From positions 1,798,001-1,862,000 of the forward strand of contig MCFH01000001.1 in the NCBI GenBank assembly GCA_002104945.1: a DNA stretch of 64,000 nucleotides. The letters run 5' to 3'. Position numbers and translations under genes: made by a program. This DNA is from Piromyces finnis finn (lineage: Eukaryota > Fungi > Neocallimastigomycota). How positions within the stretch are numbered: position 1 is the stretch's first letter; every line of letters begins with the position of its first letter. Of the stretch, positions 1 through 64,000 are shown in pieces. The notes below the pieces were generated by a model, which saw only the letters and a program-made list of their open reading frames with translations, made no database searches and had not been told where the DNA came from.

Positions 1-3000
1 TATGTTAGTGTTTAAATTATGTATCATAGAAAGAAAGAAAAAAGTATTGTATTATTAATTAATTTTGAATAATTATCCAAGTTATATAAATATCTTACAC
101 ATATTAATAGTAAAAAGTGTAATTTTATTTCAATACATCAAATTTTTTCACCATCTTTGACTTCTTTCAATAATTTATTATGATAAATCAAAAAAAGAAA
201 AAAAAATGCAATTATTATATAAATAATATTATTTATACAAATATATATATTTTTTTATTCATAAATATAACAGATAACTTAGATCACTAGAAAATTAAAT
301 ATCTTATAAACAAAAGAATTATTATATATTTTATTGTATTTTTTATTTGTATTTGTATATTTTACAATTCTGTAGTTAATCATATATATATTAATTACAT
401 ATAAAGAATTTATTACTATATTATTTATATTTTAGTTATATAAAATTCATACTATATATATATTATAAATTATTTAATTAAATAAACGATGATAAAAAAA
501 AATACAGTAAATAATTAATGCCGTTTTATTTTTATTTGTATTACTATTGACCTTTTTTTTTTATTTTTTATTTAGTATTTAGTAAAAAGCTTTACAAAAT
601 TATATTATTAATATTGTTATTATATATTTTTTTTTAGTCAATATTTAATTATAATCAATTAAAATGTATATACATATTTTAGTATTTTCTATATTATTTT
701 TATATAAAGAAAATATAAATAATCTAATTTTCCCCGCCGCTATTGAATTATTTTAATTTCCAAATTAAAGAAGATATTACAATAATTAATATTAATTTAT
801 CAACTGTTAATGTCATTAAATAATAAATGGAAAATAATCACTTCATCTATATATGCTGCCTAGCGAAGTAAAGTAATTTTAAAATAAAATATATTTATAA
901 AAAGTTTATATAATTTATTTAAGTATTATAACTATTACCATTTTAAACTAAAAAATAAGAAGAGAATTTTTATATAGCAATATATATCCAAAAATATAAT
1001 ACTTTTGAATTAAGGAGTCATTTTAAAAAAAAGTGTATATAACTAAAATATTAAAACATTATAATTTTTTAAGAATAACAATGGATTTTTATATATTAAT
1101 TTATGCCATTCATATTCTTATCATGACTATTTTTTATTTTAATAACTATTATATCCACTTAATATCATAAATAACAATTAAAATTATATATATAAAAAAA
1201 ATTAAAAGGATTTGTTCCTCTTAAAAATAATAATTATAAAATAAATTAATTTGATTATTATAGATATTTATAATTATAAAAAATAGATAATTATAATAAC
1301 TATTATTAACATAAATATTATTTCCCTTATTACTATTATCCATAACATTTGAGCTAATCTTTAGATATGTTATAGTTAGTTCAATTTATTTGTATATTTT
1401 CCAACTTTTGATAATTAATAAATTAATAATAAATAAATAAAAAATAATATTATTAATAATATTTCTTAAAGTCATAAATATGTTTATTTTTCTTTTTCTT
1501 TTTGAATTTCAACAGTTTTAAATTTTTCCTTTTTTTTCTTTGATTTTTACTTTTTTATTTATATCTTTGGAATATTCCTTTTTAATTCAAAAAGATTATT
1601 TTATATTCTAACCCTTTTATGTTTTTAAAATTTAACTTTTTAAAGTTTATTATATATTAAACAATATTAAGTGATCAATATTCAATCAAATTGTGTGAAA
1701 AATAATAATTTCATATGAAAATTTTTATATTTAAAAATAACTAAAATTTTATTTACATTTTAAAAATATTCAAGTGTTCAATAATAAATATAACAAATGA
1801 ACTTGAATAAGTGTAACAAATAATGAAATGCTATTATTTTTACTACTTATAAATAATTTATGACAATATTGCTAATTTCTATTAAAATAAATTATCAATT
1901 ATTTGATGTTCTCAAACATACCAAACATATGAATAAAAACATTAAACATTCAATTTTTATAAGGTGATAATTAAAACTATTTATAATCATTGTTAATAAT
2001 TTTAATCTTAATAGAGCTATCAATAAATTGTATTGGTTGAAAATTATTTTTAATTGAGAATTCTTGAGTGGATTTATTATTATAATTTTTTTTGATATTG
2101 TTTTTAGATTTAATATGAATTAAGGTTTATTATGTATAATAGTTGGATAACTCATTTAAATGAAACATCAAAAGTTTCTTTTATTGAAAGAGAAAAGAGA
2201 TGAAATATACGAAAGTAAGGAACAATGAATTAATTATTTTATAAAACATTTAATAATACTATTACGCATAGAACATATAAATATTATTTATTTTAATTTT
2301 AGAATAGAAGGAATAAAAAAATTCTAGCACTAATTTTTTTTCATAGTAATCCTACATATAAACCAAAGGAAAAATGACTTAATAAATTTCATAGTATAAG
2401 AAATGGACAAATAATAAAGTGATAACGTAATAGTTTTAAATCAGTTTAAACCTAATATTATCCATGTTTTGATTCTATTTTTTTACATCTACTTTTTTTC
2501 TTTGTTACTAAAAAATTCTACATTTTATTTATATATTTCTAGAGTTGTATACAACAATAATTATTAACAGGTTATTGTTTTATATATACAATTATGTACG
2601 CTTATATATTTTTATAATCATGTATAGCAATAATTATCAACAGCTTCTGTTATTGCTTTGCTAATATGATCCATACATAAAAAATAACAAAATGCTCATT
2701 TAAAAAAAACACAATTATCCTATACCTTTTTACCTACCTACCTATTCCATAAACATTAATTTTTATGTGGTGGTGGATAGTAAATTAATTGATTTAAAGT
2801 TTTTTATAAAGACAAGTAAGTTGACTTTATAATATAATAATCATATATATTATACATAAATTATATATTAAAATAATTGAATTAAACAATAAAAAAATTT
2901 AAATTAATTGTCATCATAAAACCTTATTCACTTCTAACGAATTATTATTGAGATTAACTTTTTAATTTAATTTAACCATTTAGAGTAGTTAGCCAATTGA

Positions 3001-3816
3001 TATATTATTATATATTAAATATAATTACAATATGTAATAATGAATGTTTGTAATATGTGGTAACCATATATTATTTGTCAATTTATAATACAACAAAAAA
3101 AATAAATCTTTTTTTTTTTTCACAATAATAAACTCTAATATAATAATATGGAAAAATAAAAATATTATTGATGTGAATTTAATTATAAATCAATATAAAT
3201 TATATATATAATATATGTGAATTATAGGAATTTAAACACCTTAAAATTGAAAGATATATTATATTGTAATATATAAATGTTGTAAATAAAAAAGGAATGA
3301 ATAACAAATTTTCTATTAAACCAAAATTAGTATTATATATTTTTCTATTTTAATTTATTTAAATTAACGATTCCTTTTCAATTTTTTAATATACCAGAAT
3401 CAATAAATAAATATTCTTCATATATTAAATTATATAAGAAAAAATCATACTACAATTTTTTTTTTTTTTTCAACCTTCCACACAATACCAAAGAATTTAG
3501 ATTTAGTATACTATATATATATATGATTTTTTTTCTTTTTTTTTTTTTTTTATATCAACATAGTTTTCAATTAGATAATTGTAAAATAATAAAAAAAAAG
3601 TTGTTAGTAATATAAATTTTATATAAATATATTGTTGAGTAAAAAAATACTAAAAACAAACAAACAAAAAATAAATAAATAAATAAAAAAAAAAACTAAA
3701 AAATAAATTGTAAAACACTATAGATAAATCTTAAAAAACAAAAGAGTAATATTAATAAATATTATTTATTTTTAAAGACATTTGAAGTACATTATAATAA
3801 TAAAAGACAAATAAAG

Positions 3817-4162
3817 GTAAAATTTATATGAAAAAAAAAAAAAAATAGATAAAAGTAATATAGAAATGAAAATTAATAAGAAACACTTTTTTTTTGTTTG
3901 ATTTTAATATATTTATAAGCTTTTTTTTATAAAATAAAATCGAAAATTATTAATAATAATGATTTTATTTTATTGGAAGTTGTAAAGTTCATTGTTTTAT
4001 TACAATAATATTTTGTAATATATTTTTTATAAGATATTATTGTATGATTGTATTATGAAGATGTTTTTTTTTTTTTTTTTTTTTGGAAAATGAAAAAATG
4101 TTAAATTATATATTTTCAAAAGTATATTTGTACTAACTTTTAAATGTTTTTATATATAATAG
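3817..4162 (+). other. Probable 5'-UTR intron of the Sec14 gene
   Basis: AG|GTAAAA donor at 3817, perfect TACTAAC branch point at 4131-4137, and a TAG acceptor ending at 4162, about 140 nt upstream of the ATG at 4302. Confidence 0.4.
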
Positions 4163-4301
4163 ATAAATAGACGATAATATTGTAAATATAATTATAAAAA
4201 TAAAAGTAAATAATTACAACAAAGACAAATAAAGACTATATAAAATAACTTTCAAATCATTTAATCAATAATAAAGAAATCAAATTATAAATTATAATAA
4301 A

Positions 4302-5366
4302 ATGGAATATAAATTATTAGGTGGTAGATATGGTAATCTTACCAAAGAACAAGAAGAAATTTTAAGAGAATTTATTTTAAAAGTTAAAAAGGAAGGATTA
4401 TATTGTGAAGAAAGACATGATATTCATTACTTTTTAAGATTTTTAAGAGCTAGAAATTTTAATATAGAAAAAACTTATCAAATGTTTTCCAATTGTGAAC
4501 AATGGAGAAAAGATAATAAAATTGATGAACTTTACGAAACATTTACTTATCCAGAATTAGGCAAAGTTGAAAAAATATACCCAAAGTTTTACCATAATGT
4601 TGATAGTCTTGGTCGACCAATTTACTTTGAACAATTTGGTAATCTCAATGTTAAAAAGTTATTTGAAGCTACTACTGAAGAAAGACTTCTTAACTATGTT
4701 ATCATTGATTATGAAATTGGTTTACGTAAGCGTTTCCCAAGTTGTTCCAATGCTGCTGGTCATCATGTTGAAACAGGATTAACAATTATGGATTTAAAGG
4801 ATGCAAGTGTTATGAATTTCTCAAAATGTTTTAATTTCATTAAGAAAACCAGTAAGATTGCTTCTGATTATTATCCAGAATGTATGGGTAATCTCTTTGT
4901 CATAAATGCCCCAAAAGCTTTCACTATGTGTTGGAAGCTCATTAAAGGCATTCTTGATCCAGTTACAGCTGAAAAAATTCAAATTTTAGGAAAAAATTAT
5001 GAAAGTATTTTATTAAAATATGCTTCTCCAGAAAATTTACCAAAGGCCTTTGGTGGTACTTGTGAATGTGCTAATGGATGTAGTCATAGTAATGTTGGCC
5101 CTTGGGAGGATCCAAAATATAATCATCCAGAAGAAATGGAAATTACTGTCGAAGAATTCTTAAAAAAATTTGAGAATACAGAATCAGCAATACAAGAAAA
5201 TGCTAGTGATAATGACAGTGAATTTACTTTATCTGAATTCAATAAGGTTGAAACAGGAAAAGAACAAATAAAATCTGACAATTTAACAACCAACGATAAC
5301 AATACTTTACCATCACCACCACAATCACCATTATCTAATTCTGATATAATCACACAATGCAATTAA
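4302..5366 (+). CDS. SEC14: Sec14-like phosphatidylinositol/phosphatidylcholine transfer protein (CRAL-TRIO N + CRAL-TRIO), with an acidic/Ser-rich C-terminal extension
   Basis: Single 354-aa ORF with Sec14 hallmarks: LRFLRARNF, YPKFYH-D--GRPIYFEQFG, IMDLK, DYYPECMG-LFVINAP, LDPVTAEKIQILG, NLPKAFGGTCEC--GC--SNVGPW. Confidence 0.93.
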   Translation: MEYKLLGGRYGNLTKEQEEILREFILKVKKEGLYCEERHDIHYFLRFLRARNFNIEKTYQMFSNCEQWRKDNKIDELYETFTYPELGKVEKIYPKFYHNVDSLGRPIYFEQFGNLNVKKLFEATTEERLLNYVIIDYEIGLRKRFPSCSNAAGHHVETGLTIMDLKDASVMNFSKCFNFIKKTSKIASDYYPECMGNLFVINAPKAFTMCWKLIKGILDPVTAEKIQILGKNYESILLKYASPENLPKAFGGTCECANGCSHSNVGPWEDPKYNHPEEMEITVEEFLKKFENTESAIQENASDNDSEFTLSEFNKVETGKEQIKSDNLTTNDNNTLPSPPQSPLSNSDIITQCN

Positions 5367-6040
5367 ATTCAAATTTAGAGAAAGGTTGAAAACGAAAATA
5401 GATAACTTATAAAAAAGAAAAATTAATCAAATTCACACTTCATATTTTATTTTAATTAAATTATATATATGTTTATATATATATGTATAAATATTTTTTT
5501 TAATACAATAATATATAATTTTATTCTATCAGTTTATCAAATGTTATCACATAAATGAACATGAATAATTTCTTATTTATTTATTCTATATTCGTTATCA
5601 CTTTTCTTTTAATTTTAATGATAGTAGAAAACAAGAAAAGAAGAAAACAACAAACAAAATTCAAGTTAAATTTCATATCATATCTAAACCATACAATAAT
5701 CTATAATAATCTATGAAGAGTAATAACAAATATTATACCTTAATTTTTTTTTATTTTTTTAAATGTACTAATACCAATATTAATTATAGTTAGAAAATAA
5801 AAAAAGAAGGAAAGAAAGAAAAAAAAAAAAGTATATACATTATTTATATAATTAAATTTTTTATATAATTATATATATATATTATCTCTCTCTGCTTTAA
5901 TAATTTATAATTATTATTAATAAATATATAAATATATATGTAGTATTTAAGTATAGTACTTTGAATTATTTATAAGTAGTAGTTTAAAAAGATAAATATT
6001 ATTGTTTTCTAATTCATAACAAAAACTAAAAAAAAAAAAA

Positions 6041-6075
<35 letters not shown>

Positions 6076-6783
6076 AAATGTAATAAATAATTAAAAATAT
6101 ATATGTAAAATATAATAAAATAAATGAAAAAAAAAAATAAATAAAAGATAAAAAAAAAAAAAAAGAAAAATTATTCTAATCAATGGAGGAGACTTTTGCT
6201 TTTATATTATTAACATAAACATCATTATTGGTCGATAGATAATATGTAAATGGATGGTCCCTTGTTTAACCTAATTTTTTTTTTTTGTATTACATTTATC
6301 ACCCTTAATTGCACGTTTTTTTTTTTGTTAAACCTTCATCATACTATTTAAAAATAATTTTTTTTTTTTTTTTTTATAATTGTACTTTGACTTTTATATA
6401 TAAATTTTTTATTTCTCTTTTTTATTAAAGCATTTTTATTTTTATTATTAGCTTTTTATCATATTTATTTGCAATTTTTATGTTTTTTATAAAAATTGAA
6501 TTTATATATATATATTTTTTATAATTATTACTAACTATATTAGTAAAAATTAATGTATAAAAGATTAAAATTAATATATTAAACAAAGTTTTAAAAAATT
6601 ACATTTATTCATTTATTTTGCTTTTCTTATTTTTTTTTTTTATTATTTATTTATTTTTTTTTATATTTTGCATTTTATATATTAAAATAATAATAATATT
6701 ACAGTGGGTTAGGATAAAACGTTTAATACTGCTAATAAGGCTTATTATTATTATTATTATTATTATTATTTTGTAAATTAAAG

Positions 6784-8549
6784 TTATAGTTTTGAAAGGA
6801 TTTCTGGTGTAAGTAAAGTTGTAGAGAAAGGCAAATCTAAATCAGGTAATTCAGTGGCATATTTATCTTTTTCATCTTCACTTGTTAACATTTCTAATAT
6901 CCATTGGCCCAATTGTTCAAAATCTTCTATATCATTATAAACTTGGGCAGAGACACGAATCCACCATCTACCACCATGTTTAAATACAGTAACAGAGGCT
7001 TGATGCCTTATTATTAATTCCTTTTGGAATCTTTTCATATATTCTTCACTACGCTCTTGAGTTGGGAGACGAACATTTACCATTGCAGGAATAAGTGCTT
7101 CACCATGATCAGCACCAGTACCTGTACGACCTAAACCAAGTAATACCTCAGTACCTAACATTTCAGCAATTCTTCTACCACCTTCTACAGCAAGTTTATG
7201 ATTATGTTGACGAATGACTTCTTCACCACCAAGCCATCTTCTCCATTCTCTAGCAACTGGAATAGTTAAATATGTGGTATAATCAACAGTACCCATCCAT
7301 GAAAATTCATCCTTGAAATTACCAGTACCATAAGTTGGAATGGTTGGATGAACATATTGTTGCCATTTTGGATCAACATATAATATACCAACTGGTCTAG
7401 CAGAGAAGAACCATTTATGAGTATTACAAACCTTTTAATATTAAAATTATATATGAAAAAAAAAAAAAAAGGAAAGAGAAAATATAAAATATAAAATATG
7501 GATGATAATAATAATAGATATAAAAGAAAATGTTAATTTTAATATGTAATATATAAGAAATAGTGAATAAATAGTTTTAAATAGGTCATCAAGAGAAAAA
7601 CTTTTTTTTTTTTTTTCTTCTTCCTCAAATTATTAATATATATAATAATTCATTTTAATATTATATAATTTTTTTTAATTACCAAGAAATCGGGTGAACA
7701 ATTTCTAATATTAACTGGAACTTGACCAAGGGCATGAGCAGCATCAATCATGACCATAATACCATGACCTTGACATAATCTTATTAATCTTTCATATGGT
7801 AATATAACACTTGGAAGTGTAGAAATAATTTCAAAGTTTGCTAGAAGGACAGTATCATCAATAGCAGCACGAACTCTTGATATAAGAGCAGAATCAGATA
7901 TTGGATAGGTTAATGGAATTTCACGTACTTCAAAATTATCGATTTTTGCAATATATTTAATAGCTTGTTTGACACCTTCATGATTAATACTTAAAATTAA
8001 AATCTTATTTCTCTTTTTTAATAATTTTAATTTATTTAACTCATATTTTTCTGCACGACGAGCATGAGCTTCTGCTAATTGACGAAGAGAACGTAAAACA
8101 CAGTTTACACCTGAGGTAACATTATGAACAAATACTAAATTTTTTGGATCAGCATTAACTAATTCGCCAGCACATTCTAAAGCAGTTTCTGATAAGTTTC
8201 TTAAATTTAAACTAATAAAACTATCTGGGCTAGCTTCTACCCAGGCTCTAAAGTGAGCATGGGTTTGTTCTACAAAGCGGGGGATTGAACCAAAAGAACC
8301 GTGATTTAATGGTGTAGAGGTTGAAGAAAGGAAGAAATGTGGTCTTAAAGCTTTACCAAATGGTGGTGGTGGATAGTTTGGTAATTTAAATGGTAAACAA
8401 GCAGAAACTGTAGGTTCTGAACTTTGACCAACTGGATGTGGAGCTGGTAATGATTCTCCTTGTGGACTTTCTTTTTCAATTTCCTCTGATGTTAAAGTTT
8501 GGTTTTCAATATCATCATCTTTTACGGGTAAATCTGTAGTTTTTGGCAT
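6784..8549 (-). CDS. PLP-dependent class V aminotransferase-family enzyme (hercynylcysteine sulfoxide lyase Egt2 / L-cysteine desulfhydrase / CefD-like); 2 exons: 8549-7683 and 7431-6784
   Basis: Motifs LNHGSFG, NVTSGVN, DAAHALG. Splicing TTG|GTAATT...AAG|GTT joins SPDFL to VCNTHKWFFSARP (PLP-lysine motif), which continues in frame into the 170-aa ORF (WMGTVDY, VRLP, WIRVSAQVYNDIEDF). Confidence 0.85.
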
Positions 8550-10380
8550 TTTATTATTATTATTTTTTTTATGGTGGTTACGGTGAAATTATAATTGTTA
8601 TATGAGTATTTAATGTTTATGTATACTATATCCAAAAAAAAGGAGAATTTTATTGTAATTAATAAAGTGAAATAATTTTTTATTAAATTTTATTTTAATA
8701 ATGATAATTATATTTATATTTTTGGTTGGATAAATAATAACAATAAATATTATATTATTAAATTATAACCATTAATATTATATATGAAAATATTGGAAAA
8801 AAAATAATATATTATTAAGAATGAAATATACTTTTTTTAAAGATAATATTACTTTAATAAAAATCCTGTTTTAATTCAATATCAATCGTATAAATAATAT
8901 ATATGTTGATTGTGTAAATAATATTAGTTTATAATTTATATTTTTATGTATGGAATAAAATACATTACTTTTTTGCCTATGAAAAATAATAATAAAAAAA
9001 ATATTTATATAGATAGTTATATATAATTATATGTTATAAAATATAAAGATAAAAAAAAATATTTAGTTATTCATTTTCTTTGCTAAATTATTTATAACTT
9101 CCTGTTTATTATTATTACTACTATTATTATTATTTTATATTTAATTTATTTTTTTTTTAAAAAAAAAAAGAAATACTATTAATATGATAAATACTTTTAT
9201 ATCAAAGATGCCTTTAAATACAATGAAAAAAAAAAAAAAAGGATAATTAATTGTAATATTTTTAACTTAAATTATGGCTTTTTTAATTAATATATTTAAT
9301 ATTATTTATTTATTAAATATATTCTTTTTTTCTTTTTCTAATATAGATACTGTATATACTTTATTATTTTATTTTCCAAAGAAAAAAAAAAGACGTTTTA
9401 GGCTATTTACTTTGATAATTATTAGAAAAAGAAAAAAAAAAAAATAAAAATAAAAAAAAAAGGAAAATATATAAATTAGTATAATTTCTTGAAAAAAAAT
9501 ATATTACTACTTTTAAATATATTAAATTTTATATTTTAATTAAAAAAAATTTTATTTATATTATATTTTAAATTCTATCTTAAAAGAATTCATTTTAATA
9601 TTTAATAAATAGTTTTTTTTAAGAAAATAAAATATTCATATGAATATTTAATAACACATGATCACATAATTATATATATTATTTACATATTTTTATAAAT
9701 TATATAATATAAAGTTTAATTTCAATGTAGTTATTTTTTTCCAATAAGATTTTGTTATTCACCACCAAACATATAAATCCATCACATATTAAATATATAT
9801 AAACTTTAATTATTAATATTATTTAAAATTAAAAAAAATGAATTATACATAAAACATAATTAGTTTTTAGTTATTTTAATTCAGAAATAGAAGAGCTCTT
9901 ATGAATATGTTTTTTTTTTTTAAAAAAATTCAAAAAGCCTTTAATATATAATCTTTTTAATGTTAAAAAGGAAGGGAAAAAAAGGTTAATTAATATATAG
10001 TAATATATAGTACTTAAATTTTAATATAGAATTATTATCATAATCAAATATTAAATCATATTACAACTGTATCTTGGATTTTTTTTTACAAAAGAAATTA
10101 TTAGTATTGTGATATATGATATTATTAAATATTTTATAGTTTTTTTTTATTTTTTTTTTTTCATTATTTTAAAAGGAATATACTTTTTTTATTTTTTGAA
10201 GATTACATTTATCTTTTTTTTTTTTTTTTTTTTTTATACTTTAGACCTGCTGAATTATAATTCTTATTATTATTCTTATTATTATTAACTATTTTATTTA
10301 TTAGTATATCTATATTATCATAAATAAAATAAAAAAATAATTATCTTAATAAAATCCTTATATTGTTTAATATTATTTGT

Positions 10381-11707
10381 TTATCCCCAAAGAGATGTAA
10401 TACCGTTAGCTGGAACTGTTGCTGAAATCATACCATTTTGAGACTTTGAGTTATTACTATTTATTATTGGTGCTGGAGCAACCTTTGATTGTTTAGATTT
10501 AACAGTATTTGACTTTGGCTTTGGTGGAGCAACATATTTATAACCAACATTTAATCTTTGTTGTTCTAATCTATGTTGTCTTAATCTTTGTTCTTGTAAT
10601 TCTCTTTCACGTTGCTTTTCTAACTTTTTTTTTTCATTCTTTTTTCTATTTTCTTTTTGCTTTTTAGTTAATGGTTCTTCTTTTGGCTTTCTAATATAAT
10701 CTTTATATACAACTGGTGTTGGCGATGAGGCAGATTTAATAACTAATACATCTAATAATAATAAAAAATAAAAATAAAAAAAGTTCACATTAATAAAAAT
10801 ATAAAAAATAAAATAGATGAAGAAGAAACAACTATATTAATTAAAAAAAATGTTATTAAAATTAATTTTAGTAAAAGAAATAAAAAAAGTAAGATATAAT
10901 CATATTTAAAAGGGGTTAAACAAAATAATAAGAAAAATTGAAATTAAATTTTTGAAATTTGCAATAAATATATATCAATTAAAGATTTTTGTAATTTCTT
11001 AAAAAACATAAAAATCATTAAGGCAATATAGAATAAAACTTACTAGCTTTTTTTGGAACAACATTTTTCCATCCATCAACTTCAGGTGGTAATTCAACCT
11101 TTTCAAATTCTTCTTTCTTTTCAACAACTCTAACAACTTTAATTTCTCCATCTGAAATTTCTTCATCATCTGAACTAATATATTTTTGATTTTCTTGAAC
11201 AATATGTTTTCTATATCTTCTATTGGTGACAGGAAGTGAAACATTTTGGATAACAACAGGCTTATCTGATGATTTTTTTACATGTTCATCACTGTCATCT
11301 ATATTACTACTAGAATTAACATCAGAAATTTCTTTATCATAATGGGTAATATTAAATTCATTATTATTATTAATTGCTTTATTTTTTTGTTTTTGAGCAG
11401 CAGTTTTAGCAGCTTCTTTCTTTTCTTCATTTATTTTATCTAAACTTGGCCATTCATTTTCATCAAGTTCATTACTTTTTCCTTTTGGTGGTGTATTTTT
11501 TTTTTGCATTTTTTGATTTAATTTGGCTTGAACTTGCTGGGTCTGAGCTTTTGATTTAGCTTTTTTATTCTTTTTCTTTTTTGTTTTTGTTGAAGTCTTA
11601 ATTTCTCTGCTAGAGGTGGTATCTTTATCTTTTGGTGGTTCTGGCAATTTAGATATTATGACATAAAAGATTAATGCCATTATTATTAATCCATAAAACC
11701 AATGCAT
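10381..11707 (-). CDS. Uncharacterised 344-aa protein with an N-terminal transmembrane anchor, Lys-rich region and C-terminal coiled coil; 2 exons: 11707-11044 and 10751-10381
   Basis: The 229-aa and 135-aa ORFs join in frame through GCT A|GTAAGT...TTAG|AT GTA (KKA-N-VLVIKS). Exon lengths 664+371=1035 nt. N-terminus is hydrophobic (MHWFYGLIIMALIFYVII); C-terminus has EPLTKKQKENRKKNEKKKLEKQRERE. Confidence 0.75.
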
Positions 11708-12758
11708 TTTGAGCTTTTATTATATAGTTACTTTAAAAATTGTATTATTATTTTTTTTTATATTGTTTTATTATTATAATTTTTTCAAGTATTAAATATA
11801 TTTATTATACAACAATTCTTATATACTTCTTTTTCTTTTCTTTCTTTCTTTTTTTTTTTTTTTTTTTTTTTTAAAGGAATAAAGAAATATTTTATAATTA
11901 ATAATTAATCCAAACCAAATTTCAAATACAAACTAATTTAAAAATAATTATTAATTTATTTTGTAATGTACCAATTAATAAAACATAAAATTTTAAAATT
12001 AAAGTTTGAAAGTGGAAAATATTATATTTCCAAGAATGAATTTAAATAAATAAACATTATGCAACTGAAATGTTTTATTTATTAAAGATAACATTTCAGT
12101 TATATTCATCATTTATTATTGTAAAGTTTCTTGATATAGTTAATGTAATTTATTTTATATATATATATTACTATTATTTATTATTTAAAATCTTTCTTTT
12201 ATAAAATAATAAAGAATATTAAATTTTATATACTACTAAATTAAAATTTTTCTTCAAAGCAACTTCTAATAATATTGATACATTATATATAAATTTACAT
12301 ATAATTAAAATTAAGATTATATATTATTTTTTTGTTGTATCATTATTATTATTTTCATTATTATTCTAGTGTACATATTAATATTAATTTTATTAATAAA
12401 TTTTATAAATACAAAGATAATAATCCTTATAAATTAAATAACAATGAAATATGGTCTATTTATAATATTATGCGTAATAATAATGATGATATAAAAAAAT
12501 ACAAATATAATACAACATTGATAATTAATATTGTTATTATTATTATCATTTTTATTATTATTAAAATATTATTATTATTGTCATTATTCATTTATGAGGT
12601 TAATGAAACTCAATTATTTAATATTTATTTATTCAACTTATTTTTAATCTGTATAATTGAGATACTCTTTCCTTTAGTTATATAAGTCAAATTTCAAATT
12701 GTCTGTTTTTTATGTTATTATTTAATTACTTTACGTTTTAGAATATCATATAGCTTAT

Positions 12759-14687
12759 TTATAGAAGATAGTATGCGATTGCTATAATACAATATGCGGA
12801 TATGAGCATTATCCCTTCTAACCAGTTACTTTTACCATCATTTATTAATTGATTTACTATTAAAACAGAAACAAAGACGATTACTGTTTCGAATAAACTG
12901 AAAACTAATGTAAGGTCTATATTAATTATCCAACCAACAATAACTAAGAATGGAATAACCATTAAAGCGATTTGCATAGACGAACCTATAGCAACACCAA
13001 TAGCTAAATCCATTTTGTTTTTTAATGCTACTGTAACTGCAGTAATATTTTCAGCTAGGTTACCAACAATTGGTAAAAGAATTAAACCAACAAATGTTGG
13101 CGATAAATTCCAGTTTTGAGATATACCATCAATTGAATCAACTAAGTATTCAGCACAGATAGAAATAAGAATTGTTATAATTATTAATAATGTAATGGCA
13201 AATGAATATGAGAGTGTTGCTTCATCAGGATCGTTTTCACTTTCTTCTTGTTCTTCATCTCCTTCTTCAAGTCTTCTTTGTTGACTTAAACTTTCATATT
13301 CCATACTATTTGTATGAACAAATATTGAATTATTGTTAGTTGATTTGAAATATCTTGAATGGGTTTTTAATTGAAATACCAAATATAATCCATATACAAT
13401 AAGCATAATAATTGAAGTATATCTCGAGAATTTTATTTCCCTATCATCTTTATCACTTATACTGTTTAAAATAATATAATAATAATATATCATAAAAAAT
13501 TATAAAAGAATTTATTAAATAATAAGTATATTTAGATATGTGCAATTATTAATAAGATTAGAATTAAATAATTTTGAATATTTTTATTTCAATCAGCAAT
13601 TTACTTTTTTTCTTCATCATTAAATGCAATTGGTAAAACAATCATGAAAATGGTCATTACTAATAAAGAAGCTGAAGTATTACTTGAAATTGTATTAAAG
13701 GTCTTTGATCATATAGTGTTATAAATATTAATTTATTTTTTTTTTTTTACATAAACACTTATAAAAAATAAATAGTTTCTATTCATCATATTTACCTGAT
13801 ATTTATGATTTAGACCACCAAGGAAAAAACATAATCCAAGAACTAATAAAAGATTAGATAAAAGCGAACCTATGATTGAACTACATTATAATTTCTAAGA
13901 GCTTAATAATATTATAAGATTATGTATTAAATATACTTATATACTTACGCCTTAACAACATCGATAAGACCTTCTTTTAAAGCCATGACACCTATAATCT
14001 TTTTAAAATTATAAATATTTATATCAAAATAAATAAATAAGTAAATATTTAATTATATTACAATATAAAAATAATATATATATATTATATATATTACTAA
14101 TTCAACAGCGTTTCCAAAAGTAGCATTTAACAATCCTCCAATTGTTTCAGAAGTCCTTAGACTTAATTCTTCTGTTGCATATCTAATTATTATTAAAAGA
14201 ATTGTTGTTTTAGTTTCAATATTATATTACTATTTAGCTAATTTCTAATTTATTTTAAATGTAAAGAAATATTAAAATACCCGAGTAGTTTTGCTAATGC
14301 TAATATAATATGATATTTATTATTTTTATTCATAGTTTTGAAAAAATATTAATTAATATTATCTTTATTTTATAATATAAATATGATACTTTTATTGACA
14401 TTAATATATTCATTAAGTATTAACATTTTTTACTAACGTATAATTGAAATAAAATTGCAAAGGAAAATTGTAGTTTCGTTCATTCCTAATATGGCACTAA
14501 ATATACCAAATGGAATAAATATCAAAAGAATATTCAAACTGGAGCTTTTGTATGCATTTTTAAAAGAAGTTTTGAAATTTAATAAATTTTTTGGATGATG
14601 AGTTTGATAAAGATTTGGATTATCTGTAGCATTGCTATTATTCATTTGATTTTCATTTGTTAAAAGAGGTTGATATTCATTTGGCAT
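12759..14687 (-). CDS. VCX1: Vacuolar Ca2+/H+ exchanger (CAX/Vcx1 family), about 7 exons including a 19-nt microexon at 14299-14281
   Basis: Spliced reading gives [36 protein letters not shown] (alpha-1 repeat), [22 protein letters not shown], and a last exon with [32 protein letters not shown] (alpha-2 repeat) and DGKSNWLEG. Confidence 0.93.
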
Positions 14688-15523
14688 TTTGATATATAAT
14701 AAATTTTGAAAAGAACTATGAAAATTAATACTTTTTTTTTTAAAAAAAAAAAAATAATAATAATAAATAAATGAAAAAGGAAGAATAAAGAAAGAAAAGT
14801 ATTATTATTTCAAAGGAAATAAATTCAAATGTACATTTTAGTATAAATTTAACATTCTACATAATATTGAAATTTAAAATTACTCTTATAAATAATATTA
14901 ATATATATGTATATATATATACTTTTTTCTATTTATTTACTTATTCCTTTGTTTTGTGTACTGATTAAATAAATTAATAGTCTTCGTTTTATGTTTATTT
15001 AAAATAGCTTCTTTAACATTATAAAAATAACAATATCAATTTCTTTCTATATAAAGTTCTTATTCCACTTATATAATTAAAAAATAATTCACTTTGTTTC
15101 GAAAAAAATTAATATACTACAATATTATTAACGCAAATATATTATAAATTACATTATATATATAGAAAAGTTTATATACTTTAAATTAGTTTAAAATAAA
15201 TTAAAAAAAAAAAAATTAAAATTTTAAAATATATTATTAAAATAAACCATAATCTTATCAAAAAAAAAATATTATTTAAATAAATATTAATAAAAAGAAA
15301 TTTATATAAAATATTTAATAGAATTAATATTTTTTTTATCTTTTAGTTAATGAAATAAATATTATTAAATAATTGATAATAAAATATATAATAACATTTA
15401 TAATTATCATTTTAAATATTTATTTGTTATTTGTAAATATTATTTAATTAAAAGTTTACTTATTTTAAATTTAAACTAAATATAAAATACACATAAAATA
15501 TAAATAATCAATAAAATATTATA

Positions 15524-18500
15524 TTATCCAACTTTTTGGTAATTTCTTTAATAGTAATAAAAAAAAAAAAAAAAGAAATTAATAATTTAATATTTAATAT
15601 CTTAAAATAACATATATTATCAAAAATTAATTATACATACATCTTCTTGATACTTTTAAGTTTTTTAAGGAAAGTTGGTAACACATGTAATTCGTTGTAT
15701 AAAAAGTTACTATAATGTAAATGTAATACAAATAATTTAAAATGTTAGCATTTCCATATTTAAAGATTTCAATATAAAATTTAATAATTTACATTTCTTT
15801 AAGGTTTGATAATTTTATTAATTCAACGGGAATATCTTTTAACAAATTAGTTGAAACATCCCTATAATATATTATGAATTCATATTTTAACTTATAATTA
15901 GTAATTTTTTTTAGAAAATTTTATACGAATATATAAAAGAGCACATACAAGTGTTTCAAATATTTTAAAGAACCAAGGGTTTTTGGTAGAACTTTAATAT
16001 TATTATCATTCGCAATTCTAAAATATTATATATAATGTTTTAATAAAGAAATTTATAATATTAAATATATTTAAATCCCACTATTAATAAATATATAACA
16101 TATATAATATAATTAATAATATATTACAAGCTTTCAAGATATTTCAAATCTCTAATATTATTTGATATTTCAGAAATCCTATTTTTGCTTATATTTCTAA
16201 ATAATATAATATTTAATTGTTAATAAGAAAATTCATTTTATAAACATATGATATATATAAGAACTAATACATACAATGTTTTAAGTTTTGACCATTTACA
16301 AACATTGATATTTATTAATTGATTTGATGACAAATCACTATTTAATTATAAAAAAGGAATATTTTGATTAATATAGAATTTTACTTTATATTATTTAAAT
16401 AGTTTTTATTTACATATATTCTAAATTTGGTAATTCGAATATTTCATTTGGTAACGAATTTAAACAATTATATGATATATCCCTAAAAAATAAATAAAAA
16501 AATAAATAATTAAAATTAATAATTATTCTCATTAATAAAATTTTAAAATTTTCTATTATAGTTACAAATATTTTAAGTGATTTAATTTTTTGATGTTAGG
16601 AGAAATAGATGTTATATTATTAACTTGAATACTCCTATAAAATATAAAGATTATAGATAGATATAGTTTAATTAAATATATATTAAAAATATAGTTAAAT
16701 TATTAAAATAATATTACAATTCTCTTAATTTATAAAGTGTAAATATAGGATCAGGTATATCCACAAAATTATTATATGACAAGTATCTGTAACGATAAAA
16801 TAAATAAATATTTATATAAATAACTTATTATCTATTATATATATATATATAATCAATCTAAACATTATAAAATATTAGAAAATTATACAGTTTTGTAATA
16901 TCTGTAAATTTTTTTAATTCTGAATGGACGATAGATAAATTGTTATTTGAAAGTGACCTTAATATATATATTGAATATTTTAGTCAAATTTTTATAAAAT
17001 ACTTTTTGTTCTTAAATTTATATTATATATTAATAAATTAAAGAAATTTACAAGTATCTCACATTACTAGTCTCTCCTTTTCTAAATTTTATTTCTTTTA
17101 CACGATTACTATGTAAATCCCTATAATTTTTATAATAAGTAAAAATGAAGTTTTTTTTTATTATTAATATACTTCTGGTAATAGTAATATGTATAATTAT
17201 AATAAAATTTATAATGAAATAGATATACAAATTCTGAAGATTTTCCATTTTTCCGATAAATTCTGGAATTTTTGCGATTTCATTTGAATAAAAAATTCTT
17301 TATAATAAATTATAATTTTATATGATATAATTAATTATATCATTAAATTAAATTAATGCTTCATTATATATATTATAAAATATAATACATACATTTCTTC
17401 AAGTTTTTTCAAATTTGAAAGTTCATCAGGAATTTTTGTTAAATTATTACATGCAACATTTCTATTACATTATACGAATTTGATTTTTTATGTTAACTAA
17501 AAATAAATATTTATATGATTTTTATTTTAAAATTTATATATCCTTACAGGATTTTTAAACTAATCAAATTTTTAATATCAGATGAGATTTCAGTTAATTT
17601 ATTATTATGTATATTTCTATTTTTTTGTTATGAATTTTTAAGAAAGGATAATAATATAATATTAATTATTATTATTCAATGAATAATTATTTATGTAATT
17701 AATTTCTCATACAATTCTTCCAAATGAGTTAACTTTAAAATACATGAAGGAACATTATTAAATTTATTATATTGAATAAGTCTAAAAAAAAAATAAATTA
17801 TTATTTTTTGAATGAATAATATTAAAAAATTTAATTAATTAAATTAAATAATATTTCATACATTCTTTTTAGTTTCTTCATTGTTGATATTTCATCTGGC
17901 AAACTTTTTAAATTATTATTTGAGAGTTTTCTAGTTACAAAAAGAAATGGATTTAATATTCAAAACAATATCTAATATATAATAATATATAAAAATTATC
18001 ATACAATTTTTTTAGATTTATCAATTTATTAATTTTACTTGGCAATTTTTCTAAATGATTTCCACCATAGTTTCTAAAATTTAAAAATATTTAAAATATT
18101 AAATTTATATAAATAAAATATAACAGAATATAATTAGTAATTATATATTAATATTTTAAAAATGTTTTATTATATAATATTTACAATTTTTCAAGAGTTG
18201 TAAGTTTTAATATTGTATATGGAAATTCTTTGAAATTATTTTGAGATATATTTCTATTATAAAAATGTTAATAAATATTATACTTATTCAATTTAAATTA
18301 TTTATAATAATTTAAGCATACAAAATTTTTAATGATCTTAATCCTTTAATTTCAGTAACAATTGAATTAAGTTCACAATCACTTAATACTCTGTTTTATA
18401 TACAATAAATATATATATATTATTTAGAAAAAAATTGGGACTTTTCAATTTATATAATATTATATTACAATTTTTCTAATAGAACCAATTGGCCAATTGT

Positions 18501-20804
18501 TTTTGGTAATCGGTAAATTCGATTGTTCGAAAGATTTCTGTTTTTAATCAAAATTAATATAGATATTTAGATGGGTATATTTTTAGATTTTTAATTTATT
18601 ATATTCAATTACTATTATTATATATGATATATTACAGTTCTTTTAAATTTTTTAAAAAGCAGATAGGATTGATTATATTTAATTTACTACTATTCGAATA
18701 ATTACTATTGTTTGTATTTCTATTATTGTTGTTATTGTTATTATTACTACTATTATTATTGTTGCTGTTGTTACTATTATTATTGCTATTATTGTTATTA
18801 TTGTTATTATTGTTATTATTAGGATTATGAATTAATTGAGTAATAAAATTCCTAAAAGCAGCTGAATTCCTTCTTGTAAATGATTGCCTTCTTGTACGTT
18901 CTGGTGGAAATTCTGCATTATTCTCAATAGCACTGGAATTATTTGTAATCCCTTCCTCAGTGCTTCGGTATTCATTTGGATTCAAATCATTCTGATATGT
19001 GTTAGAATGATCTTCAAAATTATCATTATTATTATTATCATCATTATTATTGTTGTTGTTATCATTATCATTATTATTATTAACATCATAATTATTATTA
19101 TTGTTGTTGTTGTTGTTGTTGTTGTTATCATTATCATTATTATTATTATTATTAGCATCATAATTATTATTATTGTTGTTGTTGTTGTTATCATTATCAT
19201 TATTATTATTAGCATCATAATTATTATTATTGTTGTTGTTGTTGTTATCATTATCATTATTATTATTAGCATCATAATTATTATTATTATTATTGTTGTT
19301 GTTGTTGTTATCATTATCATTATTATTATTAACATCATAATTATTATTATTATTGTTGTTGTTATTACTATTTGATTCATCACTAATCAAACTATGAATT
19401 GAATTATTTTCATCATTGAATGAATTAATACTAAGTTCACTACTGGAATTACTTATGCTAACAGCATTATTTCCATTAGTAGCATTTAAAATAACTACTT
19501 CATTAGCATTTTCTTCTTCAACTTGATTCATCATTTCTGGAATATCATTTGTACTATGAATATCTGAATCAAGCTCATTATCAGAATTATTATTGCTACT
19601 TATGTTACTTACACTATCATTTTCATTTTCATTGACATAATTTTCATTGTTATTATCTATACTTTCATTTATTCCATCATTTCCTTCACCTTCTTCTTCC
19701 ACTTCAAATCCTCTATTCTCCTCTTCATTATTATATTCACTTCTATTATTATTGATTGGATCAATAATATTACTATCAATATATAAATCAAGATTATCAG
19801 GAATTGCAAAACCAGAACTAGCATTTTGATATGAAGAACTGTGATTATGTCTATGGTTATGACCATGATGACCATGATTATGTCTTTGATGATTTTGACC
19901 TCTTACTGCACCATTATATTGCCCATTTCCAATAAATTCTTCTATTATATTCCTTTTATGTGAAGAATTTTTTAAACAGTTGTTACTAAAATTTCTATAA
20001 TATATAATTAATTCAAGATTAATATAAAATTCTTCTTATTATATGTATATTAATAAATATAAAAAAAAAAAGGTAATATGAACAATATTTCAAGATTACG
20101 AAAAAGAGATATCTTAGATGATATTCTTTCAATTTTATTGTTGGAAATATTTCTTATAATTTTTAAATAGAATAATTAGTATGCTTTTATAGCATATGCA
20201 TATTTAAGATTATGTATAATAAATTATATTCATACAATTCTTTTAAATCATGTAAGTGTACAATTTCCGAAGGAAAATGTGAATAATTAACTCCTGATAT
20301 GTTTCTATATTTTTATTAATAATTTATAAGTACATTAATTTAGATTTTTAATATATAATATATACATATTAAATTTTCACTATATTACAATGTTTTCAAG
20401 TTTTTAAATTTTGATATTTCATCAGATATTGGTATTTTTTTTGTGATTTTTATTTCTTTTATTTGGTTAATAAATTTCACTTCAAAATAATCAATAAAAT
20501 TCCATATATAATCATTTACTATTAATTTTTCAATTCTTAAATCATAAGTATATTTATTTAATAATATATAACGAGCACATGGATTTTGACGATATAAATA
20601 TGAAATAGAATGATTTAGGCAATTTTTTGTACTTTTATCTGAGAAAAAATAAATTTTGTCTAAAATATTTTTAGTAAACCCATTTTTTAGAATGGGTATA
20701 TCATCGTTTTTAACATATTTTAATAAATCAAATGTCAATTTTGGTTTACTTATATCATTATTATTATTTAATTTATTTCCCTTATTAATTAATTTTATTC
20801 TCAT
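15524..20804 (-). CDS. Cytosolic leucine-rich-repeat protein of ~1079 aa with 24 exons, one LRR per exon; no signal peptide or TM segment seen
   Basis: Exons read by eye, all GT-AG and phase 2: 20804-20389, 20304-20236, 20152-20084, 19994-18636, 18537-18469, 18390-18322, 18253-18185, 18073-18005, 17930-17862, 17781-17713, 17616-17548, 17461-17393, 17297-17229, 17120-17052, 16957-16889, 16786-16718, 16634-16566, 16482-16414, 16337-16275, 16196-16128, 16017-15949, 15861-15793, 15709-15641, 15545-15524. The total is 3240 nt, divisible by 3. Each short exon encodes one xLSxNxLxxLPxxIxxLxxLxxL unit (e.g. NLSNNRIYRLPKTIGQLVLLEKL, KLSNNNLKSLPDEISTMKKLKR). Confidence 0.85.
18710..19380 (-). repeat. 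Coding (AAT/AAC/GAT)-rich low-complexity tract with five YD(A/V)NNNNDNDNn minisatellite units inside the LRR gene
   Basis: The 356-aa ORF shows poly-Asn runs and the recurring unit YD[AV]NNNNDNDNNNNNN five times. The same tract explains the spurious poly-Ile ORFs in the other frames. Confidence 0.85.
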
Positions 20805-21937
20805 TTTTCCATATCAAATTAGGAATAAATTAATATATTAGAAAACTTTTTTGTGTTGTGTTATTGTATTATTTCCTTTTGAAACTATTACTTTTGCATA
20901 TAATTTTAAATTTCATTTGAAAAAATTTATTAATAAATTTTAACAATTATAGTAATGCATATTTAAGTTTTTTTAAATAGCTTGGTTATTTGAATATAAA
21001 AAGAATTAGCATTTTTAAATCTTTTTATAAAAAAAATTGCTAATTTATTTATATAAAAAAAAAAGAAATTAAAGTTCAGTATTTTGAAATAATTTAAAAT
21101 ATAAAAAAGTTAATCAAAAGAAAAAAAGAAATATTAAAAGTTAAGCTTTATATAATATTGTAAATGTATTACATTTATTATAAATTATAATTTTTCAGAA
21201 AAAAAAACAAGTATAATATGTAATATAATATGTAAAAATCGAATATTATAACATTTTTTTATAAGATATAATTATTAATGATGATGGTAAAATAATTAAT
21301 TATAGTTTAAATATTTAACAAAACCTAACCTATCACCATTTGTAAGTGTAATCCACAATTTTTAATATATAATAAAAATAAATTATTATGAAAAATATTA
21401 ATTTTAATTAAACAATTATTATTTGTTTATTTTCTATTAAATTATTTCTACAATCAAAATGCATGAATTTAAAATAAAAAAATTATTTATAAAAATAAAA
21501 TAAATTTAAGAATTAACAACCATTAAGATTATAATAAAAATACAAATTACCATAAATAATATTATAGGGTATTTTTAAATCAGTATCCATATAAAAATAA
21601 TAAAAGATATAAAAAAAATTACAAATTCTTAAATAAAACTTCAAAAATAAATATTTTTTTAATAAATTACATTTTTCAAATTTTATAGAAATAAATTTTA
21701 CAATCATTTACATTGAGCAGTAAATTTTTAATTAGAAAGTATTGTTAATATAAAATAAATTAGCAATAAGAAAATTTAGTAGATATATATAATTTTTTAG
21801 TAGATTATACTTTTTATAATATCTACAATATTATAAGAAACATAACAATTTATTTAAATTGATAAAACAATATATATTTAAGCACATTAAATAATACCTT
21901 TTATTATTATTATTATTATTATTAATGTAAAATTAAA

Positions 21938-24900
21938 ATGAACAAATTTAATATGGAGGAAGACCAACAGAAAAATTTAAATTCAACGAATCATGCAAGG
22001 TATATGCCTTTAGAGAATGAAGAAAAAAAGAAAAAACAAAAAATTTTATTACATGAAGATTTAATTATAACTTTAAATGGATATCAGCAAATTCCATATA
22101 AAAAAATCATATACTATGTATTATGTATAATATCATTTGGTATAATATTTTTAATATTTCATTGGTTTCCAAAACTTAAATTAAAATTATTAGGTGAAAT
22201 AATTCCAATAGAAGATGCATCAGAATTATTTATAGAAAATACTTGGAGTAGTGGTGTTGCGCATATTAAAATCAAATGTAATTTTTATCATGGTAAAATT
22301 TCAGATATTTTTCCAAAATATAGTAAGATTAGTGAATATACTAGACAACATAATATAACACCTTCACAAATAGAAAATGCAAATTTAGAACAACAATTTT
22401 ATTTAAAATATTTTAAATATCAATATATTCGTTTTATTTTTAATCCAATTACTTTAAAATATGAACAAATTTCAAATTGGAAAGATCCTAATTGGGTTTC
22501 TATTAAATCAACAATTAATGGTATAGAATCAAACGAAATTTTCAATAAACGTAAACAAATTTTCGGTTCAAATGTCGCTCAAATTCATCAAAAGTCAACA
22601 CTTTCATTTTTAATAGATGAAGTATTACATCCATTTTATATTTTTCAAATATTTTCTATAATATTATGGTGTGCAGAAGATTATTATTATTATGCTTTTT
22701 GTATTTTTGTAATGTCAGTATTTAGTACATATTCTACATTAAAAACATCAAAAGAAAATTTAAAAAAAATATCTGAAATGAGTAAATTTACATGTCCTGT
22801 GGTTGTAGTTCGTAAAGATGAAAATCAGGAAAGCATATATAAACATATTGATTCTGGCGATTTAGTACCAGGAGATGTACTTATTATAGCTCCAGATGAA
22901 TTAGAAATTCTACCATGTGATGCTATCTTATTAAAAGGAGACTGTATTGTAAATGAAAGTATGTTAACAGGTGAAAGTATGCCAATTAATAAAATTCCAA
23001 TTAAAGATGAAGAATTAAAAAATCTTGATTTTGAAACAGATGATGTTGTAGAAAAATTAGGAAATTGTTGTTTCTTTGCTGGTACTAAAATTGTCAGAGT
23101 TAAAGGTGATAAAAATCAGATGCTTAATAATGAAAATTCCTCATCTGCTCAATCACATGAAAATAATAATAATATAAAATCTAAAAGAAAAAGAAATTTA
23201 AAGTATGAAACTAAATCAGCCTATGCATTAGTAATCCGTACAGGATTCAACACAGTAAAGGGATCACTTGTACGTTCAATGCTATTTCCTAAACAAAATT
23301 ATTTCAAATTTTATCGTGATTCATTTAACTTCATTTATGTATTATTTATAATTGCATTGATTGGTTTCTGTGGTTCTCTTTATAATTTTATTAAATACGG
23401 AGTACCAATATCAATTATTATCATAAGAGCTTTGGATTTAATTACGATTGTTGTTCCACCTGCATTACCAGCAACAATGAGCATTGGTACAAGTTTTGCT
23501 ATTTCAAAGTTGAAAGAATTGAACATTTTTTGTATTAGTCCAAATCATGTAATTATTGGAGGTAAATTAAATTTAATTTGTTTTGATAAAACAGGAACAT
23601 TAACAGAAAATGGTCTTTGTGTACATGGAGTTCATTATTTAGAACAATCAAAATCATCAGCCCTCTCTAGTAATAATTCGTTAATAAACTTAGCATCTAA
23701 TAGTTATTCAAGTTTCCAAGGTAATAAATAAATAATAATAAAACTATATATATTTAATATTTGTTATTTATTATCAATCATTGATTTAATTTTGTTTTAT
23801 ATGTACACATTCTTAGATAATATGATATCTAAAGTAAAATTTTCAAAATTAAGTAATCATAAATCAAGAAATAAAGACTTTTTCTCACCATCATATTCAA
23901 CAGTAGTCATGAATTCACCATTATATAATAAACAATTCGTTGTTAATAGCAGTTGTTCAAGTATTAATGATAAAAATAAAGTGGCATTTTCATTTGACGA
24001 TTTAAATGAAGGTTCGCAAAGTCCCAATTTAGAAAAGTTAAATGGTATGTTTTTAAAATAAGAGGTATAAAATTGATGAATTTTAAAAATTTCATTTTAG
24101 GAGAAATAAATAAGTGGAATAACGAAATTTAAAAAAAAAAAATAAATAAATAAAAATAAAAAGAATATGAAATTAAAATTCAAAACTAATTTATTAATTT
24201 ATATTATACAATTAATAATATATTTTTTTAATTTCAATGTTTCCTTTATTCAATTAGAATCATTTGATTACAACGAAATGTCACTTTTAATTTCAAAAAG
24301 ATATATTGATTTGTTACGATTTGCTATGGCAACATGTCACAATTTAAAAGTCGTTAATGGTAAATTAATTGGAGATCCATTAGATGTTGAGATGTTTAAG
24401 TTCATAGATTGGTCAATTCAAGAAAAAGAAGGTACTATTGATGGTTTATCCACTATTGTCAGACCAAAGAATAATGTAGATTTTGAAAAAGAGAAGCGAA
24501 TAAATGAAATAGATTCAGCCAACAGTCCTCGCTCTTTCAAAAAAGATTTAGAAAATATGGAAAAAATATCAAAAATTGCTTCATCAAAATATTTATTTGA
24601 ATTAGGTATTCTTAGAGTATTTGAATTTGCAAGTCATTTAAGAAGAATGAGTGTAATTGTTCGTCGAATGTATTTCGAAGAATCAAATTTAACTGTTTCA
24701 AATTCATTAGAAGTTTTTGTTAAAGGAGCCCCAGAAGTTATTCGTGATATTTGTAAAAATAAAACAAGTAAGTTTATTACTACTTTACATATTATTTAAT
24801 TATTTTTTAATACTATATACTTAAATAAGAAGATTAATTTATTCCGATTTTAAAATATATATAGTACCACTAGAATTCAATCAAAAACTTCATAAGTTAG

Positions 24901-27192
24901 TTAATAAAGGTTACCGTGTTATTGCTGTAGGTTACAAAACAATAGAAAATGTAAAGTTCCATAAATTAATGAAGATGAAAAGGTAATAATTAAATATATA
25001 TATATATATTTAAATTAAGTATTTTATTAATACTATTCTTTTCATAATAATATATAATGATATATATAAAATTTTATAGAGAAGAAATTGAATCAGATCT
25101 AGAATTTTTGGGTTTTATTGTATTTGAAAATCCATTAAAGTCTGGAACAAAAAAAACTATTGAAGCATTAAATGATGCAAATATTCGTTCATTAATGTGT
25201 ACTGGTGATAATATTCTTACAGGTATTTCTGTTGCAAAAGAATGTAGTATGTTAAGTAAAGATGCTCAAGTTAAGATTTTAAAATTCGTAGAAGGTACAG
25301 GAGAAGTAGATGAACATACTATTCCAGAATTAATTCATGGTGGTAGAACATCAGATGCTCAAATTTACTTAGAAGAACATGAAAATACAGGAGATGATGA
25401 TAGCGAATCACAATCTGAATCAGAAATTGAATCTATGGATTCAATGGATGAAAATATGGTATTTAATTAATCTTTATATATTATTTATATTATTCTTTCA
25501 AAATAAAAAAAAAAAAAAAAAAAAAAAAGAATTAAAAAATTTAAATTTTCCTATTAAATATATATATATAATATAATAGTCAATGTTTCTTTCAAATAAT
25601 ATTAGTTCAACTGAAATTCTCAATAGAGAAAGTCTCATTAATATCAAAAATGAATATTATGCAATGAGTGGAGATGTTTTTGATTGGATTTTACATAATT
25701 ATTCAGATAAGCATTTAAAATCAATATTAGAAAATTGTAGAATTTTTGCACGTATGCTTCCGGATCAAAAGCAAATTCTAGTTGAAAAATATCATGAAAT
25801 TGGATATTGTGTTTCATTTTGTGGTGATGGTGCAAATGATTGTGGAGCATTAAAATCAGCTGATGTAAACTTCCTAATATATAAAATATATATAATTATA
25901 AAATATAAAGTATGTATATATTTAAATATTTTAAAAAAAAAAATGTGTTTAGGTTGGTTTGTCTTTATCCGAAGCTGAAGCAAGTGTAGCGGCCCCATTT
26001 ACAAGTCAAGATATGGATTTAAAATGTGTTTTGAATGTTATTAAGTAAGTTATCACCATTATTAAAAATTTTAAAGAAGTTTACATTTCTAAGAAAACAG
26101 CAATAAATTATCTTAATATTTATATTTATTTATTTATTTCTTTCATTAATAATAAAAAGGGAAGGAAGAGCTGCTTTGGTTACAAACTTTAGTTGTTTCA
26201 AGTATATGGCTTTATATAGTTTAATTCAATTCACTACTGTTAGTTTATTATATTCTTTAGCAGGAAATTTAGGAGATGTACAGGTAAATATAAAATATTT
26301 AAAAGAAAAAAATAATTAAAAAGGAAGTAATAACATTTTTTTTTTTTATATTTTAATAGTTTTTATTTATAGATTTATTCTTAATTTTACCAATTGCAGT
26401 TGCAAGTAAGTAGTTTATTAAATATATAGTTATTAATGATATTTAATAAAATTTTAAGAAAAAATATTCATTTCAATATGATAAATTTACTGTAACAATA
26501 TAATAGTGGGTAGATCAGGATCATATCATAAAATATATCATAAAGCTCCTACATCAAATTTGGTTTCCTTTAAAGTATTAGTGTCACTTATTGGACAAAT
26601 TGTTATTCAAATGATATTCCAATTTCATATATTTTTCTGGACTAAAAAACAAACATGGTAAATATATATATAAATTTAAAATAGTAATAAAAATAATAAT
26701 ATCTAAAATGATTTATACGTTATAATAGGTATGAAGCACCTGAACAGAAAGGTGATGGTAAAACAGTTCTCTGTTATGAAAATACACTTTTATTCTATAT
26801 TAGTTGTTTCCAATACATTGTGGGTGCATTAGTTTATAGTGTTGGACCACCATACCGTCAACCAATTACAACTAATAGTAAGTTGATTATAAAAATAAGT
26901 ATACTCTATAAAAATTCTTTATAATATATAAAAACAATTAACTCTTTTTTATAATATAATATTAATAGGGATGTTTATGTTTATTTCAGCATTTGCATCA
27001 TTTATCATTCTTATTATTTTATTTATACCAAATACACAAATATTATCTTTTGTAGAATTAATGGTAATTCCATTCTCTGCTAGATGTTATACCCTTTATA
27101 TTATTATAGTAAATGCAGTAGTTAGTATTTTAGCTGAACTTTATCTCTGGCGTTGGATAACAATGAAACTTAAAAAGAGAAAATATATTTAA
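21938..27192 (+). CDS. YPK9: P5B-type ATPase (Ypk9/ATP13A2-like), about 12 exons
   Basis: Motifs: [41 protein letters not shown] (phosphorylation site), [49 protein letters not shown] (spliced) and EGRAALVT. Linking introns are GT-AG and phase-compatible where checked. Confidence 0.95.
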
Positions 27193-28014
27193 AATATTTA
27201 ATTCCTTCTTTCATTTAAATATAAAAAAAAAAAACAGTTTATAAAATATAAAATAAAGTATTGTATTTCTTTATTAAAATATTAAATTGTTATGCCTATA
27301 ATATTCCTAAAATAAATAAATAAATAAATAAAATAACAAAACATAATTTAAAAAATAATTAAAAAGAAAATTTAATTAATACAATAAATATATTATTGCA
27401 TGGTACATTTAGAATTAAAAGAAAAAATTTTTTCCATTAAAATTTTCAATAATGGAGGACATTTATTTCTACTATTTTAATATTTATATATATATGAATA
27501 TAAAGTGAACAAAAGTATATGAAATAAGAAATAAAAAATAAAAAACGTTTATATAATTTTAACATAAATTGTAAAAAAAAAAAAACGTTAAATATGGAAT
27601 ATTTATATTCAATTATTAATGATGATTCTATTAATTTGTTAATAAAGAAAATAATAACGATACAACACAAAATTTCCTAAATTAATAATGGAAAAGGAAA
27701 ATAAAAAAATCTAATTGATAATTGATATAATTGATATGAAATATTAGTTAACAAATATTAAAGAATGTAATAAATTATTTATTTATTGTTAGAACATGTG
27801 AATTACTAATACATTATTAATTACTTTTCCAATATATTCTAAGAATATTTATAAACAATAATTTTAATAATTTAATTAGCCACATTTTGTAGTATAAATT
27901 TATTCAAATTTCCATTAATTAACTCAATGTAGTTATTGTTATAAATGTAATTACCACAATTAATATTAATAAAATTTAAATAATTATAAAGCCTAAATTA
28001 ACAACTCTTAAAAT

Positions 28015-28045
<31 letters not shown>

Positions 28046-29914
28046 TCTATTATTTATTATTGTATTGTTGTATTGTTAAATTTTTTTCATTTTTCATTTT
28101 ATTTTAAATATTCCTAGTTATAGGAGACAATTTTAATTAAAAAACAAAAATACCGCTAATTGATTTATATATCCAAACATAAAAGGACAATTAGAAATAT
28201 TTAATTAAAATTTAATTAAATTTAATATAAATTATAAGTTATAAAAATCTACATCTTAAATATTAATTATTGATTAAACTTTATAGTCATTCATAATTTT
28301 ATAAATAATAAGGTTTTTGTTCAGGTAACTAGTATATATGAATATCTAAGTTATAAAATGATTTATAATGAAAAATGACATTGTTTTATTAGACTAATGG
28401 ATATTAATTATTACATAATTAATGATATGATTAATAATAAAAGAAAAATTGAAAAGAAAAACTTAATTATTTAAAATTTTTAAAAAAAAAAAGTTGAAAT
28501 TCAAAAATATATTTTATATTAATTATCGTAAATTTTGTTAACTAAAAATTTACCTCCCTCCATTTTCCATTTTAAGTCAGTGATTTGCGTAGATTTACTA
28601 AAGTGTCTTTCTTATTTAATATAATAATATATTTATATAAATAAAAAAATAATTATTTAATAATTAATTAATATTATTATTAAATTATGATTAATTTTTA
28701 TTATATAATTTTCTAAATAAAAACTATACATTATTGTAATACAAAATAAATAGATGAGAAAACTTTAAATATTATACTTTTCAATAATAAAATTTGAAAA
28801 ATTAATTCTTTAAATTTATGTATTAAATTATCCAAAAATTTATTATTGAAAATATTTCGATAAATATAATCATTTACTATATATGAAAAGACAAAAATTA
28901 TCTATCTATATCTATACTAAAATGAAAAGAAAATATTTTTAAATTTAATAAAAATATCCTAATATAAAATAAAGTAATTATTATAGTGTTTATATAACTT
29001 ATTAAAAGAATTATAAGTGTATACAAGTATTGATATATAATTCAAATAATAATTTTTGAATTATTCACTATCAAAATTAATTCCATCATCTATGATTCAT
29101 AAAATTAATTAATATTTTTTACTTAATAAATAAGGTTTTATTTCTAATATGACTTATAAAAAAAAGTAAATTTTAATTTATAATAAATAGTAGAATTATA
29201 ATTTTGATTGATTGAGTCGTTGAACAATAAAAAAATTATTAAATTTTTATTAAAATATAAATAATATAATTATGCAATTATTATATTTTAAAATTCAAAA
29301 AAAAAATTTTTTTTTATTATAAAAATAATATTTTTTTCCACGATTTTTTTTATTTTTAGTAAATAAGAAAATATAATAGTTAACTCTTAATAAGAGTTAC
29401 AATATATATAATAAAATAATATATTTAATAATTTTTAAAATATAATTATTTTTTTCCTTACATCTACTTACATATTTATATTTAAAATATTAATCATTAA
29501 AAAGAAAAAAAAGCTTTTTGTAAAATAGCTTGTATAATAACAATTAAAAAAAGAATTAACTTTTGTAAATATATTTAAATATACATATAAAAAGGTATTA
29601 ATTCAATAATATAAAATAATTGAAACTATTAATTACTTTAAATTAACTTTTTATTATCTCTAAAAAAACTTATATTTATATTAAATCTTTTTTTTGATTA
29701 TAATAAAACAAATTTCAAATTATTTATATTCAATATTTTATTTAATAACAATAACAATAATTAATTATTTAATCACTCATTAAAATTCTCAATTAATTTA
29801 TTATTTTGAATATACTGGGAAAAAAAATAAAAAATAAAAAAATAGTAATATTTTTATTTCATATACATAATTATAATAATATTTAAAAAAAGTTGAAAAT
29901 AAAAAAAAATCAAA

Positions 29915-31756
29915 ATGAAAACTTCCTCTGCTATTATGATATCTTTAGCCTTAGTTGCTAAAGCTTCTGCTGACTGTTGGTCAGAACGTCTTGGTTATAA
30001 ATGTTGCTCATACTCAACTGAGGTTATCTACACTGATAATGATGGAAAATGGAGTATTGAAAATAATGAATGGTGTGGTATTGTTAGTAACTCAGCATCA
30101 GCAAATTGTTGGGCTTCCAGATTAGGATATCCATGTTGTAAGAATAGTGATGTACCTATTGAAATTGATAGTGATGGTATCTGGGGTATTGAAAATAATG
30201 AATGGTGTGGTATTGTTAGTCATCAACCTAATTATTCGACAACTACAACAAATGCACCAAAGCCAACCCAAAATCCACAAAGACCAAATAAACTTTCAAA
30301 AACAGATATTACTACAGGTGTTAGACAAAAGTATGCTTCAAACTTTAATAATGGTGAATTCCAAGGTTTTGGTACTAGTTTCTGTTGGTGGGCTAATAGA
30401 CTTGGTTATTCCGATATCTTATCTGAAAAGAGTGCTACTGCCTTTTATGATAAAGAAAAAGGTTTAGGTCTTACCATTATTCGTTATAATATTGGTGGTG
30501 GTGATAATCCAACCCACGATCACATTACTAGAACTGATTCAAACATGCCAGGTTATGCTATTAACCCAAGCAACAATGGTGGAAATTATCGCTGGGATTA
30601 CAATTGGAATAGTGATGCTAATCAAAGAAATGCTTTAATGAAGGCATTAGCTAAAAACAGAGATGAAATTATTGTTGAAGGTTTTTCAAACTCTCCACCA
30701 TACTTTATGACTAACTCTGGATGTTCAACTGGTAACTTCAATGCTGGACAAGATAATCTTAGAAGTGATGCCTATCCTGCTTTTGCAAAATATCTCGCTG
30801 ATGTTGCTAAACACTTTAAGCAAAGTTGGGGTGTTACCTTCCAAAGTATTACACCAGTAAACGAACCATTCACCAGTTACTGGGGTGCCAATAGTAACAA
30901 GCAAGAAGGTTGTCACTTTGACCAAGGTAATTCTGAATCCAAAATTATTATTGAACTTTCAAAGGCTCTTAAGCAAAAAGGTCTTGGAGATATGCAAATC
31001 AGTGGTACTGATGAAACCTCTATTGATACACAAATTGATTCCTTTAAAAAATTAAGTAGTGAAGCCCAAAGTATTGTCACTAGACTTGATACCCATACCT
31101 ACGGTGGTTCTAAACGTGATGAATTAAGACTTCTTGCTGAAAATAATAGAAAGAATCTTTGGATGTCTGAAGTTGATGGTTCTGGTACTGAAGGTACTAA
31201 TGCTGGAGAAATGGGAGCTGGTTTATGGCTTTCTAATCGTATTATTACTGATTTGAATGGTCTTAGAGCCTCTGCTTGGATTTTATGGCAAGTTGTTGAT
31301 AATCACATCAGTAAAAATGGTTACAATGGTAAAAAGGATAGTGGTATGGTTGATATTAACAAAGGTTTCTGGGGTGTAGCTGTTGCCAATCATGATACCA
31401 ATGAAATTATTCTCACTCAAAAGTATTATGCCTTTGGTCAATTCAGTAGATACATTCGTCCAGGATACCTTATTATTGGTTGTTACAATAATTCTGTTGC
31501 TGCCTATGATAAGAAGGGTAAAAAACTTGTTATTGTTCAAACCAATACTGCTGGTAGTACCAAAACCATTGATTATGATTTATCTGATTTCCACAGTGTT
31601 GGTTATAAGGTAAGAGTTATTAGAACTAGTGGTTCTATTCAAAATGGTGAACACTGGGCTGAACTTGAACCAATTGTTCCATACGGTAAAGGTTTTAATG
31701 CTGAATTAAAGGCTAATTCCGTCACCACCTTTATTGTTGAAGATGTTGAATGGTAA
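29915..31756 (+). CDS. Secreted cellulosomal glycoside hydrolase: signal peptide, 2 fungal dockerins (CBM10-like), T/P/Q linker, GH30 catalytic domain (resembles the endo-beta-1,6-galactanase-type subfamilies); intronless
   Basis: Signal peptide [19 protein letters not shown]. Two CWxxxLGYxCC...[11 protein letters not shown] domains. GH30 motifs [35 protein letters not shown] (acid/base Glu), LWMSEV (nucleophile Glu), [15 protein letters not shown]. Confidence 0.9.
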
Positions 31757-32572
31757 ATGAAGAAATAAAAGGAAAAAAAATCCTCTTACCTATCTAAAAA
31801 AGAAATGAATTTATTTCATTTTGGAAAAAAAAAAAATTTACCATTTCAATCTTATCATTTAAATTTATTATTAAAATTAAAAAGTAGATTTTTTATATAT
31901 ACATAAAAATTTCTTTATTTGTTGTTTATAATTGTAAAATATCTGATGAAAATAAATAAAATTTAAAAAAAAAAAAAAATTGAACCCAAGTATAGGATGT
32001 AATAAAATGAATTTTATAAATTTTTAAATAGCTTTAAAAAGGTATTTGTTAAAAAAACTTGATATACTATAGCAAAGATGTACAATGAGTAAAAAAAAAA
32101 TTTTTTTACACTATAGTTTAATTTCTGTATGGTAAATTATAGTTAATGAAATTAGACTCAATGGAGTATCTTTATTTTTTTTTAAAGATTTTATTACGAT
32201 TGAATATATATATTTATAATGAATAACACTTGGTGTTAAAAAGAAAAATGTTTCATAAACAAGAGACATAAGAATGATTCAAATAATAATAATAAAAAAA
32301 AAAAAGAAAAAGAAAAGAAAATAATGATTATTTATTTTGTTTATTTATTAGAATATTAAGTATAAAAAAAAAAAAGGCATGCTATTATGTATATTCAAAT
32401 TATAGTACACCAATAAAGCGTATCAATTTTAAATATTAGCGTACTGTACCATTTTAAAAGCCATATAACAATATAATTTTATATATATATATATTGATTT
32501 TTTTCTTGATAATTTATTCTTCTAATTGAATAAGCTATATTTTTAATAAATAAATAATAAATATAACCATCA

Positions 32573-32605
<33 letters not shown>

Positions 32606-32898
32606 TTTTTTTTTGAACATTTATGGTCACATAATTTTATTTATCTATTTCATATATTTATAAATACACGTGACTAGTTTATAAAAACATAAACATGTAT
32701 TAAAAGTGTTGTAAACGTAATGTCTACGTGTTGTAGAGATAGTAATTTTTATTTATTTTATTTTATATGGTTCCATGGCCTTATATCTCATTATATAACT
32801 GTAACTTTTATAATGTAACTTTTTCTCTTTGTTAGCCTTTTTAATAAAATTATTTATTTCCCAATTTTATTTTTTAAAAAAATTTAAACAGTTCTCTA

Positions 32899-32902
<4 letters not shown>

Positions 32903-32950
<48 letters not shown>

Positions 32951-33480
32951 TTCCGAGTGCATTTCTCCCATCGATCAGAGTTAGCTCCAATGGTGGTTCT
33001 TAGAGAAACGTTGGCTCATTCCTATTGCTAGGTGGTTGTGACCCTCCTGGTCTGTCATACTGTTTCTTCAGCTTCGACGCTCACTTAATCCATGTACATT
33101 AGATGCATGTCGTTGTACGATATTTCACAACTACAATGCTAAGCCTCTTATAGTCAATTTGATCACGTGTCAACCGCCCCCTAATGTTTACACTTAAATT
33201 GATTAAGGAATATTATGTGTTTTTGGCATAGCCTAAGTCACCACTTATTAAGTTCTAATTTGGAATGTACCATGTACACTAGACCCTCTCAGGCCGGCTA
33301 GACGAGTGTTATTATCATAGTAGTAAATTAGAAAGTTCATTTATACTTACCTGAATATCATAACCCAACCCATGGCAAACCCAGTGGGAAAATCCACAGG
33401 CACTGACATCTGCGGGGTCGAACCAGAAGCCTTATGTATGCTAAGGAAACGCCTTAACAACCAGGATAAAAACTGGAACG
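32903..33480 (-). mobile_element. tRNA-derived SINE (non-autonomous retroposon), 578 bp including poly(A) tail
   Basis: Roughly 40% GC island in much more AT-rich DNA. Uninterrupted T run at 32902-32947 is a poly(A) tail on the minus strand. Perfect 15-bp direct repeat ACAGTTCTCTAAGCT at 32888-32902 and 33481-33495. The minus-strand 5' head has a D-loop/A-box-like CCTGGTTGTTAAGGCG, a CCTTAGCAT anticodon-loop-like segment and a B box GGTTCGACCCC. Confidence 0.88.
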
Positions 33481-34802
33481 ACAGTTCTCTAAGCTAACCT
33501 TTAATTTTTTATTAAAAAAAATTTCTATTTTTAAATAGAATTAAATTAAGGTCACATGAAAATCAAATACTAACCTTTTTAATAATAATTTTATAAAAAA
33601 ATGGTAATAGTAATGAAATGGTTGTACCAATGAAATTAAAGCATTGGCAATTTTTAAAAATTAAAAATTTTAAACTTTTTAATTTCAAGTACAATAGTAA
33701 TATATTATGAGCAAAAGCAGTAGCATTTCAATATAGAAATAAAAAATTACTATTTTTGATTAATTTGGGATAAATACTTTTTTGGAGGGAATAAAAAATA
33801 AAAAAAGTAGCTTTTTTAGGTAACATAATTGTAAATAATTATTATTGTTTATAATACAATTTCTTTATTTCCACTTTATTTTTTTTTCATTCATTATGTA
33901 TAGATTACATCATGATAAAGTATTTTTTGATGACACAATAAAATGTTATTAAAATAATAAACTAATAATGATTTATATTTAATACATGTCATAAAATGAA
34001 TATTATATGTTATTATTATAAATAAAGTTTAAATAATACTAAAGCAAAGGAAAAAAAAAAGCATGACAAATTTAATACATTAATTCTCATACAGCTTTTT
34101 TTTTTTAAAAAAAAAAAAGCGTGTTAACCTTAAATTATTTCATGATTCATTCATCTTACCTAAAGATTTAATACGATTAAAAAACTTAGAAAATTCTTTT
34201 TAAATAATATTTATTAATAGCAATAAAGTTTGTTTTGGTTTTATTCATAAAATAAAACAATATTAACAATAATAATAGTATTTAAAAAAAATTTAAAAAA
34301 AAAAAGTTTATAATTTTAATAATTATTATTATATATAAAGAATTAGATTAATTAAATGAATTTTTTTTTTTGAAAAGTATTTAATAAAACACGGATTTTA
34401 AAATACATTTTTTTTCTTTATAGTGGAATCTAATACGTAATATCATATTAATTATAAATTATTTTTGTTTTATTTTAACCTTTTTTTTTTTTTGTAATAA
34501 AGTTTTTATATTTAAATTTTATTAAAATGTATTAAATTAAAATTTATAATGATTTTTAAAGTCATATCTGAGTTTAGAGTTTAACTTTGTTTTATAAAAA
34601 AAAAAAAGATTTTAAACTCTATTTTTATTTTAATAGAAAAAAAGAACAGTACTTAAAGTTTATCTATGTATGAAAAACTAGATTATCGATTTTATCTGAT
34701 GTAATCAGTAATACTTTTAAATCAATGACTTGTTATAATAATGCATTTAATTATAATTTAAAAAATTTTTTTGATGCATTTAATCCATTAAAATCAATAG
34801 TC

Positions 34803-34833
<31 letters not shown>

Positions 34834-36501
34834 AAATATTGAGAAATTGATGATAGTTTTTCATTATAAGTATTTCCTTTTTTATAACTTTTACAAAAAG
34901 AAGGTAACTTAGTAGTAATAAGAAGAAGATATGTACTACAATAATAATAATAATAATTAATTAACCCATAAATTTTAAATTAAAGGTTAAATTAAACCCA
35001 TCATTTTGATATTAAAAACCTAAAAAAAAGTTCCACAACCAAATTTTTTTTTTCTCATAATAAACTAAAAAGCATATTAAATTTTTTCTCTTGTAGAAAT
35101 TTCTATGACTAATGTGTGACCCTTTTTTTTTAAGCAAAAAAGTTAAAAATTGTGCTTATGATTAGATCTCAATATACGCCATATCAAATAATTATATCAT
35201 GGTATTAAATAACCATATTGAATTATAATGATGATATAATGATAGTAAAGAAAAAAAAGTAATATTTTTTATTAATAATTAAGACTCTTTATTTTTAGTT
35301 TTTTTTATATAAACTAAAAATAAAGTTGAAGAAAAATCAAGGAGTTTTTTTTGTGTGTAACACTTTTTAAAAAAAATATTATCATAAAATATTTATTTTT
35401 TTTTGTTATTTTTTTAGTATTTCTCCCCTGTTTTTTTTATTTTATTTTTTTTCTATTATTATTTGTGGAAAATATAAAAAAAAAATAGAAAAAGTAGTAA
35501 ACATTCTAGACTTCAAATTTTTGTTACAGATTGGATAATCATGTAACATTGAAGGTAATCCATTGCCATACTTTCCATTAATAGCTTTAACTTTTACTAA
35601 AATAAAAAAAGTAGAAAAAGACAATTATATTATTTATATTTAATATTAAATAAATAGTTAAATAATATAATTATCTTTTTCTACTTCAAGAATCCTCCCG
35701 ATTATATCTTTTTTTTTTTTTTAAAAAAAAGCTTGTTATGATAAAGAAAGAAAAAGGTTAAGTCTATTTTTTTTGATATCATTTTGGAAAATGGAAAAAA
35801 TAAATTCATATATATATTATCCATATAATAATAATAAATTCATATATATTAAAACACAAATATTTATAGTAACTAATATATATAAAATATATTATTTATA
35901 TATAATAATATGTTATATGAATCTCTATAATAAAATATATGATATCACTTATGATAATATATTGAATAATATAAAATTTAATATATTATTATATGTTACA
36001 CATTATATTATTATTTAATTATAATTTTACAAAAAAGTTAATTTTTTAATTCAAGGAATTTTTTATTTTCTTTTTTTTTTAAATTTTTTTGTACATTTAA
36101 GCTGAGATTAAATAATAATATATTAGTTTACATTGTAATATATACCATATAAAATAAACATTACAGTCATAGAATTTAGAATTTAATAGATAAATATATA
36201 TTATATGTACTTAATATATTACAGTATAAACCTTATATATTAATAAATGGATAAAGAAAAAAATATTTTTGGTGAGTTTTAAAATTTTGATGTTATAAAA
36301 TATAAAAATTTGCAATTTTTTTTTTTTAAAAAACTATTTAAAGTGATAAAAAGAACCTTTTTTTTAATTTTTTAATTTTATATTAAATTTATAGTTTTAA
36401 TAAATAATTGAAAAAGTAAACAAATTTATTATAAAGTCAAAAGAAATAATTAATTAAAATACTTGAAAAAACACTTTAACAAAAAAGAAAGAATAATAAA
36501 A

Positions 36502-36744
36502 ATGACTGGTGCTATGTACAAGATTAGAGATTCTGATGAACTTGAAGAAATTATGTTAAATTCTACAAAGAATTCACAAATTTGCAATTCACAATCTGAT
36601 TTACTTAGTTTTCTCTCACCAAAAATTCTTATGAGAAGAAATGCAGTAAATGAAGACGAAATAAGAAAGGCCATAGCTCATTTAAATATAAATGTTAAAA
36701 GAAATACTGGTATATCTACTTCTTCACCTGTGGTTGCTGTTTAA
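36502..36744 (+). CDS. Small 80-aa uncharacterised protein containing RRNAV (PKA pseudosubstrate-like motif)
   Basis: ATG in an A-rich context (ATAAAAATG), locally raised GC and mixed amino-acid composition unlike the intergenic ORFs. A possible upstream intron (GTGAGT at 36272 to AAAG ending 36436) suggests a spliced leader. Confidence 0.55.
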   Translation: MTGAMYKIRDSDELEEIMLNSTKNSQICNSQSDLLSFLSPKILMRRNAVNEDEIRKAIAHLNINVKRNTGISTSSPVVAV

Positions 36745-37431
36745 GTAAAATAAGTGATAGAGTTGTTACTCTGGTTCAACATTATTTCCTTTTGAAGATA
36801 CTGTAGAGTACGGTATATAATAAAAGAAATAATTTAGTTTTTTTCAAGAATTGAAAAAGTGTAATATAGAATACCTCATAAACAATTAGTAATATCTTAA
36901 TTATTCCATTCCATATCTTATTCAAAATAATACCTAATAATATATCGTTATTATCAAAATTTGTAAGAAAAATAATACAATTATTGTATTATAATACCAA
37001 GTTACAAACATCCAAAATTATTTTTATCTATCAAAGGGTTATCCATAAATAACAGAATACATTATGATTATTATAAAAAATATAAAAGATATTTTTTAAA
37101 AAAAGAATGAAAATAACATTTAATATTCTGTTAATTATTTATTTATAGAGCTTTATTAGTTTTTTATATATTAGTTTTTAGAATGAAATATTTTTTTTCT
37201 CATATTTATTTCCATTATTTATTCATATTTAAAAAAATAAATAAAATTAAAATCAAAGAATTAAAACAGTAGAAATACTCTTTTTTGCAGTAATAAGTCA
37301 TTTATAGTGTTTGTAAGGTTTTCTAATTTTTTTTATAATTTAGTTTTTAAAGTTTGTCAATATTTAATTTAGTTATGATAAATAATTTAAATATTTTTAT
37401 TTCTAAATTTCTAATAATATTAATGAATATT

Positions 37432-37538
<107 letters not shown>

Positions 37539-37570
37539 CATAATAATAATAATTAGAATAATAATAATTA

Positions 37571-37605
<35 letters not shown>

Positions 37606-38162
37606 TTTCGAATAATAAATTAATATATTAAAATGGGAATTAAAAACAAAACAAATTAAAAATGATAATACTAAAAAATTATATTAATCTATTACAAATT
37701 AACTTTAAATTTTTTTTTTCCTTTTGGATAAAAAATAAGCATAATTAGTATTAATATTTTTTATATGAAAAATATTGAATGAATAAAAGAAAAACAATTG
37801 TTAATTTTGTTCTTTATTTTTTAAAACAATAACAAAACTATAATATTGTTATATCGATCAATTTAAGAATAAAAATTTAAAGTAATGTTCTTATTTTCAA
37901 GATACGAAAAAAAATCAATTAATATTTATTATCCTTTTTATAAAAATACAGAAAAGATAAAATATAATTTTTATAATAATATATTATTTTTCATTTTTCA
38001 TTTCATTTTATTTTATTTTAATTTTTTTTTTTTTTTTAAAAAAAAAACCTTAATTGCAAAGATAATATATACATCTTTTTATTTTATTTTTAAATTTTTA
38101 TTCATGACTCAATATTTGTAAATAAATTAGAATGAATGTTGAATATAATACTTAAAATTTAT

Positions 38163-38193
<31 letters not shown>

Positions 38194-39540
38194 TTTAATA
38201 TTAATCATAAGAACAAATTAATTAATATAAGGAAAAATTAGTATTATACTTTTTTAATTAATGTTGAAAATGTTTATACTACAAACATTATGTCATTGTT
38301 AAGAAATAAAAAGTAACTTTTAATATTGAAAGGTTTATAAAATATTGTATTATAAAACTATAAATTTGTATATTGAATAAGAGAACTTTTTTTTTTGAAA
38401 AAAAATCTTTATTCTTTTAAGCATTTAAAATTATATTATTAATCCTTTTTTTTAATATCTTGAAAAATATGTATTATATATTTATTATAGTTATATTACT
38501 ATTATTTAATTTGTAATAAGTTATACGGAAAAAGAGTGTTGACTTTTTTATATAAAAGATTAATACAAGAATTAAAAACTATGATGGAAATTTTTAAAGT
38601 AAACATTTTATTATAATATTAATTAATTTTCTGATATTAATTAATTATTAAAATATTAAAAATTTAATTTAAATTAAAAATTTTAATATTTATTTTTATA
38701 ATTAATTTTAATATTATATAATTAAAATTTTAATGTATATGTATAAAAAGGAAAAATAATTAAAAAAAAGAAAATCTTTATTCCTCTTTTATGGGAGAGG
38801 AACTTTTTAAAATCTAAAAGGTATTGCTATAACTAGTGATTTCTTATATGAATTTTTTATATTTTAATTATTTATTATTTATATTAAATATAAAAATAAT
38901 ATAATAAAACAAAATAAGATTCTAGTTGAAACAATTCTTTACCAAATATAGAATGATGATATTATTATAATTTATAATAAAGTTATAAATGGAATCTTTA
39001 TTTTCTAGTTTATTCTTTTTTTTTTTTGTACTCTGTTAATATTCTTTTCTTATACAGTTAAAATGTAAATACAGAAAAAAAATAGAATAATTTTCCATTT
39101 TTATAATAAATAAAATTCTAAAACATTTTGTTTTTATATTATTATCTGATAGATTAAAATACACAATGGTAAACATTTTTTTTTGAGTTAATATTGTGAA
39201 AATGTGAACAAAAAATTACATTACTAAAATTATATAAATATAAAACATTAATATTGAATTATTATATTTACTTTAAAGACTAACAAATAGAATTTAACTT
39301 AAAAAAAAAAAAAGAATGTGTTTTATATAATTCTCAATAAATTTTCATATATTAAAAAAAAAAAAAAAAAAAAACTAAAAAATGTACATAAAAATAATCA
39401 ATAGTACTTAATATTATTGAATTAAAATATTTTTAATATTATTAGTATGAATTTTTTTACTAATAATTAAATAAATATATATATTTAACTGAACTTTTGG
39501 TTGGAATTAATAATATGAATATGAATATTTAATCTCCAAA

Positions 39541-39709
<169 letters not shown>

Positions 39710-41007
39710 TTAATTCATAAAATTAACTTTAAATAAATCATGCTATCATTTATTACATTTTATTATTATAAAAGGTATAGTGTATATAAAATTTTTTAAA
39801 GTATTTCAATGTATTTAATTTTTATTAAAGGTTTTAATATTTATTAAAAATATATGAATTATGTAGTTTTTTTTTTAAAAAAAAGTTAATAGAAGAAATG
39901 TTTACTTAAGGTTTTTTAGAAGAAATAAATTTAAGGAACATTCTGAATATATAAACTTTAAGTATTAGACCTTTTTTTCACCACAACAGAAAAAATTTTT
40001 TTAAGAAAGTTGAGCTAATTCAATATGATATCACACGTGATATTTTGATGATTGAATTTCATAATTTAATATTTTATGTAAAAGTATAATTAATAACTAT
40101 TATAATGACTGTGTAAAACTTTCTTATTTCACTTACTTTTAAAAATAAAATATGTTTCTTTTAAAAAAAAAAACATTTTAAAAATCCTTATAATTACAAA
40201 CAACCTTTATAAGCATATCCTTTTATAAATTTGTAACTTCTATCTTAATTTATTATTGAAATAATTCTAAAATATCTTTTTTGTTGTTATTTGTATATAT
40301 ATCAATGAACATTTGTTAATATTTATTACTTATAATAAATAATAAATATTAACAAAAAATTACTACTAAGAAATAAAGAAATAAAATTATATACTTTATG
40401 TACATGGATGGAAGTAGGAATGAAAAAAAAAAATTGGTATATATAAGAATTTTGTTAAAGGTTAATATCATTATTATTGTAATTTTAAAGATTTTAAAAT
40501 TTTACAAAAAAAAAAGAAAAATGTTATTTATAATTATATTTTAAAAAAATTTAAATTTTTATTGTTTTTCGGATTAAAATAAAAAGCCTTTTAAATGATT
40601 TAAGACCTATTATATCATATTATATATTTATAAATGATTTTTTAAATTGATGGTATACTACTGGAAATAAAAATTATTATTCATATACATGTTTTGAGAA
40701 CTTTGTAAAAAAAAATTTAAAACATTTTGTTTTAAAATTAAAGTTTAATGTATAGTAATTAAGTCGCTAATAAAAAATATAAAATTATTAATCTTTCATT
40801 AAAGTTTACAAGATATCTTTTATTTTTATTTATTTATTTATTTATTACTTTTGAAAAAATAATTATATAGTAAAATAAAAATTTTGAAGTAATTATTAGT
40901 AGTGTTTACATAATTTCTTAAAAACACTACCACTACCACTACCAATACCAATAATAATAATAATAATAATAATAAAAAGACATTTAAATCAGATAAGAAA
41001 ATAAAAA

Positions 41008-44000
41008 ATGAATGAGGATGAAAAAAGAACAAATAAAATTAGGTTGAATGAATTGGAGGTAAGAATATAAATAACTAAATCATAGGATAATTTATTCTAC
41101 TAAAGTATCCTATATATTTTGAATATATGTATTAGTATTAATATAAATATCTTTATATTTAAACATTATTAATAAATAAACATTATCATTAGAGAAGATT
41201 ACTTCCATTTTTCAATTCTCTTCCACAAGATGTTCCTGTTGGATGGATGATTCCATATTTATTTTTCATTGAAGGTTAATTAATACATATATAATATAAT
41301 ATATTAAATTGTTGTTATTATTAATCAGATATTTTTTTTTATCTTAATTTTTATGTGGATGGGCTATATAAAAAATTTTAGATTTTCAATTTCTTCAATA
41401 TGTTCAGTCATATTATGTTTATTTGAAACAAAGACCTTTTATTACAAAACTATTTACTGCATTCAATTCTAATGTCACTGGGTCTCTTCATTTTTGTAAT
41501 ATATATATTATAAATAATAAGTATATAAATAAATAAATAAAATTAATTATATATATATATATAATTTAGATTTCTTTTATATATTATATACTTTCAGTTT
41601 ACTATATATATATTTTATTTTGTGTAAGTCAATAATATTTTCAAGAAAAAAAAATTTATGTAATTAATCTATTATTGAATCTTATTTTCTTATTTATATT
41701 AAATACTTTATATAAGTTTATTATTTAAAGACAAACGGAAGGTATTCTATAAAAAAAATATTATAATCTAAGCAATGTATGAAAATATATTGATATGAAT
41801 TTTATTTTTTACCTTTGTTTAAATTTTATATTTATTATTTATGGTTCATTAAAGAAAATCTGTTTCTAAAAAAACCTTGAGAGTAAGTATAAAGATATAT
41901 TACTCATGTAATTAAAAATATTAAAAAAAAAATAAAATCTTCAATACTCACCTTAAACAATTTTCAAGTTTACAAATACAGTATACCAAATCATATTTAA
42001 GTAATTCATATATACTATATAGACATTATAGACATTAAAATCTTTGTAGTATAATATTTTTTGATTGACTATATTTTATATATTTTATATATATTATATA
42101 TAATATATAATATATAATATAGATATCTACTTACTTTTGGTAAAGATTTTTATATTATAATATTTTTTAAAAAAGTTTTAAAATAAATATATTAATAAAG
42201 AAATGTATATAAAGTATTGGGTTTCTATACTAGAACACTTTTCGTATGTTCAACACTTGATGGTTCTATGGGAATACCAAAATGTGGCTCTTTTTTATCT
42301 AATCTATAGTAAATTTTTTTGATATTTTTTTCTTAAAGTTTATTATTATAATAAGTAAATTATCTTTAATTAATTCAACTTATTTTTTTTTAAAATTATA
42401 ATACATATTTTTATTTAATTATAAAGCCTTGGAATAAATATCGCATGCATGCTTCTTATTTTTGTTTATAGTATAATGGTATTTTTTTGTTACCTATACA
42501 CCAAAATTATTATCATAAGAAATTATTAATGCTATTTTTTTTTTTAATTTTATTTATAGTACAGTAATTTTAATTTTAATACAAATTGTTTATCTAATGG
42601 AAAGTATTTTGGTTCAATTCATAAAGCTAATTGTAATAAATTATTACTTGTTAAATTTATTTTGGTAAATATATAAATAATAGTTTAAAAAAAAGCAATA
42701 TATAATTTATTGTAAAAAATAGTATTATTTAAAATTAAATTATAAATTTTTATATAATATATATATATATATTATATAATGTGCATAGCCATTCTTAGTT
42801 AATGTTGCAACAACTTATATGATACAACATCGTACAAGTCCAAAGATTATCATGGTTATTGTAGGTTTTGGAATTATGTTTACATTTTCATATTTAGCTA
42901 TTACCCAATTACTTTCCCAATCCTATTATTCAAGACCTATCAATAATTATAGATTTTCTGTTTATTTTACAATGGCGACATATTCAGCATTTGGTAATTT
43001 AAGTGATTTTCTTGGTATCAATTCTTCTCAACTTGTTTGTGATATAGCACCAGTTTTATTAGTAATTTTATTTATTACTGGTTATTTTATTAATAATTAT
43101 TATCATAAAAAGTCCCTGGAAAGAATATATAAAAACTTATGCAAAAAAAAGATTACAGATGATTTAAGGAATAACATGACTAATGATCAATTATATCAAA
43201 TAGAAAAGAAAAAAAAGAATATTTATAATTCAGTGGACAGAATTAGTAATTTGATTTGTCATATATTTAAATATATATAAATTTAAAAAATTAATTAGTA
43301 AATTAAATAATTTTTATTTTAAATTTATTCCAATATTTAGCAAAGGAAGTATTTGTTAAAAAGGAAATAAAAGTATTCAGAAACCTTTATGAATGTGAAT
43401 TTGCTTGCAGATTTATAAGGTTACTAAATTTAGCTGTTTATTAAAATATAAAAGCGTCATCTTTCATTATTTCATATTAAAGTATTAAATATGAATATAA
43501 TTAAATAGAGACAATCGAAGTATTGAAGCTTATAATATGATGAAAATGATATTTGAAGAAGGGTAAATTAAATTTTTAAATCGTCATCATTATATTGTAT
43601 TTATATAATAAATAATAATAAATATATCTTTAACATAAATCATGATATTGAAATTGTATTACTTTCATATATTATATATACAAGTATTCTTCAATATAAA
43701 CACGAAGCTGATGTAAGAATTTTTATTTGTTTCATCTATTTAATTCATATAAAATAATTATTATTCTTAAATATATATATACTTTAATTAATATTATTAA
43801 ATATTTGTAAAAGATCTATATTACTGCTTGGTATTATATGCATTCAATGAAGATTTTTTACAAAGAAAATAATCTTCTTCATAAATATGGCATGTATTTA
43901 TTTAATGCAGATCATATTTTAAATTCAGTCATGGATTTAAAATTAGATTTAAGAAAAAAATTCTTGGTTTCAAAAGCTCAAAGTTATATTGATATTGAAA

Positions 44001-47000
44001 AAAGAGAAAATTCAATGAACATTTCTTCTACAGATGTGTATGGAAAATAATTTCATTTAATATATATATAAAGAAAAAATAATAATATTAATTTTAATAT
44101 AAATGAAAATTAATAAATATTTTATAATATTTTTATATTCTTAGTGAAGAATCTATAAAACTTGAGAAATTAAAGGTTTCGGTTATTACTTCTCATATTC
44201 ATTCTTTAATGGAAATTAAGACATTATTTTCTAAATTAAGTAATAGTACTAATGTAAAAGATATAGCTACATACTTTGATAATATTAGTCAAATTTCAAG
44301 ATTGCAGAAATCTACTAATTTCCATTATAGCTACATTATTAGAGAACACCCAGAAGCAAAAGTAAATAAAATAGAAATAGAAATAACATATTATGATAAT
44401 AATAATATATAATGTATAATATATAACATAATAGCATATTATTAAATATTCAAAATTATTTAATATTTTTATAGGATATTAAAAAAATGTATATTTTATT
44501 TTTAATGGATGTAATGGTAATGTATATTAAAATATAGAAAAATTAATAATTTATATATAAAAAATTAAATAAATTATTAATGACTAATGAAATAAATATA
44601 TAATATTATTAATAATTAATAGAATAAGGAAGAAATGGCTGTATGCATCAATAATCTATTATTTATTTATCTATATATATTCATTTTTCATTTTTTAAAT
44701 AAAATAAACATAATTTTAAAATCTATATAATTTATAATATATTTATTTTTTCTATATATGAAAAGTATAAACTAGCTAATGGAGTATGTTAAATATAAAA
44801 AAAATATAATCATAATAAAATAAAATAATGATTAATATTATTCCTATAATTATATTCTTATTTATAGAATGCAAAATTACTAGAAGCATCTCCAAAAGGG
44901 GGAATGGCAACAAATGACTCTTCTAAGCTTGATAAAAAAGCATTAACAGCTTCATCTAATTCATTAGGATCTAATTTGCATTCAGAAGACACTTCTACTG
45001 GCTTAGGAAAAGAAATTAGAAAAAAAATAAATAATAAGTAAGAAAAAAAAAACATGAATACAAATATATTAAATTTATTTATATAATATAATATGACCTT
45101 TTTTTTTTTTTAAGAAATATGATGATAAAGAAACTTGTTCAACCTCTTAATAGCTGCAAAATGAGAATGTTAATCTTTATTGGCGTATTTATAATGCTAT
45201 TTATTGCAAAGTAAAATATTTATATATTAACATATTATATAATAAAGATTTTTAAATATAATAATAATATATATATTAATACATTTATTTAATATTTTTT
45301 TTCTAAATAAAATCATAGATCATTATATACTATGTTTGTATTAAAAAATATACAAGATAAGACAACTATTCTTGCTCGTAACATAAATATTCCAGGAGCT
45401 ATGAAAACTACAACTTTTTCAATAAGAATGCTTTCATATAATCTTATGACAGGTAATGGAAGAACCATTGGTAAAAATATAGGTGCAATTAGAGGTACCA
45501 TGAATTACTTGACAACTGTTAATATGGAAAGTGTTAATAATATAATGGATATATCAACTGGTGGAAATTCATTAATAGTACCCGTTGGTGAATATGCATT
45601 TGATACATATGAAGAAAAAACATTAGCTGATTCATATAAAAATTTTATTACCAATATGAAATATTGTGTTAATAGAGGTAATGCTAAATAAAAATAAGTA
45701 TTTTTAAAAAAATATATATTAATTTTTATAAATTTATATATATTAAAAAAAGGCATGTTAAGTCCAAATGAAACAGTTGAAAATATTTTATATGAACCTC
45801 ACTTTAAGTAAATTTTTATATTATTGTATTTAAATATTAGTTTTTAAGGAATAATTAAATTAAATGTTATTTTCTTATTAATTATTTATAATAATAAAGG
45901 TATTTCATAGGTAATTATTATAAAATAATATATTTAATGATCTATTTTATTATTATAATGTTTAATAAAGTAATATGCAATAATATAAAATATAAAAGCA
46001 AATTCAAAAAGTAAATTTGATTTAGTATTCAATAAATGCAAAGAAGTATGCAATGATTTGATTCTATCTCAAATAAGTAGTTTAGAAGTAGTTACTGTTT
46101 CGTTAGAAATTGCATTAATTGGTGTTTTAGCAATTATTGCATATATTGGTAAGAACATAAATATATATTATAGGAAATTATAGTTATTTATAAAAAAACA
46201 TAATTAAATCTAAAAAAAAAAAAAGAGAGATATCTATTAATAAATAACTATTATATTATTTAAATTTTATATAACTATTTAAAGTATTTATTCCACTTAA
46301 TAAATTATCCAATAAAATATCTACGAACTCATTAAGAATGTTTAGATTCTTTTCAAAAGGTATTAATTTGCCATGATAACAGAATTATATATATATATAT
46401 ATATATAATTAATATTTTTTTTTAAAAAAAAATATAATATATTATCCTATAATAGAAAATTTCAAAGAGATAATATATGAATATAAAGATAAAATCGAAT
46501 CTCTATGTGAAAGTTATGATATAGATGAAGAAAATGTTGAAAAAAAGAAAACATATAATAAAAATATCAAGTTATTTGTTGCATTTGCTTTAATATTTAT
46601 TTATATGATAATTGATACAATTCCGACAATTGTATGTTTATTCTAAAAATTAAATGAAATATATATATATATATTATATTATTATATATTTAATTATCAT
46701 TTTATTTATTTATTTTTTTAATATAAAAGGATGTTATTAATGATGTTACATCTACTTTGAAAATTGTTCAAAAATCTGTATGATATATTAAACAATAATA
46801 TCTTTAACAATAGAATATACTGATTATATAATAATATAATATATATTTATCATGATTTTTTTTTATAATTATTATATTTATTTATAGGCTGATAGACTTT
46901 CGTTATTAAAAGGAATTCAATTATATACATATGAAGTTATAAATCAAGACAGATCAATATTTTTGGAGGATGAACCTGAAAGAATATTAAAAGATATGAT

Positions 47001-47917
47001 CCAGAGTCTAGAAGTATTATATTAATATTATTTTATATTTCTATATGTAATAAATATTTTAATCTCTAAGTATATTTACTGAAAAAAATACACATAAATT
47101 ATTTGTAATAGACAATCCAAGAAGAATTAAAGTCTGGTTCATATGGTGGCCCAACTTTTGATAAATATCCAGAATTAAATAAAGTTCTTAAAGAAAATGG
47201 ATGTTTTAGACTTGAACAGGCAGCTGGAGGAAGTACATGTGACGATGTCGTTTATGATAGTAGTTATGGTAATTATATTTTTTTAAAAATAGTATAATTA
47301 TAATATAAAAATTATTATTTCCTAAAACATTATTTTCAACCAAATATACAAAAGGTTTTTCAAAGGAATTAGGTACACTCCCATTGGATGAATTAATTAG
47401 ATCTTATCTTTTCTATGTGAATAATTTTATTCATAATGTTGAAGAAGGAAAATATATTAGATTACCATTTTCAAATAAAGAAAATATTAGTATAATATTC
47501 AATCAAGTATTGAATGATAACTTTTTCAAACTTCAAGAAAGTTTAATGGACAATATTTTAGGGGATATTCAATATATTAACTATGATTTAATGAATAAGG
47601 TAATTAGTTTTGTAACAGAAACTACTGATGTAATATTAATAATTATTGGAGGAGGTTTTATTGGAATTTTAGTTATAGTCTTCTTTGTGTTTAATTCTTT
47701 GTTCGTAGATAAAATTAGAGAAATGAACACTTTAATTTCATTTTTATTCTTAGTCCCACAAGAAATAGTTAATAGTAATGAAAAATATAAAAGGTAAATA
47801 AATATATATTTTAATTTATTATTTAATAAATATCAAGATTAATTTCTTATTTTTTTTATTTTATTTTTTATTATTTAATTTAAAAGATTCTTGGAAACTA
47901 CTCAAATGGATGACTAA
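41008..47917 (+). CDS. Large multi-exon polytopic membrane protein, TmcB/TmcC (tiny macrocysts)-like; exon structure only partly resolved
   Basis: First exon MNEDEKRTNKIRLNELE|GTAAG at 41008. Many short GT-AG exons follow: an N-terminal TM cluster (42819-43280 ORF), a helical TPR-like region (YMHSMKIFYKENNLLHKYGMYLF), a Ser-rich linker, further TM-luminal blocks and a C-terminal TM followed by LISFLFLVPQEIV...RFLETTQMDD*. The family call comes from overall layout and recalled motif similarity only. Confidence 0.6.
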
Positions 47918-48416
47918 AGAATTATACTTATGAATATATAGTACATATTACATTAATATCTCTTTACTATTTAATAATATATATATTAAATAATAAAAAG
48001 GAAATTACTGTAATATATAATAGCTAGAATACTTAAATTAAATAAAAATTATATATATGAATTTAGAATTATGTTTATTATATTATTTTTTTTTAATTTA
48101 AATTATAAAATTATAATAATTATAATAAGAACAATACTTATTACAAATCAAAAACTTTTTTTCCTTTAATATTACACTGATTTACTTTTTTTTTTTTTAA
48201 AAAAAAACAAAAAAAAACAAAAAAACTATTATAAAATAAATTTCATTCATAATTTTTTGTAAAATAAAATTGAATTTTTTTCTATTGATTATTTTTAAAT
48301 ATTTAAAAATATCTATAGCATGTTTAAGTGTTAAGAATAATATGATAATAATAATAATAATAATATTATTATAGTATGTCTATGTCTATGTCTATAGGTG
48401 GTCATGAACTTGTTTA

Positions 48417-48451
<35 letters not shown>

Positions 48452-48559
48452 ATTAAAAAAACTAATTTTTAAATTTTGTGTAACATAATAAATGTATTTA
48501 AATATTTCAGTTTTTAAAATTATATTATCATAATAATGTAAATAAATATTATATTTCAA

Positions 48560-48595
<36 letters not shown>

Positions 48596-48900
48596 CTTAA
48601 AAATGAATGCTTATTAATATATATTTCATTTTTAACAATTAAGTTTTATAATTGTCAATGTTTTCTTATATAAAAATAATAACTTTGTTAAGATATGTAA
48701 ATAATCCTTAAGAAATCTGGTCATTAAATATATACTTTAAAATAAATTAAAACTTTAATTTATAATATTTTATAATTTTAAACTGTGAAATGACTAAAAA
48801 TGATTTTTATATAAATAATAAATGTTTCGACATAAAAACCAATTCTTTTTTTCTTTTTTTATTAATTTAATCTTTATTGTTGTCATTAAATCATAATACC

Positions 48901-51900
48901 ATGAATATCGGAGACTTACTTTTAGAGTAATAATCTATTTAATATAATTTTAAATAATAAATTTTTGCTAACAAGAAATTATCTTATTCTAATTATTTAT
49001 ATTTAGAGCTTTCATTAAAAATAGGAAATTAGTATTAAAAGAAATTTTGAAAGATATTAATAAAGCACATGATGAGAAAAAATTAATTGACCTTATATCA
49101 AAATATTCTGCGATTCAAAATAATTACGAATTCATTGTGCTTTTATTAAAAAGTAATATTCAATTAAAAAATATTGAATTTTTTTTAAAAACATTTAAAA
49201 AAAATGGTTTAAATATAAAATATTTTTTGAATAATTATTCAGAAATCAACACAAACCTTTACAAAAATCTCATTGAAAATAAAATGAATGATATAATTGA
49301 TTTATTATTAATATATGGTTTAGAAACGAATATATTAATAAGAAACTTACCAGATCATTATAAAAAACATTATAATATAAGATATATCAGTAATTTATTA
49401 TTTAAGGAAATTAACTTAATGAATTTTGATTATATTGAAAAACTACTTTTAAATAATAAAATTATTATAAATATTAAAAATAACAATAATGATATACCAT
49501 TAATATTTTCCATGAAAAGTAACTATGATGAAGATAATACATGTAAAATAATTGATATATTAGTTAAGTATAACCCAAATAAAGATATAACTGATAATAA
49601 TGGTTTAACCGCACTTCATTATGCTTGTCAAAAAAATTATAATACTATCATTCCAAAACTAGTAACTGAAAATAACATAAATATAAAGAATGATAACAAT
49701 GATACTCCATTTATGGTTATGATTAATAAAAGAAATTTTAAGTGTGCTCATACAATATTACTATTAAATTATCATATTGATTTGAATTATTATAATAACA
49801 ATGTAGATTTATTTATTTCATATCTGATTGAAAACAATTGTAAAATAGAATTTATAATGAAGATGATAAAAGAAAATGATAATAGTAATTATATATCTAA
49901 ACTTAAAAAAGAAACTATAATTTGTATATTATTAGAATTAATAAAAAGTCAAAGTTATGAAAATATGAAATTTGTTCTTGATAATTTTCAAGAACTTATC
50001 AATAAGAAATATTCTAATAATAATAATATGACTCTTTTAATGTTTTCAGCTCAATATTGTACAGAAAAACATGAAATTATCGATTTTTTAATTAAAAATA
50101 TGGATAATATAAATGATGTTGACAATGATGGTTTTACAGCCCTTCATTATGCATGTAAATTCAATAATTATATGTCTATACCAAAATTAGTATCAAAAGA
50201 AAATGTAAATATGAAAGAAAAACATTATAAAACTCCCTTAATGATTGCATCTGAAGAAAAAAATTATGATTGTATTACTAGTTTGTTATCTACAGAATAT
50301 GATATTGAAATGAATATATCAGATGATAATAAAGATGATTGGATTATTTATATGATTAAAAATAAAATTAGTAAAAAGAATATTTTTAATATATTATTAG
50401 AAAAAGGTGCAGCAATTTCTTGGAAAAACTTTAAAAAATATATTGATTATATAATTAATAATGAAGCCTTTTTACAATCTATTATAGTTAATAGTTTTAA
50501 TATTTCTAATATTAATAAATCTACGGAATATAAAACAATAAAGTTTCCTATTATTTTTTCGATTCAATATAATTTCGTCAAATTAATGGAAAAATTGGTA
50601 TATTACTATAAGAATATCAACGAAAAAGATGAAAATGGAAAGCCATGTATATTCTATGCAATTGAAAATAAAAATGAGAAATATTTTGAAATATTATTAA
50701 ATAGTAAAAAAATAAATATTGAAGAACAAAATAAAGAAGGGAAAACCGCATTAAGTTATTCATTTGAATTAAAAAAGGAAAAAATATTTAAATCTTTATT
50801 ACAACAGTACATTAATATTTATGAGGCTAATAAAGATAATGAGGAATATTTTAAAAAAATAATTAATTCTAAGTTTTCTCTTCTTAATGCTGAGTTAATG
50901 AAATGCAACAACATTAATTTTACAGAAATTCGAGATATTATGTTACAACTAAAAAATAATGAAGAAAATAAGATTAAAAAAATGAAGGAGTTAAATAATA
51001 ATTTAAAACCTAATCTTTATATTAATGAAAATATTAAAGATAAAATAGATTTAATAAATAATGATAATAATAAAAAATCCAAAAGAATTACTAAAAAGAA
51101 GAAAAATAAGAAAAAAAATAATATTTTAGAAAAAAAGGACAAAGTCTTAAATAACATCTCTAAAGAAACAAATGATTTAAGTAAATATGCTATAGATGAT
51201 ACTAAAAATATATCTACTAGTAATAATGGTAATAATTATTCTACTAATAATGATATTGTAAATAATGATATTAACACAAAAAAATATATTGGAGATTGTA
51301 ATATCGCTGATGATAGTAATAGCAATGATTTTAATGAGGATGTTAATGTTAAAAGTATTACTAGTATTAATTATGAAAATGAAAATATTGAAAACAGTAA
51401 TATCATTAATATTAAGGAAAACATAGATAATTATAATATTATTGATATGAATGAAAATAATAATACTAATAAAAATATTGAAAAAAGTAGTATTGTTAAT
51501 GCTTGTAAAAATGTTGAAAAATATAGGAATACTGAATATAGTGCAATCATCAACAATAATATAAATATCAAAGATATTGTTAATATTATAGAAGAAACAA
51601 AAAATAATAATATTACCAATATCAATAAAGAAATTGAAAGTATCAATGATAATATCGAGAATGATATTATCAATATTGATAAAAAAATTGAAAGTATTAA
51701 TGATAATAATAATATTAATATCGATAAAAAAATTGATAATATTAATGATTTTAATGATGAAATCGAAAACAAAGAAATAAAAATTAATAATACTGAATAT
51801 TGTACTGCTATTGAAAATAATGATATTTATGAAAGAACTTTTACAGAAGAAATGGAATATAATAATACAGAATATTTCACTGTAACTGAAAATAATGAAA

Positions 51901-54900
51901 ATTTTAAAAATAATGAAATAGTAAAAATAAATAAAATTGAAAATAGTATTATTACAGAAAGTATAGAAGATTATATTACCAATACTACTATTGAAAATGA
52001 TAATACAATAACTGACATTAAAGAAATTCCAAAAAATGTTAATATCACAGATATAAATGAAATTATGATATTTGAAAATAGAATTACTGAAAAAGAAAAT
52101 GAATATGATAGTAATAATAACGAAGTATTTGTCAAAGAAGAAGAAAATAGTAATGACAAAGGAAATTTCAAAAATGAAGATTATAAAATATCATCTATTA
52201 ATATTTCCAATTCAAGTGATGAATATGAAATATTAGAAATGGCATGTATTATAGGAAATAAAATAATTATTGAATCATTAATAAAAACATATTTATTTGA
52301 TGTAAATAAAAAAATTGGTGAGTATCAACAAACTCCTTTAATGTTACTAATTTCTAATAATAATTATAATTCAGTTGATTTATTATTACATAATGGTTCA
52401 AATGTCAATATAAAAGATATCTACGGAAACACACCTTTTATCTATATGTTAAAACATAATTTAATAAATACAGAAATTTACAAATCATTAATTAATCATG
52501 GAGCTTATATTGACTATGAATTGTTTAAAAATAATGAATTTTTAAACAATATTATAAAAAACAAAGAATTTATTAAATTATATATAGAAAAAAAAATAAA
52601 GGTGAAATATGATGGAAAATGCAAAGCTTTAGTTATCAATGATCCATTGACCTTTGCAGTCAAATTGGATAATTATGATTTTGTTAATTCTTTATTTGAT
52701 AATGACATTAAATGTGATGAACTATTTAAATCCGTTGATAATCCATTGGAAATTGTAAATGAAAATAGAAATAAAAATATATCCCAATTATTATTTAAAC
52801 ATTATAAAGATGAAGCTCTTAATAATGAAAATATTAAAAATTCTTACAGTGATAGTGATGATAGTTATTATTATGATAGTGATGATAGTTATTTTTCACC
52901 AGTAATAAATAAAAAAATTAATTATGAAAACTATCAAGGAATTAATTATCCTTCCTATAACGAAATTCCTGAAGAAGAAAATGACGAATCAGAATTAATT
53001 ATAGATTTTAAAGAAAATTATGATTACGATGTATTTAATAATAAAGATAATTATGAATATCCAGAATTACATTATGCTTTTATTAATAATAAAAGTGATA
53101 TAGTTAAGATAATGATTCAATATAATGAATATGTAAAATATATAAATGAGCCATTTGGGGAATATCAATTTACCCCAATAATGATATCAATTTTTTTAGA
53201 AAATTATGATATTGCTCAATTTATACTTGAAAATGTAGAATTTATAAATGTAAATAATAGGGATATATATAAAAATACACCATTTATGTTTATGTTAAAA
53301 TATAATAAAGTTAATGAAGATATTTACAATTCATTAATTAAAAGAGAAGCCTTTGTAGATATAAATCTCTTTAAAAATAAAATGTTCATACATCAAATAT
53401 GCAATAATGAAATTTTTATTAAGCTTTTATTAGATAAAAAAATTAGAGTTTCTTATGATGAAACAAGTAATAAAATTTATGTAATTGAACAGCCATTGAT
53501 CTTTGCTATACATTTCAATGCTACAGAATTAATTGATAAATTAATCGATAAAAAAGCTGATATTAATGAATTATCTGTTAATGGAATTACACCATTAATT
53601 CAGGCTATTGAAAATAATAATATTAATATTGTAAAGAAATTGATTGATAATAATGTAGACTTAATGAGGCCAAGTTTTGATGGAAGAACTCCTTTAGAAA
53701 TAGCGAAAACCAAACAATATTATAAAATTGCTGAAATTATTGAACATAATCAAGTATATAATTATGGTTTATTTAATCAAAATTATCGAGATTATCATTA
53801 CAATAATATATCATATAATGCTTTTCCTAATATGAATTATAATTATTTTGATACTTATAATGAACAATACAACAATAACAATATATTAGAAAAGCATAGT
53901 AAATTATTGTTAAGAGCTATTAGAAAGGATTCGATAAAAAAAGCAAAAGATATAATTCAGCTTGATAATCGTATTGTTAATTTTGAAAATAAAAAAGGTA
54001 TTACCCCATTATTATATGCTATTCATTTAAATAAATTAAATATTATTGATTTATTAATATCTTTTCAAGCTAATGTTGATGCCAAAAATAAAAATAGTCT
54101 TTCACCTTTAAATTATGCGCTTAAAAAGGGAAATAAGGATATAATAACAATTCTTATTAGACAAAGTCAAAGATATGTTAATAATAAAGAATATTCTCAA
54201 ATGATAAATGAAGAACTTCAAATATTTAATAATAATTTTATTATTAAATATATTGTAAATAATAAAAATATAACTACAAAAAAATTGGAAAAATGTAAAA
54301 ATAAAATTAATGAAATAAAAATTAACCTATCAAAACAATCAACTTTTTTTAATAGTCTTAACAAAAAACACATGAGCTTTTCTAATAAATACAACAGTCT
54401 TGTAGATTATAATGTAAATAATAATTATTATATCAATAATATCAATCCAGATATTGATATAAACTATTATAATGACAATATTTCAAGTTGTTCCAGTAAA
54501 TATACTGATTTAGATATTAATTATCAAAATAGTAAAAACTCTTATAGCAGCTATAGTAATAATAGTAAAGATACATTGGATAAAAATAATTTTATTGATA
54601 TGGATATAAAATTATTAAAATGTATTCAAAGAGGAAATTATATAGAAGCTGAAAGAAAAATTAGGAATAATTTTAATTGCATTAATGAAAAAAGTGAATT
54701 ATTCAATAATGATAATATAGTAACATATTTTGTAAAAAATCCAAAATTCTACAATGAAGATTTCTTCGAATTCTTAATCAACAGTGGTGGTTATTTCACA
54801 TCAAATGTTTTTATAAATGAAATAATTTACAACAAAAAGTTTATTGAATTACTTTTAAATAAAAAATTTAAAATAAAAAAAAATAATGAAGAAAAAATTG

Positions 54901-55496
54901 AAGTAATTGATAAACCATTACACTATATAATCCAGTTAAAAAAGCATGAATATTTAGAGAGCTTACTTAAAGATAATGAATTAAAAGATAAAATTACTGA
55001 AGAAGAATCTTTAATCAAATATATAATAAAAGATATGAAAGATATTAATGCATTAAATATTTTATTAAATTATAGAAGAAATTTCTTTAAAAAAGATAAA
55101 TTTGGTAAAACCCCAATTATGTATGCTGTTGAAAGTAGCAATAAATATATCATTAATATATTATTACAAAATAAATTTAATATTGATGACACAGATAAAA
55201 ATGGTGAAACTGCCTTATTTTATGCTGTTAGAAGCAAAAAATTTGACATAATTAAATATTTAATAGAAAAAGGAACAAATGTTGAAATTAAAAATAAAGA
55301 ATATAAAAATATTTTATTTCTAGCAGTTGAATCTGAAAAGGTTCGTATTGTGGAGTATTTATTAAATAAAGTTAAAGAAAATAATTCCTTTGATATTAAT
55401 AATCGATCTCTTCTTTATTATGCAAATAAAACCAAGAAGAAGAATATTATTAATCATATTAAAAATAAAGGAATAACAAAAGAAAGTTGTATATAA
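48901..55496 (+). CDS. Giant ankyrin-repeat protein (~2170 aa), nearly all in one 6.4-kb exon
   Basis: The 2149-aa ORF has many ANK units (GLTALHYAC, GFTALHYAC, KTPLMIA, GITPLIQA, GRTPLEIA, GITPLLYA, GKTPIMYA, GETALFYA) separated by Asn-rich linkers. The ORF-track start is a TTG. A likely first exon MNIGDLLLE at 48901 (GA|GTAATA...TTAG|A) restores an ATG; that start is inferred. Confidence 0.85.
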
Positions 55497-56074
55497 AAAA
55501 AAAATAAAATAATATATTTAATAATCAATTTTTTAAAAATACCTAATTAAAATATTAAAAAAACAAAACAAAAAAAAATTATATTTAATAATTATAAATT
55601 TAATTGAGTCCAATTAAAAGGAACATATGAAAATATATTTATTAAATATAATTGTTAATTAGTAAATTGCAAATGTGAAAAATTACTATTCAATTCAGTA
55701 TCAAATATAAATTAAAAATATTATATCAGAAATATTATTATAATAGATACTGTTAAATTATTCTTCTTTAATATTAATAATAACATATAACATTTATTAT
55801 TAATTATTAATATTAAAAAAGAATTCTATAATTAATAATTAAATGGAAAAAAAAAAAAAAAAAATAAAGAAAAAAAATATATGTATTTATTTTATTAAGA
55901 AAAATGACTTCGAGTACAAAATGCATCATTATATAATATTTACATTTTTATAGAAATAGTAAAAAAGAGGTATTAATTATTAAAAGATAACGGATAAGAA
56001 AAATAAAAATAAATAAATAAATAAATAAAAAAAAAAAAAGAGAGAGAAGAATGAAAAAGGTGTTAAAAATAGAT

Positions 56075-58411
56075 TTAACAATTAGAATTTATGATACCAC
56101 ACCAATCATTGTTTTCAACACCCCATCTCATAGTTTCAGATTCTTCATAGATAACATCACAGCCACTACAGCATGGATAACCATAAATTTCTGACCAGCA
56201 GCTTTCAATAATATTATCACATGAATATGGAGTACTACACCTATTATTTTTGATAAATAAGATTATATAAAACATTAATATTATAATAATGATATTTATA
56301 ATTTATTAAATTGAAAATATATAATTATTATATTTACCAGTCATTATTTAAAATGCCCCACTTTTGATTATCTTCATAAACAACAACACAGTCTTCACAA
56401 CATGGATATTCGGATTTTGGACAAGTATTATCATTAATAGAAGAACCATCACAACTATAACGTATATTTACAATAGATTTTAAAAAAGTATTTTTATTTA
56501 ATATTAAAAATTCTTTTAAATATTTACTTTTAAAACTTATTATCTTATTATATTTGTATTTAACTTACCCTAATTGGTTATTTATAGCAGTCAATATTTC
56601 GAAATCATCAGTATCATTTTCTAATTCCCAAACCATCATACCAGCAAAGCCATTTTCAAGAACAAATTTAGCTTTGTATCCAATACTCTCTGGATCATCA
56701 TATGAAATGATTTGTTTAGTATCCTTATTAAATAAATATGGGCATTTAACATTATCATCCCATGTACGAATCCAACTTCCTGATGAAGTGTTGTAACTTG
56801 ATAATAATATTTCATTGCGAATATTTTTGTATTTCCAACTACCACTGAATCCGCTTTCAACAATACCACAATAATTAGTCCATGAATCACTACTATCTTC
56901 ATGATCACCCCTTGGATTACCATTAACAATAGATTGATATAAACCGTTTCTTGAAGTTGAAGAAACAATCCAGCTCCTATAATAAAACAAAAAAAAAAAA
57001 AAAATATTATTAATAATAAATATTACAAATAAATAATAAATAAATATTTAATTATTTTAATTCTTTAGATATCATTGTAAGACTCTTACTTTCCATAAGT
57101 TGGAACACCAATAACAATTTTGTCTGCAGGAAATTGACCATTTAACCAATTATTAACTCCTGAGGAAATAGACAATATATCACCAGCTTCTGGGTCATAT
57201 AAAGCAGCATGATGAGAAGTAACAGACGACCAACTACCTGCGAACTATAATTTTTTAAAAAAAATAAATATATAAAATTGATACTATCTATTATTATATT
57301 AATTTATATAATAATAAAAGATATTTACGTCATAGCCCATAATGTTAATAAAATCAAAATATTCAGCATATGGAGCAAGATTTGTTATTGGCTGACCATT
57401 TTTTTCAAATGGAGTAATACTGACAGCTGCAGAAATTATATTTTCATTACCAATATATTCACGTAATATTTTTAAAAGTTTTAAATAATTATCGGTATCA
57501 TTGGCATAATCCGGGCTTTATTAACGAACAAATGAATAGATTATTAGATTATTATAACTTATATAAATTATAGGTTTCTTTAATGAAATATCATTAAAAT
57601 ACTTACTTATTGCAAGCACCTTTTTTGAAAAATAAAATTAATAAATCATTTACATTTAAAAATAAAAATATTATTATATAAATATATTATTATGACAATA
57701 GTATTTTATCTTAATTCATTACCTTCTCTTCCTGGATATTCCCAATCAATATCGATACCATCAATGTGATAGGTATCAATAAGATTTTTACAACTTTCAG
57801 CAAATTTTTTCATATTATTTTCAGAAGATGTCATTTTAGTAAAATAACGACTTCCATACCAACCACCAACTGACATAAGAACTTTTACATCTTGATTATG
57901 AGCAGCTGTAACTACTTCATTTAAAATCCAACCTTCATAACCAGTTAATGCATATGTATTTGGGTCAATGACAGCAAAAGCTAATGAATATTAAAAAAAT
58001 ATATATTTATTTTATTTTAATTTAAACTATTATTTAACATTTTGTTTTTAATTTCAAACTTATTCTTATCTCTTCATTATTAGTAATAGTTTCAATATTA
58101 ATAAATATTAAATGTCAATTATAGTTTATATACTTATTAAATATATACATTAAATGAAATATTAAAGATTTATGTATACATTTAAAAAGTTCACATATTT
58201 TATTTAAAAATAAATAATTATGTAAATTACCATAGTTAAGATGGGTAAATTTTGAAAAGTCTATACGGCTAACTGGGTAACTTGAATATCTCCATTCACT
58301 AAAATAGGCAATAATTTTTTTTGTGTCGATACAACTATTTTTTTTGGTATTATTAAAAGCTAACACATTTGCTAAAGAAACTAATATAGTAGTTAAAAAT
58401 AATAATTTCAT
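56075..58411 (-). CDS. Secreted GH18 chitinase with two C-terminal fungal dockerin (CBM10-like) domains; 8 exons: 58411-58231, 57980-57723, 57619-57607, 57515-57329, 57244-57090, 56976-56569, 56454-56338, 56240-56075
   Basis: Signal peptide, IIAYFSEW, THLNYAFA, KVLMSVGGW, intact catalytic DGIDIDWEYP, FINIMGYD, KIVIGVPTYG, ISYDDPESI, GMMVWEL. These are followed by CPKSEYPCC...KWGILNNDWC and CWSEIYGYPCC...WGVENNDWCGI. All splice junctions are phase-compatible. Confidence 0.92.
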
Positions 58412-60134
58412 TGTCTTTTAAATACTTAATACAATATTGATTACTATTTATATTTATCTAAATAAATATCCACTTTTTTATATATTATTATATATATTAC
58501 TCTTCAAATAAATTCTAGATTATAAATGAAAAACAAAATCAACTTTTTCTCTTCTTTTATATTGACAACATTACAAATATTAATATTTTTTTCATTATGA
58601 ATATTAATTATATACAAATTTACTGTTATATTAGTATATATATATAATATATTATTTTAATAAATATGATTTACTCATATAATATATTATATAAATTATC
58701 TATCTATATACAAAAAATTAATATATTACATTTCTATATTTTCTCAAATAAAGAGAAATATATTTCATTGTTTAAAAAATTATTTATTTATTTACTTTTA
58801 TTGATTGATTTAATTAGAATACTATTTATTCATTCATTCATATTACTCGCAAATTATTAAATAAATTTCAAATTTTTATAAATAATAATTATAACAATAG
58901 TAAAATTTTGAATAAATACTATTATTATGATTACTTAAAATATAAAACTGAAACTATTATAATATAAAATATTCTCATAAAAATTATAATAACATAATTT
59001 CTTGTACGTCTTATAAATAAAAAAAAAAAAAAAAACAGCACAATTTAGGTAAACTATCCATAAATTTTAAATAAATTTAAAATATATTATGTGCATTTAA
59101 TATTAAAAAAAAAAAAAATAGATTTTCTGTATAATTAAATAACCTCAATAATTACATTCATTTATGAAGTATTTAATGGGAAATTATATGATTTAAATTT
59201 TCTCTCTAATTATAATTGAAATATACAAAGTATATGCAATTTAATTCATTAATATATCATTTACAATCAAAGTAATGTTAATACTATAAGAATAAAAATA
59301 AAATTATGTATTGAATGAAATTTTCTAAGCTATTCATTGCTTTAATGTTTTGAACATCTGAAAACAAAATAAACTATTTTCTGTAAAATTAAAGAAAAAG
59401 AAAAACAGAAATTAAATTGCTATTTAATTTAAAAAAATTTTAGAAGAATATTAATTACTAATAAATTAGCTATTAGTAATAAATAGAAAAGTTTGAAATG
59501 GTTAGTAAAAGAATTATAACACCTTCTCGAGGTAATATTAATTTTATAAGCTTTATTATTAATTATTTTTAGTAATTATTAGTAATTATTAGTAATAGAA
59601 AATAAAATAATTATAAAGCCTCAATTGAAGCTCTAGTATAAATAGTTGAAGAAAAAACTAGTTAAGCTTCAAATGAGAATTATTTTCAATATTATATAAA
59701 AACTTTTTATTATTACTTTTACTTAAAAAAGTCCTCTTTTAAATATTAATAAAAATTAGATTTTAATTTAAACCTAAATAATTAATAAAAGAAATTTTTA
59801 AATAAATTTTTAATAAATTTTTATTATTGTTATTTTTTAAATTTTTATCAAACTTAAATTAATAATAAAATAATCTCTATTCACCAGTATACCAAACGAT
59901 ATATCATTTAATTAAAAGATAAACTTTTTTTACATAATTTTTTTTCTTTTCTGTTTTCGTCATATTATATTCTATTAGTACGTACACTTGAAAGCATTTT
60001 CGTATTTTTCTTATAATATTAATTTTTATTATTAAAATTAAAAGTATTGATAAAAAAAAAGATTTTATTTTATATTATTATTTAATAAATAAATGTAGTA
60101 AATGTGGTGTATTAAATAAGTTTGAATTTATTTG

Positions 60135-60166
<32 letters not shown>

Positions 60167-61004
60167 AATTAATAATAAGAAGAAGATAAAGAAGAAACAA
60201 CAATAATAATAAGAAATGATAATAATAATAGTAAGAAGAAATAATAATAAGAATAATAATAATAATAAATATATAATTTTAATTTTATGATTATTGAATT
60301 ATAATTATATATATAATATATATATAATATTAATGGATAATAATAAAAGACATAGTGAAAATATATATGAATTGATAAAAAACAAATTTGCAATTCAAAT
60401 TTAAAATTTGAATCTTTTCTTTTTTTTAAAAAAAAAAAACCTTCCAATTAAATGTTACACGAAATATTAATAAATTTAAAGATTATCTATTTATAGTTAT
60501 AAATTAATTACTTCTAATTTTTATTTAATTATTTTGTTTTTTGTTTGGTTTTTAATAAAAATGTTTTTGTTTTAAATTGTTTTTTTCATATAATTGGGTT
60601 TCGAAAAAAAGGTTCAAAAGTAAAAATATCTTTTATATAGTTATTATTTTTTAATAAAAAAAAATAATACCTTAAATTATTATAACTTTATTTAGTTATA
60701 TTAATTAAAAATATTAACTAAATAATTTTAAAATGTACAAACAAACCGAATTTTTCTTTTAATAATTCCAAACTTGATTTTTAATGAACCATAAAAAATT
60801 TTAGTATCTAAAAATTATTATATAAATAATTGTTTTTTTTTTAAAAATTCTTTACTTTTTTTAAAAATAATAATAGTAATAATAAAATAAAATACAATAA
60901 AAATTATATCTAATAGATAAAACTTTATAATAAATTCATTTATACATAAAAATAAACTTTACAACTACTATCTGTAATAATATAATTAATATTTTTTACT
61001 TATA

Positions 61005-62872
61005 ATGTTTATTATTGATAAAAAAGAGTTTAAAGGAAACTCAGAATTAAAGAAAAAACAGTCTATTACTACTGAAGATAAAGAAACGTATGAAAATTAA
61101 CTTTATGCATTTTATTTCTAAAAATTACTAATTATATCTTTTAACTATCAACTAAATTACATATTAATTTTAGTATAAAAATCTTTGATACAGACAACAT
61201 AATTGAAAGAATTAATATTCGTTTCAGTGGTGTTGTTAAAGATAAAGAAGCAATTATTGCAAAAGAAAATATTTTACCTATACCATTCAAAGATGTTCCA
61301 AGTCCAAATTTTCCTGAACCTTGGTTAACTGTATCTTTTGAAAAATTTCTTTCTCTTATTAAAGCTTTAGCTTACGTTCTAAAAAAAAAAAATATGATAA
61401 CTTCATCTTCTTCTCAAGCCATTATTAAAAATGGACAATATTCAAGTTAGTTAAATAATATCATAATTGAAATATATAATTTAATATAAAACAATTAGCT
61501 AATTAATTTTATTCTGTTTACCTAATTTAATTCATAATTTAAAATAAGAAATAAAGTTTGTTTCATGGCAATGTATTAATGCTACTGAAATTTGTCGACA
61601 ATATATTTACCCTTTCATGAAATTATATTCTCCTCTATTCATTAAGTAATTCAATTATACATATTTATAAATAATTATTTAACTACATTATTTAAAATAT
61701 TATTATAAAATTTCATTATTTAATATTTTTTCTTATAATTAAAATAATAGTATTCCGTTTCATCATGCTATGGGTGTGATTTGTACAATTGCATACTCTA
61801 TAACTAACGGAAGTAGTTTAATTTATCATACTTAGCAATTATACGATATTGTTTCCAGAAATAATATTAGATGATATGGCCAATACTAGGGCTATCAATA
61901 CAATGCAATTTCCATTCCATGTTAGTATTAAATTTATATTTATTAATTAATAAAGATATTTTCCTATATAGTGTTTTTCACTAATATTTTTAAATTTTGT
62001 ATTGATTGCTTATATAAATTTTTAAATTAGTACGCTGAATATAAAATGTTGTTTGATAATAATCATCCAAGATGTCCAATATGGAAAAAATATTTTGATG
62101 AAACATCTAAATTCAGATGTTTTATAAGCGGTGCTCCTTTAAATCCAATGGTCAAAAAATGGTTTAAGGATACTTTAAATATTAATAGTATTTCTTGTTT
62201 TGGATCATCTGAAGGTAGACTCATATTATATGAAAATCATACTGATCCACTATTACCGGGTGAAGAAGGATATTTTTGTAGAATTCCATGGATTGACTTC
62301 CTCTTAAAACCACTTAATGATGATGATCCTAATATCGGTGAACTTTATACTCATTCTGATGTCTCTGTTCTTGGCTACTTTGGAAGAGCTAAACCTGGTG
62401 AATTTTATGATTCTCCTGTTCCAGGAATGCGTTGTGACATTGGCACAGCTAATGAATCTAATGAATTTAATGAATCTAATGAAAATGGTGGAAATGGTAG
62501 AAATGAGATTGTTGAAAATAAAAATATATTAAACAAAACAAATGAAAATTTCTCTAACAAAATTCAAGCAAACTAATATATTATCAAGAAAATTGAATAA
62601 ATACTTCTCTCCTGCCATCCTCTTCAACTACGGTAATACTTATGCTCTAGCTATATTCATTACTGGAAATACAGAAAAAAGAAATAAAGACTTTAAAGAA
62701 TCTATTTCTTCTTCTTCACCTCATGAAAAATAATGAAAAGATCGCTATCATCGGTATAGGTCTTCGTTTACCTGGCGCTATTAACAATGCTAAATCTTTA
62801 TGGATGTCTTTAGCTAAAGGAGAGGATTGTGTTTTACCACCTCTTAAAAACAGAGACTTACATCGTAATTAC
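61005..62872 (+). pseudogene. Disrupted adenylation (acyl-CoA/acyl-AMP ligase-like)-ACP-ketosynthase gene, a relic of a loading-module type I PKS
   Basis: Spliced A-domain pieces: LAYVL...TSSSS, IPFHHAMG, ISGAPL, FGSSEG, GELY...LGYF. Then an ACP C-terminal helix (LSRKLNKYFSPAILFNYGNTYALAIFI) and a KS start (NEKIAIIGIGLRLPGAINNAKSLWMSLAKGEDCV). Frame breaks occur near 61595, 61825, 62560 and 62725. No TGD/GR motifs, no GxDS serine and no DPQQR continuation appear before the window ends. Confidence 0.7.
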
Positions 62873-64000
62873 GTTAATAAAATAAATATAAAATTAATAT
62901 TATATATATGACGAAAATAATGCATTTTATATTTTCTTTTTTTTTTTGTAATATGGTTAAATTATAGAAAAAAAAGATATTATTTTATATTTTTTCTTTT
63001 TCATTAGCTATTTTTATTATTATTATTAGTATTAGTATTATTATTATGTTTATGTTTATTATGTTTATTATTATTTCTAAAAAAAAATGTTTTGTTTTTT
63101 ATGACAAATTTTTATTGCCTGAAATAATGAGATTTTAATAAACCTATCATCATAATTACAAAAATAAATGTATACAGTAACTATTATTGTATACATTTGC
63201 TTTTGTAATTCTGAAAAAGAAAATATTAATATTATTATTCTGATCTTTTTAATCTTATCCACTATTCACTATAATAAAGAAAATACAAAGTTAAATATAT
63301 TAGTCATATATTAAAGTATGTCCAGTATATTTACTTATTGTAACACTATATTAAAAAATTTAAAAAAAATGAAATAAAGCCTAAATATTGTATTATATAA
63401 ATAAAATTTAATTAAAATGGGAAATCTGTATCCTAAAATACAAAAAAAAAAATAAATTCTATGGTCTTTATTAAAAATATAAAAAGATATATTTTTGTTC
63501 ATTTCATTATAGTGATATATATATCTATTATGGATATGATTAAATATTATTTATTTCATTATTTTCTATGCCCATATGTCCATTATATAAAAATTATTAA
63601 ATTAAGTAATTAATATAAAACCTTTTTTTAATTTTAAAAAAAAGGTTTGTTAAGTAAAACATAATTAAAAGCAGTTCTTTAATTATATTAACAGTTACAC
63701 AAAATTAAATTTCTTAATTTTCTTTAAAATAACATTTTAAAAAAAAAAAACAATTTACCTATAATTATATTAAATAGAGTTTATAATGTTGATTAATAAT
63801 TTCTATTCCTTCATTAAAAAATAAATTTATTATTGGATAATTAATTAAAATAAATATAAATCGTTTACATAGTTTTTCTTCAAAACAAAAAACATAATTA
63901 ATGATTTCTTTATATGGAAATGAATGAAAAATAAAAGAATTAAAAAATAAATTGATTTAGAAATGTAGTTTGATTATTGGTTATTATTTATTAATTGAAA

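Follow-up and report, generated by a model that had tools for sequence, protein, structure and literature searches.

The window, that is, the whole 64-kb stretch of DNA that was analyzed, carries an LRR gene on its minus strand, from 20804 to 15524, with 24 exons, 23 introns and a CDS of 3240 nt (Table 1). Twenty of the exons were 69 nt long and one was 63 nt long; of the other three, the first measured 416 nt, the last 22 nt and an internal one (exon 4) 1359 nt. The small exons were found by scanning the minus strand for open frames bounded by AG and GT. Each consisted of 1 nt, 22 codons (20 in the 63-nt exon) and 2 nt, so that the flanking introns are in phase 2. All introns were GT-AG introns (23/23), all were in phase 2 (23/23), and their length ranged from 68 to 111 nt (median, 86 nt). 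This set of symmetric one-repeat exons had been proposed in a preliminary description of the DNA and was recovered by the scan, with 23 junctions in place of the 24 given there. The periodicity that had been noted was real but on average slightly shorter than the ~160–170 bp given for it: exon starts were spaced by 137–180 nt (mean, 157 nt).

Table 1 Exons of the LRR gene, in the order of transcription
Feature	Position	Strand	Remarks
Exon 1, 416 nt	20389..20804	-	ATG at 20804; 138 codons + 2 nt; orphan N-terminal domain and first LRR; donor TT/GTAA; open frame
Exon 2, 69 nt, one LRR	20236..20304	-	Phase 2 both sides; AG-exon-GT scan
Exon 3, 69 nt, one LRR	20084..20152	-	Phase 2 both sides; AG-exon-GT scan, strict DNA pattern
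Exon 4, 1359 nt, symmetric phase 2	18636..19994	-	Open frame, 467 codons; LRR start, island, LRR end
Exon 5, 69 nt, one LRR	18469..18537	-	AG-exon-GT scan, strict DNA pattern
Exon 6, 69 nt, one LRR, Cys in place of Asn	18322..18390	-	AG-exon-GT scan
Exon 7, 69 nt, one LRR	18185..18253	-	AG-exon-GT scan, strict DNA pattern
Exon 8, 69 nt, one LRR	18005..18073	-	AG-exon-GT scan
Exon 9, 69 nt, one LRR	17862..17930	-	AG-exon-GT scan, strict DNA pattern; single-exon Pfam LRR_4, E 0.016
Exon 10, 69 nt, one LRR	17713..17781	-	AG-exon-GT scan, strict DNA pattern
Exon 11, 69 nt, one LRR	17548..17616	-	AG-exon-GT scan, strict DNA pattern
Exon 12, 69 nt, one LRR	17393..17461	-	AG-exon-GT scan, strict DNA pattern; Pfam LRR_4, E 0.034
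Exon 13, 69 nt, one LRR	17229..17297	-	AG-exon-GT scan, strict DNA pattern
Exon 14, 69 nt, most degenerate LRR	17052..17120	-	AG-exon-GT scan
Exon 15, 69 nt, one LRR	16889..16957	-	AG-exon-GT scan, strict DNA pattern
Exon 16, 69 nt, one LRR	16718..16786	-	AG-exon-GT scan, strict DNA pattern
Exon 17, 69 nt, one LRR	16566..16634	-	AG-exon-GT scan, strict DNA pattern
Exon 18, 69 nt, one LRR	16414..16482	-	AG-exon-GT scan, strict DNA pattern; Pfam LRR_8, E 0.011
Exon 19, 63 nt, LRR shorter by two residues	16275..16337	-	Phase 2 both sides; AG-exon-GT scan
Exon 20, 69 nt, one LRR	16128..16196	-	AG-exon-GT scan, strict DNA pattern
Exon 21, 69 nt, one LRR	15949..16017	-	AG-exon-GT scan
Exon 22, 69 nt, one LRR	15793..15861	-	AG-exon-GT scan, strict DNA pattern
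Exon 23, 69 nt, last LRR	15641..15709	-	AG-exon-GT scan, strict DNA pattern
Exon 24, 22 nt, ..NYQKVG then TAA	15524..15545	-	Acceptor after long T-tract; 95-nt intron

The codon split at the junctions was Leu or Ile throughout (TTA, 10; TTG, 5; CTA, 3; ATA, 3; ATT, 2) and represented the second Leu of LxxLxLxxN. Any exon-exon join ({TT,CT,AT} + {A,G,T}) would place Leu, Ile, Phe or Met at this core position; since all LRR exons are symmetric phase 2, skipping or duplicating any of them would keep the reading frame, as had been suggested. Retention of an intron would introduce an in-frame stop in 22 of the 23 cases.

The exon pattern greatly exceeded what chance would give. When the 64-kb window was searched with a strict pattern (AG, six NTN codons, AAY, NT, GT), 15 of the 20 69-nt exons matched and there were zero other matches, as compared with 0.02 matches per 64 kb in composition-matched shuffles. 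With stop triplets as frequent as in the introns, 21 frames of 22 codons would all be open with a probability of ~1e-23. GC content was 21.8% in exons vs. 10.9% in introns. On these sequence criteria, the micro-exon gene is real and intact. Exon 24 is the weakest point of the model: with another acceptor (exon start at 15600), the intron would be 40 nt long and the tail would have two residues; the acceptor with the 95-nt intron was chosen on an intron-length argument.

The repeats had a period of 23 residues. In an alignment of the 21 exon peptides (A1), Asn was found in at least 90% of the rows, and hydrophobic residues occupied positions 2, 7, 10, 14, 17 and 20 as well as the split Leu/Ile codon. 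The A1 profile matched 141 PDB sequences at E ≤ 0.001, the best being Leptospira LIC11098 (2.5e-60), with further matches to LRRD1 (4.7e-37), SHOC2 (1.5e-27) and RSU1 (7.6e-20). Pfam LRR models reached 13–16 bits on single 22-residue exons vs. a cut-off of 27 bits, the searches having been run exon by exon. Each small exon is, by its predicted peptide, one 23-residue LRR of the SHOC2/RSU1-like class. SHOC2, RSU1 and LRRD1, whose repeat class matched best among the solved structures of eukaryotic proteins, are intracellular, soluble interaction scaffolds made nearly entirely of LRRs. No similarity was detected outside the repeats, the N-terminal domain and the island of the window gene having no counterpart in them.

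Mean identity among the LRR exons was 28% (amino acid) and 49% (nucleotide), and neighboring exons were no closer to each other, which agrees with the strong divergence of the repeats reported earlier. Intron-intron alignment scores averaged 27.9 vs. 28.0 for shuffles; thus, no intron similarity above shuffles was found as a trace of tandem duplication. Neither co-linearity (diagonals) nor an exchange signal was found between the gene and the paralogue arrays. The low DNA identity of the exons, together with the unrelated introns, indicates that the exon array is old.

Exon 1 was present as a single copy in the genome. Six relatives of it were found (69–80% identical), all of which start at a common point and stop at the same position, where the donor is read through, and residues 37–136 were nearly invariant across them. 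Only one of the six was named (Piromyces sp. E2); all six appear to be from anaerobic fungi. Together, the seven sequences indicate strong constraint on the N-terminal domain. Exon 1 had no Pfam match, profile searches of PDB with the N-terminal domain, including a profile of the seven sequences, were empty, and two metagenome scans for orthologous DNA gave no matches. AlphaFold2 models of the domain had a pLDDT of 33 with two sequences and 38 with seven sequences. The first 25 residues of exon 1 had a mean hydropathy of -0.9, with no signal peptide or hydrophobic N-terminus, and no membrane-spanning segment was found in the two large exons. For these reasons, the product is probably soluble and intracellular, in line with the cytosolic location first assumed.

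Exon 4 opened with the start of an LRR (NFSNNCLKN) and closed with the end of one (..ICFLKNLKE). Between these was an island of ~420 residues (41% Asn) with a His-rich stretch, acidic stretches and RRxS motifs. A tandem repeat of 5.5 copies of a 63-nt unit was located at 19022–19363. Pfam gave nothing above threshold for exon 4, and no relatives of its residues 1–210 were found among sequences of 249–791 aa.

Paralogues with the same phase-2 structure, a search for which had been recommended, were found: the same architecture (69/72-nt exons, phase 2) was present at a minimum of five other loci, a lower bound (C161, C191, C68, C184 and C178, the last with two copies), and the one-LRR symmetric phase-2 design recurred in dozens of exons elsewhere in the P. 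finnis genome. The family exon unit was 1 nt, 22 codons and 2 nt with TT/A junctions, and the Leu/Ile junction codon was at the same repeat position; the one-LRR-per-exon structure was identical in L004, L005, L008/L013, L003/L018/L021 and L023/L024. Like the window gene, the arrays at C191 (259–264 kb), C68 (593–596 kb), C161 (228–231 kb) and C184 (175–182 kb) had a 69-nt unit (72 nt in part of C184), phase-2 introns (~75–145 nt), the TT/A Leu junction and the same repeat consensus. Unlike the window gene, C191 and C68 had a signal peptide at the start and Chitin_bind_1 modules at the end (four and at least two, respectively), whereas C184 had 24-residue repeats of the plant type (LSGSIP) and was Cys-rich at its end. 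Among the arrays compared, divergence between repeats was greatest in the window gene (28% amino acid identity vs. 30–52% in C161, C191 and C68). Nucleotide identity among exons was 65% in C68 and 73% in C184, the latter having been compared at the nucleotide level only. Thus, relative to genes of the same architecture in the genome, the product was set apart by the missing signal peptide, the orphan N-terminal domain and the 420-residue Asn-rich island. Membership in the secreted LRR-chitin-binding (CBM18) subfamily was rejected, given the hydropathy of -0.9 and the absence of Pfam matches in exons 1 and 4, whereas the paralogues have both features. The fungal LRR adenylate cyclase (Cyr1) was also rejected, because the model ends seven codons past the last LRR and no PP2C or cyclase domain was found in any exon.

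The design with a single LRR in each symmetric phase-2 exon is not new; examples are on record for plants, brown algae, ciliates and vertebrates. Rice LRR receptor-kinase genes have one-repeat exons of 72 nt, also 69, 75 and other lengths, which were explained by exon duplication, and a phase-2 intron that splits the first Leu of xxLxLxx (PMC3050792). The window gene is similar in that the phase-2 intron is in the same Leu codon and each short exon holds one repeat. However, the plant proteins have extracellular 24-residue LRRs, a membrane span and a kinase, whereas the product of this fungal gene is predicted to be soluble, with 23-residue repeats and no kinase. Brown-algal LRR-ROCO genes (Ectocarpus, Saccharina) also have one LRR per symmetric exon, phase-2 introns and LRR-only genomic relatives (PMC3341825, PMC11378527). 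Their exons are 72 nt long and in another frame of the repeat (GxxPxxLxxxxxLxxLxLxxNxLx per exon), which is not the case in the window gene; they also resemble one another closely, relic exons lie in their introns, and a ROC-COR is attached, none of which was seen here. Tetrahymena LRR genes have tandem equal-length 90-bp exons with a junction amino acid and are extremely biased toward phase 2; they were read as clonal exon expansions (PMC6564038). Equal length, phase-2 bias and the junction amino acid are shared with the window gene, but the Tetrahymena exons (90 nt) number tens of thousands and include young, species-specific expansions with residual nucleotide identity, whereas the window gene is single, old and conserved. 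The window gene adds to these a probably intracellular family member that carries an orphan, strongly conserved N-terminal domain. In a survey of 101 eukaryotic genomes, LRR receptors were almost wholly absent from fungi (PMC2939053); in contrast, the window gene supports the view that early-diverging gut fungi have a sizeable LRR repertoire.

Taken as a whole, the data make it likely that this is an intact, conserved gene for a soluble, probably intracellular LRR protein of ~1079 residues with an old, fixed exon array. The protein would consist of an N-terminal domain of ~110 residues, known only in the apparent anaerobic-fungal relatives, ~23 LRRs in one solenoid, a disordered island (~420 residues; Asn, His and acidic) looped out of the fourth repeat, and a short tail. 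Its function is most likely that of a protein-protein interaction scaffold or adaptor, as suggested by the repeat class only. The array probably grew as a unit of exon plus intron was duplicated in tandem in an ancestral LRR gene, and the same unit underlies a whole family of LRR genes in the genome. On this view, the arrangement of single repeats on 69-nt exons, with phase-2 introns that split the Leu codon of xxLxLxx, is a historical trace. Fungi with short, intron-defined introns show mostly intron retention, and exon skipping is rare in them. The array in the window gene is most likely spliced constitutively.

Alternatively, the gene could encode a diversifiable recognition protein, in which symmetric exons are skipped, gained, lost or swapped to produce many LRR variants. 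In favor of this, all LRR exons were symmetric phase 2, with a hydrophobic residue at each possible junction, and the genome contains a similarly built family in which C184 (73%) and C68 (65%) look younger. However, no exons in the family were more diverged than those of the window gene (49% nucleotide identity), its introns were unrelated and, at 68–111 nt, too short for relic exons, no diagonal or exchange signal was found with the paralogues, and exon 1 was single-copy and conserved. The general rarity of exon skipping in fungi with short introns also argues against this reading, which we regard as unlikely. Precedents are the exon shuffling and alternative splicing proposed for brown-algal LRR-ROCO (PMC3341825, PMC11378527) and one skipped exon in human NLRP3 (PMC6642158). 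A shuffling immune receptor of the LRR-ROCO type was rejected on exon identity, on the unrelated short introns and on the absence of Pfam domains from the non-LRR exons. The rapidly shuffled, combinatorial receptor of the preliminary description was therefore not upheld by exon and intron divergence, by the lack of paralogue co-linearity or by the conserved single-copy exon 1, and the exon design is a family trait. The window gene provides no evidence for a diversity-generating system. A related proposal, equally doubtful, is that of a lineage-specific intracellular LRR sensor of anaerobic gut fungi, with a binding surface varied by regulated exon skipping, and with such genes systematically missed by annotation. 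If this were true, the orphan domain, the RRxS-bearing Asn/His-rich island and the symmetric exons would serve sensor diversity.

It is improbable that the gene encodes an F-box/LRR substrate receptor of an SCF ubiquitin ligase, with the N-terminal domain as a divergent F-box. F-box plus LRR clusters came up in a look-alike search with a language model, with weak scores (0.86–0.90) and with recognition below the reliability mark, and by eye ILDKIYFFSDKSTKNCLNHSIS loosely resembles an F-box core. This lead was rejected on the Pfam searches, which gave no F-box match at E ≤ 10 for exon 1 or its relative, and on a whole-genome PF12937 scan at E up to 10, which found 56 places, none of them in the LRR gene. 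The seven-sequence profile found nothing in PDB, and the structure models remained at pLDDT 33–38, which leaves room for a very remote F-box. FBXL proteins normally have 26-residue Cys-type LRRs, whereas those of the window gene are of the 23-residue class. A decaying or unexpressed pseudogene relic of the LRR family is very improbable because, despite the very degenerate exon 14 repeat, the low-complexity island and the failure to find a public model with exon 1 of P. finnis in two libraries, all exons were open (24/24) with intact GT-AG sites (chance, ~1e-23), exon GC content was twice that of introns and the N-terminal domain was strongly constrained across seven sequences.

For the intact LRR gene, the epithet "hidden" given to it earlier was supported in part: a gene model containing exon 1 was not found for the P. 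finnis genome in two libraries, and the annotation of the sister species Piromyces sp. E2 models exon 1 alone (OUM58255.1, PIROE2DRAFT_16525; 138 aa). Because the record of the sister species holds exon 1 only, the gene represents a clear case of annotation missing a 23-intron micro-exon gene, and it should be useful for the re-annotation of Neocallimastigomycota genomes. A CBM10 dockerin-GH30 gene was also present in the 64-kb window.

The window was extremely AT-rich (11–36% GC per kb), and small exons were located by scanning its minus strand for open-frame intervals bounded by AG and GT, which were then chained. The resulting leucine-rich repeat (LRR) gene model comprised 24 exons and a coding sequence of 3240 nt (1079 residues). 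All 23 introns were GT...AG and phase 2, as the preliminary description had proposed, with lengths of 68–111 nt (median 86 nt). The count of 20 exons of 69 nt plus one of 63 nt was also exact. The model contained 23 junctions instead of the 24 claimed, and exon starts were spaced 157 nt apart on average (range 137–180 nt) instead of approximately 160–170 bp. The model was least secure at the terminal exon, where the acceptor chosen gave a 95-nt intron and the alternative a 40-nt intron.

Exons of the LRR gene, in order of transcription, and other genes in the window.
Feature	Position	Strand	Description
Exon 1	20804–20389	minus	416 nt, begins at ATG
Exons 2–3	between exon 1 and exon 4	minus	two exons of 69 nt
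Exon 4	19994–18636	minus	1359 nt
Next exons after exon 4		minus	fourteen of 69 nt
63-nt exon	16337–16275	minus	single, after the fourteen 69-nt exons
Exons after the 63-nt exon		minus	four of 69 nt
Terminal exon	15545–15524	minus	22 nt, TAA at end
P5-type cation ATPase	21938–24796	plus	at least two open frames; P5-ATPase, E1-E2_ATPase and Cation_ATPase domains
613-codon open frame	29915–31753	plus	two CBM10 dockerin modules and a GH30-type glycoside hydrolase domain
Uninterrupted 2149-codon frame	49047–55493	plus	ankyrin repeats (Ank_2, 3.5e-96, 11 stretches)

The exon series was more than expected by chance. A strict nucleotide exon pattern matched 15 of the 20 69-nt exons and no other place in the 64 kb, and shuffled sequence gave 0.02 matches per 64 kb. 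Given that stop triplets occur in the introns at a frequency of 0.108, the chance of 21 open 22-codon frames was approximately 1e-23. GC content was 21.8% in exons vs. 10.9% in introns, and retention of an intron would introduce an in-frame stop for 22 of the 23.

Each small exon consisted of 1 nt, 22 codons, and 2 nt. The codon split by the intron encoded Leu or Ile in every case (TTA, TTG, CTA, ATA, or ATT) and occupied the position of the second Leu of LxxLxLxxN, which corresponds to the first Leu in xxLxLxx. The consensus of the aligned exon peptides was xLSxNxLxxLPxxIxxLxxLxx. Similarity searches were made exon by exon. Single exons gave only weak Pfam matches (LRR_4/LRR_8), as expected because each comprises just 22 residues. 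A profile of the 21 exon peptides gave very strong matches to LRR proteins of solved structure: Leptospira LIC11098 was matched at 2.5e-60, and the values for LRRD1, SHOC2, and RSU1 were 5e-37, 1.5e-27, and 8e-20, respectively. Judged by sequence, the repeats belong to the 23-residue LRR class of intracellular eukaryotic scaffold proteins. The product is probably intracellular, in line with the cytosolic location first suggested, because exons 1 and 4 contained no hydrophobic N-terminus or membrane-spanning segment.

Exon 4 encoded the start and the end of an LRR held apart by an island of approximately 420 residues (41% Asn), which also included a 63-nt unit repeated 5.5 times, together with acidic stretches and one rich in His. 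A basic, nonrepetitive stretch of this island (18840–18905, minus strand; ..PPERTRRQSFTRRNSAAFRNF..) read as carrying two RRxS motifs that look like basophilic kinase sites and might regulate the island.

Exon 1 was present once in the genome, and no Pfam family was found for it. A comparison with 1.84 billion representative proteins returned one cluster of relatives, and a word search returned six relatives of 132–144 residues (69–80% identity), among them OUM58255.1 ("hypothetical protein PIROE2DRAFT_16525 [Piromyces sp. E2]", 138 aa). Residues 37–136 were nearly invariant in the alignment of exon 1 with these six, all of which terminated at the same residue (..TL), corresponding to read-through of the TT/GTAA donor into the intron. 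Both features indicate that related anaerobic fungi have conserved this gene under constraint and have kept its first intron at an unchanged position. Two metagenome scans for orthologous DNA gave no hits. OUM58255.1, which presents the exon 1 counterpart alone as a complete protein and stops at the first-intron read-through, is a likely mis-annotation of a 24-exon gene, the attached micro-exons having been overlooked. The description of the gene as hidden was therefore partly justified: no protein model with exon 1 of this genome was found in the two protein libraries searched, and the sister-species record covers exon 1 alone. Two AlphaFold2 runs on the N-terminal domain gave pLDDT values of 33 and 38, and PDB profile searches with it returned no matches. 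An F-box identity for this domain was a weak lead that failed Pfam tests.

The exon-profile search of the genome gave 150 scored matches among 1057 candidates, and these were of two kinds: LRRs in long intron-free frames and LRRs alone in frames of 24–60 codons. The long frames (700–1150 codons, no introns) were located at C57:760–773 kb, C163:116–126 kb, C189:577–583 kb, C195:156–201 kb, and C178:1273–1276 kb (contigs of this assembly). Intron-free and one-intron-per-repeat LRR genes thus coexist in the genome, since the same 23-residue repeat type occurred in uninterrupted frames too. The fetched short-frame loci reproduced the architecture of the window gene exactly (69-nt exons of 1 nt, 22 codons, and 2 nt; TT/A junctions; GT-AG introns), so that paralogues with the same phase 2 structure were recovered on C161, C191, C68, C184, and C178. 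C161 contained at least 13 one-repeat exons, and C178 contained two copies of the architecture. At C191:259441–264129 (fetched stretches L008:683–1267 and L013:1810–2037, both minus strand), a signal-peptide exon and 12 one-repeat 69-nt exons were followed by an exon with four Chitin_bind_1 (CBM18) domains; at C68:593116–596181 (L004:3–287 and 2029–2223, minus strand), a signal-peptide exon was followed by eight such repeat exons and, at the end, an exon with at least two Chitin_bind_1 (CBM18) domains. Both are predicted to be secreted LRR-chitin-binding genes. The minus-strand array at C184:175292–182453 (L018, L021, and L003) comprised at least 31 one-repeat exons, in which 69-nt exons were mixed with 72-nt exons of the plant-type LSGSIP motif (NxLSGSIPxxIGNL), and ended in a Cys-rich exon (L018:704–1027). 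One LRR per exon is a family trait of this genome and no peculiarity of the window gene. Identical-scoring series of exon-sized LRR matches were also observed at C75:14012–15437, C93:3060–4479, and C177:37543–38968; these three loci probably represent assembly duplicates or almost identical copies of a single micro-exon LRR gene.

The preliminary description had suggested, as an inference, a diversifiable receptor that is combinatorially spliced or rapidly shuffled. Dropping or doubling any exon would stay in frame, as claimed, and every possible junction codon would encode Leu, Ile, Phe, or Met. In short-intron fungi, splicing proceeds by intron definition and exon skipping is rare. The strong divergence reported among repeats was confirmed (mean DNA identity of the 69-nt exons 49%, maximum 68%; protein identity 28%), and neighboring exons were as unlike as distant ones. 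Local alignment between introns gave a mean score of 27.9, vs. 28.0 for shuffled introns, and comparison of the window exons with those of C161, C191, and C68, taken in order, showed no diagonal. Nucleotide identity within other arrays was higher (C184, 73%; C68, 65%; C191, 62%). Sequence comparison places the window gene toward the older extreme of the family, and the C184 array looks much more homogeneous, or younger. Whereas Ectocarpus introns hold relic exons (PMC3341825), those of the window gene are too short for such relics. Diverged exons, unrelated and short introns, the missing paralogue diagonal, and a conserved single-copy exon 1 argue against rapid shuffling at this locus; no sign of diversification was seen, and age and conservation were positively indicated. 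Overall, the observation was confirmed and its interpretation partly supported (modular exons, a probably intracellular product, and poor annotation).

The one-repeat-per-exon design is already known from plants, brown algae, Tetrahymena, and human NLR genes. In rice LRR-kinase genes, 72-nt exons encode one repeat, and the introns, in phase 2, interrupt the codon for the first Leu in xxLxLxx, matching the window gene in both position and phase (PMC3050792). In brown-algal LRR-ROCO genes the exons are 72 nt and phase 2, and there is evidence that they have been shuffled and give rise to splicing variants (PMC11378527, PMC3341825). In Tetrahymena, phase 2 LRR exons of 90 nt number in the tens of thousands (PMC6564038), and human NLR genes are strictly modular at the exon level (PMC6642158). 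LRR receptors were almost entirely absent from fungi in a survey of 101 eukaryotic genomes (PMC2939053), and our literature search found no description of the design in Neocallimastigomycota.

Among the other genes of the window, the dockerin-GH30 frame is predicted to encode an enzyme of the cellulosome type, as is typical for anaerobic fungi; such genes are a hallmark of anaerobic gut fungi. The ankyrin frame was unbroken, in contrast to the micro-exon build of the LRR gene. The P5-type cation ATPase gene adjoins the 5′ end of the LRR gene.
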